64,000 bases of DNA from a bacterium (GTDB taxonomy: Bacteria; Patescibacteriota; Patescibacteriia; Patescibacteriales; UBA12465), in the NCBI GenBank assembly GCA_035400585.1, contig DAOMZR010000002.1, positions 15,364 to 79,363 of the forward strand. Reading direction: 5' to 3'. Positions within the stretch are counted from its first letter, which is position 1. Each line of letters starts with the position of its first letter. This document shows, piece after piece, positions 1 to 64,000 of this stretch. A model generated the notes under the pieces. That model worked only from the letters and a program-made list of their open reading frames with translations, was not told the origin of the DNA and ran no database searches. The position numbers and the translations under genes were made by a program.

Positions 1-1
1 A

Positions 2-988
2 ATAGCCAAAGAAACACTAGAGATATACGCGCCTATAGCCGGACTACTTGGTATCTGGCGTTTAAAATGGCAAATGGAAGATATTTGTTTTAAATATCTT
101 TACCCCAACGAATATAAAAAAATAGAGTATAAATATGAAATAGAAAAAAAAGCCGAAAGAAATCAGTTTTTTAATAGAGTTAAAAACCGCCTAGAAGAAG
201 ATTTAAAAAAACTTAATATTGAATATGAAATAACCGCTCGCTTTAAACATCTTTATAGTATATGGCAAAAAATGCAAAGAAAAGATAGAAAATTTGATGA
301 AATTTATGATGTATTTGCCTTAAGAGTGGTGGTTAATAATATTGAAGATTGTTATAAAATCTTAGGAGTAATTCATTCAATTTGGAAACCAATATCAAGA
401 AGATTTAAAGATTATATTGCCATACCAAAACCTAATGGTTATAGAAGTTTGCACACTACGATCATTGGACCCGAAGGTAAGGCTACCGAATTTCAAATTA
501 AAACCAAAGAAATGCATGAAGAGTCTTTGTATGGAATAGCTTCCCATTGGAGCTATAAAAGTGAAAGTCGAGATTATAGTAAGCCCAACTGGATAAAAGA
601 AATATTGGAAATACAAAAAGAAAATCAAGATACGGAAAAATTTATTCAGGAAATAAAAACCAATATATTTCAAGACAGAATTTTTGTCTTTTCTCCTAAG
701 GGCGATGTTATTGAATTACCAGAAAAATCAACTCCAATAGATTTTGCTTATGCCATTCATACCGACATCGGGAACAAAGCCTCTGGCGTTTTAATAAATG
801 AGAAAATTAGTATTTTAAGCCAAGAATTAAAAAATGGTGATGTAGTTGAAATTATAATTGAAAAAAACAGAAAAGGGCCGAATATTCAATGGTTGGATTT
901 TGCCAAAACCAGACATGCTCGAGATAGAATCAAACAATATTCACAATCCAGCCCATTATATAAGTTCAAAAACATATTTAAAAAATAA
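2..988 (+). CDS. rel: RelA/SpoT-family (p)ppGpp synthetase/hydrolase, 5' end cut by window edge; ends shortly after the TGS domain
   Basis: Frame is open from base 2 (IAKETLEIYAPIAGLLGIWRLKWQMEDICFKYL). Synthetase-domain text RFKHLYSIWQKMQRKDRKFDEIYDVFALRVVV..GYRSLHTTI. TGS-like IFVFSPKGDVIELPEKSTPIDFAYAIHTDIGNK. Stop at 986-988. Confidence 0.9.
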   Translation: MAKETLEIYAPIAGLLGIWRLKWQMEDICFKYLYPNEYKKIEYKYEIEKKAERNQFFNRVKNRLEEDLKKLNIEYEITARFKHLYSIWQKMQRKDRKFDEIYDVFALRVVVNNIEDCYKILGVIHSIWKPISRRFKDYIAIPKPNGYRSLHTTIIGPEGKATEFQIKTKEMHEESLYGIASHWSYKSESRDYSKPNWIKEILEIQKENQDTEKFIQEIKTNIFQDRIFVFSPKGDVIELPEKSTPIDFAYAIHTDIGNKASGVLINEKISILSQELKNGDVVEIIIEKNRKGPNIQWLDFAKTRHARDRIKQYSQSSPLYKFKNIFKK

Positions 989-992
989 AAAA

Positions 993-1019
993 AGAAGGCC
1001 AATCGGCCCTCTTTTTTTA
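993..1019. terminator. Bidirectional hairpin terminator between rel (+) and rpsU (-)
   Basis: agaaggcc-aatc-ggccctct (one mismatch), flanked by an A-run upstream and a T-run downstream, so it reads as hairpin+U-run on both strands. Confidence 0.6.
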
Positions 1020-1250
1020 TTTGATTTTTTTACCTTCTTCTAATTTACCTGTTTTTCTTAAAATCTCGTATTTCTTACCTAAACCAATTTTGGCTAAAGC
1101 AGATTTTTTCAATTGAATTTTTGTTTTTTTCTTAGTAAAAGTTTGTTTGCCTCTAAAAGTTTCTAATCTTTTATTATTTTTTAAACCGCTTTTAAAACGT
1201 CTTAAAAAAGCCTCAAAACTTTCTCCCTTTTTTCTTTTTAAATCAGCCAT
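1017..1250 (-). CDS. rpsU: 30S ribosomal protein S21
   Basis: 77-aa very basic protein with GESFEAFLRRFKSGL, resembling the S21 E-S-x-x-x-ALRRFKR core. Confidence 0.7.
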   Translation of the reverse strand: MADLKRKKGESFEAFLRRFKSGLKNNKRLETFRGKQTFTKKKTKIQLKKSALAKIGLGKKYEILRKTGKLEEGKKIK

Positions 1251-1302
1251 ATAATACCCCCCCTTCTATTTTATTAATTTTATTAGTGAATTAATTATAA
1301 CA

Positions 1303-2670
1303 CTACTTAATATTTTTTTCAAGTCTAGAAATAAGATCCTTTTGAGCGATTATTTCTTGAACCCCAGAATCAGTATCTCTAAATAGAATTGTTTCATCGG
1401 CTAGCTCTTTTTTGCCTAATATTAGAACAATATTGGCTTTATAACTCTTTGCTTCTTCCATTTGACCCTTTAAATCATCCAAGTGAAAAGCTTGAAAAAC
1501 ATTAAAACCTCTTTTTAGAAGATCTTTGAATAAAAACATGGCTTTAATTTTTGATTGTCCATCTATCTGGGCCAAAAAGATAACATCGTTTCTGTTTTCT
1601 TCAACCAACTGATTGTTTTCTCTGGATTTGATAAGCATTCTTTCAATACCACCATTAAAGCTCAAGAAAGGCAGATCTCTTCCAGTCAAATTGTTAAATA
1701 AATTATCATATCTTCCACCTCTGCCAAGAGATATTTTATTATTTAATTCTCCGCTTTTATCTACTGGCCAAACCTCAAATATTAAATCGTTGTATGAACC
1801 CAAATCTTTAATCAAGTATGGATTAAAATTATAATTGACATCCATTTCATCTAAAAATTCCAAAGTTTTGTAAAAACGAGAATTGCTTTCTTCTGATAAA
1901 AAATTAATTATTTGGGGCATTTCATTTCGCAAATCCAAACATGATTCTTCCTGACATTCCAACAATAATGCTGGATTTTTAGACAAATTCTTTTTACACT
2001 CTGGACATAGCTTATTCTTTTTACCACGTTCTTTAAAAGCCTTAACAAATTTTGATAAAAACTCTTTCTGACAAATTGAGTCACCAAGGCTGTTGATTTG
2101 AATTTGAACATCAATTTGCAATTCTTTAAAAATATTATAAACCAAAAAAATTAAGAAGGCATCAGAAGAAGGTTTAATATCATTAAAAATACTGAAATTA
2201 AACTGAGTAAACTGTCTATAAACACCACCCCTAACTTTTTCCTGCCTAAAAACCGGACCAACTGAGAAAAATTTTGAAGGTCTTTCTTGTGTGTTTAAAA
2301 TATTATGCTCAACCAAGGCTCTGGCCATTCCATGAACCAAGTCTGGTCTTAAACAATTTTTCTCTCCACCTTTTTGTTCTATTAAAAATAAATTGTTTAA
2401 TTTATTTTTATCTAAAACCTTTTTATATAGAGGAAAACCTTCAATAACTGGAGTTTCTATTTTATTAAAACCATAACAATGGGCAAAATCTTCTATTTTT
2501 TTAACAATTGGACCAAGAAATTTGTAATCAACCGGCAAAATATCTTTCATTCCCAAAAGTCTTTGAAAGTTTTTATTAGAAGGAATTTTTTCTTTAACAT
2601 TTCTATTATTATTCTTAGAAATCTTTCTAACAAAAGAAATTTTTTTCTCACCTTTTTTTCGTCTGCCCAT
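1303..2670 (-). CDS. hisS: Histidyl-tRNA synthetase with ~30-aa basic N-terminal extension
   Basis: GMKDILPVDY start motif, motif 2 FRQEKVRGGVYRQFTQFNF, motif 3 GGGRYDNL, Cys-containing insertion (CPEC..LLECQ) as in bacterial HisRS. Confidence 0.9.
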   Translation of the reverse strand: MGRRKKGEKKISFVRKISKNNNRNVKEKIPSNKNFQRLLGMKDILPVDYKFLGPIVKKIEDFAHCYGFNKIETPVIEGFPLYKKVLDKNKLNNLFLIEQKGGEKNCLRPDLVHGMARALVEHNILNTQERPSKFFSVGPVFRQEKVRGGVYRQFTQFNFSIFNDIKPSSDAFLIFLVYNIFKELQIDVQIQINSLGDSICQKEFLSKFVKAFKERGKKNKLCPECKKNLSKNPALLLECQEESCLDLRNEMPQIINFLSEESNSRFYKTLEFLDEMDVNYNFNPYLIKDLGSYNDLIFEVWPVDKSGELNNKISLGRGGRYDNLFNNLTGRDLPFLSFNGGIERMLIKSRENNQLVEENRNDVIFLAQIDGQSKIKAMFLFKDLLKRGFNVFQAFHLDDLKGQMEEAKSYKANIVLILGKKELADETILFRDTDSGVQEIIAQKDLISRLEKNIK

Positions 2671-2680
2671 ATTTTTAAAT

Positions 2681-3238
2681 TTAATTATTATAATAGTTTA
2701 AATTATTAAAAAAAGTGAAATCTCTGAAAGGCCAAGCTCTAAGCATAACCTTTCCAACTAAAAAACTTTTGTTTACTGGGCCAAAACTACGAGAATCCAT
2801 AGAAGCATGGCGATTATCCCCTAAAACAAAATATTCGCTTTCTCCAACGCTTATCGGCCCCTCCTCCAAATTATAGGTTTTGACGCTTTTATCTAAATAT
2901 AAAGATTCATTAAGAATAAAACCGTCTGGATTTTCATCGTTAAATACATAAATGTCGCCATCAATAATTTCAACGGTTTCGTTTGGTAAAGCTATTATTC
3001 TTTTTATAAAATATTCCTTAGGATTTAAAGGATATCTAAAAACAACCGCCTCACCTCTTTGCGGTTCGTTAAATCTGTAAGATATTTCATCAATTATCAG
3101 ATACTCATGATCATGAAAATTGGGCTCCATTGAAGCTCCTTTAACATAAAAAGGTTGAATTATAAAATATCTAATTGGCAATATTATTAAAAGCGAAACA
3201 AATACTACTTTCAAAAAATAAAAAATGTTTCTTAACAT
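2681..3238 (-). CDS. lepB: Signal peptidase I
   Basis: N-terminal TM, catalytic GASMEPNF (Ser box), GDNRHASMDSR box. Confidence 0.9.
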   Translation of the reverse strand: MLRNIFYFLKVVFVSLLIILPIRYFIIQPFYVKGASMEPNFHDHEYLIIDEISYRFNEPQRGEAVVFRYPLNPKEYFIKRIIALPNETVEIIDGDIYVFNDENPDGFILNESLYLDKSVKTYNLEEGPISVGESEYFVLGDNRHASMDSRSFGPVNKSFLVGKVMLRAWPFRDFTFFNNLNYYNN

Positions 3239-3289
3239 AAATTATTGTTTTAATATATAACTAGAATCTAGCAGAAAAACTGCTAAAAA

Positions 3290-4354
3290 TCAAATTATGA
3301 ACATGGCATCACCGTAACTAAAAAAACGATATTTCAAATTAACAGCCTCTTGATACAAACTTAAAGTCTTCTCACGGCCAATTAAAGCGCTAATTAAAAG
3401 AAGCAAGCTTGATTTAGGAAGATGAAAATTAGTAATCAAACAATCAACAATTTTAAATTTATAACCCGGATAAATAAAAATGTCAGTAAAAAATCTCAAA
3501 TCGCCCCCATCATATTCTTCTATCTCGCCATCCTCTCTAAACTTTAAAAAAGTTGCTAAACTTTCCAAAATCCGACAAGAAGTGGTGCCAACAGCTATAA
3601 TCCTTTTGCCTTTGTTTTTGTTTTTAATTATAGAATTTATTGTTTGAGCTGATATTTCTATCTCTTCACTGTGCATTTTGTGTTCTAAAATATTTTCCGT
3701 TTTTATTGGCCAAAAGGTTCCCAGGCCAACATGCAAACTAGCTTCTAAAATTTTTATTCCCCTTTTTTCTATTTTTTGCAAAAGTTCTTCAGTAAAATGA
3801 AGGCCAGCTGTTGGGGCAGCCGAGGAACCAATTTTCTCATCTTTAGCATAAACAGTCTGATAATTTAAGTTGTCACTATCATCTTTTTTTTCTCTTTTGA
3901 TATAAGGCGGCAAAGGAACCTGTCCAATATTTTCCAACCTCTTAATAAAATCGGAGTAATTATCATTAAATTTAACTGAAAAAATATTATCTTCTTTATC
4001 TAATATTTCGGCCAAAAAATTTCCTGCAAAAAATAACTTAGAGCCAATCACAACCTTGCCACCAACTAAACATTGCCAAATGTTATTATTTTTATCTGTT
4101 GTTTTTAACAAAAATATTTCTATTTTTCCGCCACTTTCTTTGTTTAGTAGAATCCTAGCTTTAAAAACTTTAGAATTATTAACAAACAATAAATCGTCTG
4201 GTCTTAAAAAATCAACTATATTATAAAAATAAGAATGTTCAATTTTATCATTTTGACGATTATAAATTAAAAGGCGGGAACTATCCCGCGGATCAACTGG
4301 CTTTTGAGCTATTAGCTCCTTTGGTAAATTATAATTAAAATCTGATAAATTCAT
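3290..4354 (-). CDS. queA: S-adenosylmethionine:tRNA ribosyltransferase-isomerase
   Basis: [30 protein letters not shown]-terminus, GTTSCR motif. 4-nt overlap with ruvB stop (ruvB-queA order is classical). Confidence 0.9.
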
Positions 4355-5364
4355 ATTTTTTTCTTTTCAAAACCTAAATGACCAAAAGCGGAGTCAGTGG
4401 CCACCCTTCCTCGAGAGGATCTATCTAAAAATCCAAGTTGCATTAAATAGGGCTCATAGACATCTTCAATTGTTGCCATATCTTCACCAGTGGCTGCTGC
4501 TAAAGTATTTAAACCAACCGGGCCACCACCAAATTTATCAATTATAGTTTTTAGAATTTTACGATCAACGTGATCCAGTCCGTATTTGTCAACATTTAAA
4601 ATTTCAAAAGATTTTAAACAAATTTCTTTATCAATAATTCCATCTCCCTCAACTAAAGAAAAATCGCGGACCCTTTTTAGCAACCTGTTGGCAATCCTAG
4701 GTGTTCGACGAGATCTTTCAGCAATCAAATGACCGGCCTCATCATCTATTTCAACTCCTAAAATACCAGAGCTTCTTTTAATAATTTGCTGAATATGATT
4801 ATTTTCATAAAAATCTAAATGATGAACAATGCCAAAACGATCCCTTAAGGGAGCTGACAACATGCTAGCCTTAGTGGTTGCACCAATTATGGTAAATTTA
4901 GGCAAATCAATTCTTATATTTCTAGCACCAGAACCTTTGCCCATAACCAAATCTAAGGCAAAATCTTCCATAGCTGGATATAGCACCTCTTCAACTGTTT
5001 TATTTAGTCTATGTATTTCATCAATAAACAAAATATCTCCCTCATTTAAATTACTTAAAATAGCTGCCAAATCGCCACTTCTTTCTATGGCTGGCCCAGA
5101 AGTTATTTTAATGGTAGCACCCATTTCATTAGAAATGACATGGGCCAAGGTTGTTTTTCCTAAACCAGGCGCTCCATAAAACAAAACATGATCTATTGGC
5201 TCTGATCTCTTAGAGGCTGCCTTAATACTAATTTGTAAATTAGTTTTAATATTATCTTGACCAATATAATCAGAAAAAGTCTTTGGTCTCAAACTGAGAT
5301 CAAAATTTTTATCATCGTTTACACTTTCTGTCGGACTAATTATTCTTTCTTCGTTTTTACTCAT
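4351..5364 (-). CDS. ruvB: Holliday junction branch migration helicase RuvB
   Basis: [12 protein letters not shown], Walker [33 protein letters not shown] track starts at 5394, but the internal ATG at 5364 (MSKNEE..) avoids a hydrophobic 10-aa prefix. Confidence 0.9.
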
Positions 5365-5428
5365 AAAATAAATAATACAAGTAAATAATATCATTTTGAT
5401 AATAAAAAATCAATTCAATAATAAAAAA

Positions 5429-6397
5429 TTAAGCAGAATTTACTGGAATTCTAATTATAAATTTAGCTCCCCGCCCAAGATCACTTTTAACCTTTATTCT
5501 GCCCGAAAAATCTCTTTCCACGATTCTTTTGCAAGAGAAAAGGCCTAGACCACAATTTATATTATTATCTTTGTTTGTTTTTGAAGAAAAAAAAGGATCA
5601 AAAATAGAGCTTAAATCTTTTAAATCAATTCCAATCCCATTATCTTTAAAAATTAAATAAATAAAATCGTTATTCTTAAAAAGTTTTATATTTATCTTTC
5701 TGGAAGACCCAATTTTTTTCTGCTTTAAAGAATCAATTGAGTTGCTTATCAAATTAATAATTAACTGGGAAAACTTTACTTTACTAGAAAACAAAAAAAG
5801 ATTGTCTTCTAAAATCAATTTTATTTTAATGCTATATTTTGTAAAATAAAAATTAAAAAGCATTAGACAATTTTTTATTTCTTCAGAAATTTTAAAATTA
5901 TCCAATCTCATTTTTTGTTTATATTGATCTCTTAAAAAAGAAACCAAGGAAAAAGCCTTGGTTGATATATCAACTAAATCTCGATGAACATTTTCACTAT
6001 TATTCAATTCATTTTTTTGATCAATTATCTTAGCTTTTAATTGCCCAAGCGATAAATTGAGAGCGGTTAAAATATTAGATAAGTCGTGATAAATTCCAAA
6101 AGAAATTTTATTAATTTCTATAATATTATAATGGTCAGTCATTTTATCAAGACAGGTTTTTATTTTAAAAGAAAATTCTTTTTTCTTTTTAAAAAAAGCC
6201 TTTTGTTCTCTTCTAATTTTTGTCGACAAGTGAAAAATAATAAAATTTATAAAAACAAAAGAAATTAACCACCAAAAAACAAAAAAAACTAATGTTGACC
6301 TAGAATAAACAACTCCACACAAAAACAAACCAAAAAACATTACAAAACTCAACAAAAAAACAAACAAATATTTCCTGTATTTTATTATACGATTCAT
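5429..6397 (-). CDS. Membrane sensor histidine kinase (HisKA + HATPase_c), no adjacent response regulator
   Basis: Two N-terminal TM helices, H-box-like FGIYHDLSNIL, N-box LINLISNSIDS, G-boxes DNGIGI and GLGLFSCKRIV. Confidence 0.8.
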   Translation of the reverse strand: MNRIIKYRKYLFVFLLSFVMFFGLFLCGVVYSRSTLVFFVFWWLISFVFINFIIFHLSTKIRREQKAFFKKKKEFSFKIKTCLDKMTDHYNIIEINKISFGIYHDLSNILTALNLSLGQLKAKIIDQKNELNNSENVHRDLVDISTKAFSLVSFLRDQYKQKMRLDNFKISEEIKNCLMLFNFYFTKYSIKIKLILEDNLFLFSSKVKFSQLIINLISNSIDSLKQKKIGSSRKINIKLFKNNDFIYLIFKDNGIGIDLKDLSSIFDPFFSSKTNKDNNINCGLGLFSCKRIVERDFSGRIKVKSDLGRGAKFIIRIPVNSA

Positions 6398-6473
6398 TTC
6401 ACTAAATTTATTTTATTTCAAGAAATAATATAAAATAAAAATTATAAACAAAGCTTAAATAAAAAATAAAAAA

Positions 6474-7754
6474 TTAAATTTTTTTTCTTAAGTCTAATCT
6501 AAATATTTTCCCTGGTATTATTTTTTTATTTTCAATAGAAAATTTCTTGGGCTCAAAAGAATAATCAAAATAATATTGACTTTTACCTTTAACATTTATT
6601 CCGTCATTATCTTCTACTAAAACATCAACGAAGTGGCTATTTTTTAAAATATTTTTAAACTGATTATCTTCTGTTTTTTGAGAAAGCTCTCTCATTCTCT
6701 TTGATCTTTTTTTAATAACTTCTTCTGAGTTCCTATCAGGAAAAGAAAAGGCTCTAGCTTTTTCATGGGCGGAAAAAGAAAAAACATGAATTTTATCAAA
6801 AGAAATTTTTTTACAAAAATTATAAGAATCGCTGAAGTCTTTATCGTTTTCTCCAGGAAAACCAACAATAAGATCAGTAGAAATAGAAACCAAAGGAATT
6901 GTTTCTCTTATTTTGTTGATTCTTTCTGAAAAATAAGAAAGATTGTAAGGACGATTCATTAATTTTAGCACCTTGTCACTACCAGCTTGTAGTGGTATAT
7001 GAAAATGGGGACAGATTTTATTGTTGGAGTTTACAACCAAATCTAAAATATCATCATTTAATTCATTAACCTCTATAGAGCTAAGCCTTATTCTGCCTAA
7101 ATTTTTAATTTTTATTATCTTTTTAAGTAAATAAAATAAATCAATCTTTTGACCCTCAAAATCACGACCATAGAGACCTAAGTGAATGCCAGACAAAACT
7201 ATTTCCTGATAACCAGCCAAAATTGCCTTTTCAATTTCGGCTAAAACATCTTTTACCTTTTTACTTTTGAGTGGCCCACGAGAAAATGGAATGACACAAT
7301 AGGAACAAAATTGTTCACAACCATCCTGTATTTTTATAAAATATCTGTGACGTTCTCCTATTAAATTTAAATTTTTGTTTTTTTCCGAACAACTCACAGA
7401 ACTCTCTTTAGGAAAAAAATTTTTTTCTATTTCTTTTAATAAACTCTTCCAATTTTCACTTTTTCCCGACCAAATAAGATCAACTTGATTATAATTTAAG
7501 CTTTGATAAACTCTGGGCCAGCAACCAATTAAAATTATTTTGGCATTAGCATTATTTCTTTTAACGAAATTAACTATTTTCTTTGCTTTATGAATGGCAA
7601 TTTTGGTAACCGAACAAGAATTAATAATAATAAAATTTGGTTTATTTTCTTGATATTTAAAACCAGAGTTGATTAAAAAATTCTTCAAAGAGGCGGAATC
7701 ATATTGATTTATTTTACAACCCAAGGTGTATATTTTAAATTTTTTATTTAACAT
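6474..7754 (-). CDS. Radical-SAM methylthiotransferase (MtaB/MiaB family)
   Basis: UPF0004 N-domain KIYTLGCKINQYDS, radical SAM CEQFCSYC, family-typical length. Confidence 0.85.
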   Translation of the reverse strand: MLNKKFKIYTLGCKINQYDSASLKNFLINSGFKYQENKPNFIIINSCSVTKIAIHKAKKIVNFVKRNNANAKIILIGCWPRVYQSLNYNQVDLIWSGKSENWKSLLKEIEKNFFPKESSVSCSEKNKNLNLIGERHRYFIKIQDGCEQFCSYCVIPFSRGPLKSKKVKDVLAEIEKAILAGYQEIVLSGIHLGLYGRDFEGQKIDLFYLLKKIIKIKNLGRIRLSSIEVNELNDDILDLVVNSNNKICPHFHIPLQAGSDKVLKLMNRPYNLSYFSERINKIRETIPLVSISTDLIVGFPGENDKDFSDSYNFCKKISFDKIHVFSFSAHEKARAFSFPDRNSEEVIKKRSKRMRELSQKTEDNQFKNILKNSHFVDVLVEDNDGINVKGKSQYYFDYSFEPKKFSIENKKIIPGKIFRLDLRKKI

Positions 7755-7846
7755 AAGTCTATATTGAAATTATTTTTAATATAGTAAAAACAGAGCTAAA
7801 AGTAAAGAAAAAACAAAAAAACTAGAAAACAAATCTGGTTTTAATG

Positions 7847-7920
7847 AGCCGCCTGTCGGGTTCGAACCGACGACCTACTGTTTACAAGACAGTCGCTCTG
7901 GCCAACTGAGCTAAGGCGGC
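7847..7920 (-). tRNA. tRNA-Thr (anticodon TGT), CCA not encoded
   Basis: Reverse complement GCCGCCTTAGCTCAGTTGGCCAGAGCGACTGTCTTGTAAACAGTAGGTCGTCGGTTCGAACCCGACAGGCGGCT folds as a cloverleaf. Anticodon loop CTTGTAA, T-loop GGTTCGAAC. Confidence 0.9.
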
Positions 7921-7927
7921 TAAAGAG

Positions 7928-8000
7928 TGCGCCCAGCAGGATTCGAACCTGCGACCTTCTGCTTAAAAGGCAGCTGCTCTACCAACTGAGCTATGAGCGC
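7928..8000 (-). tRNA. tRNA-Lys (anticodon TTT), CCA not encoded
   Basis: Reverse complement GCGCTCATAGCTCAGTTGGTAGAGCAGCTGCCTTTTAAGCAGAAGGTCGCAGGTTCGAATCCTGCTGGGCGCA. Anticodon loop CTTTTAA. Confidence 0.9.
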
Positions 8001-8160
8001 AAACTATAAAAACAAAATAATATCATAAACCAGGCGATTTATGATTATTTTAATTATAAAGTAAAAAATAAGTTTTGGCAAGAGCAACAACTAAAGCACT
8101 AAAATTAATAAAAAGTGGAAAATAAGTTGAAAAAAACTGAATACTTCAATTATAATTATC

Positions 8161-8188
8161 TTGATAAAATACTATATTTTGCTATTAT
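8161..8188 (+). promoter_or_regulatory. Candidate sigma70-type promoter for dnaB
   Basis: TTGATA - 16 nt - (TGc)TATTAT with an extended -10 TG, ~30 nt upstream of the dnaB ATG. AT-rich background makes chance matches likely. Confidence 0.35.
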
Positions 8189-8216
8189 ATAATTATTCTA
8201 AAAATAAAATAAAAAA

Positions 8217-9599
8217 ATGCCAGAAAATAAACAAAATTCATCCCTAGAAAAAGTTCCGCCACAGAATATTGAAGCCGAACAATCTCTTTTAGGATGTCTT
8301 CTTTTAGATAAAGATGCCATATTCAAAACGGTCGACATTCTTCACGCCGATGATTTTTATTATAACAACCACAAACACATTTTCGAATCTATGGTTGAAT
8401 TGTTTAACGGACAAGAACCAATAGATATAATAACCCTTTCCAATAAATTAGAAGAAAAAAAATTAATTAATGAAATTGGAGGAAGAAGTTATTTGGCGCA
8501 ACTATCAAATACCGTGGCTACAGCTGCCAATGTAGCTTATTATGCTAATTTAATTCAGAAAAAAGCAACTTTAAGAAGACTTCAAATTTCTGCCAGTGAA
8601 ATAATGGATTTAAGTTTTGAAGAAGAGCGAGAAATAGATGAAGTTTTAGATCAAGCAGAAAAAAAAATATTTAGTGTTTCCAGAAAATTTTTAAAAAATT
8701 CATTTTTAGGGATAGAAAATTTATTAGCTGAAGCCTTTGAAAGAATTGATGAATTACATAAAAGAAGTGGGAATTTAAGAGGCTTATCAACTGGTTTTTA
8801 TGATTTAGATAATCTTTTGGCTGGTTTACAAAAATCAGATTTAATAATATTAGCCGCTAGACCCAGCGTTGGAAAAACATCTTTTGCTTTAGATATTGCC
8901 AGACAAGCAGCAACAAAAAATAAAGTTGGCGTTGGTCTTTTTTCTCTGGAAATGAGTAAAGAACAGTTGGTTGACAGAATGCTTTGCGCTCAAGCCAACG
9001 TAAATCTTTGGAAAATGAGAACCGGCAACCTTTCTGATCGAGAAGAAGATAATGATTTTCAGAAAATTGGGGAAGCTATGGGAGCTTTGTCAGAAGCACC
9101 AATCTATATCGACGATTCACCTAATTGCTCAGTTATGGAAATCAGGGCTAAAAGTCGTCGCCTACAATCAGAAAGAGGTTTAGGCTTAATAGTTATCGAC
9201 TATTTACAATTAATGGAGGGTCGTGGCAAATATGGCGATAATCGCGTTCAAGAAATATCAGAAATAAGCAGAGGCTTAAAAGGTATTGCCAGAGAATTAA
9301 ATGTCCCAGTTTTAGCTTTGGCTCAACTTTCTCGTGCCGCCGAACAACAAAGCGGGCCATCAATTCCTAAATTATCTCATCTAAGAGATTCTGGTTCGAT
9401 CGAACAAGATGCTGATGTTGTGATGTTTATTTACAGAAAGGCCGCCGATAGAGCCTTTAACATTCAAGAATTATCAATGGAAGAAAGATATAAAGCTGAA
9501 ATTCATATCGCCAAACACAGAAACGGTCCGACTGGAAAAGTTGATTTATTTTTCTCCGAAGAAACTGCTAGCTTTAAAAACCTAAGTAAAAAAGAATAA
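8217..9599 (+). CDS. dnaB: Replicative DNA helicase DnaB
   Basis: PPQNIEAEQSLLGCLLLD N-domain, Walker A ARPSVGKTSFAL, IVIDYLQLM, SQLSRA, RDSGSIEQDADVV. Confidence 0.95.
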   Translation: MPENKQNSSLEKVPPQNIEAEQSLLGCLLLDKDAIFKTVDILHADDFYYNNHKHIFESMVELFNGQEPIDIITLSNKLEEKKLINEIGGRSYLAQLSNTVATAANVAYYANLIQKKATLRRLQISASEIMDLSFEEEREIDEVLDQAEKKIFSVSRKFLKNSFLGIENLLAEAFERIDELHKRSGNLRGLSTGFYDLDNLLAGLQKSDLIILAARPSVGKTSFALDIARQAATKNKVGVGLFSLEMSKEQLVDRMLCAQANVNLWKMRTGNLSDREEDNDFQKIGEAMGALSEAPIYIDDSPNCSVMEIRAKSRRLQSERGLGLIVIDYLQLMEGRGKYGDNRVQEISEISRGLKGIARELNVPVLALAQLSRAAEQQSGPSIPKLSHLRDSGSIEQDADVVMFIYRKAADRAFNIQELSMEERYKAEIHIAKHRNGPTGKVDLFFSEETASFKNLSKKE

Positions 9600-9638
9600 A
9601 AAAAAATAAAATATTTTAAAAAAATAATTAAAAAAATT

Positions 9639-9914
9639 ATGTTTAACAAACTGAAACAACTAAAAGATTTGAGAAGTCAAGCTAAAACCATGCAAAATGC
9701 CTTAGCTGGAGAAAAAGTTGAAGTAGAAAAAAATGGTATAAAATTATCAATGAATGGCAACATGGAAGTTATGGATCTTGTTATAACCAGCGAATTAAGC
9801 AAAGAAGAAATTGCCAGAACCAGCAAAGAATTGTTTAACGATGCTATCAAAAAAACACAAAGAATAATGGCTAAAAAAATGCAAGAAATGGGTGGATTTC
9901 CTGGATTAAACTAG
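9639..9914 (+). CDS. ybaB: YbaB/EbfC-family nucleoid-associated protein
   Basis: 91 aa, MFNKLKQLKDLRSQAKTMQ..., size and context (upstream of recR) typical. Confidence 0.8.
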   Translation: MFNKLKQLKDLRSQAKTMQNALAGEKVEVEKNGIKLSMNGNMEVMDLVITSELSKEEIARTSKELFNDAIKKTQRIMAKKMQEMGGFPGLN

Positions 9915-9927
9915 CTGATAATAAAAA

Positions 9928-9948
9928 GCTCTCCCAAAAAAGGAGAGC
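9928..9948. terminator. Hairpin (gctctcc-caaaaaa-ggagagc) between ybaB and the antisense 89-aa ORF
   Basis: 7-bp GC-rich stem. On the minus strand it is followed by a T-run, fitting termination of the 9993-10262 ORF. Confidence 0.5.
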
Positions 9949-9992
9949 ATAAAAAACAAAATAAATAAACGGAGTGAAAAAAATAAAATGAA

Positions 9993-10262
9993 TTAGTTTT
10001 GATCCAACTCTAAATAATTGAACCTACTAACTTTATATTTTTTGCCCACTTTAAGTTTTAAAGTTTTCTCATAATACTCGCTGGTCATAAGCTTTAATTG
10101 TCTTGTTTGACTTGATCCAGTAAATTCTATTTTTGGTTTTGGCGACGAATTAAAAATTCTTTCCAAAAAAGAAACACCGGCTGGCCTACAAAAAGTGGCC
10201 GGAACAACAACTTCCCTGCCTTGGGAATTTTTCACAGCAACTGAAGAGATAACTTTATTCAT
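9993..10262 (-). CDS. Hypothetical 89-aa protein, antisense insert between ybaB and recR
   Basis: ORF with its own downstream hairpin+T-run. No recognisable motif. Confidence 0.45.
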   Translation of the reverse strand: MNKVISSVAVKNSQGREVVVPATFCRPAGVSFLERIFNSSPKPKIEFTGSSQTRQLKLMTSEYYEKTLKLKVGKKYKVSRFNYLELDQN

Positions 10263-10321
10263 AAAATATTTGATTGTTAAATTACGTTAGACTATTAAGA
10301 AAATACACTAATAAATAAAGA

Positions 10322-10939
10322 ATGTCAATACATTACCCAAAAATAATCGAAAATTTGACTCAACAATTATCCAAATTACCAGGAGTTGGCCGAAAAACAG
10401 CGGAGAGATATGTTTTTTATTTGATAAAACAAACACCGGCTCAAATTAGATTACTAGCCAAAGATTTGAGTGGTTTGGCTGGAAGTTTAAAATTTTGCCA
10501 AAAATGTTTGGCTATTTCTGAAAAAGATATATGTGATATATGTTCCGACGAAAAAAGATCAGACAAAACTTTGTGTGTTGTCGCCAACTTTCAGGACATG
10601 ATAAGTATTGAAAATACTAAAAATTACAATGGTAAATATTTTATATTAGATGGACTCATCAATACAATTGAAAATATTGGGCCAGAAAAATTAAACTTAA
10701 AAAAATTAGTAAAATTAACCAATGAGTTAATTAAAAAAAACAAACAAATAGAAATAATTTTGGCTTTAAGCCCAACTATTGAAGGAGAAACTACTGTTTT
10801 ATATTTAAAGAGATTACTAAATAGCCCTAAAATAAAAATAAGTAAATTAGCTCAGGGTCTTTCTACTGGAGTTAATTTAGAATATGTTGACGAAGTGACT
10901 TTATCTAACGCCTTAAAATATCGCAATGAACTGAAATAA
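10322..10939 (+). CDS. recR: Recombination protein RecR
   Basis: LSKLPGVGRKTAERYVFYL helix-hairpin-helix, C4 zinc motif CQKC..CDIC, Toprim region. Confidence 0.95.
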   Translation: MSIHYPKIIENLTQQLSKLPGVGRKTAERYVFYLIKQTPAQIRLLAKDLSGLAGSLKFCQKCLAISEKDICDICSDEKRSDKTLCVVANFQDMISIENTKNYNGKYFILDGLINTIENIGPEKLNLKKLVKLTNELIKKNKQIEIILALSPTIEGETTVLYLKRLLNSPKIKISKLAQGLSTGVNLEYVDEVTLSNALKYRNELK

Positions 10940-10950
10940 AAATTAAAATA

Positions 10951-10983
10951 AAAAAAGACCTCGTTTTAAACGAGGTCTTTTTG
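10951..10983. terminator. Bidirectional terminator between recR (+) and rplU (-)
   Basis: aaaaaagacctcg-ttttaaa-cgaggtctttttg, a perfect stem flanked by an A-run and a T-run. Confidence 0.75.
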
Positions 10984-10988
10984 TTTTA

Positions 10989-11303
10989 TTAAGAAATTTT
11001 TTCAATTTTTACCTGGCTGAATTCTTGTCTGTGTCCAATTGTCCTTTTGTATCTAGTTTTACTCTTGTATTTCACCACGGTCACCTTTTTTGCCTTTCCT
11101 TTTGAAATTACTTCACCTTCAACCTTTTCTCCTAGTGATGGCTCTCCAACCTCCAAACTACCACCATCAACATTAGAAATCATTAAAGTTTCAAATTTTA
11201 CCTTGGTTTTATCGTCAACTGGCAATTTTTCAATTTTAATTACATCGCCTTCTTTGACCTTATATTGCTTTCCGCCAGTCTTTATAACTGCTATTTTAGA
11301 CAT
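10989..11303 (-). CDS. rplU: 50S ribosomal protein L21
   Basis: MSKIAVIKTGGKQYKVKEGDVIKIEKL, canonical L21 N-terminus. Confidence 0.95.
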   Translation of the reverse strand: MSKIAVIKTGGKQYKVKEGDVIKIEKLPVDDKTKVKFETLMISNVDGGSLEVGEPSLGEKVEGEVISKGKAKKVTVVKYKSKTRYKRTIGHRQEFSQVKIEKIS

Positions 11304-11422
11304 ATTTTTCTCACTTAGTAAATTAACAAAATTATTTAATCAGAAAAATGGGAAACTTCAATTTTCTTGATTACCATACAATATTAACAAATTATATCAA
11401 ATTGTCAAATCAAACATTAAAT

Positions 11423-13762
11423 CTAGTTTAGTAACCAAATATTTCCTCCATTAATTAAAGAAAATAATCTCAAACCATCGCCCGAAGAAGCAATCGATAC
11501 CCACTTGTTGGTTGAAAAAAGAAAACTTTGTGTCCAGGTAACGCCCGAATCAGAAGAAATATAGACATAACCATCAATTCCATTATTAATTACAGCTGCT
11601 AACTTTGTCCCATCAGAAGAAGAGGTAATTGAAGTCCAATATCTTGATCCAGCAGATGTTTGAGCTGTCCAGGTTGCCCCTGAATCAGTTGAGGTATAAA
11701 TATAGTTACCACCAACCGCTGCGGCTAATTTTGTTCCATCAGAAGAAGAGGTAATTGAAGTCCAAGATCTTGATCCGGCAGATGTTCTTTCTGTCCAGGT
11801 CGCACCTGAATCAGATGAGGTATAAATATAGCCATTATTAGCTGCGGCTGCTAATTTGGTTCCGTCAGAAGAAGAGGCTACAGACATCCAATATTTAGTT
11901 GCGCCAGCAGGATTTCTTTGTGTCCAAGTAACACCTGAATCGGATGAAGTATAAATATAGTTACCACCAGTACCAGCAATCAATTTGACACCATCAGCTG
12001 ACGAAGCTAGCGAATACCAATAAACAGAATTTCCGGCAGGATCTCTTTGGGTCCAGGTAGTTCCAGAATCAGTTGAAGTATATACGTATCCATAGCCCTC
12101 ACCTATTATCAATTTTGAACCATTAGCAGAAGAAGCTAGAGCATACCAAGTTTTTGAATTATCAACTGGCATTCTTTCTGTCCAGGTTGAACCCGAGTTG
12201 GAAGAAATATAAACATATGGACCATTAACAATTGCAGCCACTTTAGTTCCATCGGTAGAAACTTTTATTTCCCTCCAACTTCTAGTTGATCCACTTGGAT
12301 TTATTTCTGTCCAAGTTGTGCCTGAATCAGTTGATTTATAAATAAAACCATTGCTGGCGACTGCTATTAAACTAGTGTTTCCTCCTAAAAAATAACCGGA
12401 ACGCCAATTTCTACTACTACCCCTAGATAACCAACTTGCACCACCATTAGTTGAAATATAAATATAATCGCCATAACATCCAGCCATCATACTATTACCA
12501 TCAGAAGAAATAGTTACAAACTCCCATTGATTAGTTCCTCCAGATGGATTTCTCTGAGTCCAAGTAGCACCAGAATCAATTGAAGTGTAAACATAGTTAC
12601 CACCGACCACAGCTGCCAATTTAGTTCCGTCAGAAGATGAAGCTACAGATAACCAATATCTACTAGATTCCCTTTGAGTCCAAGAAACACCAGAATTAGT
12701 TGAAGTATAAATATAACCATTTCCAACTACAGCAACCAATTTTGTGCCATCCGATGAAGAGGCGATAGCTCTCCAACCTCTAGAACCAGAACCAGTTTGG
12801 GCTGTCCAGGTTACACCTGAATCAGATGAAGTATAAATATAGCCACCATTAGCTGCAGCTGCTAATTTAGTGCCGTCAGCTGAAGAGGCGACCCCTTCCC
12901 AATATCTGGAACCAGCAGAGGTTCTTTCTGTCCAGGTTACACCTGAATCAGATGAAGTATAAATATAGCCACCAAACACAGAAACAATTAATTTCGTTCC
13001 ATCAACTGAAGATGCAACTTCTGAAAAACTTTTATTAAAAATTGCTGGGTTTCTTTCTACCCAAGTAACACCAGAATCAGACGAAGTATAAACATATCCA
13101 CCACTGACGCTAGCAATTATTTTTGTTCCATCTGATGAAGCGGCTACTGACCTCCAATCAGCAGGAGAAACTCCCCCAGGTATGTTTGGAGAAAAAACTC
13201 CCGACCATGAAGATGCTACACAAGTATCTTCTTCGCATTTATAACCAAGATCACAGGCAGGATCGCAAGCAGAAACCTCGCCTCCGCCCTCATCACCACC
13301 TCCTCCGGAAATCATACCACAAGAACTAGCCAAAATTCCTCCAGGAGTCAAACATTTAGCACCTTCATTTAAATCTGAAACTTGTTTGCCAGTACAAAAA
13401 GAAATTTCGTAACCAGCTCCTCCATTAGTTTGAATATATTGATAAGTATTAGAGGCCTCTAAACAATCTCCGTCAGCCGGTGTTGGAGCAATTGGAATGT
13501 TGTACATAAAAGTTTCTCCAGTAGAAGATGACACAATTGAACCGGAATTCCATTCGGCTTCGGTTGGATAACGATTGTTTTCGTTAAAAAATAATTCAAG
13601 AGCTGTTTGAAGTTGTTTCATATCAGAAACTCTTCTAGAATCTCTAGCATTTGTTCTGGCTTGTTGCAAAGCGATAACGGCTAAAGTCGCCAAAATGCCA
13701 ACAATGGCAATAACTACTAAAAGCTCTATTAAAGTAAAAGCTGTTTTTTTAGATTTAAACAT
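11423..13762 (-). CDS. Modular pilin: type IV pilin-like N-terminal module fused to ~14 BNR/Asp-box beta-propeller blades
   Basis: MFKSKKTA|[28 protein letters not shown] (class III signal, Ala at -1). Pilin head ends ..CLTPGGI, then linker GGGGDEGGGE and Cys-rich connector. Then ~14 repeats W..VASS.DGTKL.A...GGYIYTSSDSG.TWT (S-x-D-x-G-x-T-W Asp-box). Confidence 0.85.
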   Translation of the reverse strand: MFKSKKTAFTLIELLVVIAIVGILATLAVIALQQARTNARDSRRVSDMKQLQTALELFFNENNRYPTEAEWNSGSIVSSSTGETFMYNIPIAPTPADGDCLEASNTYQYIQTNGGAGYEISFCTGKQVSDLNEGAKCLTPGGILASSCGMISGGGGDEGGGEVSACDPACDLGYKCEEDTCVASSWSGVFSPNIPGGVSPADWRSVAASSDGTKIIASVSGGYVYTSSDSGVTWVERNPAIFNKSFSEVASSVDGTKLIVSVFGGYIYTSSDSGVTWTERTSAGSRYWEGVASSADGTKLAAAANGGYIYTSSDSGVTWTAQTGSGSRGWRAIASSSDGTKLVAVVGNGYIYTSTNSGVSWTQRESSRYWLSVASSSDGTKLAAVVGGNYVYTSIDSGATWTQRNPSGGTNQWEFVTISSDGNSMMAGCYGDYIYISTNGGASWLSRGSSRNWRSGYFLGGNTSLIAVASNGFIYKSTDSGTTWTEINPSGSTRSWREIKVSTDGTKVAAIVNGPYVYISSNSGSTWTERMPVDNSKTWYALASSANGSKLIIGEGYGYVYTSTDSGTTWTQRDPAGNSVYWYSLASSADGVKLIAGTGGNYIYTSSDSGVTWTQRNPAGATKYWMSVASSSDGTKLAAAANNGYIYTSSDSGATWTERTSAGSRSWTSITSSSDGTKLAAAVGGNYIYTSTDSGATWTAQTSAGSRYWTSITSSSDGTKLAAVINNGIDGYVYISSDSGVTWTQSFLFSTNKWVSIASSGDGLRLFSLINGGNIWLLN
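11426..13156 (-). repeat. In-frame tandem coding repeats (~126-135 bp unit, ~14 copies) encoding BNR blades
   Basis: Recurring YIYTSSDSGVTWT/ASSSDGTKLAA peptide units. Repeats are diverged at DNA level. Confidence 0.8.
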
Positions 13763-13791
13763 AAAGCATTATTGGTTAATTATTTTAAAAA

Positions 13792-15051
13792 TTATTCTAC
13801 CCTAACAATGTCAGCTCCTAATTTTCTAAGTCTTTCATCAATTTTTTCATATCCTCTGTCAATCTGATAAATATTATCTATCTCAGTTTGTCCTTTGGCC
13901 ATAAGAGCAGCAATCACTAGCCCTATGCCAGCTCTAATATCGGGACTAATTAATCTTTTAGCATATAACTTACTAGGTCCAATAACTACAACTCGATGCG
14001 GATCACACATTGTAATATTAGCGCCCATTTGAGATAACATATCTGTCCAAATTAAACGACGATCATAAATCGTTTCATGAATCAAAGACATGCCATTAGC
14101 TTGGGTCATTAAAACAGTATAAGGTGATTGAAGATCAGTTGGAAAACCAGGATATTCATGAGTCTGAATACTATAAGCCGATATTCCATTTGATTTTTTC
14201 ATTTTTATCCAATTTTTACCAATTTCAAATTTCACACCAATCCTTTCAAAAATAGCCAAAAGAACAGACACGTGTTCAGGGTTACAATTTTTAATTAATA
14301 TTTCAGAATTAGTAGCTGCGGCCATGATAGCAAATGACCCAGTTTCAATTCTATCGGGCATAATCTTTATTTCTCCGGCACCGATTTTTTTAACTCCATC
14401 AATTATAATTGTTGGGGTTCCGGCACCACTTATTTTAGCTCCATTTTTATTTAAGTAATCAGCTAAATATTTAATCTCTGGCTCCATAGCACAATTTCTC
14501 AAAATTGTTTTACCATCGGCCAAACAAGCAGTCATCATCAAACTTTCTGTTCCAGTTACTGATATTTTAGGAAAGAAAAAATCCATTCCTTTTAATTTTG
14601 GTGCTTCTATCCAATAATACTTGCCCGAAGCTTTTATTTTAGCCCCCATAGAAACAAAGCCATCCAAAAACAAATCGATTGGTCGACCACCAGCACCAAT
14701 AACACAACCACCCGGATGAGGAAATTTTACCTTTTTGAATCTGGCAAGCAGTGGACCAACAAACATAATTGAAGTTCTGAATTTATCAGCCAATTTATCT
14801 GGCAATTCAATAGTCTTAACATGTTTAGTTTCAATTACAGCAGTTGAATTTTTGATATCAATCTTGAAACCCAATTCTTTTATCAGTTGCAAAGACTTAT
14901 CTATATCTTCTATTTTAGGCAGATTAGTTATTTTCATTGGTTTTTCTGATAAAATTGAAGCTGGTATTACCTTGAGAGCTAAGTTCTTAGCACCTTTTAC
15001 TTCGATTTCACCAGATAAGGGTTTTTGACCATTGATAATAAATTTAGGCAT
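13792..15051 (-). CDS. murA: UDP-N-acetylglucosamine 1-carboxyvinyltransferase
   Basis: INGQKPLSGEIEVKGAKN, PGGCVIGAGGRPIDL with catalytic Cys loop, full-length EPSP-synthase-fold protein. Confidence 0.95.
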   Translation of the reverse strand: MPKFIINGQKPLSGEIEVKGAKNLALKVIPASILSEKPMKITNLPKIEDIDKSLQLIKELGFKIDIKNSTAVIETKHVKTIELPDKLADKFRTSIMFVGPLLARFKKVKFPHPGGCVIGAGGRPIDLFLDGFVSMGAKIKASGKYYWIEAPKLKGMDFFFPKISVTGTESLMMTACLADGKTILRNCAMEPEIKYLADYLNKNGAKISGAGTPTIIIDGVKKIGAGEIKIMPDRIETGSFAIMAAATNSEILIKNCNPEHVSVLLAIFERIGVKFEIGKNWIKMKKSNGISAYSIQTHEYPGFPTDLQSPYTVLMTQANGMSLIHETIYDRRLIWTDMLSQMGANITMCDPHRVVVIGPSKLYAKRLISPDIRAGIGLVIAALMAKGQTEIDNIYQIDRGYEKIDERLRKLGADIVRVE

Positions 15052-15095
15052 AAAAATATATAACTTATAAATAATATAAAAATTATAACATTATG

Positions 15096-16433
15096 TTATT
15101 GAATAAACAACTTATATAACCCTTCCTGATTAGCGATTTTGCCTGTAAAATATAAACTTCCACCATTTTTATCTAAAACTAAGTTAGAAATTTTATCAAA
15201 TGTAAATAAATTCACAATATATTTGTCATATCTAAAATCAATCGCATTTATACTCTGTCCATCAGAAAAAATAATGTATCCCTTGGGATGCCATAGCAAA
15301 CTTTTAATTTTGTTTTGGAAACGAGAAATTAAAGCGTCCTGCATTAAAGAAGTATTAAAAATTCTCAATTCAAAATCGGAATAGTATACAAAACTATTAT
15401 TATCAATAAAATTAACATCGTGAACATTTTTTAGAACTTCTCTAATTTGTGATATTTGAGAGAAAGGATCAATTAAATACAAAGAAGAAAATTTTTCTTC
15501 ATAAACAAACAAAAGGTTATTGTTTGATGGGATTATTTTATAATCACCATAGGAAGGAATTTCTATACTTTTTACTATTTTACTATCACTTATTGAATAA
15601 ACTTTAAGATAAGTGCTAACATCTGTTTTAAGCACAACAAAAACATAGCTACCTGAAAGATAATAATCAACAACACCACTTTCACTTAAAACAGTGCTAA
15701 AATTTTGTAAACCAAAAGAATAGGACGACAAAAAACCTTTGTCATTCAAAAAATACAAATTACCATTGTTGGTTTTTAGATTATAAATAGAACCAACATC
15801 ATTTTTACTAAGAACTAAACTATTCTTTTCTTTATAATTAAATATTTTTTTATTATCTATTGATAAATAATAATTATCAATAAAAGATAAATTTTTGACA
15901 TCATCACCTAAATAAATTTCCGACTCATTATCAACATTGAAAAGTTTGCCACTTTCTGTAAATATTACATGAGTTGAGTCATTGTTTATTTTAATATTTT
16001 GAACTGAGGAAGAAAAAATCATTACTGGAAGGGTTTTTTTTAATAAAATAATATCCTCAATATAAGTGGTCTGACCTGGGTTTATATAAATCTTTTTCTC
16101 AAAAGGCCAATATCCATCTAGTTCTACTTTTAAAGAATACTCCCCTGGAATTAAATTTTTAACTTTATAAGGAGTTTTTATTTTTTTATTTTTCAAAATC
16201 TCTTTTGAGCTCAAAAAACTCTTGAAATTTTTACTCAATTCTATTTCAGCTTCATGTGGTGTAGAATCAACAGCTAGTATTCCCGTTTTCTGTAGAAAAC
16301 CAAATTTATAAGATCCACCGGAAGAAGATAAAAGAATAGAATAACCACTAGCCAATAAAGAAAAATAGATAGTTAAAACTATGAACAAAAAAAGAAAAGA
16401 CCAAAAAATTATTCTTCTAACAAGATGGCTCAT
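15096..16433 (-). CDS. Membrane-anchored PEGA-domain protein with beta-propeller-like C-terminal region
   Basis: N-terminal TM. PEGA-like block ILAVDSTPHEAEIEL..TPYKVKNLIPGEYSLKVELDGYWPFEKKIYINPGQTTYI. Confidence 0.6.
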   Translation of the reverse strand: MSHLVRRIIFWSFLFLFIVLTIYFSLLASGYSILLSSSGGSYKFGFLQKTGILAVDSTPHEAEIELSKNFKSFLSSKEILKNKKIKTPYKVKNLIPGEYSLKVELDGYWPFEKKIYINPGQTTYIEDIILLKKTLPVMIFSSSVQNIKINNDSTHVIFTESGKLFNVDNESEIYLGDDVKNLSFIDNYYLSIDNKKIFNYKEKNSLVLSKNDVGSIYNLKTNNGNLYFLNDKGFLSSYSFGLQNFSTVLSESGVVDYYLSGSYVFVVLKTDVSTYLKVYSISDSKIVKSIEIPSYGDYKIIPSNNNLLFVYEEKFSSLYLIDPFSQISQIREVLKNVHDVNFIDNNSFVYYSDFELRIFNTSLMQDALISRFQNKIKSLLWHPKGYIIFSDGQSINAIDFRYDKYIVNLFTFDKISNLVLDKNGGSLYFTGKIANQEGLYKLFIQ

Positions 16434-16438
16434 ATAAA

Positions 16439-17314
16439 CTAGATATTTTTAGAAACATTTTTAATGAAATCGGCTAAATCATCTTTTATTTCTGAATCTT
16501 TTAAGCCCATTTTTATAGTGGCCTTAATAAAATTGAATTTATTTCCAGTGTCCAACCATTCCCCCTCTATTTTTTTTCCATATAAAGGATGATTTTCTGC
16601 TAACATCAAATCAAAAGCGTCGGCCAATCTTATTTCACCCGATTTACCATCTTTCATTTTATCCAAAGATCTAAAAACTTCTGGTGTTATAACATATAAA
16701 CCAACGGCTGCTAAATTTGATGGTGCTTCTTCAATCTTTGGTTTTTCGACAAATTTTTTAATTTCATAATTTCCATTACCCAAATCCAAGCCATCAATGA
16801 CACCAAATTTATCTACCTTATTTCTGTCAATTTCTGACAAACCAATTACTGGATCTTGATAATAATCGTACAAATCGATAATTTGTTTTACCGGTGAAAT
16901 TGGAGCGTCATATAAAGTATCACCAAACATAATTAAAATTGGTTCATCAAAAACTAAATGAGAAGCACAATTTATAGCATGACCGTCGCCCAAAGGAACA
17001 GATTGTCTAACATAAGAAAACTTAGCTAAAGAATCTATTTTTTTAATTTTAGCTAATAAATCTAATTTATTTTTTTCTACCAATGTGTGCTCTAATTCAA
17101 ACGAATGATCAAAATGATCTTCAATAGCTTTTTTACCCCTACCTGTTACAAAAATTATTTCTTCAATTCCAGCCGCTACTGCATCCTCCACCATATATTG
17201 AATAACTGGCTTGTCTACTACTGGTAACATTTCTTTTGGTTGAGCTTTGGTGGCTGGTAAAAATCTAGTGCCAAAACCAGCTACCGGCAAAATGGCTTTT
17301 CTAACTTTTTTCAT
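16439..17314 (-). CDS. galU: UTP--glucose-1-phosphate uridylyltransferase
   Basis: KAILPVAGFGTRFLPATKAQPKEMLPVVDKPVIQY signature. Confidence 0.95.
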   Translation of the reverse strand: MKKVRKAILPVAGFGTRFLPATKAQPKEMLPVVDKPVIQYMVEDAVAAGIEEIIFVTGRGKKAIEDHFDHSFELEHTLVEKNKLDLLAKIKKIDSLAKFSYVRQSVPLGDGHAINCASHLVFDEPILIMFGDTLYDAPISPVKQIIDLYDYYQDPVIGLSEIDRNKVDKFGVIDGLDLGNGNYEIKKFVEKPKIEEAPSNLAAVGLYVITPEVFRSLDKMKDGKSGEIRLADAFDLMLAENHPLYGKKIEGEWLDTGNKFNFIKATIKMGLKDSEIKDDLADFIKNVSKNI

Positions 17315-17384
17315 AACTTAAAATTTACTTATAATTTTAAACTTATTCACTAAAAATAATAAATGAATAAATGCAAAATTACAA

Positions 17385-18164
17385 CTATTTTTTCAAGCCC
17401 CATTTAATAAAATATTTAAACCAGGATTTAATATGTTCCCTGGTTAATTTACTTTTTACTATTCCTAAATACCAAGGTTTTTTAGCACTTTCTCGAGCAT
17501 GGTGATGAATAACTTTAGCCTCAGGAAGATAAACAACTCTTTTACCAAAATGCCAAGCTCGACGACAGACATCAATGTCTTCAAAATACATAAAAAAACG
17601 CTCATCAAAACCATCAAAACCATTCTTTCTTATAAGCAGACAAGAGCCCATAAGCCAGTCAACCTCTTTAATATAATTATGATCGAAATCTTTCATTAAA
17701 AACCAATCGAGATGTTTTTTAAAAAAGTTACCCAAGAATGTTCTTCTAAAAATAGGTGTCCAGGGCCTCGGAAAATAAGAACAAGAATATTGCAAACTTA
17801 AATCTGGATTTAAAAGCTTCGGACCAACAATGTAAACATCATTATTGCTTCTTATATAATCAAGCATTGTTTTAACGGCTGATGGCTCTAGTTCGGTGTC
17901 TGGATTTAAAATAAGAACAAAATCACCTTCAGCAACTTTAATTCCCAAGTTATTTCCACCACCCATTCCTAAATTTTTTTCACTTTTAATTAACTTAAAA
18001 TTATTAAAACCATCCAGTAGTCCATCTAAATTATCACCGGAATCATTGTCTACTAAAATAATTTCCCAACTTAAACTAGATAAATCGGACAATAAAATAG
18101 ACTCCAAACATTTTTTGGTTTTTTCTCTTGATTTATAATTAACAATTACTATTGATAAGTCCAT
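17385..18164 (-). CDS. Family 2 glycosyltransferase
   Basis: LSIVIVNYKS..., DNDSGD, NLGMGGGNN, FMYFEDIDVC (GT2 DxD/ED motifs). Confidence 0.85.
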   Translation of the reverse strand: MDLSIVIVNYKSREKTKKCLESILLSDLSSLSWEIILVDNDSGDNLDGLLDGFNNFKLIKSEKNLGMGGGNNLGIKVAEGDFVLILNPDTELEPSAVKTMLDYIRSNNDVYIVGPKLLNPDLSLQYSCSYFPRPWTPIFRRTFLGNFFKKHLDWFLMKDFDHNYIKEVDWLMGSCLLIRKNGFDGFDERFFMYFEDIDVCRRAWHFGKRVVYLPEAKVIHHHARESAKKPWYLGIVKSKLTREHIKSWFKYFIKWGLKK

Positions 18165-18172
18165 ATCTTTTT

Positions 18173-19234
18173 TTAAACATTAAACAATTTTAACAAAGAT
18201 TTAGCAAAAATAAAATAGATATTTAAGAAAAAATTAGCCAGAGATAATAGTGGACTAGAAATTTCTTGATACCATATTTTGCCAGACAACATTTTAATTA
18301 TTTTATAATCTTTTACTTTTCTTAAATGCTTTATTTTTTTTCTTTCTAAAAATATTTTTTTCCAAAAAGAAAATTTAAAGAACAAAAACCAAACACGAAT
18401 TTTCTCTTTAACCCAGCCATTTTTAAAAGAAAAATAAAAAAGACCTAATTCCATAATCACAAAAGCTGGTAAAAAAACTAATAAAGTAATTATTTTATAG
18501 TTTTTTAAAGCTGTTATAATTCGATTTTTGTCCATGAAATAGTATTTAGAAATAGAACGTGAAAATTCGTATTTATGATAAACTACTGAGTTTTTAGCTA
18601 AAACACACTTATAACCGGCAAGCCAAACACGCCAACCCAAATCTTGATCTTCGTTATACATAAAATAATCTTCATCAAATAAACCAATCTTTTTTAATAC
18701 TTCGCTTTTAAAAAGAACAGCTGCTCCTGATGGATAAAAAATATCAACACCGTCTTTGGTTATTTCTGGATTATAATTTTCATTATAACCACGACAAAAA
18801 CCAAATCCTAAAAAATGAGTATCATTTCCCAGGCTATTTATTTTTTCTTTATTTGGCCAAAGCATCAAACGAGATTGAACAACACCTATCCACTCATTAC
18901 TTTTTGCCATTTTAACCATTTCAGTAATAGTGTTTTTTTCAGAAATAGTATCCATGTTTAACAGCAGAACATAGTCAAAACCCTCGTTTAAAGCTAATTT
19001 TATGGCATCGTTATTTCCTTTGGCAAAACCATCATTGTTTTTGTTTTTAATTATTTCTGCTTCTGGAACACTTATTTTTAAATATTCAAAAGATTCTTCA
19101 GAAGTTTCATTATCAACTATATATAATTTGATTTCACCAGAAAAATCTTGATTTCTAATACTACTCAAACAATCGCTCAAATACTTTTTGGCGTAATCTT
19201 TATAGTTTATTAAAATAATAGCAACTTTATTCAT
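18173..19234 (-). CDS. Family 2 glycosyltransferase with C-terminal TM segments
   Basis: VAIILINYKD, VDNETSE, FMYNEDQDLGWR; hydrophobic C-terminal third. Confidence 0.85.
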   Translation of the reverse strand: MNKVAIILINYKDYAKKYLSDCLSSIRNQDFSGEIKLYIVDNETSEESFEYLKISVPEAEIIKNKNNDGFAKGNNDAIKLALNEGFDYVLLLNMDTISEKNTITEMVKMAKSNEWIGVVQSRLMLWPNKEKINSLGNDTHFLGFGFCRGYNENYNPEITKDGVDIFYPSGAAVLFKSEVLKKIGLFDEDYFMYNEDQDLGWRVWLAGYKCVLAKNSVVYHKYEFSRSISKYYFMDKNRIITALKNYKIITLLVFLPAFVIMELGLFYFSFKNGWVKEKIRVWFLFFKFSFWKKIFLERKKIKHLRKVKDYKIIKMLSGKIWYQEISSPLLSLANFFLNIYFIFAKSLLKLFNV

Positions 19235-19268
19235 ATTAAAATTATAGCATTTTTTTAGAAAAATAAAA

Positions 19269-19296
19269 AAAGCACCTAAATATAATGGTGCTTTTT
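19269..19296. terminator. Hairpin terminator downstream of the pilin-DUF1566 gene
   Basis: aaagcacc-taaatataat-ggtgcttt with T-runs on both strands. Confidence 0.6.
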
Positions 19297-19309
19297 TAAA
19301 ATAATAAAA

Positions 19310-20299
19310 TTATTCAGGAAACTCATCTCCACCACCCCCACTAAAACCTCCTTCTATAATAACAGATCTTACTGCCCTAACATTTTTGCTAATAGATTTA
19401 GAACTTATAGAAGGTGTTGGTAATTCACGTGCTTTTGCTTCCTTTACAAACAAAAAATTTTTAGCATAATATTCAATGCGAATATTTTCAGCTTCCAAGC
19501 TATTAGTTTCTGTGGAAGACCAATAATCAATAGTATTATAAAATCTAATATAAGACAAAAACATTCCAAGCTCATCAGAGGATGGTAAATACCAATCACT
19601 ATAACCACCACCTCGATGATTGCTGGCAATTTCAGCTGCTCCACCAGAACCACAGTTAGATAAAATAAGTTCAGTGTTTGCTTTTCCATTAGATACACTC
19701 GTAGCTCCAGCAAAAATGTTTTCACATCCCCAAGATAAAGAACCCTGATCTTCTTCAGCTGCAATTAAAACTTGAACATGACTATCATCTACAATGAGCA
19801 CACCAGAAATAATTCCACCTCCACAAAAAGTGCCAGGACCACTAAGAACATCGTCAAAAGTGCACTCCGGATCTAAAACAACATCAACCCCACCACCAGA
19901 ACCACCAGCAACAATTCCTCCTGGAGTTAATTGTTTTACTCCGGCCGGAATATCAGAAACTTGTTTGCCAGTACAAAAATCAACAACATAACTATCACCA
20001 TTCACAGAAGGAACATAGGAGTAAGTATTAGAAGCTTCTGAGCAACCACCATCAGCTGGGGTAGGAGCCGAAGGTATTGAGTGCATAAAAACTTCTCCCG
20101 TAGAAGAAGAAATAATTTGACCAGAATTCCATTCCTCTTCCGTGGGATACCTACCATTTTCATTAAAAAATAATTCCATAGCTGTTTGAACTTGTTTCAT
20201 GTCGGCCATTCTCTTGGAATCTCTAGCATTTTGTCTGGCCTGTTGCAAAGCCACCACAGCAAGAGTTGCCAAAACTCCAATAATAGCTATCACCACCAA
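19310..20299 (-). CDS. Modular pilin: pilin-like module + DUF1566-like C-terminal domain; 5' end disrupted (canonical ATG at 20337 is out of frame)
   Basis: In-frame text ..YENKKKG|[28 protein letters not shown] extends upstream of the track's TTG start to ~20341, with no ATG/GTG/TTG in frame there. Head ends QLTPGGI, linker GGSGGGVD. C-terminal GGYSDWYLPSSDELGMF..DYWSSTE..VRAVRSV matches the DUF1566 pattern as I recall it. Confidence 0.7.
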   Translation of the reverse strand: MVVIAIIGVLATLAVVALQQARQNARDSKRMADMKQVQTAMELFFNENGRYPTEEEWNSGQIISSSTGEVFMHSIPSAPTPADGGCSEASNTYSYVPSVNGDSYVVDFCTGKQVSDIPAGVKQLTPGGIVAGGSGGGVDVVLDPECTFDDVLSGPGTFCGGGIISGVLIVDDSHVQVLIAAEEDQGSLSWGCENIFAGATSVSNGKANTELILSNCGSGGAAEIASNHRGGGYSDWYLPSSDELGMFLSYIRFYNTIDYWSSTETNSLEAENIRIEYYAKNFLFVKEAKARELPTPSISSKSISKNVRAVRSVIIEGGFSGGGGDEFPE

Positions 20300-20370
20300 A
20301 AGCTCAATAAGAGTAAAACCTTTTTTCTTGTTTTCATAAATTCTTATTTTTACTAATAATTTTTTTGCTA

Positions 20371-20399
20371 ATTATAATACACTTTTTAAAAAAACTCAA
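20371..20399 (-). promoter_or_regulatory. Candidate promoter for the pilin-DUF1566 gene
   Basis: Minus-strand TTGAGT (20399-20394) - 17 nt - TATAAT (20376-20371), ~35 nt upstream of the ATG at 20337. Confidence 0.4.
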
Positions 20400-20422
20400 T
20401 TGATACAACAGAAAAATTGAGT
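20387..20422 (-). terminator. Terminator of the GT2 gene 20442-21299
   Basis: Minus strand: actcaatt-13 nt loop-aattgagt followed by TTTTTTT. Confidence 0.55.
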
Positions 20423-20441
20423 GATTGAATAATATTAAACT

Positions 20442-21299
20442 TTATTTTCTATCTCTAGAAAAAAGTAAAGTAAAAAACATTCCGATTAACCAAAATATTT
20501 TCAATAAAAAATACTGCCATCTTGGTTGCCATTTTTTAAAATATTTTAACATTGAATCTCTAAAAAGTTTTTGGGCTTTTTTTCTTTTCAATAAAGAAAA
20601 ACTTTGCCCAACATAGTCCAAACATTCAGCCTGAGAATTGTACCAAACCTCCCCTCCTAATTGATAAATTTGTTTACAAAAATCGACCTCTTCAAACCAA
20701 ACAAAATATCTTTCATCCAGCAAAGGAAGATCTTGTCCGTTCAATTCTTTAAATTTATTTTTATTAATCACAAAAAAAGAACCACGCACCGAGTCAACTT
20801 TCTGGCTTTGATCATAATTAAAATTAGATACCAAATACTTATCCAAAATTTTTGGAAAAACGTGAGGAATCTTTAAAATTATCATTAATTGATCAAAAAA
20901 CTTTGGAAAACGACGAACATGTCTAATGATGTTATTTTTTTCATCTACTAATTTACAACTAGACACAATGGCCTGAGAATTATTTTTGGCAAAATTTAAA
21001 GATTTTTCCAGAGTCTCAGCAAAGACTTGCATATCAGGGTTTAAAAGCAAAATAAAATCACCTCGAGATTGTTTAATGGCAATATTGTTTGCTCTAGAAA
21101 AGCCTAAGTTGTCTTCATTTTTAATTAATTTAACTTGAGGAAAATTCTTTTCCACCATTTCGGCTGAACCATCTTGAGAATTGTTATCAACTACAAAAAC
21201 TTCAAAAGAAAAATTACCCCGTGATTTAAACAGAGCTTGTAAATTATTATTTAATTTTTCCTTAACATTATAAGAAACTATAATTATTGATAAATCCAT
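20442..21299 (-). CDS. Family 2 glycosyltransferase
   Basis: LSIIIVSYNV, VDNNSQDGS, NLGFSRANN, FVWFEEVDFC. Confidence 0.85.
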   Translation of the reverse strand: MDLSIIIVSYNVKEKLNNNLQALFKSRGNFSFEVFVVDNNSQDGSAEMVEKNFPQVKLIKNEDNLGFSRANNIAIKQSRGDFILLLNPDMQVFAETLEKSLNFAKNNSQAIVSSCKLVDEKNNIIRHVRRFPKFFDQLMIILKIPHVFPKILDKYLVSNFNYDQSQKVDSVRGSFFVINKNKFKELNGQDLPLLDERYFVWFEEVDFCKQIYQLGGEVWYNSQAECLDYVGQSFSLLKRKKAQKLFRDSMLKYFKKWQPRWQYFLLKIFWLIGMFFTLLFSRDRK

Positions 21300-21305
21300 G
21301 TCGTT

Positions 21306-21593
21306 TTATATTTTTATCTTAATTAATTTAATTCTAGAACTAGCCCCGGAAATTATAGAAATATATTTTTCTAATATTTTAAATTCTTTAGCTAAAAATT
21401 TCATCAATTCTTGATTGGCCTTATTTTTTTCAGCTTGAGCTTTAATATTAATAATTAAAGTTTCAACATTTTTATTTTCTATATTATCAATTTTTATTTC
21501 TTTAACTTTAGTTTTACTAGAATTAGGAAAAACTTTTATTCTTAAATAAATTTCTTTTTTATTTTTTAATTCTTCAATATATTTTTCCAACAT
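21306..21593 (-). CDS. DUF167 (YggU-like) family protein
   Basis: LRIKVFPNSSKTKV...KANQELMKFLAKEF...ISIISGASSRIKLIKI matches the YggU pattern (V.P.a.k ... AN..l..fLa ... G..sr.K). Confidence 0.7.
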   Translation of the reverse strand: MLEKYIEELKNKKEIYLRIKVFPNSSKTKVKEIKIDNIENKNVETLIINIKAQAEKNKANQELMKFLAKEFKILEKYISIISGASSRIKLIKIKI

Positions 21594-21596
21594 AAG

Positions 21597-22835
21597 TTAT
21601 TTTTGAGCAAACATAATTGTGTTAGGAATATTTCTGCCCGGACCATACATATATTCATCGTGATAAAATAAGGCAGCGGAATATCCACCATCTAAATTTA
21701 TAGCGTAATCCATTTGCATAATCTTTAAAATCTCAGCCAAATCGGAAACTGTAGCACTGCGAGCAACAATTAAATAAATAGACCCCTTGCTTCCAGAATC
21801 ACCTTCTTTATAGGCAATGGCGTTTCTAGTGGCCTTAACATATCTTTGTTTTTCATCAACCTCCCAATCAATCAACAAATTTTTACCGTCTTCAATCAAA
21901 CGTGGCTTATTGCCTATGGCCGCCTGTAGTTTGGTTTCATAAGTTTTTTCAAAATTTTCGACACTAGCGAAATCTCGACTGTCTTTAAAATAATAAAATT
22001 TATTATTTTGATCAAAGGCCATAATTGGGCCAGTGGTTGGATACTTTAGTTGATCACCATTAATAAAAATACCGGATCTGGAATTGTAAACAGGAAAAAA
22101 ATAATAATTTAATTTTTCAGCACTAGTATCGAAATAGGTTCCATTGATAGCTGCAAAAACCTTATCACCATCAATAAAATCAACCAATTCCTTGGCCTCA
22201 CATCTTCCAGTACAATTTAATTCATTGGCAGTATCGGTTATAATTTTTAAATCAGGGTTGTCTAAACTAATTTCAACAACATCCAAATAATAGCTTTCAT
22301 TGTCATATTCAATTTCAACTTTATGTTTATAAGAACTATATTCATCAATATTCTCATCTAAAATACTTTTATGAACATAAGCTAAATTTTTAAGACTAAT
22401 ACCAAGCCCCAACTCTCTCATAATTTTAAAAGCATCGTCCGGCCTCCCTAAATAATGTTTTTTATAGGTTAAAGGGTTTATATACCAAGCTTCACCATTT
22501 TTTTCAACTTGTAAAATAATTTGCCCAGCTAATCTTTTAGCAAATTCAATATCTCCCAAATACTCATCTCCAATTTCTTCTGAAGAATCAATTTTAGCAA
22601 AATCTGTTTCAGAAACACCTAGACCAAGTTCTCTCATTATTTCAAAGGCGTTATTTGGTCGACCCAAATAATATCTTTTATTGTTTTTAGGATAAACATA
22701 CCAAGCCTCGCCATTACGCTCTACATCTATCAAAATTCTACCGGACAATCTCTCTCCTAAAGTTTGAGCGTTAACGCTATTTCCTAAAAAACTTAATACA
22801 AACAAAACAATGAAGAAATATAAGCATTTTTTCAT
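21597..22835 (-). CDS. Secreted phosphodiester glycosidase (NAGPA/DUF2233-like) with two N-terminal ~65-aa repeats
   Basis: Signal peptide. Duplicated GRILIDVERNGEAWYVYPKNNKRYYLGRPNNAFEIMRELGLGVS / GQIILQVEKNGEAWYINPLTYKKHYLGRPDDAFKIMRELGLGIS. C-terminal AINLDGGYSAALFY typical of the family. Confidence 0.65.
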   Translation of the reverse strand: MKKCLYFFIVLFVLSFLGNSVNAQTLGERLSGRILIDVERNGEAWYVYPKNNKRYYLGRPNNAFEIMRELGLGVSETDFAKIDSSEEIGDEYLGDIEFAKRLAGQIILQVEKNGEAWYINPLTYKKHYLGRPDDAFKIMRELGLGISLKNLAYVHKSILDENIDEYSSYKHKVEIEYDNESYYLDVVEISLDNPDLKIITDTANELNCTGRCEAKELVDFIDGDKVFAAINGTYFDTSAEKLNYYFFPVYNSRSGIFINGDQLKYPTTGPIMAFDQNNKFYYFKDSRDFASVENFEKTYETKLQAAIGNKPRLIEDGKNLLIDWEVDEKQRYVKATRNAIAYKEGDSGSKGSIYLIVARSATVSDLAEILKIMQMDYAINLDGGYSAALFYHDEYMYGPGRNIPNTIMFAQK

Positions 22836-22956
22836 AAAAAATTATATAATATTTGTATAATTATTATAACACTTTTAATTATTTTTGTCATTTTATTTAG
22901 CTTGATTTAAGGGTTTTATTTTGTTAAGATTTAAATATAATAATTAACACAAAAAT

Positions 22957-23769
22957 ATGAAACAATATCTAGATTTGCTAAGAGAGGTAATGGAAAATGG
23001 AGTTGATAGAGACGATAGAACTGGTGTAGGCACTAGAGGTGTTTTTGGCAGACAAGTGAGATTTGATTTGTCAAAAGGCTTTCCGCTAATGACAACTAAA
23101 AAAGTTCATTTAAAATCAATTATTTACGAATTATTGTGGTTTTTAAAAGGTGACACCAACATTAAATATTTAAACGATCACGGAGTAACCATTTGGGATG
23201 AGTGGGCTAATGAAAATGGCGACTTGGGTCCAATTTACGGAAAACAATGGACAGCTTGGGAAGGCAAAAACGGCGAAAAAATAAATCAAATTGCCGAAGC
23301 GGTTGATATGATAAAAAATAGCCCGGAGTCTCGTCGAATTATTGTTAGTGGCTGGAATGTAGCCGATTTAAAACAATTAATTTCCGGTAAAAAAACAGCC
23401 CCACCTCCATGTCACACTGTTTTTCAATTTTATGTATCTCAAGGAAAATTATCTTGCCAACTATACCAAAGAAGTGCTGATATTTTTTTAGGTGTTCCAT
23501 TTAACATTGCTTCTTACGCTCTGCTTACCATGATGATGGCTCAGGTTTGTGGTTTAAAACCAGGAGAATTTGTTCATACTTTTGGAGATTTACACATCTA
23601 CAAAAATCATTTTGAACAAGTAAAAGAACAATTATCACGAGAACCAAAAGAATTGCCGAAAATGATAATCAATCCAGACAAAAAAGATATTTTCTCTTTT
23701 GAATATGAAGATTTTACTTTGGAGGGATATGATCCACATCCAGGAATTAAAGCTCCAATAGCTATTTAA
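22957..23769 (+). CDS. thyA: Thymidylate synthase (ThyA type)
   Basis: [32 protein letters not shown], catalytic [31 protein letters not shown]-terminal [14 protein letters not shown]. Confidence 0.97.
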
Positions 23770-23770
23770 T

Positions 23771-24271
23771 ATGATACCAGTAACATTGATCATGGCCTCA
23801 AGCCTTGATGGCAAAATAGCTAAAAATAAAGATCATTTTGCCAACTGGACCAGCAAAGAAGATAAACAAGTTTTTATCCAAACTTCAAAAGATTTTGGAA
23901 TGATTATGATGGGCTACAACACTTTTAAAACTTTTCCTAAACCACTCAAAAACAGATTAAACGTTGTTTTCTCGGAAAACACAGAAGAAAACATAGATGG
24001 GGTGAAATGGGTAAAGGGAGAACCAGAAAAAGTGTTAGAAGAATTAGAAAAAATGGGCTTTAAAAAAGCTTTACTTGGTGGCGGAACAGGATTAAACACT
24101 CTCTTCTTGCAAAAAAAATTAATAAATGAAATAATACTAACTGTTGAACCGAAGATTTTTGGTTCTGGCTTATCATTATTTAACGATGATTTTGATATTA
24201 ACTTAGAGCTTTTGGAATTAAAAAAAATAAATGATAATTCCTACCTAGTTAGATATAAAGTTGTCTATTAG
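23771..24271 (+). CDS. Dihydrofolate reductase-like protein (RibD C-terminal domain family)
   Basis: ASSLDGKIA, GYNTFKTFPKPLKNRLNVVFS, LLGGGTGLN. Starts 2 nt after the thyA stop. Confidence 0.7.
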   Translation: MIPVTLIMASSLDGKIAKNKDHFANWTSKEDKQVFIQTSKDFGMIMMGYNTFKTFPKPLKNRLNVVFSENTEENIDGVKWVKGEPEKVLEELEKMGFKKALLGGGTGLNTLFLQKKLINEIILTVEPKIFGSGLSLFNDDFDINLELLELKKINDNSYLVRYKVVY

Positions 24272-24280
24272 AAATTATTT

Positions 24281-24835
24281 ATGCAAAAAATTGTCATTGG
24301 CCTAGTTGGTCAAATTGCCTGTGGTAAGGGCGTAGTTAAGAAGTATTTAATTAACACTAACAATGCTAGTGATTATCGTTTTTCAACAATTCTTAGAGAT
24401 GCTATGGGTAGGCTAAGTATTGAAACCAGCAGAGAAAATCTGCAAAAATTCTCAACTTTAATAAGACAAAATTTTGGCGAAGACATTTTAGCCAAAGCAA
24501 TTGCTCAAGACGCTAGAGACGACCAAAGTCAGTTTATTGTTATTGATGGAATTAGAAGAATGGCTGATATAAAATATTTAAAAGAATTGCCAGAATTCAG
24601 ATTGATTAGTATTTTTGCCGACAAAGACATTAGATTGCAAAGAGTGATTAATAGAAACGAAAATCCTGGCGATGATAAAAAGACCATGGAAGAATTTGAG
24701 AAAGAAGAAATGGCTGAAACAGAAGAGCAAATTCCAGAGGTTATGAGCCATGCTGATTTTAATATTATTAATAATGGTACCTGGGATGAATTACATAGTC
24801 AAATTGACAAAATAGTTGCTGAAATTAGAAAATAA
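24281..24835 (+). CDS. P-loop nucleotide/deoxynucleotide monophosphate kinase-like protein
   Basis: Walker A GLVGQIACGKG, VIDGIRRMADIKYLKE (dNMP-kinase/CoaE-like arrangement). Substrate cannot be told from sequence alone. Confidence 0.55.
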   Translation: MQKIVIGLVGQIACGKGVVKKYLINTNNASDYRFSTILRDAMGRLSIETSRENLQKFSTLIRQNFGEDILAKAIAQDARDDQSQFIVIDGIRRMADIKYLKELPEFRLISIFADKDIRLQRVINRNENPGDDKKTMEEFEKEEMAETEEQIPEVMSHADFNIINNGTWDELHSQIDKIVAEIRK

Positions 24836-24840
24836 ACAAA

Positions 24841-25170
24841 ATGGATTTCAAAAAATATCAAGAAGAATCTCAAAAAACAGCCAAATACCCAAATAAAGGC
24901 AATAATTATATTTACCCCGTTTTAGGTTTGGTAGGTGAATCAGGAGAGGTGGCTGAAAAAATAAAAAAAATAATCAGAGATGATAACGGTATAGTAAGCT
25001 CAGAAAAAAAAGAAGAAATTAAAAAGGAGTTGGGTGATGTTTTGTGGTATATATCGCAACTATCAACTGAATTTGGATTAGAGCTAGAAGACGTAGCTAA
25101 TACTAATTTAGAAAAACTGCTTTCACGCTTAGAAAGAGATAAGATTGGTGGGAGTGGTGATAATCGATAA
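24841..25170 (+). CDS. MazG-like nucleoside triphosphate pyrophosphohydrolase (single domain)
   Basis: GLVGESGEVAEKIKKIIRD ... ELGDVLWYISQLSTEFGLELEDVANTNLEKL (EEXXE/D metal motifs of all-alpha NTP-PPase). Confidence 0.8.
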   Translation: MDFKKYQEESQKTAKYPNKGNNYIYPVLGLVGESGEVAEKIKKIIRDDNGIVSSEKKEEIKKELGDVLWYISQLSTEFGLELEDVANTNLEKLLSRLERDKIGGSGDNR

Positions 25171-25175
25171 AAGAT

Positions 25176-25769
25176 ATGTCAATCAAAAAAGGTAAGTTAA
25201 TAGTTTTTTACGGAACCAATAACTTAGGCAAGAGCACTCAAGCTAAAATTTTGATTGAAAGATTAAAAGAAAAAAACATAGAAGCCGAATATCTAAAATA
25301 TCCGATATATGACTTAGCACCATCCGGACCAGTTTTAAATGATTATTTAAGAAACGGAAACCCATATAATTTAAGCGCTCGCGAAGCTCAGATAATTTAT
25401 TGTCTTAACAGAACTCAATATCAAAAAACTTTAGAGGAAAAATTAAATTCTGGCATAAATATTATTGCCGAAGATTATACTGGAACTGGAATTGCCTGGG
25501 GAATGGGCGCAGGGGTAGAACAAGAATTTTTAGAAAATATAAATAGTCATTTATTAAAAGAAGACATTGCTCTACTTTTTGATGGAGAAAGATTTAAAGA
25601 GGCAGTTGAAAAAAATCACAAACACGAACAGAATGATGAGTTTTCACAAAAAGTTAGAAAAATACATTTAGACTTGGGTAAAAAATATAATTGGGAAATG
25701 ATTAATGCTAATTTGACTATTGAGGAAATTTCCCATATCATCTTTGAGAAGATAATTAAGTCCCTGTAG
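25176..25769 (+). CDS. tmk: Thymidylate kinase-family protein
   Basis: P-loop IVFYGTNNLGKSTQAKIL, LID-less short form, context next to thyA. P-loop deviates from the classical GxDGxGKST. Confidence 0.65.
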   Translation: MSIKKGKLIVFYGTNNLGKSTQAKILIERLKEKNIEAEYLKYPIYDLAPSGPVLNDYLRNGNPYNLSAREAQIIYCLNRTQYQKTLEEKLNSGINIIAEDYTGTGIAWGMGAGVEQEFLENINSHLLKEDIALLFDGERFKEAVEKNHKHEQNDEFSQKVRKIHLDLGKKYNWEMINANLTIEEISHIIFEKIIKSL

Positions 25770-25831
25770 TTCAACGGATAGAACACAAGATTGCGGATCT
25801 TGTAATCTAGGTTCGATTCCTAGCGGGGACA
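25760..25831 (+). tRNA. tRNA-Arg (anticodon GCG), CCA not encoded; overlaps last 10 nt of tmk
   Basis: GTCCCTG-TA-GTTC-AACGGATA-GAAC-A-CAAGA-TTGCGGA-TCTTG-TAAT-CTAGG-TTCGATT-CCTAG-CGGGGAC-A. All four stems pair. Confidence 0.8.
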
Positions 25832-25879
25832 CACATTAGAATAAAGAATTCAAAAAGAACATTAACAAAAAAATGAAAA

Positions 25880-26233
25880 ATGAAAATAGAAAATAAACAA
25901 GTCGAAGATTATTTGTCTATCTTTAGTGATGGATCCGAAGAAGACATAAAAAATGCTGGAATATCTTTTAAAAAAATATTAGAAAAAAAAGAAGATAATC
26001 AAAAAATCATTGATTCTATAGAAAAAGAAGCTCTTACTAAAGAAGTATTAGCCAAAGAACTTTTAAAAAGAAGCATCGAAAGACACGAAGTTGCCATGGA
26101 GGAAAATAAAAATATAAAAGAAAAATTAATAAGAAATACTAAGAGAAATTTCTTAGAAAATGTCTTCCGAGGAGAAATCGACATTATTAACGACTTTTTA
26201 AAAGAAGCTGAAAAAATCAGAGAAAAAAAATAA
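25880..26233 (+). CDS. Hypothetical Lys/Glu-rich coiled-coil protein
   Basis: 117-aa ORF followed by a clean terminator. No recognisable motif. Confidence 0.5.
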   Translation: MKIENKQVEDYLSIFSDGSEEDIKNAGISFKKILEKKEDNQKIIDSIEKEALTKEVLAKELLKRSIERHEVAMEENKNIKEKLIRNTKRNFLENVFRGEIDIINDFLKEAEKIREKK

Positions 26234-26240
26234 TACCTTA

Positions 26241-26270
26241 AACCACTCAATAGAGTGGTTTTTATTTTTT
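26241..26270 (+). terminator. Rho-independent terminator
   Basis: aaccactc-aata-gagtggtt followed by tttttatttttt. Confidence 0.75.
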
Positions 26271-26295
26271 AATTAAAATCTGTTAATATTTATAT

Positions 26296-28413
26296 ATGAT
26301 TGATCTAAACCAAACAATCAAATCTCTTCCTAAAATAGGTGATAAAATAGAAAAAAAGTTAGAAAAAATAGGCATTAAAACTATTAATGACCTTATATTT
26401 TATTTTCCCTATCGTTATGAAAAATATGAGATTTGTGAAAATTTAAATAAAATAAAAGTAAACATTCCAATCAACATAAAAGTTAAAATTGATTTAATTC
26501 GTAACAAAAGAAGCCTGCGCAAAAGAATGACAATTACCGAAGCTATTGTTTCCGATGAACACGGAAGCTTAGAAGTGATTTGGTTTAATCAACCATTTCT
26601 AAGTAAAAATCTAAAAAACGGAGATCAAATATCTTTAGCCGGAAAAATAGTTGCTAGTAATGGTCGACTAATAATGAGCTCTCCTATTTATGAAAAAATT
26701 AACAAAAACGAAGAACCAATTCACACTCAAGGAATAGTACCAATCTACAATCTAACTTATGGATTAACTCAAAAACAATTACGCTTTTTCATAAAAAAAA
26801 TATCCCATAATTTTTCCAAAATAACAGAGTATTTGCCGAAAGAAACTCTAAAAAGACAAAATCTAATAAATATAAATGAATCCTTGCAAAAAATTCATTT
26901 TCCTCAAAAAGATCAAGACATAGAAACTGCCATAAATTATTTTAAATTTTTAGAATTGTTTTTATTCCAACTCAAATCATATTTTTTACAAAAAGATTTA
27001 GAAACAAAAAAAGCCAACAAACTAGAAATTAAAATAGAAAAAATAAAAGAATTTATATCAAACCTACCTTTTGAATTAACTGATGATCAAAAAAAATCTG
27101 CCTGGGAAATACTTCAAGAAACAAACTCAGATCAAACAATGTCTCGCTTGCTTCAAGGAGATGTTGGTAGTGGAAAAACAATAGTAGCTTTAATTGTCGT
27201 TTTAAACTGCTTATTAAACAACAAACAGGCTATTTTTATGGCTCCAACCGAGATTTTAGCCAATCAACATTACAATACTTCTCTAAAATTATTAGAAAAA
27301 TATAATTTTAAAATAGCCCTGCTTACATCTCAAAAGAAGGAAGCTAACTTTGAAATAAATTCTAAAAATAAAAAAGAAATTTCTCAAATAATTTGCCAAG
27401 AAGCTGATTTGGTAATTGGCACTCACTCACTAATTGGTGAAAATATTAAATTTAAAAACTTAAGCCTAACAATAGTTGACGAACAGCATCGTTTTGGCGT
27501 CAATCAAAGACAAGAAATTTTAAATAAAAATATTGATGATAAAAGAAATATAACAACTCCTCATTTTTTATCAATGACCGCCACCCCCATTCCCCGATCG
27601 CTTAGTTTGGTTTTGTTTAACGGCCTAAAATTGTCTAGTATCAAAACTAAACCTAAAAACAGATTAGATATTAAAACAGATATTGTTGGGCCGGAAAAAA
27701 AAATGGCCATGTATAAATTTATAGAAAAAGAAATTCTGAAGGGTCGCCAGGCTTTTATAATCTGTCCCCTAATAGAAGAATCGGAAAATAGCGAATCTAA
27801 ATCCGTCAAAGAAGAATATCAAAAAATAAAGAAAAATATTTTTCCAGAAATTGAGGTAGCTATGCTTCATGGCAAAATGAAGGCTATTGAAAAAGAAAAA
27901 ATAATGACTGATTTTTTAAACAATAAAATAAAAATAATAATATCTACTTCAGTAATTGAGGTTGGAATTGATGTGCCCAACGCCACTATTATGTTAATCG
28001 AAGGAGCTGAAAGGTTTGGATTAGCTCAACTTCATCAATTCAGAGGAAGGGTTGGCAGGGGCGAACATCAAAGTTATTGTTTCTTAAGCATTAGCGACAA
28101 TAAAAATGATACTTTGTTTTTTAGTAAAGATAAAAACAATGTAGGTATAAAAAGACTAGAAGCTTTAAAAAAATACCAAAATGGCCTTGATTTGGCTAAA
28201 ATTGATTTAAAAAACAGAGGAGGTGGTGATATTTATGGCAAAATTCAATCGGGCTTTATGAATTTTAAATTTGCTTCTATTTTTGACTATGAAACAATAA
28301 AAAAAGCCAGAGAAGAACTTGAAATTTTAACAAAAAACGATCCGGAATTTAAGAGGAACACTCTTTTATTAGAAAAAATAAAAAAGAACTTAAAAGAAGC
28401 CCACCTGGAATAA
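26296..28413 (+). CDS. recG: ATP-dependent DNA helicase RecG
   Basis: Wedge-domain N-terminus, LTDDQKKSAWEI, Walker A GDVGSGKT, DEQHRFGV, SMTATPIPRS, QLHQFRGRVGRG. Confidence 0.95.
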   Translation: MIDLNQTIKSLPKIGDKIEKKLEKIGIKTINDLIFYFPYRYEKYEICENLNKIKVNIPINIKVKIDLIRNKRSLRKRMTITEAIVSDEHGSLEVIWFNQPFLSKNLKNGDQISLAGKIVASNGRLIMSSPIYEKINKNEEPIHTQGIVPIYNLTYGLTQKQLRFFIKKISHNFSKITEYLPKETLKRQNLININESLQKIHFPQKDQDIETAINYFKFLELFLFQLKSYFLQKDLETKKANKLEIKIEKIKEFISNLPFELTDDQKKSAWEILQETNSDQTMSRLLQGDVGSGKTIVALIVVLNCLLNNKQAIFMAPTEILANQHYNTSLKLLEKYNFKIALLTSQKKEANFEINSKNKKEISQIICQEADLVIGTHSLIGENIKFKNLSLTIVDEQHRFGVNQRQEILNKNIDDKRNITTPHFLSMTATPIPRSLSLVLFNGLKLSSIKTKPKNRLDIKTDIVGPEKKMAMYKFIEKEILKGRQAFIICPLIEESENSESKSVKEEYQKIKKNIFPEIEVAMLHGKMKAIEKEKIMTDFLNNKIKIIISTSVIEVGIDVPNATIMLIEGAERFGLAQLHQFRGRVGRGEHQSYCFLSISDNKNDTLFFSKDKNNVGIKRLEALKKYQNGLDLAKIDLKNRGGGDIYGKIQSGFMNFKFASIFDYETIKKAREELEILTKNDPEFKRNTLLLEKIKKNLKEAHLE

Positions 28414-28489
28414 ATACATCCCCTCAGCTCAATAAGTAAGTACAACACTTTAATATAATCAAAGTGCATGAAATATAAACAACTAAACA

Positions 28490-28518
28490 TTGACTTTTGT
28501 AGAAAAATATGATATAAT
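28490..28518 (+). promoter_or_regulatory. Near-consensus sigma70 promoter
   Basis: TTGACT (28490-28495) - exactly 17 nt - TATAAT (28513-28518), ~110 nt upstream of the ATG at 28629. Confidence 0.6.
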
Positions 28519-28548
28519 ATATCAGTTAATTCGGTTCTTTAAAAATAT

Positions 28549-28605
28549 TTAATTTAACTATTTGCCAAGTTCATTTTAAGTGACTTTGGTAAATAGTTAA
28601 ATTAA
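28549..28605 (+). promoter_or_regulatory. Long 5'-UTR stem-loop (22/23-nt arms, 12-nt loop)
   Basis: ttaatttaactatttgccaagt ... actttggtaaatagttaaattaa: 15 perfect pairs, one G-U, one bulge. No following U-run, so not a terminator. Confidence 0.5.
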
Positions 28606-28628
28606 TTCAAACAAAAAAACCTTAAAAA

Positions 28629-29372
28629 ATGAAAAGAAATTTTTTTCTAATTTTACTTTTAAGCTTTATATTTGAAGCTTCTCAAGGACAAAATATTGTT
28701 AACGCTCAAGACTATTTAAATAGTGAGTGTTTAAAAAATGTTGATTCTGTTCTAGTTGATATCAGTTCAAGAGACTTAAGAAAGAAGGCTGAAGAAATTT
28801 TGATAATAAAAGTAACTGATAGCTTACGAGCAAAGACGCTTCGATTGGTTGAAAACAAAAAATTTAAAGAAGTACAAAACAATCTTGAAGTAATGAAATG
28901 TTTGATTGCTGAGAAAGGAAGCAAAGTTCAATCATCAAAGAAAAAAAGAGAATTATTTTTAAGTTATTATCGAGAAGTTGTTTTTGTCTATACCGAATAT
29001 ACACTTAAAAAAGAAAAAATTTCTCCCATTGATTATGTGTTTTTGTATGAACTACAAAATACTGGTACAGAATTTGATGATTTGATTGTTTCTCGAGAAT
29101 TAACTATTCGTTTTTTAAACTTATACAAAAGAAATAATAACTATTATTCTGGTGGATCATATGGCGACGACAAAAGCTTAATAGCCGTCCAAAAAGGAAT
29201 TATAATGCTAATCGAAATATATGAAAGAGGTTTGGACAAAAGATATGCTCTAAGAGACTTTGAAAATGCCATGGACATACTAATGAAATATATTCCTCAA
29301 GAATATCAAACGATTGAAGCCAGAAAATGGAAAAAAACTATCGGAGAAAGAGCTAAAATCTATCTTCAATAA
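28629..29372 (+). CDS. Hypothetical secreted protein (signal peptide, helical)
   Basis: MKRNFFLILLLSFIFEASQGQ signal-like N-terminus. No recognisable domain. Confidence 0.55.
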   Translation: MKRNFFLILLLSFIFEASQGQNIVNAQDYLNSECLKNVDSVLVDISSRDLRKKAEEILIIKVTDSLRAKTLRLVENKKFKEVQNNLEVMKCLIAEKGSKVQSSKKKRELFLSYYREVVFVYTEYTLKKEKISPIDYVFLYELQNTGTEFDDLIVSRELTIRFLNLYKRNNNYYSGGSYGDDKSLIAVQKGIIMLIEIYERGLDKRYALRDFENAMDILMKYIPQEYQTIEARKWKKTIGERAKIYLQ

Positions 29373-29381
29373 TAAAACATG

Positions 29382-29409
29382 CCCCAAAATTTGATTTTGG
29401 GGTTTTTTA
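29382..29409 (+). terminator. Rho-independent terminator
   Basis: ccccaaaat-ttg-attttgggg followed by tttttt. Confidence 0.75.
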
Positions 29410-29486
29410 TTTACTAAAAAAGAAAAATATACTATAATAATCAAGCATATTTAATATAAAATGATAATAAATTAATATACAAAAAA

Positions 29487-30941
29487 ATGAGAAAAATAGT
29501 TATTCTGTCTTTGTTTTTGTTGATATTTTTGCCAAAAGTAAGTTCAGCTCAAATAGAATTTAATCCGGGAAGGATAATTGAGGATTATCAATTGTTAGAC
29601 TTCAATTCGATGAGTTTAGAAGAGATACAAAACTTTTTAGAAGAAAAAAATAGTTATTTAGCCAATCTAAAGGTTTTAGATACTTATGGCAAGGAAAAAA
29701 AGGCTTCAGAAATAATATATAATGCGGCTGTCAACAACTATGACTGTGATGGCGTTACTTTGAGTGATTCGCCCACAGAAGAGGAAAGAAGCCAAAAATG
29801 TAAAAAAATAGGAACGGTTAGTCCTAAATTTTTACTAGTATTACTTCAAAAAGAACAAAGCTTAATAGAAGAATCCACGCCAAAGCAAAGTCAACTTGAC
29901 TGGGCAACAGGATATGGTTGTCCAGACAGTATGGCTTGTAACCCATATTTTAAAGGTTTTGGGAAGCAAGTTAACAGTGCTGCTTTGCAATTTAGATGGT
30001 ATATGGTTAACCCTAACCCAGGAAAAACTTGGTTTAAAACAGACGAAACTTATACTTTTAAAAATCAATATGGAACTATTAGCAACGATGAAATAGAAGT
30101 TTTAATCGAAAACAAAGCAACAGCAGCTTTATATATTTATACTCCCCATGTATATAATGGTAATTACAATTTCTGGAAAATATGGAATAGATACTTCCCG
30201 TCTCAAGGATATCCAGATGGAACGATTTTAAAAACAGAAAAAGACTATTGGTTGGTTCAATCTGGCCAAAAAAGAAAATTTAGCAGCGTTAGTGTTTTAG
30301 CTTCCAGATACAATCCTGATAGAGCGGTTGTAGTTGGATCATCGGAATTGAGTGCTTATGAAGAAGGTGCCCCAATTAGATTTCCCAACTACTCCGTAAT
30401 AATGTCGCCCGATGGAAGGTTATATTTATTAGTTGACGACAAAAAAAGACTATTTTCCAGCACTGAGGCCTTTCGTAAAATCGGATATAATATTGAAGAA
30501 ATTGTTAGCGCCTCCTGGCAAGACATAAACTCCTATAAAGACGGAAAAGAAATAAATATTCTATCGGCTTATCCAATGGGTGCCCTACTTCAAAACAAAA
30601 AAACCGGTGGCATATATTGGGTAGAGGAAGAAACTAAAGCTCCTCTAGTAGATAAAGTTTTCCTACAAACAAAATTTAAAGGAAGACAAATTATACCGGT
30701 TGACGAAAGTGAATTAAATTTATACCAAACCGTTTCTCCTTATCTTTTTGGAGATGGAGAAATAATAAAAGCTGAAAATTCACCGGCCGTTTATTTAATT
30801 GAAAACGGCAAAAAAAGAGCTTTCTCTTCGGGTGAAATATTTGAAAGTTTAGGCTATCAATGGAAAAGCATTATAATCGTCCCCGAAAAAGTAGTAAATC
30901 TCTATAACGACGGTGAACCAATTAACGAGAAAAAAGATTAA
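29487..30941 (+). CDS. Secreted protein: uncharacterised N-terminal domain (..LLVLLQKEQSL..DWATGYGCPD..) + four C-terminal ~50-aa wall-binding-like repeats
   Basis: Signal peptide MRKIVILSLFLLIFLPKVSSA. Four C-terminal repeats of the type ..VYLIENGKKRAFSSGEIFESLGYQWKSIIIVPEKVVNLYNDGEPI. Confidence 0.7.
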   Translation: MRKIVILSLFLLIFLPKVSSAQIEFNPGRIIEDYQLLDFNSMSLEEIQNFLEEKNSYLANLKVLDTYGKEKKASEIIYNAAVNNYDCDGVTLSDSPTEEERSQKCKKIGTVSPKFLLVLLQKEQSLIEESTPKQSQLDWATGYGCPDSMACNPYFKGFGKQVNSAALQFRWYMVNPNPGKTWFKTDETYTFKNQYGTISNDEIEVLIENKATAALYIYTPHVYNGNYNFWKIWNRYFPSQGYPDGTILKTEKDYWLVQSGQKRKFSSVSVLASRYNPDRAVVVGSSELSAYEEGAPIRFPNYSVIMSPDGRLYLLVDDKKRLFSSTEAFRKIGYNIEEIVSASWQDINSYKDGKEINILSAYPMGALLQNKKTGGIYWVEEETKAPLVDKVFLQTKFKGRQIIPVDESELNLYQTVSPYLFGDGEIIKAENSPAVYLIENGKKRAFSSGEIFESLGYQWKSIIIVPEKVVNLYNDGEPINEKKD

Positions 30942-30951
30942 AGAAAAAAAG

Positions 30952-31767
30952 ATGATAGTTGCTTCTTACATCATTCCTCACTCTCCCATACTTATTCCAA
31001 ACATTGGGAAAAAAAACTCCAGTATTTTAAATAAAACAACTGAAGCTCTTTTGGATATCAAAAATAAAATAAAAGAAGAAAAAATTGATACCATAATTGT
31101 TTTTTCGCCTCACGGAAAAAATAAAAATGACGAAATAGAAATCAATAGTCATTTTCAATATGATTTAAATTTTGAATATTTCGGAGATTATTTTAGTCGT
31201 CTTAGTTTTTCCGGAGATATGTCGCTAGCTTATAAACTTAAAGAAATTACCGAAGATGAAATTAAAACAGACTTATATGCTGATTTAAAAATTGATTACG
31301 GAGCAGCCATTCCTTTATATCTTTTGCTTAGTGAAGAAAATCAAAAAATATCATCTTTTAAGGGGAAAATATTGGTTGTAAATTCGAGTCTGGAAAAAAA
31401 TAACGAACATCATTTTAATTTTGGTAAAAAAATAGGAAAATATTTAGACGACGAAAATAAAAGAATTATTTTAATTGCTTCAGCCGAACTTTCGCATTGC
31501 CTAAATCATCGCTCTCCTGGCGGTTTTTATCAAAAAGCTGAAGCCTTCGATAATAAAATTATAGAATTAATTAAGAAAGGACGAGGCGGAATTGATGGTT
31601 TTTTTAATATCAACGAAAAAACAATTAAAGAATCAAAAGAGTGTGGACTTAGACCAATATCAATATTGCTGGGAGCTATAAATCATAGAAATTATGAACC
31701 AGAAACCTTGGTTTATCAAAAAGATTTAGGAATTGGTTATTTGAGTATGGACATGAATTTAAAATAA
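30952..31767 (+). CDS. Class III extradiol dioxygenase (LigB)/MEMO1-like family protein
   Basis: MIVASYIIPHSPILIP N-terminus, SPHG, AELSHCL. ATG at 30952 is preferred over the track start 30913, which overlaps the upstream gene. Confidence 0.55.
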   Translation: MIVASYIIPHSPILIPNIGKKNSSILNKTTEALLDIKNKIKEEKIDTIIVFSPHGKNKNDEIEINSHFQYDLNFEYFGDYFSRLSFSGDMSLAYKLKEITEDEIKTDLYADLKIDYGAAIPLYLLLSEENQKISSFKGKILVVNSSLEKNNEHHFNFGKKIGKYLDDENKRIILIASAELSHCLNHRSPGGFYQKAEAFDNKIIELIKKGRGGIDGFFNINEKTIKESKECGLRPISILLGAINHRNYEPETLVYQKDLGIGYLSMDMNLK

Positions 31768-31771
31768 ACAT

Positions 31772-32032
31772 ATGGACGATATTAAAAATATATTACAAAA
31801 TAGAAGCACTAAAAAACCACCGGCTTATCAGTGGCAAGATCTAGCTTTAAATGTAATTAAAGAACTATCGATACCGGGCTTTAAAAGAGCTGCTACCTTC
31901 AAAGTTTGCAAAGAAAACAGCGAGGCCGTTATTAAACAGGCCCTGATAGATACCAGAGAATTATGCCAAGGAGGAGAGAGATGGAAATATTTTTTCAAAA
32001 TACTCGGCAAAAAAAATGATAATAAAAAATAA
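31772..32032 (+). CDS. Hypothetical 86-aa protein
   Basis: ORF tightly packed between neighbours (4-nt gaps). No recognisable motif. Confidence 0.5.
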   Translation: MDDIKNILQNRSTKKPPAYQWQDLALNVIKELSIPGFKRAATFKVCKENSEAVIKQALIDTRELCQGGERWKYFFKILGKKNDNKK

Positions 32033-32035
32033 AAT

Positions 32036-32518
32036 ATGGCTAAAATATTAAAAATAGTTAAGCACCCCAATGAAATACTGAGAAAGGTTTCTAAAGAAAT
32101 TGATGCTAGCGAAATAACTAAACCAGAATTTATTGAATTGATGAAAGACATGGAAAAAACCATGATGGAAAAAGATGGTGCCGGATTGGCCGCCCCACAA
32201 ATTGGAAAAAATATTAGATTAATAGTTTTAAATTATGAAGGAAAAAATATAATAATGATTAATCCTCAAATAACTAAAAAATCTTGGGCCAAAAAAACTG
32301 AATTAGAGGGATGTTTATCGGTTGAGAACGAAAAGGGAGAAATTTATTATGAAAAAGTTGCTCGACATAAAAAAGTTTCCTGCTTGTATCTTGATCAAAA
32401 CGGAAACAAGAAAAAAATAGAAGCCGAAAATCTGTTATCACGGGCCATTCAACACGAAATAGATCATCTAGATGGAATACTATTTATTGACAGAGTAGAA
32501 AAACAAAAGAATGGATAA
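32036..32518 (+). CDS. def: Peptide deformylase
   Basis: GAGLAAPQIG, EGCLS, HEIDHLDG: all three PDF motifs. Confidence 0.97.
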   Translation: MAKILKIVKHPNEILRKVSKEIDASEITKPEFIELMKDMEKTMMEKDGAGLAAPQIGKNIRLIVLNYEGKNIIMINPQITKKSWAKKTELEGCLSVENEKGEIYYEKVARHKKVSCLYLDQNGNKKKIEAENLLSRAIQHEIDHLDGILFIDRVEKQKNG

Positions 32519-33470
32519 AAAAATAAAAACAATTTTCATGGGCACCCCAGAATTGGCCGCCGTCGGTCTACAATCTTTAATCGACGACGGTCGTTTTGAT
32601 ATTGTATTAAGCATTACCCAGGCCGATAAAGCAGTAGGAAGAAATTTACAAATTAATAAAACACCAGTAAAGATTTTGGCTGAAAAAAATAATATTAAGG
32701 TCATCCAACCTTTAAAAATAAAAGAAGCGACTGAAATTATAGAAGAAATAAAACCTGATTTAATAGTTGTAATCGCTTATGGCAAAATAATACCCAAAAA
32801 CATCCTAGAAAGCCCAAAATACGGCTGTATTAACGTCCACGGCTCACTACTGCCCAAATATAGAGGATCGGCCTGTATTCAAGCCACAATACTAAATGGA
32901 GACCCTCAGGGGGGTATAACTATAATGAAAATGGATGAAAACATGGATACCGGCGATATAATCAAAAAAATAAGCCTTGATTTAGAAAAAGAAGAAACCA
33001 GCAAAAGTTTAATGGAAAAGATAAAAAAAATAAGCCAAGAAAATTTAGCTCAAACTATTATAGATTTTATTGAAGAAAAAATTGAAATAGAAAAACAGGA
33101 CGACTCTTTGGCTACTTACGTTAAAATGATTAAAAAAGAAGATGGTCGTCTTAATTTTAATGAGCTAGCTGAAATAATTGAAAGAAAAATAAGAGCTTAT
33201 TTTCCTTGGCCAGGAACTTTTGCTTTTATTGAAAAAGAAGTCTTGCCAAAAAAAGAAATATTATTTAAAATACTAAAAGCCAGCGAAATTGTTGATAAAA
33301 AAGAAAATTTAGAAAATGGACAACTTGTTAAGATTGGTCAAAAAATAGGAGTGAGTTGTCAAAATAAAATATTAGTAATAGACCAATTGCAATTAGAGGG
33401 CAAAAAAGCAAGCAGCTCGGAAGATTTTTTAAAGGGAAATTCTTGGGTTTTAGGAAAAATACTAAAATAA
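32511..33470 (+). CDS. fmt: Methionyl-tRNA formyltransferase
   Basis: IFMGTPELA, NVHGSLLPKYRGSACIQ, def-fmt overlap of 8 nt. Confidence 0.95.
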   Translation: MDKKIKTIFMGTPELAAVGLQSLIDDGRFDIVLSITQADKAVGRNLQINKTPVKILAEKNNIKVIQPLKIKEATEIIEEIKPDLIVVIAYGKIIPKNILESPKYGCINVHGSLLPKYRGSACIQATILNGDPQGGITIMKMDENMDTGDIIKKISLDLEKEETSKSLMEKIKKISQENLAQTIIDFIEEKIEIEKQDDSLATYVKMIKKEDGRLNFNELAEIIERKIRAYFPWPGTFAFIEKEVLPKKEILFKILKASEIVDKKENLENGQLVKIGQKIGVSCQNKILVIDQLQLEGKKASSSEDFLKGNSWVLGKILK

Positions 33471-33471
33471 A

Positions 33472-33543
33472 GGCCTCTTCGTCTAACGGTTAGGACATCA
33501 GGTTCTCAACCTGGTAACACGGGTTCGATTCCCGTAGAGGTCA
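33472..33543 (+). tRNA. tRNA-Glu (anticodon CTC), CCA not encoded
   Basis: GGCCTCT-TC-GTCT-AACGGTTA-GGAC-A-TCAGG-TTCTCAA-CCTGG-TAAC-ACGGG-TTCGATT-CCCGT-AGAGGTC-A. Confidence 0.85.
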
Positions 33544-33552
33544 CAAAAAAAC

Positions 33553-33580
33553 AGCGGAGATTATATCTCCGCTTTTTGTT
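33553..33580. terminator. Bidirectional hairpin terminator
   Basis: gcggagat-tat-atctccgc flanked by an A-run and a T-run. Confidence 0.7.
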
Positions 33581-33593
33581 TTTAAAAAATATT

Positions 33594-33857
33594 TTAAGTT
33601 TCAACCGGTTCAGGTTCCATTGATTCGACTGGTTTTAAAACCAATTCAGCTGGTTTAGTTATTGCTCTTTTTTCGCAAATTGGAGAATCGAAAAAAGAAT
33701 CCCAACTGCAAACGAACTTCTTGAGATTTACATCCCAGAGTTTTCTTTTCTCTTTTTTACCAATAAGGATGATTTCCCTGTTATTAATAATCACTCTCCA
33801 GCCCTTGAAGGTTTCTTCTTTTACCTGATAAGGTAATTTTCTACTTTTTTTTGCCAT
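33594..33857 (-). CDS. Hypothetical 87-aa protein
   Basis: ORF with a downstream terminator. No recognisable motif. Confidence 0.45.
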   Translation of the reverse strand: MAKKSRKLPYQVKEETFKGWRVIINNREIILIGKKEKRKLWDVNLKKFVCSWDSFFDSPICEKRAITKPAELVLKPVESMEPEPVET

Positions 33858-34044
33858 GATAAATAGTTTTAGGGTTTAAAATTTTAATTTACTGAGTATA
33901 TAAAAACACTATAATAATTAGACAATAAAGTCAAGGAATAAAAAATGGCCAATTATGAGACCACTCTTTTGTTTACAATTTTAGCTATGATTATTAATGA
34001 TTTTTATGATTAGCGTGATTTTAATTCTTCTATATATCTTGTTT

Positions 34045-34866
34045 TTACTTTTTGTCATCTAAACTATTAAACCTATAAGGACTAATAACTTTTTTATTTA
34101 TTTTTTCTTCAATTTTTTGCCTAGCATCACCAGCTATTTTACCACCTTCATTCGCTATTTTTTTATTTTTTTTAAAATCATTTGGTTCTTTAACTTTAGA
34201 AATTTCAGTTGTAGCAGTTTCAGCTAACATATTTAACACTAACTCTAAATTAGTCATATTATCACGCAAATTTTCTTTCTTTAAATTTTTAAATTTTTTA
34301 TATTCTTTGACTGATAACTTTGACCAAGCTCTCACTATTTCATTAGTTAAAATAGCAAAATCTTTTTTGTTTTTTATGCCCCTATTTTGCCATTCATCAG
34401 TCAATGCTTTTCTAATTTCAATACTCTTCAACCTCTGATTAATCCAATCTTTGCTATAACCCTTTTTTAAATAAGTTGACAGCCCACGATTTATAGATAA
34501 CTCTGGATCACTAATTTCTTCAATTCTTTCATAGCCGACACGAGCTAACCATAATTTAAAAGGCTCGACCTTGGGGGATGGAATCGATTGAATTAATCTT
34601 AGTAAAGACTCAGTATTAGCACAGTCACTTTCCCTATTTTTTCCATCAGGAGCAATAATTTTCAAAGGTACGATTTTATCGTACACTTCACTGCCCTCAT
34701 CTTTTAAACGACTCTTAAGATCGCTCCAATATCTTTTTGGAATAGAACTACCAGTAAGAACAGCTATTATATCAATAACTGAGAAATACCATAATTCTTT
34801 TTCTTCTAACCAAACTCTACGAATTTTTTCATTATTAAAAATAATTATTTCTCCATTTTTATCCAT
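34045..34866 (-). CDS. BRO-N domain / DinD-like (phage antirepressor-related) protein
   Basis: N-terminal IIFNNEKIRRVWLEEKELWYFSVIDIIAVLTGS fits the Bro-N pattern. C-terminal LRDNMTNLELVLNMLAETAT resembles DinD-type proteins (from memory). ATG at 34866 preferred over 34905. Confidence 0.6.
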   Translation of the reverse strand: MDKNGEIIIFNNEKIRRVWLEEKELWYFSVIDIIAVLTGSSIPKRYWSDLKSRLKDEGSEVYDKIVPLKIIAPDGKNRESDCANTESLLRLIQSIPSPKVEPFKLWLARVGYERIEEISDPELSINRGLSTYLKKGYSKDWINQRLKSIEIRKALTDEWQNRGIKNKKDFAILTNEIVRAWSKLSVKEYKKFKNLKKENLRDNMTNLELVLNMLAETATTEISKVKEPNDFKKNKKIANEGGKIAGDARQKIEEKINKKVISPYRFNSLDDKK

Positions 34867-34940
34867 AATGTTTCTATTAATTTTTATTAATAAAAACATT
34901 AGCACAAAGCACCTAAAATAAACTTAAGCATAAAATAAAA

Positions 34941-34967
34941 AGAACGACCCCTTACGGGGCCGTTCTT
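34941..34967. terminator. Terminator downstream of the S-layer-like gene
   Basis: agaacgacccc-ttac-ggggccgttct (one mismatch) with T-runs on both strands. Confidence 0.7.
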
Positions 34968-35024
34968 TTGTTTTACAATTTATATTAAAGGAAAATTGAG
35001 AAAAACTTTGGATATACTAGAGAA

Positions 35025-38000
35025 CTAGTACTTCATTGAACCAAAATCTAGAGGTAATTCTTCTACGTAAGTGCTATTGTGGTCTTCATAGCCAGTTACG
35101 AAGTATTCACCCCAAGCAATTTTGTTTGTTTCAGCTACGTTGCTTAATGATAGACCAAAAGTTTTGTCAGCTCCAACTAGAATAGTGTTAGCTGTTACTC
35201 TTAATGTCTTGTCTGTTCCCTTGTTTACTACAAGTTCAAATCCAGAGAAGTTTCCATCAGTAGCGGTTGCTAAAGCCTTTGGATTTCCAACTTCATACAA
35301 AGAATATGAGTCTACTGCACCTCCAGTATTAGAAACAGTGAAGGCAATAGCAGTTAATCTCAAATCTTCATTAGCATCAGCAGCAACTTTGAATCTAGCT
35401 ACTTCTTGAGCAGATGAAGCACTTCCAACAATACCATTAACCTTAGAGAAGGTTGGTTTTGTTTTTCTAACAACCATGTGATTTGATAAAGCCAAGTTTT
35501 CACCAGAAATGTTTGCTTGAGCTAATTCAGATCCATTAGATGATTTAGCTACTATAGACTCATTCTTTACAATTAATGCTAGTTCTTTACCAGTATCAGT
35601 CTTAACTTCAATTGGGTTAAAGACAGCCTTTAAAGTAATAGTTTCGCTTCCATTTGCTGGAACAATTAACTTGTTTCCAGTAATAGAAAATGTAGCCACA
35701 CCTAAAATTGGATTAGTAGTATCCAATAATGTAGTACCCTTATACAAGCTATAGTGAGAAATTCTAGAATCAGTTGTTGTAACAACAGTTGTTGTAGCTG
35801 TTGGATTAACATTAACAAGCTTTAATTCTGTGATATTAGCACTATCATCAACTGCAGTTAGTCTAAATTGAGCAATTTCTTGTTCAACTCCAGCCTTAGC
35901 AATTAAAATGTTTGAGTAAGGAGTGCTAGCACCTTTAGCAATTGTTAATGTTCCACCAGCTGTAACAGCGAAGTTAACAGTATCATCAAACTTGGCATCA
36001 ATAGTTTTACCTAAAGAGTCCTGAGCATTAACTGTCATTTTTGTTTTGAATTCTGTTCCAGCAACACCAGCAGCTTCGCTAGTAAGAGATCCTTTTAATT
36101 CAATAGATTTTATTGCATTTTTTGCAATAGAATAATTTAATGAAGAAAAAGTAGCTCCAGCAGAAGTAAAGTTTCTAGTTGATCCAACTTGAACACCATC
36201 AATAAACAACTTCATATCATAAATATGAGAAGGAGATGTTGTAGCAGTTCCTGTTGAAATATTTCCACCTAATGAAATGCTTGTTAACTTTATAGCATCA
36301 TCTGTGGCTTTGATATTAAATTTACCCAAAGAAACATCAGTTGTTCCTTGAACAATTTTTCTACCATCAGTATAACCATCATTTCTAACAAAGGTCATGC
36401 CTCCTCCAGAAACTGTAACGTATTCACCTGAAGCTGTTCCGTTAATATCAGTAACGGCAAGGCCATTACTTGCGTATTCTGGAACACCAGCAGTTAATAG
36501 GTTAGTGTCATTTAAAGAAGCTTTAAATTGTCTGCCAATAATAGCATTTGTTTTAACATCAACAGTTACTTTAACCTCGTTATTACCCTTGTTAAGTGTT
36601 AAAGATGAATCAATCAATTCAAATTGACCACCAGGAGTTGTAGATGCTTTTAAGTCAAATGAACCTAATAATGAATTATTCAAATAAACTTTTGCATTTT
36701 GAAATGAATTTTCATCACCTTCATAGTTAACTCTTAGAGAGTCAGCATTAATAACTTCATCAGCTTTTACATTGGCTAATAAAACTACAACGTCTTTAGC
36801 ACCTTTAATTACATCTTGAGCTGCTGGTGAGGTTGATTTTTTAGAAATATCAACTGAACCAGACTCAATTTTGATAGTATCAAAATCAACACCATCATTA
36901 TAATCATAAGTAATACCAAAGCCTGTAGCTTTTTCGTAAGCATAAAGCTCATCCTTTTTATTTAGTCTTAGTGTAATGCTGTTGTTTCCACTATTGTCTT
37001 TTCCGATGATATCACCTTTTACAATGAAATCATAGTTATTTTCATCTCTTAAAAGATCCATTCCATTACCTTTTAATACAAAAGTAGCGTAACGACCATT
37101 AAAAGTAGCATTTTCAGAAACTTTTTCTCCAGCATTTTCTAGGTGCATATTCATGACTGTACTTGCTAAATCTTCAACACCGTTATTTCTCAATGTTAAA
37201 GTTTTGAAGACAACATCACGAGTTGTTGTTCCTGTTAATGCAAGATTAAATTTAGCCAACTCTACATCTTCATCTCCAACCTTTAAAGTAAGACTAGAAA
37301 CTGAAGAAGGGGTTGTTAATTTTAATCCAGTAACGTCATAAGTTGTGAAACTCATTAAATTACCAACGACTGGGAATGAACCAGAAACTGTAGCACCACT
37401 TGCTGAAACAGCAGAAGCAGAAACAATTCCCAAAGCACCATTTCCAGAAACACCTTCAACCTCGGCTAAGATTTCTAAAGTAACTGTTTGACCAGCTGCA
37501 ATAGTTAAAGCAGGTGCGAAAGTTAAAACAGCATCATCGTTAGATGTTAATGTTCTTTTTGAAGTAATTGTTACTCCATCTTTTTCAGCCCAAACTTTAA
37601 AAGTTGTTCCGTAGGTAGTTAATCCAGTTCTTTTAACAGTAATTGACTCTAGATGAGTAGCACCATCAGTAGAAGCTGTGAAGTTAACTTTTGTAAAAGG
37701 AATTCTTCCTACAGTTGATGGAACTGATTGAGAAGCAGGAGTCATTGAGTTTAAAGCAACTGTAACACCTGTTCCTTGACCTGGTTTCCAACCTGTAGAT
37801 TGTCCAGATTGTGAAGTCTTAACGATAGCAGCTTCAGCACCTGTGATAGTTGTACCACCAGCAGTGAAAGAGCTTAAAGTCAAAACGTTAGCATTTTGGA
37901 ATCTGTTAGCTAAGAAAGCAACTTCATCCTCGATTAAACGATAGTTAGTACCATCGTAGTAATAAATGCTATTTTCACCAGACTTTTTTACCAAAGAACC

Positions 38001-38486
38001 TACTGGTACTTCGTTAGAAGACAAAGGTTGTCCGATAGTATAGTTGGTGAAGAAAGAATCAGCTACGTCAACTACACGTTGTGCCCAATTAGCACCGTAT
38101 AGAGCAATAGCGTCAGCTTCTGTTTGTACCCATCTTAATGAACCATTTGGTTCAACAGCGTATACTTTTGGGTCAGTTGTAATTTTTACTAATTTTGTTC
38201 CAGGACGAATAACTACGTTAGCTCCCAATGGGTAGCTAGCTAATTCATCAGCGGAAACAGTAACAACACCTGAGAAGTCACTGTACCATGATTTGTAAGT
38301 AGCTTCGTTTGGAAATACATATCTTTTGCCATCTTCACCTAGGTAATAAACAGCTGAAAGACCATCTTTTTTGATTAAGTCACCAGCTTGAGCAGCAGCA
38401 TTAACTGATGGAGCAAATGCACCAACTGTTGTTAATACTGTTGTTACCATTACTAAAGATGCAAAAATTTTGCGTAATCTTTTCAT
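35025..38486 (-). CDS. Large secreted S-layer-like surface protein
   Basis: Signal peptide MKRLRKIFASLVMVTTVLTTVGAFAPSVNA|AAQ. No cysteine in the whole translation. T/S/V/A/G/N-rich beta-type sequence with recurring Ig-like-sized segments. Three N-terminal ~55-aa repeats. Codon choice differs from neighbours (ggt/gct/act/gtt/cca rich). ATG 38486 preferred over GTG 38519. Confidence 0.75.
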   Translation of the reverse strand: MKRLRKIFASLVMVTTVLTTVGAFAPSVNAAAQAGDLIKKDGLSAVYYLGEDGKRYVFPNEATYKSWYSDFSGVVTVSADELASYPLGANVVIRPGTKLVKITTDPKVYAVEPNGSLRWVQTEADAIALYGANWAQRVVDVADSFFTNYTIGQPLSSNEVPVGSLVKKSGENSIYYYDGTNYRLIEDEVAFLANRFQNANVLTLSSFTAGGTTITGAEAAIVKTSQSGQSTGWKPGQGTGVTVALNSMTPASQSVPSTVGRIPFTKVNFTASTDGATHLESITVKRTGLTTYGTTFKVWAEKDGVTITSKRTLTSNDDAVLTFAPALTIAAGQTVTLEILAEVEGVSGNGALGIVSASAVSASGATVSGSFPVVGNLMSFTTYDVTGLKLTTPSSVSSLTLKVGDEDVELAKFNLALTGTTTRDVVFKTLTLRNNGVEDLASTVMNMHLENAGEKVSENATFNGRYATFVLKGNGMDLLRDENNYDFIVKGDIIGKDNSGNNSITLRLNKKDELYAYEKATGFGITYDYNDGVDFDTIKIESGSVDISKKSTSPAAQDVIKGAKDVVVLLANVKADEVINADSLRVNYEGDENSFQNAKVYLNNSLLGSFDLKASTTPGGQFELIDSSLTLNKGNNEVKVTVDVKTNAIIGRQFKASLNDTNLLTAGVPEYASNGLAVTDINGTASGEYVTVSGGGMTFVRNDGYTDGRKIVQGTTDVSLGKFNIKATDDAIKLTSISLGGNISTGTATTSPSHIYDMKLFIDGVQVGSTRNFTSAGATFSSLNYSIAKNAIKSIELKGSLTSEAAGVAGTEFKTKMTVNAQDSLGKTIDAKFDDTVNFAVTAGGTLTIAKGASTPYSNILIAKAGVEQEIAQFRLTAVDDSANITELKLVNVNPTATTTVVTTTDSRISHYSLYKGTTLLDTTNPILGVATFSITGNKLIVPANGSETITLKAVFNPIEVKTDTGKELALIVKNESIVAKSSNGSELAQANISGENLALSNHMVVRKTKPTFSKVNGIVGSASSAQEVARFKVAADANEDLRLTAIAFTVSNTGGAVDSYSLYEVGNPKALATATDGNFSGFELVVNKGTDKTLRVTANTILVGADKTFGLSLSNVAETNKIAWGEYFVTGYEDHNSTYVEELPLDFGSMKY

Positions 38487-38609
38487 AACGATTTTATAAG
38501 ATATATCTTTAAATTGCACATAAAGGGGTACAACATTTAAAGATAAAATTTAGATTTCTTATAAAGATTGAGAATAAATCGTTTTGTCAGCTTTCAATTA
38601 GTTTAGAAT

Positions 38610-38930
38610 AAATCAGTCAGGATCCCGCTCCCCCGCACACTTATATAAACAAGTGAAGTGTAGGGAAAAATTAATTTGCCATAAGCATGAAACAGCAGGA
38701 TAATTTTTCACAACTCCGACGCTTATTTTTATAAGCGTGCGGAGAAAAGCTTAACCGATTTATTTGTGAAAAATTTTAAGCCTTTCTAAACTTTAAATTC
38801 TTTAATCTTTAAAGAAATATTTGGTTTTTAACATCCGCACCTTCCCCCTCGGGAATCGACCTTGCTGGCCACGGCGAATCTCTAATAATAGAGATTGAAG
38901 GCAACACAAAAAAATGCATAACCTTCAATC
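38610..38930 (-). promoter_or_regulatory. GC-rich, multi-hairpin spacer: candidate long structured 5' leader of the S-layer-like gene or an unclassified small RNA
   Basis: Hairpins at 38893-38930 (9-bp stem), 38878-38895, 38714-38744 (ctccg/gcttat...ataagc/cggag) and ~38629-38665. G-rich blocks GAGGGGGAAGGTGCGG and GTGCGGGGGAGCGGG (minus-strand sense) lie in otherwise AT-rich DNA. Confidence 0.35.
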
Positions 38931-38940
38931 GCTACTATCT

Positions 38941-39792
38941 TTATTTTATCTCTTGAAGTTTTAAAACAACCTCTCCATATTTACCCTCATCAAATAAACT
39001 CTCAATTTCTTCTATTAAAACTTGTTTGTTTTTTTTAATTTCTTGGTTACTTTCTAAATCTATTTTTTCACTTAATTCTTCAATTTGATCTCCTAGATTT
39101 TCTATCTCTGGGGTAGTACTGGCAGAAGCCTCAATATCAGACTCAGATGTGGTGCTTGTAGCTTCATCTAAGTTTTCTGAAAAATTATTACCATCAATAT
39201 AAATATCAATTCCGTTTTCTTCCTTTAATTCGCTAGCACTAAAAACTAATTGATCTTCACTGTTTTCAGTTTCGCTGGTTTGTAAATCAGCCACTTTAGT
39301 TTTAACCTTGTTTATTTCATCTTTAAAGCTAGCCGACAATCTTTCTACTTCATCTTTGTTTTGTTCAGTATTAAATTCTGGATCCATTAATAAGGTGGCG
39401 ATATCACGAGCATGATTGCTAGCAAATTCTAAAGCTAATTTTTCTCTTTCATTTTGATCAAAGGTTGTATTCAATCTAGCTCTCTCACTAATTACACGAG
39501 CGATATATAAAGAATCGGTTGGTTTAGAATTTTTATAGAAATCACTTCCCAAAAACAAAGAAGTCACTACAAATAAAAAAACACCGGATAAAACCATAGC
39601 CGGCCTAGAACTCATTGATAAAATATTTCTAACATAAAATAAAAAACTATTGAAATTCTTAGTTTCTGAATTATTGGAAATAGTATTAGAAATCTGAGTC
39701 ATCAAGATAGATTTGTTTGACTCTTTGACTCCTGCTTCCATTCTGATTGATTTCAGAGAATTAAGTTGTTTTAATAATTCTTTATCAGTCAT
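38941..39792 (-). CDS. DUF5667-like single-pass membrane protein (possible anti-sigma-type partner) with acidic C-terminal tail
   Basis: Central TM PAMVLSGVFLFVVTSLFLG, then DSLYIARVISERARLNTTFDQNEREKLALEFASNHARDIATLL, which matches the DUF5667 helical pattern as I recall it. An ECF-type sigma factor lies two genes upstream. Confidence 0.6.
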   Translation of the reverse strand: MTDKELLKQLNSLKSIRMEAGVKESNKSILMTQISNTISNNSETKNFNSFLFYVRNILSMSSRPAMVLSGVFLFVVTSLFLGSDFYKNSKPTDSLYIARVISERARLNTTFDQNEREKLALEFASNHARDIATLLMDPEFNTEQNKDEVERLSASFKDEINKVKTKVADLQTSETENSEDQLVFSASELKEENGIDIYIDGNNFSENLDEATSTTSESDIEASASTTPEIENLGDQIEELSEKIDLESNQEIKKNKQVLIEEIESLFDEGKYGEVVLKLQEIK

Positions 39793-39894
39793 AAAATAAT
39801 AAGGTTTTTACCTTGCAACATAGTATACGTAATAAACTGAAAAAAGTTACAGTTAAAAATCATTTTATTATTGATAACATTGATTAATAATTAC

Positions 39895-39920
39895 TTAAGT
39901 CCACAAATTTGTGGACTTAA
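39895..39920. repeat. 26-bp perfect palindrome
   Basis: ttaagtccacaaa|tttgtggacttaa. Extends to 15-bp arms with one bulge. ~100 bp upstream of the 39792 start codon. Confidence 0.9.
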
Positions 39921-39990
39921 AGTGTTTATTTTGTTTTTTAATATTTCCAGAAAACAAAAAAGTTTATTTTTAATATCCCCTAAAAACAAA

Positions 39991-40016
39991 AAGAGAGAGG
40001 ATTAATCCTCTCTCTT
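39991..40016 (-). terminator. Terminator of the short pilin gene
   Basis: aagagagaggatt|aatcctctctctt perfect palindrome, followed on the minus strand by a T-rich run. Confidence 0.75.
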
Positions 40017-40031
40017 TCATGGAGACAAAAA

Positions 40032-40478
40032 CTAGTCAACGTGAACAATTCCGCCAGGAGTTGCTTGTTTATAACCAGCTTTTAGACCACCAGTTTGATC
40101 ACCCAAACAGAAATCAATTCTGTAAGAAGCATAACCAGCACCAGCAGTTACACCTTGTGGGATGTAAGTGTAAGTGTTAGAAGCTGAAGTACAGATACCA
40201 TCAGCTGGAGTTGGAGCAGTTGGAACGATGTTCATGTAAGTAACACCATTTGAAGCGATTGTGTCGCCAGCTGTTACTGCATCTGGATAGTATTGATTGT
40301 CATTGAAGTACAATTCCAAAGCTGTTTGCATTTGGCGTACGTCAGCAATTCTTTTAGCATCTCTAGCATTCTTTCTAGCTTGTTGTAAAGCAACAACAGC
40401 TAAAGTTGCCAAGATACCAATGATGGCAATAACCACCAACAACTCGATCAAGGTAAAACCTTTTCTCTTTGTGTTCAT
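40032..40478 (-). CDS. Type IV pilin-like protein, 148 aa (probable major pilin/pseudopilin)
   Basis: MNTKRKG|[36 protein letters not shown]. Cys pair DGICTS..IDFCLG. Ends right after the shared ..ATPGGI block. Codon usage shifted to ttg/atc/ggt/gct. Own terminator. Confidence 0.9.
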   Translation of the reverse strand: MNTKRKGFTLIELLVVIAIIGILATLAVVALQQARKNARDAKRIADVRQMQTALELYFNDNQYYPDAVTAGDTIASNGVTYMNIVPTAPTPADGICTSASNTYTYIPQGVTAGAGYASYRIDFCLGDQTGGLKAGYKQATPGGIVHVD

Positions 40479-40631
40479 AATTTTCTTAAAATTTCACTTA
40501 ATATAAATCGTTAAAATTAAACAAGTTATAATAAGTGTTTTTAAATTATTTAAATTAATAAAAGAACAATATTATTACTATAAAATGGTATCATAAATAC
40601 AAAAAATATACAAGAAAAAAATGTTAATAAA

Positions 40632-41204
40632 CTAGTCTCTTTCTCCGACTACATCCTTTAAAGCTTTAATTGCTCGATGCAATAAAACCCTAACATTCAT
40701 TTTTTTCTTTCCAGTAATTTCAGCAATCTCATCTAAACTTAATTCGTTAACATATCTCATAATAACTATTTCGCGATATTCATTTTTAATTTCCATCATT
40801 TTTTTAGACAGTATTTCATAATCAATTTGGGTAGAAATTTCTGACTCAATATCTATATTTTCATCGGCTACATCTATTTTATTTTCTTCAACATCAAGAG
40901 AGATGCTTTCTTGTCGATTGCTTCTATAGTGATCAATAATTACATTTCTGGTTATTTTATAAAGCAAAGCTCTTAAAGTTTCCCTGTTAGATAAGGTGTT
41001 TTTTTGAATATGTTCCCAAGTTTTTAAGAAGGCTAGAGAAGACAAATCGTTAGCATCTTCCTTTTTCCCTGTTTTGAAAAATATAAAACGATAAATATCA
41101 TCGGCATTTTTATCATAAAGCTCTTCAAATGCTTGTTGATCTTTATTTTTAATTCTTTCCTTTAATTTTTTGTCTTTAAAATTTTCAATTATATTTAAAC
41201 TCAT
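40632..41204 (-). CDS. RNA polymerase sigma-70 family factor, ECF-like (regions 2 and 4 only)
   Basis: Region 2 IYRFIFFKTGKKEDANDLSSLAFLKTWEH. Region 4 EYREIVIMRYVNELSLDEIAEITGKKKMNVRVLLHRAIKALK. Confidence 0.85.
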   Translation of the reverse strand: MSLNIIENFKDKKLKERIKNKDQQAFEELYDKNADDIYRFIFFKTGKKEDANDLSSLAFLKTWEHIQKNTLSNRETLRALLYKITRNVIIDHYRSNRQESISLDVEENKIDVADENIDIESEISTQIDYEILSKKMMEIKNEYREIVIMRYVNELSLDEIAEITGKKKMNVRVLLHRAIKALKDVVGERD

Positions 41205-41346
41205 TTTCTTTATTTATTACAAAAAATACAAACAATTAAACAAAAATATAGAGATTTAACCTCTTTTTTGTCTTTATAGTGTAGCATAAAGACAAAAAAA
41301 ATACAAACCATCAAAAAAGTAGTTTGTATTATAAAAAGATAAAAGT

Positions 41347-42396
41347 CTATTTTTTATAGATCACTTCGGAATCGTCAAAATAATTACGATTATTGAAATA
41401 TTCGTTGGTTTTATTAATAATTTTTGACATTATTTTGACAGCATCAATTGGAAAAGAGCCGGCAGCAGTTTCATCAGAAAGCATCAAAGCGTCAGCTCCA
41501 TCAAAAATAGCATTAGCTACATCACTTACCTCGGCCCTAGTTGGTCGATAATGATCAATCATTGAAGCTAACATTTGAGTAGCCACTATTGCCGGTTTAT
41601 TGTGCCAGTGAGAATGTCTAACTAAGTTTTTTTGTATTATTGGTAAATCTTCTAGAGGCATTTCGATGCCTAAATCACCTCGAGCAATCATAATTGCATC
41701 TGATTTTCTGATTATATTATCAATATCATCTAAAGCCACCGCTCTTTCTATTTTGGGAACTATTTTTATATTATCATTTCCTAAAATTTTCTTTAATTCA
41801 TCAATGTCTTTACTGTTTTGAACAAAAGAAACTGCTAAATAATCTGGTTTTACTTTCTTGGCAAATTCAATATCCAGCAAATCTTTGGCTGTTAAAATTG
41901 GGCGATTTAAAACAGTTTGTGGAACATTCATGCCTTTGCGCGATAACAATAAACCACCTCTTTCTACTTTGGCTAAAAATTTTCCATTGAGTAAATCTAG
42001 TTCTTTAACCCTCAATTCAATTGATCCACTATCTAAATAAATTGGATCATCAATTTTTAAATCTTGTATCAATTCAGCATCATCAATCGGCACCTCCATG
42101 TTATCGATGTTTCCTTTTTGAAACATAAAAGAATAAGTTTCACCCTCAAGCATAGAAATCTCGTGATCCAACTTGCCAACCCTTATTCTTGGTCCCTGCA
42201 AATCAAATAAAATTTTTACATCTATTCCGGTCTCTTCTTTTATTTTCTCAACCGCTCCCTGAACTCGATAATACTGATCATAACTAGCATGAGAAAAATT
42301 CAAACGAACCATATTAGCACCAGCCAAAACCATCGCTTTCAAAACATTATAGTCTTCTGATTTTGGTCCAACCGTAACAATTATTTTTGTGTCCAT
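41347..42396 (-). CDS. pyk: Pyruvate kinase, short form lacking the C-terminal regulatory domain
   Basis: TKIIVTVGPKS, MVRLNFSH, DLQGPRIRVG, IMIARGDLGIEMP, ATQMLASM. Ends at 349 aa just after the A domain. Confidence 0.9.
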   Translation of the reverse strand: MDTKIIVTVGPKSEDYNVLKAMVLAGANMVRLNFSHASYDQYYRVQGAVEKIKEETGIDVKILFDLQGPRIRVGKLDHEISMLEGETYSFMFQKGNIDNMEVPIDDAELIQDLKIDDPIYLDSGSIELRVKELDLLNGKFLAKVERGGLLLSRKGMNVPQTVLNRPILTAKDLLDIEFAKKVKPDYLAVSFVQNSKDIDELKKILGNDNIKIVPKIERAVALDDIDNIIRKSDAIMIARGDLGIEMPLEDLPIIQKNLVRHSHWHNKPAIVATQMLASMIDHYRPTRAEVSDVANAIFDGADALMLSDETAAGSFPIDAVKIMSKIINKTNEYFNNRNYFDDSEVIYKK

Positions 42397-42422
42397 ATTT
42401 TTTATTTTAAAAAATTATTATT

Positions 42423-43313
42423 TTAAATTTTCATTCCTCTTAAGGCATTAATTCTGTCTTCAACTGGTGGATGAGTCATAAAAGCCTTAGCAAAAAAACC
42501 TTTTTTCTTCTCTTTTAAAGGAGAAGAAATATACAAATGAGCCGTGGCTTTATTGACAGCTCTTAATTTATTAGGGTCTTGTGATATTTTCTCCAAAGCA
42601 CTGGCTAGGCCTTCTGGATATCTAGTTATTAAAGCTCCATCAGCATCGGCTAAAAATTCTCTTTTACGAGAAATAGCAAATTGCATTAAATAAGCAAAAA
42701 GTGGAGCTAAAATTGAAACTAAAATTGCTAGTAAAACAAAAATTAAATTAGAATTCTTGTTATCACTATCTCTATTTCTATAAAAAGCTGAGCGACTAAG
42801 CATGTCAGATAAAATTACAATTGTACCAACTAAAATTGTTGTCAGCGTCGCTAGTAAAATATCATAATTTTTTATATGAGAAAGTTCGTGAGCGATAACT
42901 CCTTCCAGCTCGCTTCTTTCTAGTTTTTCAATTAGACCAGTGGTTAGAGCAATAACAGCATTTTGAGGGTTTCTTCCGGTGGCAAAAGCATTAGGCGCTG
43001 GATCATAAATCACATATATTTTAGGAACTGGCAAGCCAACAGTAATGCATAAATTTTCAACTAAACGATATATTTCTTTATTTTCTTCAAATTTTAATTC
43101 GTGAGCATTGCTCATTGAAAGCACTATCTTATCACTAAACCAATAACTGAAAATAGCTGAAAAAAAACTAACAAAAGCAGCAATATAAAGAATTATTGGC
43201 TCTTCAAAAAAAACTGATAAAAGATAACCAATTGCTACCACAAAAACTAAAAAAGCTGACAACAAAAACCAGGTTTTTCTTTTATTGCTGTCACTGTGAT
43301 TATATAATGTCAT
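42423..43313 (-). CDS. htpX: Zinc metalloprotease HtpX (M48)
   Basis: Four TM segments, HELSHIKNYD zinc motif, EFLADADGA. Confidence 0.9.
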   Translation of the reverse strand: MTLYNHSDSNKRKTWFLLSAFLVFVVAIGYLLSVFFEEPIILYIAAFVSFFSAIFSYWFSDKIVLSMSNAHELKFEENKEIYRLVENLCITVGLPVPKIYVIYDPAPNAFATGRNPQNAVIALTTGLIEKLERSELEGVIAHELSHIKNYDILLATLTTILVGTIVILSDMLSRSAFYRNRDSDNKNSNLIFVLLAILVSILAPLFAYLMQFAISRKREFLADADGALITRYPEGLASALEKISQDPNKLRAVNKATAHLYISSPLKEKKKGFFAKAFMTHPPVEDRINALRGMKI

Positions 43314-43394
43314 AAATGTTCTTAAAAATTATTAAAGCCTTGCAAGCTAAAACCAACAAGGCATAATAGTTTTACAATGTTTCGATAAAAAATT

Positions 43395-43568
43395 TTAGTC
43401 AAAAAAAGTTTTGTAGGCAAAAAGACCAGCAATACCGGCTACAACTAAAATGCCAGCTACTATCCAAAACAAAGTCATGCTGTCACTGCCACCAGTCATA
43501 GTGGCTTGTGGAGCAAATTCAGTTCCCAAACCAGCGGCTGATACTTCTTTTATAAATAAATTAATCAT
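43395..43568 (-). CDS. Unannotated 57-aa small membrane protein (below ORF-track cutoff)
   Basis: My own translation: MINLFIKEVSAAGLGTEFAPQATMTGGSDSMTLFWIVAGILVVAGIAGLFAYKTFFD*. ATG lies 18 nt after the lemA stop. C-terminal TM helix. Confidence 0.4.
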   Translation of the reverse strand: MINLFIKEVSAAGLGTEFAPQATMTGGSDSMTLFWIVAGILVVAGIAGLFAYKTFFD

Positions 43569-43586
43569 ATTTATATATAAAATTTA

Positions 43587-44150
43587 TTAAAATTTTACTT
43601 GAACATTTTCTCTTTGACTTGCCTCCTCAACTTCAAAAAACTTTCTAGAAGAAAATCCAAGTTGTTTAGCAATTAAATTGGTTGGAAAAACTTCTAGTTT
43701 TGTGTTGAAATCACGAACGTTGCCATTATAAAATCTTCTAGAAGCCTGTATCTTGTTTTCAGTATCAGACAATTCTCTTTGTAATTCTAAAAAGTTTTGA
43801 TTAGCTTTTAAATCAGGATAGCTCTCGCTTAAAGCAAAAATTGATTTTAAGGTTGAAGATAATGTGTTTTCAGCTTTTAATTTTTCTTCAACATTTTCAC
43901 TGTTTTGCAAAGACATAGCGTTTGATCTAGCCTGAACAACTCTCTCTAAAGCTTCCTTTTCGTGACTAGCATAACCTTTAACAGTTTCGACCAAGTTAGG
44001 GATTAAATCATATCTTCTCTTAAGCTGAACATCGATATCACTCCAAGATTCATCTACTCTGTTTTTTAAACGAATCAAACCATTATACATTGCAATAATA
44101 TATAGAACCAACAAAACAATTACTCCCAAAATTATCCATAGAGCTGTCAT
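43587..44150 (-). CDS. lemA: LemA family protein
   Basis: N-terminal TM + YNGLIRLKNRVDESWSDIDVQLKRRYDLIPNLVETVKGY signature. Confidence 0.9.
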   Translation of the reverse strand: MTALWIILGVIVLLVLYIIAMYNGLIRLKNRVDESWSDIDVQLKRRYDLIPNLVETVKGYASHEKEALERVVQARSNAMSLQNSENVEEKLKAENTLSSTLKSIFALSESYPDLKANQNFLELQRELSDTENKIQASRRFYNGNVRDFNTKLEVFPTNLIAKQLGFSSRKFFEVEEASQRENVQVKF

Positions 44151-44259
44151 AAATTTGAATCGAATGGCAAATTGCTTTAAAATGCCAAAACTTATTAATT
44201 ATTAATTAATTATCAAAATCATTATAGCAAAAAATAGTGAATTTAACAAGAAGACAAAA

Positions 44260-44283
44260 AGTGGCCAATTTGAATTAGCCACT
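44260..44283 (-). terminator. Terminator downstream of ileS
   Basis: agtggc-12 nt-gccact, followed on the minus strand by ttttt. Confidence 0.5.
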
Positions 44284-44325
44284 AATTTTAACAAAAATCT
44301 ACTATATAAATGTAATTTTGCAATC

Positions 44326-47253
44326 TTAAACAATAAATATAACAATTTTTTCTGAGTCAATTTCAATTTCTTTTTCAGCTAAAAATTGCTCCGGTTTAAG
44401 AGATAAGGATACGTCAGAGCTTAAAGTTTCCTTCTTAATACTATCTGCAAAAGTATTGATAACGTTTTTAACAAAAATTGAATCAGAGACAACAACAACT
44501 TTAGCCAAATCTCCAACCGACAGATTTAAATCTTTTCTCATTAAATTAATAAATCTAATCAATTCCCTCTTAGCCCCCTCTAGCTTTAAGTCCTCGGTAA
44601 TTTCTGTGTCTAGAACAATACTTAAATTTGAATCATCGTTATCATAAATAACAACATTTTTAACATTTAATTCATCAGCTATTAACTCTATATAATCATT
44701 TTTATCTTTGATCTTAATATCTTTGCCTCTGATTTCTGCTTTATTTAATATTTGTCTAACTTTGATGCTGGCTTTATCTCTTTCGGCCAATCCTATTTCC
44801 ACTGATTTTCTAACTTCGTTCATCAAAATTATGATTTCCTCTCCTTTTTCTACGCTTTCTACCTCCGGCCAAGATTCTAAATGAACGCTTTTATTTTTAT
44901 CTGAAAAATTAAAACCACTAATCTTCTGCCACAAATCTTCAGCTATAAATGGCGTAAAAGGAGCCATTACTTTTGCTAAATTAGAAAAAACAAATCTCAT
45001 GGTTGCTAAAGCAAAAATTTTATCTTGTTCATTGTCCCCTTTCAATCTATCGCGACTTCTTCTCAAATACCAAGTTGAAAATTCATCAATAAAAGCGGTT
45101 ATCGGTCTCATTGCCTTGGTTAAATTGTAAGATGTCATGGCATCTTTAACTTCATTAATTAAAATATTTAATTTAGTCAAAATCCATAGATCCAAAACAT
45201 TTTTACTAGACTTATAAGATGCAAAATTTTCCTCTTTCAAATCAGATGAATAAGTTTGATAAAAATTATAAATATTATTTATAAGCATTACATTTTTTCT
45301 TAAAGCCTCCTGAACCCCTCTCTCAGAAAAATTGAAATTTTCAGCAGCTACAACTGGTGATGACAAAAGATAAGCCCTTAAAGAATCGGCTCCGTATTTA
45401 TCAATAATCATCATTGGATCTGGATAATTTTTTAATTTTTTAGACATTTTTTTACCATCTTCAGCCAAAACCATTCCATTGACAACTACATTTTTGAAAG
45501 CATTTACCCCGAAAAGACCAACAGCAATAACGTGTAAATAATAAAACCAAGCCCTGGTTTGATCAATCCCCTCAGCGATAAATTCAGCTGGAAAATTGTT
45601 TTCAAATTTTTCCTTATTTTCGAAAGGATAATGAAGTTGGGCATAAGGCATAGATCCACTTTCAAACCAACAATCTAAAACATCAGGTATTCTCTTCATT
45701 TGACCAGAACAACTTGGACAAGCAAATTCAATGCTATCAACAATATCTTTGTGAATATCAGTTATTTTTTGGCCACTCAATTCTTCTAGTTCGGCAACTG
45801 AGCCAACAACTTTTCTTTCACCACAAGCACATTCCCAAATTGGAATAGCGCTAGCCCAAAATCTTTGACGAGATATTGACCAATCACGAGCACCTTCCAG
45901 CCAATTTCCAAAACGCCCTTCCTTTAAATAATCAGGGGACCAATTAATTTTTTTAGCCTCTTCTAATAATTGATTTTTTATTTTAGTAACATTAACAAAC
46001 CAAGATGATGTAGCATAATTTATTAAAGGTGTATCACAACGCCAACAATGAGGATAGCTGTGCTCATATTTTTCTTTGAAAAATAATAAATTTTTTCCAG
46101 CCAAATACTTTATTATTTCGATATCGGTAGACATATGGTCTCCATGAGGCTTAACATTTAGACCTCTAAAATCTTTAACTTCTTCTTTAAAGAAACCGTC
46201 CATTTTTACGTGTTGAATAAATGGTAAATTATTTTCCTTGCCCAAATTCATATCATCTTGGCCAAAAGCTGGGGCAATATGAACAACGCCAGTTCCATCT
46301 TCGGTTGTCACAAAATTGCCAGCATATATTTTCCAAGCATTTTCCCTATTTTCTAATTTTTCATCATTTAAATAATAATCGAAAAGTGGTTGATATTTTT
46401 TACCAACTAAATCAGCCCCTTTGTATTCTTTGATTATTTCAAAATTTTTATCTTTTAAAACTTCTTCTAATCTTTCTTTGGCTAAAACACAATATTCATA
46501 ATAACCGTCCTCTTTAGGATAGGAAACTTTTACATAATCAATTTCACTACCAACGGCCAAAGCAACGTTTCCAATCAAGGTCCAAGGTGTTGTTGTCCAG
46601 GCCAAAACAAAAGTATTTTCTTCACCTTCTAACTTAAACTTAGCGATACAGGAAAGATCTTTAATATCTTGATAGCCTTCCGTAACCTCAGATTGTGACA
46701 AAGTTGTTTCGCAACGAGGACAAACATGCATTGATCTGTAATCTTTATAAATCAATCCTTTATCCCACAAAGTTTTAAAAACCCACCAAACCGATTCCAT
46801 AAAATCAATATCCATTGTACGATAAGGATTTTCTTTATCTATGAAACGACCCAATTTATCTGAAACTTTATACCATTCCTCAGCATAATCCAAAACTTTT
46901 GATCTGCAACTTAAATTAAATTTATCAACACCAAAATCTTCAATTTCTTTCTTGGTTTTAGTTCCCATTTCCTTTTCAACTATATTTTCAATTGGAAGAC
47001 CGTGACAATCCCAACCCCATTTTCTCTCTACCCTATATCCATTCATGGTAAAAAAACGAGGGACAACATCCTTCATTATTTTTCCAACTATATGACCATA
47101 GTGAGGTGTACCAGTGGCAAACGGTGGTCCATCATAAAAAACATAATCGCCTCTTGGTGATTCTTTGGAAATTGTTTTTTCAAATATTTTATTTTCTTGC
47201 CAAAAAGACAGAACTTTGTCTTCCATTTTTTGTTTATTATTATCTTCAGTCAT
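44326..47253 (-). CDS. ileS: Isoleucyl-tRNA synthetase (archaeal/eukaryote-like type 2 architecture)
   Basis: FYDGPPFATGTPHYGHIV (HIGH), WDCHGLP, editing domain, KMSKKLKNYPDP (KMSKS); 975 aa. Confidence 0.95.
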   Translation of the reverse strand: MTEDNNKQKMEDKVLSFWQENKIFEKTISKESPRGDYVFYDGPPFATGTPHYGHIVGKIMKDVVPRFFTMNGYRVERKWGWDCHGLPIENIVEKEMGTKTKKEIEDFGVDKFNLSCRSKVLDYAEEWYKVSDKLGRFIDKENPYRTMDIDFMESVWWVFKTLWDKGLIYKDYRSMHVCPRCETTLSQSEVTEGYQDIKDLSCIAKFKLEGEENTFVLAWTTTPWTLIGNVALAVGSEIDYVKVSYPKEDGYYEYCVLAKERLEEVLKDKNFEIIKEYKGADLVGKKYQPLFDYYLNDEKLENRENAWKIYAGNFVTTEDGTGVVHIAPAFGQDDMNLGKENNLPFIQHVKMDGFFKEEVKDFRGLNVKPHGDHMSTDIEIIKYLAGKNLLFFKEKYEHSYPHCWRCDTPLINYATSSWFVNVTKIKNQLLEEAKKINWSPDYLKEGRFGNWLEGARDWSISRQRFWASAIPIWECACGERKVVGSVAELEELSGQKITDIHKDIVDSIEFACPSCSGQMKRIPDVLDCWFESGSMPYAQLHYPFENKEKFENNFPAEFIAEGIDQTRAWFYYLHVIAVGLFGVNAFKNVVVNGMVLAEDGKKMSKKLKNYPDPMMIIDKYGADSLRAYLLSSPVVAAENFNFSERGVQEALRKNVMLINNIYNFYQTYSSDLKEENFASYKSSKNVLDLWILTKLNILINEVKDAMTSYNLTKAMRPITAFIDEFSTWYLRRSRDRLKGDNEQDKIFALATMRFVFSNLAKVMAPFTPFIAEDLWQKISGFNFSDKNKSVHLESWPEVESVEKGEEIIILMNEVRKSVEIGLAERDKASIKVRQILNKAEIRGKDIKIKDKNDYIELIADELNVKNVVIYDNDDSNLSIVLDTEITEDLKLEGAKRELIRFINLMRKDLNLSVGDLAKVVVVSDSIFVKNVINTFADSIKKETLSSDVSLSLKPEQFLAEKEIEIDSEKIVIFIV

Positions 47254-47272
47254 AAAATTTATTTAATTTAAA

Positions 47273-48493
47273 TTAATCTTTAGTTATGCGTACTTGTTTA
47301 ATTACTTTGTTTTCAACTTTTTCAACCACACAAGTGAAATTATTTTTTTCAATTGTAATTCCTTCAGTTGGAATTTTTTTTATATTTTCCAAAACGAAAT
47401 CAGCCACTGTTTCTAAATCATCCTCAGACAATGTAATATTTAAAAAACGGTTAATATCACGACATTCAACAGCGCCAGAAACCACTATTTCATTTTTACC
47501 TATTCTTTTTATAAAATTATCATCAATATCATGCTCATCAACTATTTCACCCACTAATTCTTCAATAATATCCTCTAAAGTTATAATTCCCTCTGTTCCC
47601 CCATACTCATCCATGACAACAGCAATATGTATTTTTCTTTTTTGAAATTCTTTTAAAACATTATTAATTAACATTTGCTTCGGCACAAAAATTATTGGTC
47701 TAACAAGTGATTGTGCTGATTCTTTTTCTTTTCCTTGTCTAAAAGACAACAAAACATCTTGAGCGTGAACAAAGCCTAAAACATTATCAATGGTTTCGCC
47801 AATTATCAAACAACGAGTTATACCGTATTTTTCAATTTCAATTGCAATTTCTTCAACTGAACTTTGTTTAGGAGCATAAACAACCTCAACCCTAGGAGTC
47901 ATAATATCTTCGGCTGAAATATCGTTAAATTTAAAAAGTTTTTCAATCATCGCTCCTTCGTTTTTTTCAATTGTTCCTTGTTGAACGCCAGTCATAGCCA
48001 AGGCCCTTAGTTCGTCTTCGCTAACTTTTTCGGATTGATGACTGCCGACCAATAAATTGGTTATTTTTTCCATTATCCAAATAATCGGTAAAAATATTTT
48101 TTTAAAAAAACAAATAAACGGGGCAAAGTAACGTGATAATAAAACAGCGTGTGAAACTGCAAATGATTTTGGGGTTATTTCACCAAATATCAAAATTATT
48201 ATGGTCATAATACTAGTAGTTAATCCAATAACAGCTGAATCAAAATATCTGGCAAAAATAATTGTAGCTAGAGAGGCTGCCGCTATATTAACAATATTGT
48301 TTCCAATAAGCACTGTGATTAGAAGTGTTCTGGGATTTTCTTTTAATTTTTTAACCAGTAAAGCATTTTTTTTCTTAGCTTCAACCATGGCTGCAATTTT
48401 AGCTTCATTCAAGCTTAAAAAAACAACCTCAGCCGAAGAAAAAAAGGCTGATAGAGCAACCAGAATAAACAAAAACAGAAAGTCAGGGTCCAT
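47273..48493 (-). CDS. CNNM/hemolysin-family transporter (DUF21 + CBS pair + CorC_HlyC)
   Basis: Four N-terminal TM segments, GEITPKSFA, CBS-pair region, C-terminal transporter-associated domain. Confidence 0.85.
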   Translation of the reverse strand: MDPDFLFLFILVALSAFFSSAEVVFLSLNEAKIAAMVEAKKKNALLVKKLKENPRTLLITVLIGNNIVNIAAASLATIIFARYFDSAVIGLTTSIMTIIILIFGEITPKSFAVSHAVLLSRYFAPFICFFKKIFLPIIWIMEKITNLLVGSHQSEKVSEDELRALAMTGVQQGTIEKNEGAMIEKLFKFNDISAEDIMTPRVEVVYAPKQSSVEEIAIEIEKYGITRCLIIGETIDNVLGFVHAQDVLLSFRQGKEKESAQSLVRPIIFVPKQMLINNVLKEFQKRKIHIAVVMDEYGGTEGIITLEDIIEELVGEIVDEHDIDDNFIKRIGKNEIVVSGAVECRDINRFLNITLSEDDLETVADFVLENIKKIPTEGITIEKNNFTCVVEKVENKVIKQVRITKD

Positions 48494-48543
48494 AATAATA
48501 AAATTTAAAACAGTGTTTTCAAAACGAAAAACACAGTAGATAA

Positions 48544-49722
48544 TTATAAATTCAATTTCTTAAAATTAGCACTTTTTAAGCCGTTTGGCAAGTAAGCCTG
48601 TCCGCTATCATCTTCTTCTGGAGTATATTTATAATCCTTGCCGTAACCGATATCTTTCATTAATTTTGTGGGCGCATTTCTCAAATGTGTTGGCACAGGA
48701 AGAGACCCGCTTTGATTTATTTCTTCGATGGTTAAATTGTAAGCCTTATAAACAGCAATACTCTTTTTAGATTTAGCTAAATAAATAACTGCCTGAGCTA
48801 AGGCTAAACTACATTCCGGTAATCCTATTTTGGCGCAAGCCTCAAAAGCTTGATTGGCAATCATTAAAGCACTATTATTAGCCAGTCCGATATCTTCACT
48901 GGCAAATCTAATAAGCCTCCTGGCAATATACAAAGGATCCTCGCCCGATTCAATCATTCTTGTCAGCCAATAAAGAGAAGCTTTGGCATCGTTTCCTCTA
49001 ATTGACTTATGCAAAGCAGAAATTAAATTATAATGCTCTTCGCCGTTTTTATCATAAAAAAGTTGCGGTTTATTAGCTAATTTTTTTATTAAATCTAAGT
49101 CTGATTTTTCTCCAGATTTAAAAACAGCTTCAACAATATTTAAGGCTCGACGAGCATCACCAGCACTTAAATTAGCTATTAACCTCTTTTCTCTAACTCC
49201 CATCTCTAATTTAAGCTCCTTGGTGGCTCTATTTATAATTTTTAATAAATCTTCTTCTTCTAGATTCTCTAAAATTAAAACTTTTAACCTGGAAAGTAAG
49301 GCTGAATTAACTGAAAAACTAGGATTTTCGGTTGTAGCCCCAATAAGAATGAGTAAACCATTTTCAATATGAGGAAGCAGGGCGTCTTGCTGAGCTTTAT
49401 TCCAACGATGAATTTCATCTATAAAAAGTATGGTTTTCTTTTTAAATCTTCGGTTTTCTTCGGCTCGATTAATTATTTCTTTTAAGTCTTTGATGCCACT
49501 GCTAACGGCTGAAAGTGAGATAAACTCGGTTTTAGTTTCTTTAGAGATAATATAGGCTAAAGTTGTTTTGCCCACCCCCGGAGGTCCCCAGAAAATCAAA
49601 GAAGTCAGTTGATCTTTTTCAATCACTGACTTCAACCAAGTTTTTGGTCCGACTATTTTTTCTTGACCGAAGAAATCACTTAGTTTTTGGGGGCGAAGAA
49701 TGTAAGCTAAAGGAGTGTCCAT
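48544..49722 (-). CDS. rarA: Replication-associated recombination protein A (AAA+ ATPase)
   Basis: [69 protein letters not shown]. Confidence 0.95.
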   Translation of the reverse strand: MDTPLAYILRPQKLSDFFGQEKIVGPKTWLKSVIEKDQLTSLIFWGPPGVGKTTLAYIISKETKTEFISLSAVSSGIKDLKEIINRAEENRRFKKKTILFIDEIHRWNKAQQDALLPHIENGLLILIGATTENPSFSVNSALLSRLKVLILENLEEEDLLKIINRATKELKLEMGVREKRLIANLSAGDARRALNIVEAVFKSGEKSDLDLIKKLANKPQLFYDKNGEEHYNLISALHKSIRGNDAKASLYWLTRMIESGEDPLYIARRLIRFASEDIGLANNSALMIANQAFEACAKIGLPECSLALAQAVIYLAKSKKSIAVYKAYNLTIEEINQSGSLPVPTHLRNAPTKLMKDIGYGKDYKYTPEEDDSGQAYLPNGLKSANFKKLNL

Positions 49723-49770
49723 ATAATATAATTATACAATAATTATATTATAAAAGAGGAAGAAAAACAA

Positions 49771-52308
49771 TTAATTAACAGTAATTTTTTTATCTTGATT
49801 TTTATAATAAACAAGTTTAACTAATTCGGAACAAAGCAAATATAGAACAGTAACTACAAAAATGATAATTAAATGATAAATGCTTGGTTTAGCAAATTTA
49901 AACAAGGCCCGACCAATCTCTGTAAATGGCAGCATTATTGTTATTATAATTGCCAAACCGCTTAAAATTAATATTAGATTAGACGGCCTTTTAGCTTTAA
50001 ATAATGGTTTTTTAGTTCTAATTGAAAATAAAAATACTAATTCAGTTAAAATGCTAGCGATAAACCAATTTGTTTGTAAAACCTCTGGAGAAATTGAGTA
50101 AAACATAGCAAAGAACATAAAGTCAAAAACAGAACTAACTATGCCCAAAATCATAGCAATAATTATTATGTCTTTAACCTGATATTTTTTAGGAGATAAT
50201 AATTCTTCGGGGTCAACATTGTCAGTGGCCACAGCTATCATCGGAAAATCTGATAAGAGATTTAACAAAAGAATTTGGAGTGGTAGCATTGGTAAAAAAT
50301 CTATTAAAAACGAAGCGATAGCAACGGCATAAAAATTTCCAAAATTAGAAGCTAAGGTTGCTTTAATATATTTGGTGCTATTAGCAAAAATTCTTCTTCC
50401 TTCCTCAATTCCACCAACAATGACATTTAAATCACTTTCCAACAAAACAATGTCAGCTGTTTCTCTGGCAATATCAGAAGCATTAGAAACAACGATTGAA
50501 ACTCCGGCGGCCTTTAAGGCCGGGGCATCATTTATGCCGTCACCCAAATAACCAACGCTATATTTATTCTGTAAATCTTTAATGATATTAAATTTTTGTT
50601 CGGGTAAAACTCTGGCAAAAACTTTATTTTTTAATAAAACTTCATTTTTTTCTTCTTTTGACAATTTATCCAAATCAGAAGCTAAAACAACTTCGCTTGG
50701 ATCAGAAATTAAACCAATTTGATAAGCCACCGAACCAGCAACCTCTAAGCTATCTCCGGTAATAATTTTTAAATCAACGCCTAATCGCTTGGCATCTGAA
50801 ACTGCTTCTTTAACACTTTCTTTTATTGGATCGGCAAAAGAAATTAATCCTAAAAACTCTAAATCTTTTTCTTCTTCCGTTAAATTATTTTTTAAAACAT
50901 CTAAATCAATTTCTTTTATTATTTTTTTAGAAACAGCTAAAATTCTTCTACCTAAAAATCCTTGGGACTTTATCCATTCTCTCATGTCCTTGATTTTGTT
51001 TTCATCCAAATTATGGCATAAACCAAAAATAGTTTCGGCCGCTCCCCTAACCACCAACTCCAAATTCTTTTTGTTTTTTATTAAAGAATTGTTCCTTTGT
51101 CTTTCTGGATTAAAGGGAGTGTCTAATATAAACTCAAAATCGGACATTTTTCTTTTATCTTCGTCATCCATTTTATCGAGCAAGGCAATATCAAACGGTT
51201 CATTTTTTTCACTCAATCTTGAAGAAGCTAAATTGGCATAAAGAAGAGTAGTTTTAACAGGAAAAATAGAATCATAAAAATCTAGAACGGTTAATTTATT
51301 TTCAGTCAAAGTTCCGGTTTTATCTGAACATAAAATATCAATATTTCCTAAGTCCTCTACCGAAGAAAGTCTTTTAACGACAACTTTTTGTTTGGCAAGT
51401 CTCATAGCCCCTTTAGAAAATGAGAAGGTCATTACCAAGGGCAAGGCTTCTGGAATAACTGATATAGCCAGGGCTATTGAAAAAATTAATAACTCCCAAA
51501 AATTAGAACCATCTTTTAAGAAAGAATTGGCTACAAAAACAAAAACTAGAGTCACTAAAACCAACTTTAAAATGAAAGAACTAAACTTAGATATTCCTTT
51601 TTCAAAATCACTCACCTTTTTTACCTGGGAGGTAAGACGAGAAATGTTTCCTAAAAAAGTATCTTTACCGGTAAAAACAACCACAGCCGTTGCCTTACCT
51701 CTAGCAACGGTAGAGCCAGAAAAACATAAATTAAGAGCCGAAAAGCAATCTCTAACTTCTTCGGTTATTACTTCTCCGTGTTTAGAAATCAAGACTGATT
51801 CACCAGTTAAAACTGATTCATCCACAAAAAAATCGTAAGCATCTATAATTCTTAAATCAGCATTAACTTTATCTCCGGTTTCCAAAACAACAATATCACC
51901 AGGAACTAAATCCTGACTATCAATTAAAATTTTGGAACCATTCCTAATAACTTTGCTTTTTAAGCTGATAAAATTTTTTAAAAGCTTAATTGTGTTTTCT
52001 GATTTATATTCCTGAAAAAATCCCAGAAAAGTATTTATAAAAATAAATAACAAGATCATCAAACCCTCAATATTTTGTTTTAGAAAAAAAGACAAAATAG
52101 AAGCAATAAGCAGAAGATAAACGAAGGAAGACTTAAATTGAGATATAAATATTTTCCAAATATTAAATTTACTTTCGGAGAGATTATTTGATCCATAAAA
52201 TTCCAAACGAGAAAAAACATCTTTATCACTTAGACCTTTTTCCTGATCGGTTTTTAGCTCATTTAAAACATCTGTTATGTCTCTTTTTGATTGTTGCAGG
52301 ATATCCAT
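49771..52308 (-). CDS. Cation-translocating P-type ATPase (Ca2+/Mg2+-type)
   Basis: TGES, CSDKTGTLTENK, ITGD, GDGINDAPALKAAGV, ten predicted TM segments. Confidence 0.9.
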   Translation of the reverse strand: MDILQQSKRDITDVLNELKTDQEKGLSDKDVFSRLEFYGSNNLSESKFNIWKIFISQFKSSFVYLLLIASILSFFLKQNIEGLMILLFIFINTFLGFFQEYKSENTIKLLKNFISLKSKVIRNGSKILIDSQDLVPGDIVVLETGDKVNADLRIIDAYDFFVDESVLTGESVLISKHGEVITEEVRDCFSALNLCFSGSTVARGKATAVVVFTGKDTFLGNISRLTSQVKKVSDFEKGISKFSSFILKLVLVTLVFVFVANSFLKDGSNFWELLIFSIALAISVIPEALPLVMTFSFSKGAMRLAKQKVVVKRLSSVEDLGNIDILCSDKTGTLTENKLTVLDFYDSIFPVKTTLLYANLASSRLSEKNEPFDIALLDKMDDEDKRKMSDFEFILDTPFNPERQRNNSLIKNKKNLELVVRGAAETIFGLCHNLDENKIKDMREWIKSQGFLGRRILAVSKKIIKEIDLDVLKNNLTEEEKDLEFLGLISFADPIKESVKEAVSDAKRLGVDLKIITGDSLEVAGSVAYQIGLISDPSEVVLASDLDKLSKEEKNEVLLKNKVFARVLPEQKFNIIKDLQNKYSVGYLGDGINDAPALKAAGVSIVVSNASDIARETADIVLLESDLNVIVGGIEEGRRIFANSTKYIKATLASNFGNFYAVAIASFLIDFLPMLPLQILLLNLLSDFPMIAVATDNVDPEELLSPKKYQVKDIIIIAMILGIVSSVFDFMFFAMFYSISPEVLQTNWFIASILTELVFLFSIRTKKPLFKAKRPSNLILILSGLAIIITIMLPFTEIGRALFKFAKPSIYHLIIIFVVTVLYLLCSELVKLVYYKNQDKKITVN

Positions 52309-52351
52309 AAATACAGTTTTTTTAATTTAACAAGAAAAAATCTTTTATCTA

Positions 52352-54781
52352 TTAATTTTTTATACAACGTACAGAATTGCCCTGATCATAGGGAGCACTA
52401 AAACGTTCGGAGCCACTATTCCAATAAGTAATTCTACGGCCCCAAAGACTATTCGAATATATTTCAGTAGAAGACCAAGCACGGAAATAATCATTCAAAT
52501 CAGCAACTCTTTCTCCCTCATAATAAGAATTCCAAAAACCACCAGGAACAATATTTAGGCCACTTTCACCAAAAACAGAATTATTTCTCAAGACTCCATC
52601 AGTCCATATTTCATAATTGCCAGCCATAAAACTACCTTCGTTAGTCCCTCTTGCGCCATTAGTTGTTACGTCTTTGGGAAACTTAGTATCACAACTATCA
52701 TTACCCAAAATAGAGCAAATTGTCCTCTCCAAATCAGTAAAATCATCGTGAGAGGGAAGTCTCCATCCATCAGGACAGGCCGTTAAAGCAGCCACCCCAT
52801 TATATAGAACTCCATGATTTTGATAATTTAGAGAACTTTTAGCTTCTTCCGTATCAGTTCCGTTGTAATTATAAACAAAATATCTTGGCTCTGTATAACT
52901 AGAATTGCCCCCAGAAAGAGGACTTTCGCTTGAAGGATAAACAGTTGGAAGATATTTTAAATTTTCGGACATCCAAACTTGATCACCAATACCGGTCCAA
53001 GAATATTCTTCACCATCTCTTGAATCAATAAATGTCCCAGAAGTTGAACAATTATAATCATACAAAACAGGGTCACCACCAAAACAATTTGATGGATAAG
53101 AATTTATAACAGTTCTTGTTTTTTTCCCATAAAAACATTCGCTCCAATCAGAATAATCAAATGAAGTACAAATTGCTTGTTCGGGTATTAATCTTCTAAT
53201 AACTAGTGCATTAGAACTATTATTGTCAGGCGATTGTTCTTCCATAAACATTAAATAGATAGTATCATTATCAATCAACATTGATATATTAGAAAAAGTT
53301 TCGCTATGAGAAGCAATCGGTCCTACACTTTCCCAAGAAGTCCCATTAAATTTTTTTACCTCCACTAAACCTGGATTAACAGCTGGATTAGTAGCAGAAA
53401 CATTGCTACCATTTTTATAAGCAACATAGGGAACTTCATTATAAATATAAAGAGCTAATTGAGAAGCATGACCAACCGAAAAAACTCCATCGTTTGGACC
53501 AAGTGGCACCCAGGATGTTCCATTAAATTTTAAAGCAACGCCTCTTTCACCAACGCCTTCACTTGCAATATCTTTACCTCCCTGATAAACAACATACAAA
53601 TCACCATTATTACTTATTTGAAAATCAGCATGACCAGAGCTCTCAGTATGAAGTATTTCTATTGGCTCACCAACCCAGTTCCAACTAGTTCCATCAAATT
53701 TTTTAATCACCCACTTTGGAGCGCCAGAATCACAATCTCTTCTATACATAACATAAAGCTCTCCATTATGAATTCTAAGAATTGGTTTAGTTCCTTTTTG
53801 ACCATTAGAAACAGTTGGCCCAACCTGTTCCCAAGCTCCATTTACAAATTTAACGACATAAGTTTCTTCGGTTGAAGCTTCATCTTTATAAGCAACATAA
53901 GGTATATTATCGTACACGGTTAAAGACGGCTGACAAGCTATATCAAAAGAAGTATATTCGCCAATAGTTTCCCATGTATCATTTATAAATTTTTTTGTTA
54001 TAATCATGTCTGATCCATTTTTATCCTTGTAAGAAATATATGGCACGCCATTAAAAATTTGCATCGATGATTTACCATTAGAATTGTCAGGACCATCTAT
54101 TCTCTCCCCTAGTGGTGTTGCTGTCGATTCGTTAACTTTAGCCATTTTTAAATAATAACTCTCTGAGGCATCTCGATAAGAAGCATATAGTTCATTACTG
54201 TAAATACCTAAACTAGAGCTACACCCCCAATCAGATAAAACAGGACTTCCGTAGGTTTGCCAAACACATCCTGAAGAATCAGCCAAACAATTATTTTCAA
54301 TATTGCCTCCGTCATCGTCACCACCACCCTCAATTCCACAATCTTGATTTAATATTCCACCGGGAGTTAAACATTTTGGACCAGATTCTAAATTGTTAGA
54401 ATCTTTTCCCAAACAAAAAGACAAAAGATAAGTACGATTATTATTTTGAGGTTCATAAAAATATGAATTTTGTTCACCACTACAATCACCATCGGCCACC
54501 ATCGGAGCTTCTGGAATTTTTTCCATAAACACGTCAGAAACGCCAGCAATTTTGCCGGTATTCCACTCTTCTTCGGTTGGATAGCGATTATGTTCATTAA
54601 AAAAGATCTCTAGAGCGGTTTGTAATTGTTTCATGTCGGCCACTCTTTTAGAATCTCTAGCACTAACTCTGGCTTGTTGCAAAGCAACAACAGCTAAAGT
54701 TGCCAATAAACCAATTATAGCTATTACTACTAACAACTCTACCAAGGTAAAGCCTTTTTTCTTTTTTAATCTTTTAAACAT
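52352..54781 (-). CDS. Modular pilin: pilin-like module + 7 divergent propeller repeats + C-terminal Fibrobacter-type (FISUMP/Fib_succ_major-like) domain
   Basis: [10 protein letters not shown]|[28 protein letters not shown]. Head ends CLTPGGI, linker [10 protein letters not shown]. Repeats ..PYISYKD/PYVAYKD/LYVMYRR..KF.GTSW. Last 226 aa [44 protein letters not shown] fits the FISUMP pattern (from memory). Confidence 0.85.
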
Positions 54782-54865
54782 AATTTTATAGTTTTGAATT
54801 AATCGTTTATATTAAATATTATTTAAAAAAGCAAGCTTAACACAAAAAAACAACCAACAACGAAC

Positions 54866-57856
54866 CTACTGTCTAAATTCACAAATATCCTTAAAGTCGC
54901 AATAAGAACAATTAAAGGTCGAAGGATTAGGCAAAAATTCTTTTTTATTTATTTCTTCAATGCTATTTTTTAACCATTCTAAGGTTTTATCAATATCTTT
55001 ATCTTTAGCCTCGAAACTAAGTTTATTATTAGTTTCTAAATAATAATAACTCATTTTTTCTACCTTAAGTTCTAAAACATTTTCAATCATTATTTTATAC
55101 AAAAGTAATTGTCTCTTGTCTTCAGCGCTTAAAGATTCCTTGGCGTTTCCAGTTTTATAGTCAATGATTTCAAAATTTCCATTTTCTAGTTTGTCAATTC
55201 TATCAATTCTTCCGATTATGGTATTGCCATTAAACTTATATCTCAAATCTTTTTCCAAAAAATAAATTTGAGGTAGTTTATCGGATAATAACTTCTTGCA
55301 AAAATTTATTAATATGTCCTTGCCTTTAAAATAATAATTATCTCTATCTAGTTTGTTTTCATAACCTTCATCTTGCCAAAATTTTTGAAATAATTCTAGA
55401 ACTCTTTTTTCACTTAACAATTCTTCGTTTTTTTTATTTTCAGAAAAAAGACTAGATTGCAAATTATTGTCACCTTGAAGTATTGGCAATAAAAAATGAT
55501 AAAGTGTATTATGAATAACTTTTCCAAAGGTTAGGTTATATTTTTCTTTTGGAACCGGAACTTTTAACAAATGAGCATATTTATATTGGAGTGGACATTT
55601 ATCAAATGAAGCAAATTGAGAATAAGAAAAATAGGATGGTAATTTTAATTCTTCCTTGGCCAACAAAAATTCACCAATATTTTCGTCAGTTATTGTTTTT
55701 AAATCTTTAAAAAATTCTAAGTCATCAAAATTTATCTTGGCTGATATTTTTAAATCAAGTCCAGATTCTTTTATAAACACAGATGGTCTTTTTTCCCTGG
55801 CACCACCATAGTCCTTTGAACAAGTTAAATACAAACTTTCTTTAGCTCGAGTTAAGGCCACATAAAAGAGACGCCTTTCTTCTTCAATATGAAAATTATC
55901 AGAATCTCCAATTTTCTCTTTAATTAATTCTGATGAAATAGAAATCTTATCGCTTCGATTGTCGCTAGGAAAACGTCTTTCAACTAAATCAACCAAAAAA
56001 ACATGTTTAAATTCCAAGCCTTTGGCGGAGTGAACGGTCATAACCTTTACTGTATCGACGTCAGCAAAATCGTTTTTTAGTCTACCAAAATCTCCAGCCT
56101 CCAATTCAAAATCTAATACTTCCAAAAAATCTTTTAATCTCAAATTTTCATTTTCTTCTTCAAACTTTTTTATCTTCTGATAAAATTGATTAATGTAAGA
56201 AAAAACTTCTTTATCTTTTTCTTGGTTCAGATTTTTTAAAATCTCACTATCATAAATAAATTTAACAAAAACATGACTTGGTTTTTTATCACGAGCTAAA
56301 ACGCTGTGAGCCTCAATTAAACTCAACAATTTATTTATTCTAGGTAAAGAATCAGGGGAAACACCTTTTATTTTTTCGGCATTTTGCAAACCTTCAAACA
56401 AAGACCAATATTTCCTTTTTGATTCACTAACTATATTTTGTAAGTCGAGATAATTAACTTTAAATTCCTCCGTGTTTAAAACTCGAAACAAAGCTGAAGA
56501 TTCACGGTAGTCGTCTAATAATCTAAAATAAGAAATTATATCCAAAATTATCGGTTTATAATAAAGACCCTTGAGCGAAACAAAGTGGTTGGGAATATTT
56601 AAACGACTAAGTTCTTTTGAGTATTTATCGGCTGAATCATTGGTCCTGGTTAAAATCGCGAAATCCAACCAATTACATTCTGAATTTTTTTTATAAATTT
56701 CCAATATTCTTGAACTAACAAAAGTCATTTCGTCCGATTCATTTAAAAAATTATGAGCCGAAACAATATTTTTATTATTATCCGATTTGAAATATGATTT
56801 TAGTTTTTTATCTATTCCTAGCTTTATTTCTAAACGATTAGGATTGTTATGAGAAATAAAATTATAGGCTAAGTCAAGAATTTCTTGATGTGAACGATAG
56901 TTGTTAGTTAAAACAATCTCTTTAGCTTGAGGATAATCATCTTTAAACTGCATAATATTAGAAATAGATGCTCCTCTAAATTTATAAATCGACTGATCAT
57001 CGTCACCAACTACCATCAAATTGTTTTGCTTGCCGGCTAAGATTTTAATGAGTTCGTATTGAGAAAAATTAGTATCCTGAAACTCATCCAACATTAGATA
57101 CTTAAATTTATTTTGATATTTTTTTAAAATATTTGGTCTAGTTTTAAAAAGTTTAATGGTACAATTTATTAAATCAGCAAAATCTAAGTTATTGTTTTGA
57201 ATCATCAACTCATTATAAACAAAAAAGGCCCTGGACAATTCTTTAAGCTTTTTTAATTCTAAAATATCATCTTCGGCTATATTTTTTTCTTTTTTTGATT
57301 TGTTTTCTAAATTTGAAACGTGATTTAAATATTCTTCCGGAGAAATATTTTCATCTTTTAAGCGAGAAAAGTGATTTAGTAACTCTTTAATAAACTTGTT
57401 TGGGTTGCCGGCTGGCGCATAATAATCTAAATCGAATTTATTAAAATTTTTCTTTACAAAAATCCATTGGGCTGTTTCATCAAGAAGCTTAAAGTCTGGG
57501 CTTAGTCCAATTTCTAAAGCGTTTTCTCTCAAGATTCTCTCCCCAAATCCATGAAAAGTATTGATCCATAAATCAACATAACCATAGGGTAAAATTTTAT
57601 CGGCTCTTTCAATCATTTCATTAGCTGCCTTTTCTGTAAAAGTTGCTAAAAATATTTCATCAGTTTTAACCCCCTTTTCTAAAATTAAATAAGCTAAACG
57701 ATTTATTAAAACAGTTGTTTTTCCAGTACCCGCCCCAGCAACAACCAAAAGAGGGCCATCTTCATGTTTAACGGCCGCTAATTGCTCTTTATTTAGCCTT
57801 TTTAGATCTTCTCTAAATTCTTTAATATCTTTTTGGATATTTCTTTTATTAATCAT
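54866..57856 (-). CDS. UvrD/PcrA-type helicase fused to a C-terminal PD-(D/E)XK (Cas4/AddB-like, Cys-cluster) nuclease
   Basis: GAGTGKTT, DEFQDTN, VGDDDQSIYKFRGA, TVHSAKGLEF. C-terminal CPLQYKY ... GRIDRIDKLENGNFEIIDYKTG ... CSYCDFKDIC. Confidence 0.85.
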   Translation of the reverse strand: MINKRNIQKDIKEFREDLKRLNKEQLAAVKHEDGPLLVVAGAGTGKTTVLINRLAYLILEKGVKTDEIFLATFTEKAANEMIERADKILPYGYVDLWINTFHGFGERILRENALEIGLSPDFKLLDETAQWIFVKKNFNKFDLDYYAPAGNPNKFIKELLNHFSRLKDENISPEEYLNHVSNLENKSKKEKNIAEDDILELKKLKELSRAFFVYNELMIQNNNLDFADLINCTIKLFKTRPNILKKYQNKFKYLMLDEFQDTNFSQYELIKILAGKQNNLMVVGDDDQSIYKFRGASISNIMQFKDDYPQAKEIVLTNNYRSHQEILDLAYNFISHNNPNRLEIKLGIDKKLKSYFKSDNNKNIVSAHNFLNESDEMTFVSSRILEIYKKNSECNWLDFAILTRTNDSADKYSKELSRLNIPNHFVSLKGLYYKPIILDIISYFRLLDDYRESSALFRVLNTEEFKVNYLDLQNIVSESKRKYWSLFEGLQNAEKIKGVSPDSLPRINKLLSLIEAHSVLARDKKPSHVFVKFIYDSEILKNLNQEKDKEVFSYINQFYQKIKKFEEENENLRLKDFLEVLDFELEAGDFGRLKNDFADVDTVKVMTVHSAKGLEFKHVFLVDLVERRFPSDNRSDKISISSELIKEKIGDSDNFHIEEERRLFYVALTRAKESLYLTCSKDYGGAREKRPSVFIKESGLDLKISAKINFDDLEFFKDLKTITDENIGEFLLAKEELKLPSYFSYSQFASFDKCPLQYKYAHLLKVPVPKEKYNLTFGKVIHNTLYHFLLPILQGDNNLQSSLFSENKKNEELLSEKRVLELFQKFWQDEGYENKLDRDNYYFKGKDILINFCKKLLSDKLPQIYFLEKDLRYKFNGNTIIGRIDRIDKLENGNFEIIDYKTGNAKESLSAEDKRQLLLYKIMIENVLELKVEKMSYYYLETNNKLSFEAKDKDIDKTLEWLKNSIEEINKKEFLPNPSTFNCSYCDFKDICEFRQ

Positions 57857-57906
57857 AGTTTATAAGATAATTATACAATAGTCAGACAATAAAAACAATA
57901 AAAAAA

Positions 57907-57931
57907 ACAAAGGCGGTTAACTCGCCTTTGT
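57907..57931 (-). terminator. Terminator of the 519-aa modular pilin gene
   Basis: acaaaggcg-gttaact-cgcctttgt, followed on the minus strand by tttttttt. Confidence 0.7.
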
Positions 57932-57964
57932 TTAATTTATTTAAATTGAAGCACTGCAAACATT

Positions 57965-59497
57965 TTAAGGAGTAACGTCAAATTTCATAACTGAAGCTTT
58001 ACCAGAAATGCCAAAATCTTCATAACCAACATAAGCGATATCATTATCTATCTGTAAAGAAATATCAGTAGCCATAGCACCAGAAAAGCCAACATTTCCA
58101 ACTAATTCCCAAGAAGAACCATTATACTTCATAACCGAAACAGCACTAGAGTTGTCACCATCAGGATAAGCAACCAAAGGTGTTCCATTATAAAACTTAA
58201 GAGAAATAACATCGTTTACATCGCCAGTAAAACCAGCGGTTCCAACTAATTCCCAAGATGAACCATTATATTTCATGGAAGTCAAACCAGCGACTGTATA
58301 GTCTCTATAGACGACATAAGGTGTTCCATTATATATTTGCAAAGAAATAGTATCTATTTGACCGGTTGAAAAACCAAGCGGTCCAACCAATTCCCAAGAT
58401 GAACCGTTGTATTTCATAACAGTGGCTGCACCACCATCACTAAAATCCATATAGGCCACATAAGGCGTTCCGCCATATACATAAAGAGATATATAACCAG
58501 CCATTCCAGCTGAAAAACCAGCAGTTCCAACCAATTCCCAGGCTGAACCGTTATATCTCATAACAGTAGCTTTACTAGAGTTAGCCCCGTCTTGGTAAGC
58601 AACATAAAGAGTGCCATTATACATAAAAGAATTAATATAATTAACAGCACCAGCAGAGAAACCAGCAGTTCCAACTAGTTCCCAGGCTGAACCGTTATAT
58701 CTCATAACGGTAGCTTTGTTGGAATTGCCACCGTCTCTGTAGGCCACATACGGAGTTCCATTATAAATCTGCAATGTTGTCCAATCAACAGCACCAGCAG
58801 AGAAACCAGCGGTTCCAACTAATTCCCAAGAAGATCCATTATATCTCATAACAGTGGCTTTGTTAGAATTAGCTCCGTCTCTGTAAGCTAAATATGGAGT
58901 ATTGTTATAAATTTGCAAAGAAGTCCAATCAGCTGTTCCTGGTGTAAAACCGGCAGTTCCAACTAAACCCCAAGAACAACCAGTAGGATTAACCAGACAA
59001 CCCTCTGGCTCTGGTGTACCACCGCCTGAACCACTAGCAATTATTATCCCTCCCGGTGTTAATTGTTTTACTCCATCTGGTAAGTCGGACACTTGTTTGC
59101 CAGTACAGAAATCGATAGTATAACTAGCTCCATTATCTCTAGGAGTATAAACATAAGTGTTAGAAGCCTCCAAACAAGCTCCATCGGCTGGATAGGGAGC
59201 AGAAGGAATTTCTTGCATAAAAAGAATTCCCTCAGTTGAAGAACCAATGAAGCCTTCATTCCACTCTTCTTCTGTGGGATATCTACCATACTGATTGGCA
59301 AACAATTCTAGAGCTGTTTGCATTTGTTTTATATCAGCTACTCTTTTACTGTCCCTGGCATTCTGTCTAGCTTGTTGTAAAGCTACTATAGCCAAGGTTG
59401 CCAATATACCAATGATGGCAATAACCACCAAAAGCTCAACCAAGGTAAATCCTTTTTTATGGTTTTTAAAAAAAGGGGAATTTTTTTTTCTTAACAT
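57965..59497 (-). CDS. Modular pilin: pilin-like module + seven 48-aa repeats (predicted 7-blade propeller)
   Basis: MLRKKNSPFFKNHKKG|[28 protein letters not shown]. Head ends QLTPGGI, linker SGSGGGTPEPEG. 7x (SWELVGTAGFSAGAVDWTTLQIYNGTPYVAYRDGGNSNKATVMRYNGS). Alternative upstream ATG at 59524. Confidence 0.85.
   Translation of the reverse strand: MLRKKNSPFFKNHKKGFTLVELLVVIAIIGILATLAIVALQQARQNARDSKRVADIKQMQTALELFANQYGRYPTEEEWNEGFIGSSTEGILFMQEIPSAPYPADGACLEASNTYVYTPRDNGASYTIDFCTGKQVSDLPDGVKQLTPGGIIIASGSGGGTPEPEGCLVNPTGCSWGLVGTAGFTPGTADWTSLQIYNNTPYLAYRDGANSNKATVMRYNGSSWELVGTAGFSAGAVDWTTLQIYNGTPYVAYRDGGNSNKATVMRYNGSAWELVGTAGFSAGAVNYINSFMYNGTLYVAYQDGANSSKATVMRYNGSAWELVGTAGFSAGMAGYISLYVYGGTPYVAYMDFSDGGAATVMKYNGSSWELVGPLGFSTGQIDTISLQIYNGTPYVVYRDYTVAGLTSMKYNGSSWELVGTAGFTGDVNDVISLKFYNGTPLVAYPDGDNSSAVSVMKYNGSSWELVGNVGFSGAMATDISLQIDNDIAYVGYEDFGISGKASVMKFDVTP
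57968..58978 (-). repeat. Seven in-frame tandem 144-bp coding repeats
   Basis: Recurring DNA blocks such as gttccaac(t/c)a(a/g)ttcccaag/ggc..gaaccgttatatctcataac. By eye the units are similar but not identical. Confidence 0.85.
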
Positions 59498-59653
59498 AAA
59501 GTTTGGAATCAATTTAAAAAGCATAATAATAAAATTAAAATGACTTCAAAATTTTACATAAAAATTATAAAATAAAATATATTGTAATATTATAACAAAA
59601 AAATTAAATTAAATCAAGAAAACAAAAAGGTAATTATAAAGAAAAAAAATTTA

Positions 59654-59662
59654 TGCTATAAT
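59654..59662 (+). promoter_or_regulatory. Extended -10 element (TGcTATAAT) upstream of the DUF368 gene
   Basis: tgctataat ~40 nt upstream of the ATG at 59702. Confidence 0.35.
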
Positions 59663-59701
59663 TAAATCATATAAAATATCTATAAAAAAATAATCTAAAT
59701 T

Positions 59702-60580
59702 ATGAAGAAAACTTGTAAAGAAAAAATAATCGTATTTTTAAAAGGCTTTGCTATGGGATCGGTTGACATTATCCCTGGTATATCTGGTGGTACAATGGCT
59801 TTAATTTTGGGTATTTATGAAAAAATAATATCAGAATTAAAAAAAATAAACTTTAAATCTGTAAAATCTATTTTTTTAAAAAATAAAAAATTAATAATTC
59901 CAGAAGATGATAAAATAAATTTAGCTTTTCTGATCTCTCTGTTTTTAGGAATTATATCAGCCATAATATCTCTGGCCAAAATAATAAGCTACTTTCTGCA
60001 AAACTACCCATCTCATATTTATGGGCTGTTTTTTGGTTTGATAGTATCTTCCATTTTATTAATATTACCAAAGAAATTTTATAAAAATAAAAATTATTTA
60101 TTTTTAATTCCTGGGTTTATTATTGCCTGGGTTATCTCCTCTTCTGGAACTTTAAATTTCTCTAATAGTTATATAAATATTTTTTTTAGTGGTGTGGTGG
60201 CTATCTGTGCCATGATACTTCCAGGGATAAGCGGATCATTTGTACTGTTAATACTAGGAAAATATGAATTTATGATTTCAGCTTTAAAAAATCCTTTAGC
60301 TGAAAATAATTTATTATATATACTTATTTTTGGAATTGGCTGTGTAATCGGACTGCTATCTTTTGTTAGATTTTTAAACTTTCTACTTAAAAGATACAGA
60401 GAACCATCGATGGCAATTTTAATTGGTTTTATGGCTGGAGCCTTGAAAAAAGTTTGGCCTTTCACTCAAAAAACAACCGAAATTAATAAGGATTTTTTCG
60501 TAATAATCTTATTAATAATTTTAGGTATTTTAATCGGAAATCTTTTATCTAAATTTGGGAAAATAAAAAACAAGGAGTAA
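59702..60580 (+). CDS. DUF368-family polytopic membrane protein (family implicated in polyprenyl-phosphate recycling)
   Basis: GSVDIIPGISGGTMALILGIYE and second copy LPGISGSFVLLILG: the duplicated DUF368 signature. Confidence 0.85.
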   Translation: MKKTCKEKIIVFLKGFAMGSVDIIPGISGGTMALILGIYEKIISELKKINFKSVKSIFLKNKKLIIPEDDKINLAFLISLFLGIISAIISLAKIISYFLQNYPSHIYGLFFGLIVSSILLILPKKFYKNKNYLFLIPGFIIAWVISSSGTLNFSNSYINIFFSGVVAICAMILPGISGSFVLLILGKYEFMISALKNPLAENNLLYILIFGIGCVIGLLSFVRFLNFLLKRYREPSMAILIGFMAGALKKVWPFTQKTTEINKDFFVIILLIILGILIGNLLSKFGKIKNKE

Positions 60581-60593
60581 ATCTCCTTGTTTT
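60570..60593. terminator. Bidirectional hairpin terminator
   Basis: acaaggag-taaat-ctccttgt with flanking A/T runs. The stop codon lies in the loop. Confidence 0.65.
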
Positions 60594-60605
60594 ATATTTT
60601 TTCTA

Positions 60606-61124
60606 TTAAGCTGCTTTGTTGTATCTGTTTTTTATTTCTGTTCTGCCAATTCTGGCTAATTCTTGAATAAGGTCTCTTTTTTTATACATTAAATCTACTT
60701 TTTCTTTTCCCTTGTCCATTTTGCTCAACTGTTTATTAACCTCTACTATTTCTTTCAATTTCTCTTTTAACTGAGGTGTGTTGGCTCTAGAATACTCAAT
60801 TGCTCCGCCACCAAAGCTAGCACCCAAGTCCATAGAAACAGAAACGGTGTGAGTAAGACTTTTAATAAGTTTTTCTAAATTTTTCATGTCCTCTTCATAT
60901 TTTTCTTCTTCGGTTTTTTCTTTACCTTTAAACATTTCTCCGATTCTGCCAAAAATTGATTTTCTGGCTTCTTCAACTTTTTCTGATGCTTTTAAATCAG
61001 CCTCGGCTAAGTCAGCAGCTGAAACTTCTTCGTGATTTTCAACCACTATTCTCTCGTTGTTTTTTTCGTTTTCCATATTTTTTTCTTCTGATTTTTTTTC
61101 TAAAGTTGTGTTTTCAAAATTCAT
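60606..61124 (-). CDS. Hypothetical acidic coiled-coil protein
   Basis: 172-aa E/K-rich ORF. No recognisable motif. Confidence 0.5.
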   Translation of the reverse strand: MNFENTTLEKKSEEKNMENEKNNERIVVENHEEVSAADLAEADLKASEKVEEARKSIFGRIGEMFKGKEKTEEEKYEEDMKNLEKLIKSLTHTVSVSMDLGASFGGGAIEYSRANTPQLKEKLKEIVEVNKQLSKMDKGKEKVDLMYKKRDLIQELARIGRTEIKNRYNKAA

Positions 61125-61263
61125 ATTTTTATTTTTGATTATTGGCCTGTTTAAAGCAAATAACCATATTAAACTAATTTTAAACCATTTTTATTAACAA
61201 TTACATTATATCATAAAAAATAAATTTAGTCAATAGCTGAATTTTGTGTCTTTTTAAATAAAA

Positions 61264-61283
61264 AACCTCAGACTAGTGAGGTT
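61264..61283 (-). terminator. Terminator downstream of the 88-aa ORF
   Basis: aacctca-gactag-tgaggtt, with a T-run on the minus strand. Confidence 0.6.
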
Positions 61284-61289
61284 TTATTT

Positions 61290-61556
61290 TTAAGAAAGAG
61301 ACCAAACTTGTGGTTTGTATTCTCCATCTCTTTTTCCTTTTTTTTGCTTCACTATTGAAGCATAGTAATTAAACAATTCATTTACAAAAATATCATCGTA
61401 ACCAAGCATCTCACTGCTTAGTCCCTCCTTCTCGTTCGCCTCTCTTTTCCTAATTAGAGGAATAAAATAACTATGTGGCCTTAAAAACATTATTTTATTT
61501 TTTTCGAACCAATTATCATCAATGGGTGGCGACATTTTTTCTCTATCGTCTTTCAT
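61290..61556 (-). CDS. Hypothetical 88-aa protein
   Basis: ORF with its own terminator. No recognisable motif. Confidence 0.45.
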   Translation of the reverse strand: MKDDREKMSPPIDDNWFEKNKIMFLRPHSYFIPLIRKREANEKEGLSSEMLGYDDIFVNELFNYYASIVKQKKGKRDGEYKPQVWSLS

Positions 61557-61635
61557 TATATATTGTTTTGTTGTTTTTCACTGCTTTGAGCTAATTTAAA
61601 GTACTCAAATAACCCTATCATAAAAATAAAAAAAG

Positions 61636-61657
61636 TCAAGACCCAGAAAGGTCTTGA
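61636..61657 (-). terminator. Terminator of rnj
   Basis: tcaagacc-cagaaa-ggtcttga, followed on the minus strand by ttttttt. Confidence 0.7.
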
Positions 61658-61682
61658 AAAAAAAGTATTTTTTAAACAAAAG

Positions 61683-63653
61683 CTAAACCTTAATAACAAC
61701 TGGCAAAACCATCGGCCTTCTTTTTGTGGCTCCAAATAAGAATTGTCCGATTTCGTTTCTAATTTTGTTTTTAATATAATCGTCATCAGCCGGAGTTTCA
61801 TGATTTTGATCTCTAACTATTTTTTTAACTCTATCTCTAGTTTTTTCTATCAAATCTCTGTTTTCCTTCATATATATAAACCCACGAGAAATTAAATCCG
61901 GACTTCCAATCAAACTTCCAGTTTTAGCATCAATTGTAGCAATAACCACAATCATACCATCCTCGGCCATAACTCTTCTATCTCGTAAAACAATACTAGA
62001 GACATCACCAACTCCCAAACCATCAACCATTACATATTCGGTTGGAACCTTTTCTTTGGTTAAAGAACCTACAACATCATATTTTTTTCCACCAATCATT
62101 TTTTCTCCTTTTCTAAATTCAACCACTTGTCCGTTGTCAGCCACAAAAATATTATCTTTAGGGATACCAATCTGTTCAGCTAAATCAGCATGGGCTTGAA
62201 GCATATAATGATTAGCTTCAATAGGCATAAAATATTGAGGTTTAATAAGTCTCATCATCAATTTTAAATCTTCCTGTTTGGCATGTCCTCCAGCATGAAT
62301 GTCCATCATTTTATAATGTATAATTTTGGCGCCTTGTCTTACTACCATATCCATTAAATTTTGAATACTTCTTTCATTTCCAGGAATAACTGAAGAAGAA
62401 AAAATAACGGTATCACCTTTCCTTAAACTAACACTTCTATGCTCACCATTAACCACTCTAGATAAGAAAGCATTGCTTTCTCCTTGAGCGCCAGTACCAA
62501 TAATTATAATTTTATCATCTCTTACTCTATTTAAATCACGATCTTCGACTAAAATTTTAGGATCAAATTTTAAATAACCAATTTGATGGGCCACTTCCAC
62601 ATTTTCATTCATACTTCTTCCTTGAAGTGATATTCGACGACCATATTTAGCCGCTAAATCAAAAATCTTTTGCACACGACTTAATTGTGAGGCAAAAGTT
62701 CCGATAATAATTCTACCGCTTATTTTATCAAACAATTTTCCCATTTCATCTCCAATAGCAGACTCTGAGATCTGATACCCAGGATGAGTGGCATCGGTTG
62801 AATCGGACATTAGAAATAAAATATTCTCTGATCCAATTTGGGCAATACGATTTAAATCGGCTGGTTTATCGTTAACTGGTGAAAAATCTATTTTAAAATC
62901 TCCGGTGTGAACAATTTTTCCTACAGGAGTGGTTATAATAGCCGCAAAACAATCAGGAATAGAATGATTTACTCTAAAAAATTCTAAGCTTAGTTTCTCA
63001 GACACCTTGATCTTATCATTTTCATCAATTTCTTTTATTTTCAGAGCTGGAGCATCTTTAAATTCGGCTATTCTTTTTCTAACCAAACCAGCTGTCATTT
63101 TACCCATAAACATTGGGGGATTGCCTATTTTGCCCATAATATGTGGGATGCCGCCAATATGATCATAGTGACCATGAGTTATAAAAACAGCTTTAATCCA
63201 ATCTTTTTTATCTTCTAAATAAGAGACATTGGGAATAATATAGTCTATACCAGGCATATCTTCTTCTGGAAATTGTAAGCCCATATCTATAATTATTATC
63301 TCCCTTTCATATTCAACTAGCATCATGTTTCGTCCAACCTCTTCTAATCCACCCAAAGCCATAATTCTTAATTTACCATTAAGATCTTTGGGGGCGGACA
63401 CAATTTGATTCTTTTGATCTTCCAACAAACCAGTCGGTTTTCTTCTACCAAAAGAAGGTCGATGGTTATAGTTAGTCGGTCTAGGATTTCTGTTGCTACG
63501 AAAATTTCCATTAGAGGAAAAGTTTCTTTTGTTGTTTGCTGGGCTTGTTTTTCGAACAAGTCCACTGTTTGTTTTTTCGGTATTATCTTTCCTTTCTGAT
63601 TGAGAAGGTAATACTGATTTATATTTTCTAATCATAAAATTATTAAAAATCAA
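61683..63653 (-). CDS. rnj: Ribonuclease J (metallo-beta-lactamase/beta-CASP) with ~95-aa basic low-complexity N-terminal extension
   Basis: LGGLEEVGRNM, FITHGHYDHIGG, beta-CASP region, HAGGHAKQEDL. N-terminus rich in R/N/S/P. Confidence 0.9.
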   Translation of the reverse strand: MIFNNFMIRKYKSVLPSQSERKDNTEKTNSGLVRKTSPANNKRNFSSNGNFRSNRNPRPTNYNHRPSFGRRKPTGLLEDQKNQIVSAPKDLNGKLRIMALGGLEEVGRNMMLVEYEREIIIIDMGLQFPEEDMPGIDYIIPNVSYLEDKKDWIKAVFITHGHYDHIGGIPHIMGKIGNPPMFMGKMTAGLVRKRIAEFKDAPALKIKEIDENDKIKVSEKLSLEFFRVNHSIPDCFAAIITTPVGKIVHTGDFKIDFSPVNDKPADLNRIAQIGSENILFLMSDSTDATHPGYQISESAIGDEMGKLFDKISGRIIIGTFASQLSRVQKIFDLAAKYGRRISLQGRSMNENVEVAHQIGYLKFDPKILVEDRDLNRVRDDKIIIIGTGAQGESNAFLSRVVNGEHRSVSLRKGDTVIFSSSVIPGNERSIQNLMDMVVRQGAKIIHYKMMDIHAGGHAKQEDLKLMMRLIKPQYFMPIEANHYMLQAHADLAEQIGIPKDNIFVADNGQVVEFRKGEKMIGGKKYDVVGSLTKEKVPTEYVMVDGLGVGDVSSIVLRDRRVMAEDGMIVVIATIDAKTGSLIGSPDLISRGFIYMKENRDLIEKTRDRVKKIVRDQNHETPADDDYIKNKIRNEIGQFLFGATKRRPMVLPVVIKV

Positions 63654-63696
63654 AATTTTTAATTCTGTTTTTAAATTATTAAGTTTTATATAAGTT

Positions 63697-63999
63697 TTAG
63701 AAGTTAATTCTTCGTTTAATTTTTATATACCAAGAAGTAATATCGCTAAATCTGTCTGCTGGATCGGAAATGGCCGAAACATCAAAGCCTTTTATTCTTT
63801 TATTTTGAACATAAGTATAGTTTGGAAAATAAAGAAAAACAGCCGGTAAATCATTGTTTAATAATTCTTGAAATTTTTTATATTTTTCAATTCTTTCATT
63901 AATGTTTAAACTCATTCTGGCCTCTTCTAGAAGTTTATTAACCTCTTTGTTTTTATAAGAAACAATATTTAATCCATTTTCACCGGATTGGGAAGAGTG
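63697..63999 (-). CDS. ABC-transporter substrate-binding protein (family 5, peptide/nickel type), C-terminal fragment; 5' part beyond window
   Basis: Frame stays open to the window edge: ..SGENGLNIVSYKNKEVNKLLEEARMSLNINERIEKYKKFQELLNNDLPAVFLYFPNYTYVQNKRIKGF, the typical SBP_bac_5 C-terminal pattern. Confidence 0.7.
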   Translation of the reverse strand, partial: HSSQSGENGLNIVSYKNKEVNKLLEEARMSLNINERIEKYKKFQELLNNDLPAVFLYFPNYTYVQNKRIKGFDVSAISDPADRFSDITSWYIKIKRRINF

Positions 64000-64000
64000 C

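Follow-up and report, generated by a model that had tools for sequence, protein, structure and literature searches.

A pilin–Lcl_C fusion gene of a Patescibacteria genome with its only ATG one base out of register with the prepilin motif

Introduction

Type IV pili (T4P) of Patescibacteria/Saccharibacteria are proposed to serve in binding to the host (PMC11623550), and the modular pilin-adhesin repertoire of the Patescibacteria is considered a means of attachment to host cells. Lcl of Legionella pneumophila carries on a collagen-like stalk a C-terminal domain of known structure (PDB 8q4e; PMC11162425) which belongs to PF07603, formerly DUF1566. In the Neisseria pilC1 and pilC2 genes (Jonsson et al. 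1991, as cited in PMC5953494) a pilus-associated adhesin is switched off by a one-base frameshift in the 5′ leader-coding region; the pilC tracts are G9-20 and differ in length both between and within strains. The PhasomeIt working cut-offs for phase-variable tracts are at least 7 for poly-G/C and at least 10 for poly-A/T (PMC6321876). In Escherichia coli, slippage on C-AAA-AAA in the attB1 sequence of pDEST17 rescues one-base deletions near the start codon at 25-60% (Belfield et al. 2007, PMC1851650), and "savior" indels, low-level compensatory frameshifting and "interrupted pili genes" are categories in the recoding literature (Atkins et al. 2016, PMC5009743).

The gene described here, from an uncultured, ultrasmall bacterium of the Patescibacteria, lies on the minus strand of a 64,000-nucleotide stretch of contig DAOMZR010000002.1 (hereafter the window). 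Like pilC, it encodes a putative pilus-associated adhesin with a one-base frameshift in its 5′ leader-coding region. Like the pDEST17 construct, it has a one-base deletion just downstream of a lysine-codon A-run near the start, and it has the same potential for -1 compensation as the "savior indel" cases. For the latter two there are experimental measurements, from E. coli or herpesvirus; in the present case compensation is a prediction from the sequence.

Results and discussion

Frame offset at the 5′-end

Read directly on the minus strand, the 5′-end of the pilin frame was ATT TAT GAA AAC AAG AAA AAA GGT TTT ACT CTT ATT GAG. The sole ATG (20337-20335) was in another frame, as the first-pass annotation of this DNA had stated; the offset it described is real, although two of the causes that it offered, assembly error and phase variation, are respectively rejected and not supported below. 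From the ATG, the codons ATG AAA ACA AGA AAA AAG GTT TTA CTC TTA TTG AGC TTT TGG TGG TGA encode MKTRKKVLLLLSFWW followed by the TGA at 20292-20290. The pilin frame, which includes GGT (20320-20318) and continues as G/FTLIELL (the slash marks the cleavage site), was -1 relative to the ATG and was open between the TAA codons at 20374-20372 and 19312-19310. With the ATG +1 base out of register, the only in-frame start candidates for the pilin motif were ATT and ATA, and the short basic leader arises only via a -1 shift. The A6 run occupied 20326-20321, and the short ORF and the pilin frame overlapped at GTGA, where the stop codon of the former runs into a GTG codon of the latter. The features of the locus are listed in Table 1. 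This is a true biological frameshift, yet gene callers give either a leaderless protein of 327-329 amino acids or an ATT-started prepilin, both of which are mis-annotations.

Table 1. Features of the pilin–Lcl_C locus (window coordinates)
Feature	Position (bp)	Strand	Basis or remark
Promoter-like site TTGAGT-17-TATAAT	20371..20399	-	10/12 positions match, best in region (promoter scan)
In-frame ATT	20339..20341	-	Start in NCBI annotation (P0121, MYENKKKG...); AAT in L005 upstream variant
ATG-initiated zero-frame short ORF	20290..20337	-	MKTRKKVLLLLSFWW, 15 codons + TGA; read from sequence
A_AAA_AAG heptamer, AG[A AAA AAG] GTT in ATG frame	20320..20326	-	Contains A6 run; read from sequence
GG doublet	20319..20320	-	GGG in in-frame conspecific allele L001; site of the one-base difference
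Prepilin cleavage/methylation motif	20258..20320	-	Pfam N_methyl E=1.7e-9; PDB pilin/pseudopilin matches
Pilin-frame CDS, Gly(-1) codon to TAA stop	19310..20320	-	336 codons, without other lesion
C-terminal Lcl_C (DUF1566), C-type-lectin-like domain	19340..19873	-	Pfam matches of relatives and AF2 fold
Terminator-like hairpin GCACC-N10-GGTGC, then T7	about 19262..19291	-	Seen by eye in sequence

Domain architecture of the encoded protein

The type IV prepilin motif G/F-T-L-I-E, with Glu5, and the hydrophobic alpha-1 helix were found by motif scan, Pfam and profile matches, and in the profile search the N-terminal part matched solved pilins and pseudopilins. A single-sequence AF2 model (pLDDT 40.7) was discarded and the alignment-based model (mean pLDDT 77.6), which predicted a helix at residues 4-55, was used for the fold search. 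The top Foldseek match was 8q4e_A, the Legionella Lcl C-terminal domain (E=1.9e-4, prob 1.00, target TM 0.67), and a profile search also matched the 8q4e sequence (E=5.3e-5). The protein's own Pfam score for Lcl_C/DUF1566 (PF07603) was sub-threshold (19.5 bits, E=0.0012; gathering score 34.9); Lcl_C was matched at E<=0.01 in nine of ten relatives, the best at 1e-9. The DUF1566 domain named in the first-pass annotation is thus supported by the relatives and the fold, and not by the protein's own score. Judged from these matches and the model, the gene appears to encode a pilin domain fused to an Lcl_C/DUF1566 lectin-like domain of sugar-binding type, presumably an adhesin module at the pilus tip; the domain that Lcl carries on a collagen-like stalk would here be joined to a type IV pilin module.

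Several pilin paralogues were present in this genome, and a role of the protein in host binding may be proposed by analogy with the T4P of Patescibacteria/Saccharibacteria. Ten ORFs flanking the putative major pilin (34-50 kb) contained no T4P machinery domains. Diversity-generating retroelements are known to target DUF1566. No template/variable repeat pair involving the 3′-end of the gene was found within the window, in which every repeat detected belonged either to the paralogous pilin domains or to tandem repeats inside other genes. The divergence from the related locus L023 extended over ~550 nt with indels and was not adenine-specific; on these grounds a retroelement acting on the gene was rejected.

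Expression signals and alternative starts

The promoter-like site proposed in the first reading was confirmed by the promoter scan (Table 1). The predicted transcript start, at ~20364 on the minus strand, gave an A/T-rich leader of ~27 nt without a Shine-Dalgarno (SD) motif. As SD-like motifs were found upstream of 0 of the 46 ORFs in the window, the genome appears to translate without Shine-Dalgarno guidance. The downstream terminator, earlier described as intact, was visible by eye as a hairpin and T-run and was left unflagged by the terminator scan because its loop of 10 nt is longer than 8.

One explanation of the offset is an undamaged gene whose translation begins at the in-frame AUU (20341) or at AUA (20347), with the leader MYENKKKG; the first-pass annotation had raised this alternative for the ATT. 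The frame is open upstream, the AUU lies inside the predicted 5′ leader, the resulting leader would still end in KKKG and the NCBI pipeline annotated P0121 in this way. However, all 31 intact relatives use ATG, and the copy L005, which has a variant upstream sequence, reads AAT at this position yet keeps both the ATG and the frameshift. A competing strong AUG is situated only 4 nt downstream, with no SD motif to position ribosomes on the AUU, and in E. coli initiation at AUU reaches only about 1% of the AUG level, or less. We regard a start at AUU or AUA as improbable.

An explanation with even less in its favour is termination-reinitiation, in which ribosomes stopping at the TGA (20292-20290) would restart at the overlapping GTG (20293-20291) or at a nearby GTG or TTG, to give a lectin protein that would be N-terminally truncated, resistant to cleavage and anchored in the membrane. 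The GTGA overlap is evident in the sequence, and the gene-caller products P0001, P0122, P0123 and P0125 (327-329 aa) begin at these codons. Leader, cleavage site and Glu5 would, however, all be missing from such a product. Its N-terminus would be without positive charges, and R/K residues would follow the hydrophobic segment, so that the positive-inside rule would favour the wrong topology. Moreover, GTG GTG is common at this position in the paralogues for ordinary coding reasons. We consider reinitiation very improbable. N-terminal proteomics, proposed earlier for identifying the start, cannot separate these start sites since prepilin peptidase removes the leader.

Copies in other assemblies and an in-frame allele

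Six loci (L002, L003, L004, L006, L007 and L008, from ENA ERZ27257411, Logan SRR6960509 and SRR5007313, and JGI 3300025866, 3300009688 and 3300019236) were 100% identical to the window over 1.4-2.1 kb, the A6G2 junction included. In a seventh locus, L005, the stretch from the ATG to the A6G2 junction and the gene were unchanged and the upstream flank was divergent. The frameshifted gene was therefore seen behind two different flanks (L002 type and L005 type). This could reflect persistence and spread of the gene, or else a chimeric assembly of the L005 contig. All frameshifted copies were 100% identical within the gene, with no further lesion downstream, and this allele was by far the form most often assembled.

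A one-base difference adjoining a homopolymer could point to a sequencing or assembly error, one of the options of the first-pass annotation. The A6G2 junction was, however, recovered in contigs that different pipelines had assembled from seven or more samples with distinct numbers, although the same raw reads may underlie some of the Logan and JGI assemblies. Nowhere else in the window was a broken gene noticed. An error was therefore rejected, being extremely unlikely.

The protein cluster at >=90% identity contained one intact member, P0126 (MKTRKKGFTLIELL, 342 aa); its remaining members were truncated or ATT-started calls. From residue 7 on, the pilin frame of the window was 100% identical to P0126. 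The DNA encoding P0126 (L001) reads A6GGG (A6G3) where the window reads A6G2. One more A had been expected to restore the frame; the natural in-frame allele instead has an extra G. L001 also had six linked synonymous changes in the first ~25 codons, compared with one more in the remaining ~1 kb of the gene, and the linkage of these six to the extra G suggests recombination, not slippage. No exact donor of the 5′ patch was found among the paralogues in the window. Metagenome and genome scans revealed no further copies of the window allele, only orthologues and paralogues at <=81% identity, with the sole exception of L048, a partial N-terminal match of 76 residues at 91%.

Tract length and phase variation

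The leading idea of the first-pass annotation was phase variation, a reversible ON/OFF switch in which slipped-strand mispairing alters the 5′ A6 run; the G2/G3 run could be considered in the same way. Natural in-frame and out-of-frame alleles of a surface-protein gene, one base apart beside a homopolymer, are consistent with this, and pilus-associated genes such as Neisseria pilC are classic phase-variable loci. Against this, the A6 run was constant in all ten sequences examined (10/10), the in-frame allele included, with no tract-length polymorphism among near-identical genomes; the alleles differ as G2 and G3, and this difference is linked to the six synonymous substitutions, a signature of recombination. 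Both the A6 and the G2 tracts are shorter than the PhasomeIt cut-offs. The A6 run, which had been singled out, is ordinary in this DNA: the window contained 257 A and 206 T runs of six or more (463, or one per ~140 bp), and these cannot all be hypermutable.

The four paralogous pilin genes in the window (Gly/Ala -1 codon at 13741, 40460, 54754 and 59452) all had an in-frame ATG. Their 5′ A-runs, re-read here, were as first described: A7 (13741), at most A4 (40460, the probable major pilin), A6-G-A6 (54754) and A9 (59452). Run length at the 5′-end was constant within the clusters of two paralogues, a comparison that covers genes other than 57965-59497/59524 and 11423-13762, which have the A9 and A7 runs. 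Compared with the poly-G of pilC in the signal-peptide-coding region, the tracts here are A6 and G2, the A-run is invariant and the in-frame allele is associated with a linked recombination patch. As the A6 run is invariant, below the cut-off and ubiquitous, phase variation is not supported, and we consider it an improbable account of this locus.

Orthologues and the favoured explanation

Orthologues at 57-71% identity were in frame, with N-termini MKTRKKAFTL, MKTTKKAFTL and MNHKKKAFTL. The frameshift was not conserved in the orthologues P0002, P0003, P0004 and P0007 or the loci L009, L010 and L023, all of which were in frame; comparison with related genomes, a check proposed in the first reading, thus found orthologues as well as the conspecific allele L001 in frame. 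An in-frame ATG was present in 31 of the 34 distinct pilin 5′-ends examined. Among the others, L011 had a start lesion (ATG to ACG) and L049 had a one-base deletion at about codon 36 of an 809-aa paralogue, outside any homopolymer. Lesions at the 5′-end therefore appear to be rare and heterogeneous in this pilin gene family. Codons ~35-155 were 100% identical between L023 and the window, with the 5′-end and the C-terminal domain diverged, which indicates that the locus is probably a recombinational mosaic.

The in-frame orthologues and the unrelated 5′ lesions in two other pilin genes of the clade lead us to favour, on balance, a genuine and recent strain-level frameshift allele of a redundant accessory type IV pilin–lectin adhesin gene, turned off or down, with no repeat-driven switch. 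Of the options first listed, this agrees best with a fresh pseudogene: the gene is disrupted where its orthologues and one conspecific allele are intact, and it has no other lesion. Relative to the intact allele, one base would have been lost (GGG to GG) directly after AGA AAA AAG. Ribosomes starting at the sole AUG would then make a 15-residue peptide and stop, so that the prepilin would either be absent or be made at a low level only, by ribosomes that happen to slip by -1 on A_AAA_AAG or that, rarely, initiate at AUU. From this arrangement we infer that expression is lost or strongly reduced. The lesion is presumably recent because the rest of the gene is undamaged and the intact allele is still circulating. 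The allele would represent ordinary mutational and recombinational turnover in a redundant family of modular pilin-adhesin paralogues. As it stands, a frameshift allele is an ordinary finding; it is an example of ON/OFF differences between strains, and of recombinational mosaicism, within the pilin-adhesin repertoire of the Patescibacteria.

A slippery heptamer at the frame junction

In the ATG frame the A6 run forms part of the heptamer A_AAA_AAG, a point missed in the first-pass annotation. This is the canonical dnaX-type -1 slippery heptamer, the most efficient in bacteria. A -1 slip on it yields exactly MKTRKKG/FTLIELL, which is MKTRKKGFTLIELL as in P0126; an X_XXY_YYZ heptamer thus stands in the zero frame at the frame junction, with the prepilin encoded in the -1 frame. 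The deletion site adjoins the heptamer directly on its 3′ side.

These features allow a second explanation, namely compensatory -1 frameshifting of the "savior indel" type, with an AUG start and a slip at codons 5-6 on tRNA-Lys(UUU), which would make this a functional low-expression allele. The heptamer is in the right frame and position, the -1 product would match P0126 exactly and be a textbook prepilin, the window contains a tRNA-Lys(UUU) gene and the frameshifted allele is the commonest assembled form. There is precedent for A-run slippage rescuing one-base deletions near the start codon (PMC1851650), and "savior" indels and "interrupted pili genes" are recognised in the recoding literature (PMC5009743). 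Given the rescue of 25-60% on C-AAA-AAA in E. coli and the presence of the heptamer at the deletion, the allele may still be substantially expressed.

Other observations oppose this. The heptamer is simply made up of R-K-K codons. L001 and L023, which are in frame, have it in the same form, so that selection for the shift does not account for it, and the frameshift is conserved in no orthologue. When 53-99 nt downstream of or around the heptamer were folded for both alleles, no stimulatory RNA structure beyond shuffled controls was found (z-scores 0.34, -0.50 and 0.89). An Rfam scan of 19900-20500 gave nothing near threshold and no dnaX element, and no SD-like stimulator was found upstream. 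In-frame A_AAA_AAG occurred 10 times in the 46 ORFs of the window and was not depleted (10/56 after NNA codons compared with 16/125 after other codons), which argues that the heptamer is not strongly shifty here. A tRNA-Glu(CUC) is present, so a tRNA-Lys(CUU) that damps slippage may exist elsewhere in the genome. The programmed -1 frameshifting of dnaX, IS911 and IS3 shares with this locus the identical heptamer, the correct frame and a meaningful -1 product. In contrast to those systems, the site here has neither a stem-loop/pseudoknot nor an SD-like stimulator, is not conserved among orthologues and is situated 5 codons from the start, not at a domain junction. Leaky rescue by slippage at A_AAA_AAG is plausible from the sequence context; a functional allele maintained in this way is in our view a tentative and rather unlikely alternative to the recent frameshift allele favoured above.

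A bolder and somewhat less likely proposal is that the lysine-rich leader AGA AAA AAG acts as a built-in slippery site. The deletion would set a slippage-limited, low level of expression of a pilus-tip adhesin, and the resulting "pseudo-pseudogene" would be maintained or spread by recombination among episymbiotic Patescibacteria strains. If the slippage reading were true, compensatory -1 frameshifting near a start codon would gain a natural example on a bacterial chromosome, of moderate relevance for the recoding field.

Two features of the locus sit poorly with a null allele. The gene is otherwise perfectly intact, with promoter and terminator in place, and no bacterial -1 slippery heptamer is more efficient than the one that directly precedes the deletion.

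Frame of the pilin-DUF1566 gene and its product

The minus-strand sequence around the start of the focal gene reads aaaataagaatttATGAAAACAAGAAAAAAGGTTTTACTCTTATTGAGCTTTTGGTGGTGAtagc. Direct reading and a frame scan confirmed that the ATG is out of frame with the pilin motif, as the first-pass annotation had claimed. The ATG frame reads ATG AAA ACA AGA AAA AAG GTT TTA CTC TTA TTG AGC TTT TGG TGG TGA, and the frame of the pilin motif lies one base behind it. No ATG, GTG or TTG precedes the motif in the pilin frame, where only ATA and ATT were found. A six-frame motif scan detected five pilin-type N-termini in the window, and the other four had an in-frame ATG 6–15 codons upstream. The promoter claimed for the gene was present and was the best of the region. 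The claimed terminator was recovered by reading; the terminator scan missed this hairpin because its loop is long. The gene stands alone among three family-2 glycosyltransferase genes and one NTP-transferase gene, with no pilus operon, and this synteny was also found in L002 and L004, two loci fetched from other data sets.

Features of the window and their coordinates
Feature	Window position	Strand	Remark
Short ATG-frame product MKTRKKVLLLLSFWW*	ATG 20337-20335, stop 20292-20290	-	direct reading
Open pilin frame	TAA 20374-20372 to TAA 19312-19310	-	
GGT in pilin-motif frame	20320	-	
ATA and ATT in pilin frame	20347 and 20341	-	
Promoter-like TTGAGT-17-TATAAT	20399-20371	-	
Hairpin GCACC-N10-GGTGC, then T-run	3′ of focal-gene stop	-	read from sequence
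Focal gene, part compared with L023	19310-20337	-	
Glycosyltransferase/NTP-transferase neighbourhood	17385-21299		
TATAAT close to an ATG	TATAAT 19246-19241, ATG 19234 (19232-19246)	-	
510-aa pilin paralogue leader	59452-59497	-	A9 at 59481-59489
809-aa pilin-FISUMP paralogue, part matching L049	54630-54781	-	
Large pilin paralogues	11423-13762; 57965-59497	-	internal tandem repeats
Putative major pilin gene	40032-40478	-	
ECF-type sigma factor gene (Sigma70_r2/r4)	40632-41204	-	

With its leader restored, the focal protein matched Pfam N_methyl (E=1.7e-9); its match to Lcl_C (formerly DUF1566) was weak (19.5 bits), under the Pfam cut-off. Ten relatives matched N_methyl in all ten cases and Lcl_C in nine. 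By the database names of relatives, the organism belongs to Patescibacteria, near Falkowbacteria. A family profile search retrieved solved pilins and pseudopilins, via the N-terminal helix, and also the C-terminal domain of Legionella Lcl. The latter (8q4e_A) was likewise the best PDB match of an alignment-based AlphaFold model (mean pLDDT 77.6; E=1.9e-4, target TM 0.67), followed by C-type-lectin folds and pseudopilins. The pilin half of the original identification therefore held, and the DUF1566 half, sub-threshold in the gene's own sequence, was recovered through relatives and fold. Together these matches indicate that the gene encodes a modular pilin with a fused lectin-like adhesin domain. 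It is among five paralogues in which a common pilin module of ~150 residues (repeat families D1 and D5) is joined to differing C-terminal domains.

Frameshifted and intact alleles

The 90% cluster of the called focal protein had seven members, and DNA was compared for five of them. Six loci (L002, L003, L004, L006, L007 and L008; from ENA ERZ27257411, Logan SRR6960509 and SRR5007313, and JGI 3300025866, 3300009688 and 3300019236) were 100% identical to the window over 1.4–2.1 kb, ATGAAAACAAGAAAAAAGGTTTT included. Raw reads may be common to some of the Logan and JGI records; several independent data sets and assemblers still agree on the junction, which ruled out the assembly or homopolymer error that had been considered.

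Comparison with related genomes, proposed as a check, also revealed in-frame alleles. The sole intact cluster member described, P0126, is a 342-aa prepilin (MKTRKKGFTLIELL), and its contig L001 (SRR29782965) reads ATG AAA ACA AGA AAA AAG GGT TTT. Relative to the window the extra base is a G and the A-run remains A6; there are six synonymous changes within the first ~25 codons and a single further change in the ~1 kb of gene beyond them. This pattern resembles a patch brought in by recombination or gene conversion, within the N-terminal segment common to all paralogues, and does not resemble slippage. L005 (JGI 3300010355), which at only 1.85 kb may be a chimeric contig, carries the same frameshifted ATG...A6G2 and the same gene; its intergenic region differs, and its upstream glycosyltransferase gene is diverged by ~8%. 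All frameshifted copies were identical in the gene. L023 (P0002, SRR15734600), a syntenic orthologue, is in frame (ATG AAA ACA AGA AAA AAG GCC TTC). Its DNA matches the window at 100% over codons ~35–155. In the first ~100 nt synonymous changes set the two apart; identity falls to ~70% in the C-terminal lectin domain, where indels come in multiples of three, and is ~97% in the glycosyltransferase gene downstream. Between strains the locus is thus a strong mosaic, which suggests cassette-like recombination. The distant orthologues P0003, P0004 and P0007 and loci L009 and L010 were also in frame.

Alternative starts, phase variation and slippage

The in-frame ATT, put forward as an alternative start, is the one chosen in the NCBI annotation (P0121). 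It is disfavoured, since all intact relatives use ATG, the ATT is AAT in L005, and an AUG only 4 nt off would compete with it, in a genome that does not position ribosomes by SD: an SD-like 4-mer preceded 0 of 46 long window ORFs compared to 10.5% of random positions. In several window genes a TATAAT box lies only ~6 nt before the ATG (Table), which suggests leaderless or very-short-leader mRNAs. If ribosomes reinitiated at the GTG that overlaps the TGA (GTGA), they would make the 327–329-aa product predicted by gene callers, but this could not be a pilin because the leader, cleavage site and Glu5 are missing.

The phase-variable switch envisaged in the first-pass annotation is highly improbable at this 5′ run, since the A-run is A6 in all copies, in frame or not, and falls under the working cut-offs for simple-repeat phase variation (poly-G/C of at least 7, poly-A/T of at least 10; PMC6321876). 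The classical pilus case, Neisseria pilC, has a G9–20 tract (PMC5953494) whereas the focal gene has A6. Such runs are also ordinary in the window (31% GC), which has 257 A-runs and 206 T-runs of at least six (~1 per 140 bp), because Lys-Lys is written AAA AAA or AAA AAG (1405 AAA versus 261 AAG codons). Nor did the 5′ runs of two paralogue clusters vary in length: all ten members of the major pilin cluster are 148 aa, and variants of the 809-aa paralogue have other explanations. The A9 run reported in a paralogue leader was present. This leader reads ATG TTA AGA AAA AAA AAT TCC CCT TTT TTT AAA, with A9 and T7 in frame; its A9, the longest of the pilin-leader runs listed, is still below 10.

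Overlooked previously, the ATG-frame junction AG(A AAA AAG) GTT forms the heptamer A_AAA_AAG, the same as in dnaX and IS911, and a −1 slip on it would give exactly the intact protein (...R K K G F T L I E L L). Functionally meaningful rescue by such slippage is doubtful. It has a close precedent in E. coli, where −1 slippage on C-AAA-AAA rescued one-base deletions near the start codon at 25–60% (PMC1851650). Low-level compensatory frameshifting at 'savior indels' is recognised in the recoding literature, where interrupted pilus genes are mentioned too (PMC5009743), and a tRNA-Lys(UUU) gene lies within the window. A designed signal is disfavoured, since the heptamer is simply how R-K-K is encoded, and L001 and L023, both in frame, carry it without change. 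It is also disfavoured by the lack of downstream RNA structure beyond shuffled controls (z-scores 0.34 to −0.50), of an Rfam match in the junction region and of an SD-like stimulator. Among 34 distinct pilin 5′ ends from the window and fetched loci, no other had this arrangement. In-frame A_AAA_AAG occurred 10 times in 46 ordinary window ORFs, with 10 of the 56 Lys-Lys pairs that follow an NNA codon compared to 16 of 125 behind other codons; this absence of depletion argues against strong intrinsic slippage in the organism. A selected recoding signal is thus not supported. Incidental leaky rescue is plausible, the heptamer's position at the lesion is probably coincidental, and a 'pseudo-pseudogene' pilin with low-level expression buffered by slippage is quite unlikely.

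A probable recent deletion among other 5′ lesions

The fresh pseudogene offered as one option came closest to the best explanation, given the in-frame alleles and orthologues and the reproducible frameshift. A recent one-base deletion (GGG to GG) would have struck a redundant accessory pilin-adhesin gene and become fixed in a widely sampled clone, with the intact allele still circulating. We infer that the adhesin is lost or strongly reduced in frameshifted strains.

The allele fits in with other, heterogeneous 5′ lesions seen in the pilin gene family. In L011 (3001-3030; JALNZW010000005.1, Patescibacteria bin 120), ACG stands in place of the ATG with which its relatives start (ACGTTCAAACCAAAACAAAAAGCC versus ATGTTCAAACAAAAACAAAAAGCT). 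This gene is pilin-DUF1566-like, either an orthologue or a paralogue, and its call (P0050) begins at an internal Met. In L049 (1355-1510; Logan SRR29761466, another strain), an orthologue of the 809-aa paralogue, a one-base deletion at ~codon 36 (CAACAAGCCAGAGTT to CAACAG-CCAGGATT), at a non-repetitive site without a homopolymer, leaves a 46-aa N_methyl fragment and a 760-aa remainder (P0129). It is common for surface-protein genes to have frameshift alleles, and the focal one adds a new case from a lineage that has been little studied.

Elsewhere in the window, the putative major pilin gene has the ECF-type sigma factor gene directly upstream, and no pilus assembly gene was found among ten neighbouring ORFs. 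Tandem repeats in the two large paralogues have a period of ~126 nt in one (at least ten copies) and ~144 nt in the other (seven copies); rich in YIYTSSDSG-TW or YNG-PYVAY motifs, they are presumably beta-propeller or BNR-like.

Follow-up and report, generated by a model that had tools for sequence, protein, structure and literature searches.

The sigmaW-RsiW pair of Bacillus subtilis and related ECF sigma factors represent a promoter type of the form TGAAAC-N16-CGTA. The slpA genes of Lactobacillus and Thermus thermophilus are highly expressed S-layer genes with long, stably folded 5' leaders, simple hairpins of about 100-200 nt that are thought to extend the life of the mRNA or to permit autoregulation. 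In Streptomyces venezuelae, the ECF sigma factor SigmaBldN and its single-pass anti-sigma factor RsbN control the chaplin and rodlin genes of the surface sheath (PMC6101532). The locus described here occupies positions 35025-41204 of a 64,000-nt stretch of bacterial DNA (hereafter the window) from an ultra-small bacterium of the Patescibacteria. It lies on the minus strand, as do all features of the locus given below apart from an inverted repeat to which no strand is assigned.

A comparison with 80 Falkowbacteria-like genomes reveals a conserved core order, namely ECF sigma factor, DUF5667 membrane protein, a spacer of about 450 nt and a secreted protein of 1150 aa, which is kept in nearly all of the 80 species-level loci; the sigma and DUF5667 genes are linked to the gene for the big surface protein in more than 70 related species. 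An initial annotation of the window had read the sigma and DUF5667 genes as a linked pair tied to an S-layer-like gene. The synteny of relatives bears this out: the pair is adjacent in almost all of the 80 related genomes (gap usually 30-60 bp), and the big gene follows 3' of DUF5667 in nearly every locus. The genes, gaps, terminator and palindrome of that annotation were likewise all recovered where it had placed them, including the 153-bp gap between the sigma factor and an intervening pilin gene and the 454-bp spacer between DUF5667 and the big gene. Its proposal that a dedicated sigma/anti-sigma-like pair serves two surface polymers is supported for the S-layer-like gene and not supported for the pilin. 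We consider it reasonably probable that Falkowbacteria conserve the locus as a module of five parts: the ECF sigma factor, an ECF-type promoter, the DUF5667 protein, a structured RNA and the surface-protein gene.

The sigma factor, its membrane partner and a candidate promoter

The sigma gene (40632-41204) codes for a protein of 190 aa in which Pfam detects Sigma70_r2 (residues 29-97), Sigma70_r4_2 (residues 134-182) and Sigma70_ECF (32.8 bits; cut-off 21.1), and which also matches TIGR02937 with 88.9 bits (cut-off 42.9). Its domain content, sigma2 and sigma4 only within about 190 aa, identifies it as an ECF (group IV) sigma factor. The closest solved structures are 6dxo_A and, in second place, SigW (5wuq; E=1e-15 over the full length), and the best NCBIfam match is the BldN-family model TIGR02952 (E=3e-31). 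The BldN model and the top solved relative thus recall the SigmaBldN system; however, at 108.6 bits the protein falls far below the equivalog cut-off of 206.45, and its assignment as a BldN orthologue was rejected. Upstream of the gene lies a putative sigma70-like promoter, TTGTAT-N12-TTTATGCTACACT (41278-41306), recognised by resemblance to the consensus only, and main-clade sigma genes display an analogous TTGCTT...TATGCTAnnAT. Most related loci conserve a GGCGGG...CCCGTTATTTTTTGTTAA element between promoter and sigma ATG, the positional analogue of which in the window is a short hairpin with a U-run in the sigma leader (AGAGGTTAAATCTCTATATTTTTGTTTAA; 41236-41264). We propose that the sigma gene is transcribed from this housekeeping-type promoter.

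The DUF5667-like protein (38941-39792, 283 aa) matches DUF5667 (PF18915) with E=7.6e-4 and 20.3 bits, below the Pfam gathering threshold of 27; ten of 21 family members match the domain, the best with E=4.5e-10. The alignment indicates a layout of about 60 cytoplasmic residues, a hydrophobic segment around residues 64-83 and a helical ectodomain. This single-pass topology, combined with a gene that adjoins the ECF sigma gene in about 70 genomes (typical gap 30-60 bp), makes the protein a putative anti-sigma factor, and most likely the cognate one. No recognised anti-sigma domain of the zf-HC2, RsdA or RskA type was found by Pfam or NCBIfam in the window protein or in the 21 family members. RsbN, too, is a single-pass partner encoded next to its sigma factor and devoid of similarity to classical anti-sigma domains, but its cytoplasmic part has 117 aa. 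The arrangement also resembles sigmaW-RsiW in that the gene for the membrane partner lies immediately downstream, and differs from it in that neither a zinc-binding nor any other recognised anti-sigma domain is present in the partner. That the cytoplasmic part comprises only about 60 aa, with no match to known anti-sigma domains, counts against the explanation we favour.

A textbook ECF-type promoter, TGTAAC-N16-CGTATA (39824-39851), is situated 31 nt 5' of the DUF5667 ATG and is the single match in the 64-kb window when up to two mismatches are allowed. It is classed as ECF-type by the AAC of its -35 element, the CGT of its -10 element and its position at a sigma/putative anti-sigma locus; its build, with a 16-nt spacer ahead of a -10 element that contains CGTA, is near-identical to that of sigmaW promoters. 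The core GTAAC-N16-CGTA recurs in 75 of 80 related loci, lying 5' of DUF5667 in about 65 of the 80, where it stands some 36 nt ahead of the ATG, and 5' of the sigma gene in nine distant ones. This segment is a candidate promoter for the sigma factor of the locus, and the prediction that it drives DUF5667 is supported. Unlike in the sigmaW system, it mostly precedes the partner gene and not the sigma gene, and the sigma factor is therefore not obviously autoregulated. The expectation of a promoter motif shared by the pilin, DUF5667 and big genes was not borne out, since none common to the regions 5' of 40478, 39792 and 38486 was found.

The pilin cassette and the inverted repeat

Between the sigma and DUF5667 genes of the window lies a gene for a type IV pilin of 148 aa (40032-40478). 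The protein has an N-terminal prepilin cleavage/methylation motif followed by a hydrophobic helix, and matches N_methyl (PF07963; E=2.8e-10) and TIGR02532 (38.4 bits; cut-off 16.3). The four further pilin paralogs announced for the window were reduced by a motif scan to two prepilin-type ORFs (52352-54781 and 57965-59524). The remark that codon choice is most biased in the pilin and S-layer-like genes stands: the synonymous-codon divergence of the pilin gene, 0.29, is the window maximum, and that of the big gene is 0.14 as against 0.02-0.06 in other genes of more than 400 codons.

That the sigma/anti-sigma pair governs both the pilin and the S-layer-like protein, as originally suggested, would agree with the place of this most codon-biased window gene between sigma factor and DUF5667 and with the operator-like palindrome just 3' of it. 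The comparative evidence makes this very unlikely. The pilin occupies the junction only in the window and in L007, L008 and L009, its three closest relatives, as befits the interloper between sigma factor and membrane partner that the initial annotation had seen in it, and in other genomes unrelated inserted genes occupy the same junction. It possesses a putative sigma70-like promoter of its own (40585-40613), which shares TTGTAT-N12-TTTATGMTAC with the sigma-gene promoter, the latter being 88% identical to the sequence 5' of the pilin. It is followed by an intrinsic terminator (39989-40018; 13-pair stem, 4-nt loop and T-run) conserved in L007 and L008. No ECF motif precedes it, the sole window match at up to two mismatches lying 5' of DUF5667. 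Judged by its own sigma70-like promoter and terminator and its limited distribution, the pilin gene is a recent, independent cassette outside the sigma circuit, and entered the gap between sigma gene and ECF promoter in a single small lineage.

The 26-bp palindrome at 39895-39920 is one copy of a conserved inverted repeat, TTAAGTCYA-N8-TRGACTTAA, represented in the window by TTAAGTCCA-N8-TGGACTTAA and located about 45 nt 5' of the -35 element of the ECF promoter. Of 86 loci, 76 contain AAGTC-N12-GACTT; its 106 distinct instances have invariant half-sites, and complementarity of the centre is seen in only 38-71% of them. Given the invariant half-sites, a centre that is not kept complementary and the lack of a following T-run, a hairpin or intrinsic terminator was rejected for this element. 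We suggest that it is a candidate operator, at which a DNA-binding protein would act as a dimer. Seventy loci retain a divergent HTH_17 gene, and its small product, which neighbours the sigma factor in other genomes, is a likely candidate for the protein that would bind the repeat; a search of the 64-kb window recovered no HTH_17 gene, which counts against this assignment. An additional DNA-binding repressor at the promoters would be a further likeness to the SigmaBldN system, in which BldD has this part.

A conserved structured RNA in the spacer

The spacer between DUF5667 and the big gene (38487-38940) is an undescribed, conserved multi-domain RNA with strong covariation. Its predicted fold has an energy of -138.9 kcal/mol as against -94.9 +/- 5.95 for shuffled sequences (z = -7.4), and its length is 447-560 nt in most loci. 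Each locus yields a single hit to a covariance model of the RNA, and no second copy was detected in the 64-kb window. The many G-U pairs set the RNA strand as the gene strand. Covariation backs four elements. Helix H1 (38884-38939; -25.9 kcal/mol) begins 2 nt past the DUF5667 stop codon, and 5-25 nt past it in some species; its main-clade version is a 21-pair stem with compensatory changes in 6 pairs, and it is strongly conserved in sequence as well as in pairing. Module A (38830-38882) is a three-way junction around a conserved AAGGUCGA, in which 10 of 11 predicted pairs are maintained through two-sided changes in 52 sequences; the window copy is found by nhmmer with E=5.7e-8. Module B (38608-38763) has a core, AAAUCGGUUAAGCUUUUCUCC...GGAGCGGGAUCCUGACUGAUUU, that closes a variable interior. 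Across 49 sequences 94.5% of its cells are paired, and double changes affect 17 pairs where shuffles give 8.9 +/- 1.8; the window copy is recovered, with 63.5 bits (E=1e-12), by a covariance model from which the window clade was left out. The 3' hairpin (38496-38555), seen both as inverted repeat I13 and by folding, ends about 10 nt ahead of the start codon, and in the main clade 11 of its 12 pairs are compensatory and the loop ACUACUAUUGU is conserved. The initial annotation had recognised neither the spacer as a conserved RNA family nor the palindrome as a conserved operator-like site.

In its size, modularity, covarying helices and conserved unpaired nucleotides the RNA resembles the large or ligand-binding RNAs of Rfam (riboswitches, OLE, raiA, ROOL, GOLLD and HEARO), but no family in Rfam 15 fits it: searches with the window spacer gave no match at the gathering threshold and, as with a main-clade spacer (L040), only chance-level hits at E<=10. 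With the slpA leaders it shares the character of a long folded leader ahead of a highly expressed gene for a surface layer, here a candidate one. It differs from them in its length of about 450 nt, its at least five conserved modules, internal loops that do not vary even between species in which the flanking proteins share only 30% identity, and its location inside a proposed operon after another gene.

The large, modular architecture and highly conserved loops, along with a second, tandem copy of modules A and B in one genome, might suggest a non-coding RNA that acts independently and in trans, has a separate promoter and 3' end, and lies here by chance. We regard this as highly improbable: the hits of the covariance model are always on the gene strand and 5' of the big gene, with the RNA end always 91-183 nt 5' of the big-gene ATG, and the conserved 3' hairpin lies right next to the start codon. 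There is no terminator after module B, and no promoter was found in the spacers or ahead of H1.

The surface protein and the proposed operon

The big ORF spans 35025-38519, and the ATG at 38486, the start preferred from the outset and aligned with residue 1 of homologues in most related loci, yields a secreted protein of 1153 aa (35025-38486). Its homologues number at least 1385, none of them named and none with a Pfam domain. The sequence itself shows a signal peptide (MKRLRKIFASLVMVTTVLTTVGAFAPSVNA), followed by a triple-repeat N-terminal domain and a chain of Ig-like beta-sandwiches; the AF2 model has a pLDDT of 81 overall and 88 for the N-terminal domain, whose triple repeat gives a weak fold match to the EccB repeats (E=7e-4, TM about 0.24). 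Foldseek recovers Ig-like arrays, among them the S-layer assembly domain of Bacillus anthracis Sap (6qx4; rank 48, E=3.9e-7). Both proteins are secreted and place a non-Ig N-terminal domain before a beta-sandwich chain, but by Pfam the big protein has no SLH, CWB2 or similar S-layer anchoring module, and its fold matches are generic to Ig arrays (among them integrins, macroglobulins and PrgB); it is an S-layer candidate. The missing anchoring module and the weakness of the EccB match count against the explanation we favour. In light of the signal peptide, the Ig-like array and a codon bias that clearly exceeds that found in the other long genes, we propose that it is a surface protein, possibly of an S-layer or coat, and its codon usage suggests high expression.

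No intrinsic terminator was detected between 39792 and 35025, whereas strong ones follow the pilin gene and the big gene, the latter (34938-34969; 14-pair stem with 7 GC pairs, and a T-run) closing the proposed operon. Furthermore, no conserved sigma70-like or ECF-like promoter occurs at a fixed position in 52 spacers, and no conserved promoter was seen in the 170 nt ahead of H1 across 67 loci. Because neither a terminator nor a conserved promoter separates the ECF promoter from the big gene, the best reading is an operon of DUF5667, RNA and surface protein. That co-transcription is deduced from a lack of recognisable signals, in a host whose promoters are poorly known, weakens this reading. 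Genes inserted between DUF5667 and the RNA are all co-oriented; they are a methyltransferase gene in 7 loci, which in most starts 4 nt past the DUF5667 stop, and HicAB-like pairs in 2 loci.

It is also possible, if rather doubtful, that the big gene has a strong promoter of its own, unrecognised, at or just 5' of the RNA, which would then be a long stabilising or regulatory 5' leader, with the sigma/DUF5667 pair a conserved neighbour and perhaps, but not necessarily, the regulator of the gene. Very high expression, as implied by the codon bias, would be achieved more easily from a dedicated promoter, and in a phylum with poorly defined promoters the strong sequence conservation of H1 could conceal promoter elements. 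However, this is hard to square with the lack of a positionally conserved motif in the two surveys above and with the uniform orientation of the inserted genes, and the start of H1 only 5-25 nt past the stop codon in some species leaves no room for an intergenic promoter. Two further considerations count against the operon: H1 might be a partial terminator, and a protein of S-layer-level abundance is an unusual distal gene for an anti-sigma operon, one that would demand a highly active sigma factor or else amplification after transcription.

Under the favoured operon reading, the sigma factor would transcribe DUF5667, the RNA and the surface-protein gene as one unit from the ECF promoter to the terminator at 34938-34969. 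The membrane protein would restrain the sigma factor, as a negative feedback, until a signal at the cell surface frees it. Like SigmaBldN, the sigma factor would serve cell-surface coat proteins, as proposed here from sequence; unlike the actinomycete system, that of this patescibacterium would have its target downstream of a large structured RNA within the same operon. The RNA would become the leader of the surface-protein message, and would probably uncouple the level and translation of that message from the low-abundance anti-sigma gene, through RNA processing or stabilisation and/or the binding of a factor. We consider this RNA the most interesting part of the locus.

Gene order and the inserted pilin

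The window has a G+C content of about 31%, and exact-match look-ups and homologues place its origin in the Patescibacteria, near Candidatus Falkowbacteria. On the minus strand, a gene for an ECF sigma factor (40632-41204; Pfam r2, r4_2 and ECF) is separated by a 153-bp gap from that for a type IV pilin of 148 aa (40032-40478), which is followed by a terminator of 13 pairs (39989-40018, minus strand) and, between this and the ECF promoter described below, by a 26-bp palindrome (39895-39920). Further downstream are a gene for a single-pass protein of 283 aa (38941-39792), a spacer of 454 nt, and an ORF for a protein of 1153 aa, whose ATG at 38486 corresponds to residue 1 of the homologues in an alignment. 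This bears out the anatomy proposed in the initial annotation, with each feature in its place. The single-pass protein belongs to a DUF5667-type family, in which 10 of 21 members match DUF5667, the window copy falling under the cut-off.

For comparison, 80 related loci (labelled L001 and so on) were drawn from species-representative genomes via an alignment of the DUF5667 homologues, and their neighboring genes were placed by tblastn. Nearly all of these that are of sufficient length share the order sigma, DUF5667 and large putative surface protein on a single strand, usually with 30-60 bp from the end of sigma to DUF5667. Across these loci, a pilin occurs between the two genes only in the window and in L007, L008 and L009, its closest relatives (DUF5667 identity 63-69%), which answers the earlier question of whether the pilin was inserted into a sigma/DUF5667 pair. 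Elsewhere the same junction holds unrelated insertions, namely GIY-YIG-like, nucleotidyltransferase-like and Fic-like genes. The restriction of the pilin to the closest relatives, together with these other inserts, indicates that the junction is an insertion hotspot and the pilin a recent arrival; its insertion is an accident of evolution. Besides its own terminator, the pilin has a separate sigma70-like promoter, and this shows 88% identity to that of the sigma gene. The marked codon bias earlier noted for the pilin and the large gene was confirmed, as both show the strongest bias for their length.

Two larger ORFs of the window (809 and 519 aa; 52352-54781 and 57965-59524, both minus strand) share the prepilin N-terminus, opening with a prepilin motif and helix like those of the 148-aa pilin, and appear to be pilin-like, with a large extension at the C-terminus. 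Separately, a Bro-N domain protein occurs near the locus in several genomes in varying position and orientation: at 34045-34905 on the minus strand of the window, upstream on the opposite strand in L020, L021, L028 and L033, and downstream in L060. No Shine-Dalgarno sequence is recognizable before the start codons at 41204, 40478, 39792 and 38486; thus, initiation of translation in this organism probably rests on other features.

The ECF promoter and a conserved palindrome

A classical ECF promoter, GTGTAAC-N16-CGTAT, was recovered directly 5' of sigma in nine distant loci. A search of all related loci found GTAAC-N16-CGTA in 75 of the 80, and in about 65 it lies approximately 36 nt 5' of the DUF5667 ATG. 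In the main clade, the stop codon of sigma falls inside the -35 hexamer TGTAAC (e.g. L019, L033 and L040 at ~5965-6003). There the DUF5667 ATG lies only about 10 nt past the -10 element CGTATA, which implies a message with little or no leader. In the window, this promoter (39824-39851, minus strand) comes after both the palindrome and the terminator of the pilin gene, and it is the single match in the 64 kb with two mismatches permitted; up to that limit none precedes the pilin, the large gene or the other pilin-like genes. Hence, the motif is not common to the pilin or the large gene; of the sites 40478, 39792 and 38486, upstream of which the initial annotation suggested a search for a shared promoter motif, it precedes DUF5667 (39792) only. 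The nearest solved sigma factors are 6dxo_A and SigW of B. subtilis, and the SigW type of promoter is nearly identical to the motif found here.

One subclade shows additional ECF-type matches, GTAAC-N16-CCGTA, 2-4 kb upstream on the minus strand, conserved among three genomes (L041:1984, L073:3011, L074:3171 and 1944), with no obvious ORF start downstream of these sites. Another conserved element, a hairpin with a U-tract (GGCGGG...CCCGTTATTTTTTGTTAA), is situated between the sigma70-like promoter and the start codon of sigma (41236-41264 in the window; approximately 60-100 nt before the ATG in the main clade, e.g. L038:5285-5320), and has the look of an attenuator or terminator in the leader.

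The palindrome is of the form AAGTC-N12-GACTT and occurs in 76 of 86 loci. The half-sites, TTAAGTCYA and TRGACTTAA, do not vary over 106 distinct instances; complementarity at the eight positions between them is found in just 38-71% of instances, and at the Y/R position in 56%. Invariant half-sites around a non-complementary center are the mark of a dimeric DNA-binding protein and not of an RNA stem. Accordingly, a second terminator or RNA hairpin was ruled out at this position, and the palindrome bears the signature of an operator-like site. The main clade has 1-4 tandem copies upstream of sigma at a spacing of ~61-76 nt (e.g. L033:4983-5080; L058:4917-5061; L074:5044 and 5887), adjoining the start of a small divergent HTH_17 gene; a copy lies 45-60 nt 5' of the ECF promoter in the clade of the window and in a few other cases. 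The HTH_17 (excisionase-type) protein of 81-106 aa, encoded divergently from sigma (e.g. L033:4703-4969 and L011:4783-5103, both minus strand), is conserved in 70 loci and is the obvious candidate for the palindrome binder; no homologue was detected within the 64-kb window.

A large structured RNA upstream of the putative surface protein gene

The spacer between DUF5667 and the large gene measures 447-560 nt in most loci, and that of the window folds with z = -7.4 against shuffles. Blocks of its sequence are nearly invariant even where the DUF5667 proteins share ~30% identity. From 5' to 3', the RNA comprises a stem H1 of 21 pairs, with compensatory changes in 6; module A, a three-way junction around AAGGUCGA, with such changes in 10 of 11 pairs; module B; and a hairpin adjoining the start codon, with a conserved loop and compensation in 11 of 12 pairs. 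An invariant core, UUAAGCUUUUCUCC / GGAGCGGGAUUCCGA, is closed by the module B helices P1 and P2, the core of this module being AAAUCGGUUAAGCUUUUCUCC...GGAGCGGGAUUCCGACUGAUUU. Over 49 sequences, 94.5% of cells in module B are paired, as against 24-44% in slid controls, and 17 pairs are altered on both sides versus 8.9 +/- 1.8 in shuffles. The abundant G-U pairs assign the RNA to the strand of the genes. In module B, the window clade retains P1 and P2 as well as the conserved loops, with a different interior. A covariance model built from the main clade alone recovers the window copy (38606-38763, minus strand; 63.5 bits, E=1e-12) as its sole hit there, and also matches copies of the distant clade, every one upstream of the large gene.

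Known RNA families do not account for the element: Rfam returned nothing for the whole window at the gathering threshold, and nothing credible at E<=10 for the spacers of the window and L040. It is not a repeat or MITE either, since blastn, nhmmer and the covariance model find it once in the window and once in each locus, L066 excepted. In that locus, modules A and B are tandemly duplicated upstream of the large gene (L066:2840-3075, 3184-3431). A small protein was also considered, as public calls on L001 and L002 include a 36-aa ORF covering H1 and module A (38809-38919 of the window, minus strand, equivalent to L001:10874-10984); the variation here follows compensatory pairing and is not codon-like, which indicates a spurious call.

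Several observations bear on how this RNA is transcribed. The stretch from the ECF promoter to the large gene is free of terminators, with strong ones after the pilin and after the large gene. Neither in 52 spacers nor in the 170 nt 5' of H1 in 67 loci is there a sigma70-like or ECF-like promoter at a conserved position; candidate sigma70-like promoters within the spacer or just 5' of H1 were rejected, the hits being scattered. The distance from the DUF5667 stop to H1 is only 5-25 nt in some species, and in long spacers (about 1.2 kb) the additional DNA is a co-oriented gene: a methyltransferase in seven loci, mostly 4 nt after the DUF5667 stop, and a HicAB-like pair in two. Together these observations favor a single transcript carrying DUF5667, the RNA and the large gene. 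The methyltransferase (class I SAM-methyltransferase-like, ~265 aa; L026:6811-7623, L027, L029, L056, L024, L082, L083), lying between DUF5667 and the RNA, is found in several subclades and may be an ancestral operon member lost from most lineages, including that of the window.

That unpaired nucleotides are invariant speaks for specific recognition of the RNA by a protein or ligand, over mere stabilization of the message. We regard it as possible, if somewhat doubtful, that the ~450-nt element represents a novel class of large regulatory RNA, acting in cis and specific to Falkowbacteria-like Patescibacteria, in which a ligand- or protein-binding core and three-way junction would set the output of the main surface protein of the cell. 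We found no paper describing this RNA, or any RNA motif in Falkowbacteria.

The candidate surface protein and the proposed circuit

The large protein has at least 1385 homologues, all unnamed, of ~1150 aa and lacking Pfam domains. Its AF2 model (pLDDT 81) predicts an alpha/beta N-terminal domain followed by a chain of beta-sandwiches, for which Foldseek gave generic Ig-array matches, among them the S-layer assembly domain of B. anthracis Sap. Modeled separately (pLDDT 88), the N-terminal domain is a triple repeat with weak similarity to the EccB repeat. As a provisional label, "S-layer-like" is reasonable; our literature search found no paper naming an S-layer protein in these bacteria. A search for solved homologues of the DUF5667 protein turned up just the stalk of OmpM, similar to it as a coiled coil (E=0.016); no paper on DUF5667 was found.

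In Streptomyces, the sigmaBldN-RsbN pair, an ECF sigma factor with its single-pass anti-sigma, governs the proteins of a surface sheath, with a further repressor acting at the promoters (PMC6101532). The circuit proposed here would be of the same working type, although its sigma is not a member of the BldN family (108.6 bits versus a cut-off of 206). As such, an ECF circuit is ordinary; the parts worth following are the undescribed large operon-embedded RNA and the candidate coat protein downstream.

Few large, conserved RNAs without a known function exist in bacteria, and time and again such RNAs have proved unusual in their biochemistry; the present one is large, well supported and kept in more than 70 species, without a described relative. 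If its proposed role is true, an ECF sigma/anti-sigma circuit would here be supplemented by an RNA sensor, and we know of no prior description of the two together. The Patescibacteria (CPR) form a large share of bacterial diversity and, to our knowledge, almost nothing has been established on how the surface that they use for host attachment is built or regulated; likewise, we know of no prior characterization of promoters in this lineage. The locus provides defined consensus sequences of an ECF promoter and of a housekeeping-type one for the lineage, a concrete candidate for the major surface-coat protein of Patescibacteria, and a simple, testable scheme of regulation for that candidate, in which an ECF sigma would act together with its promoter, a partner in the membrane and a site of operator type.
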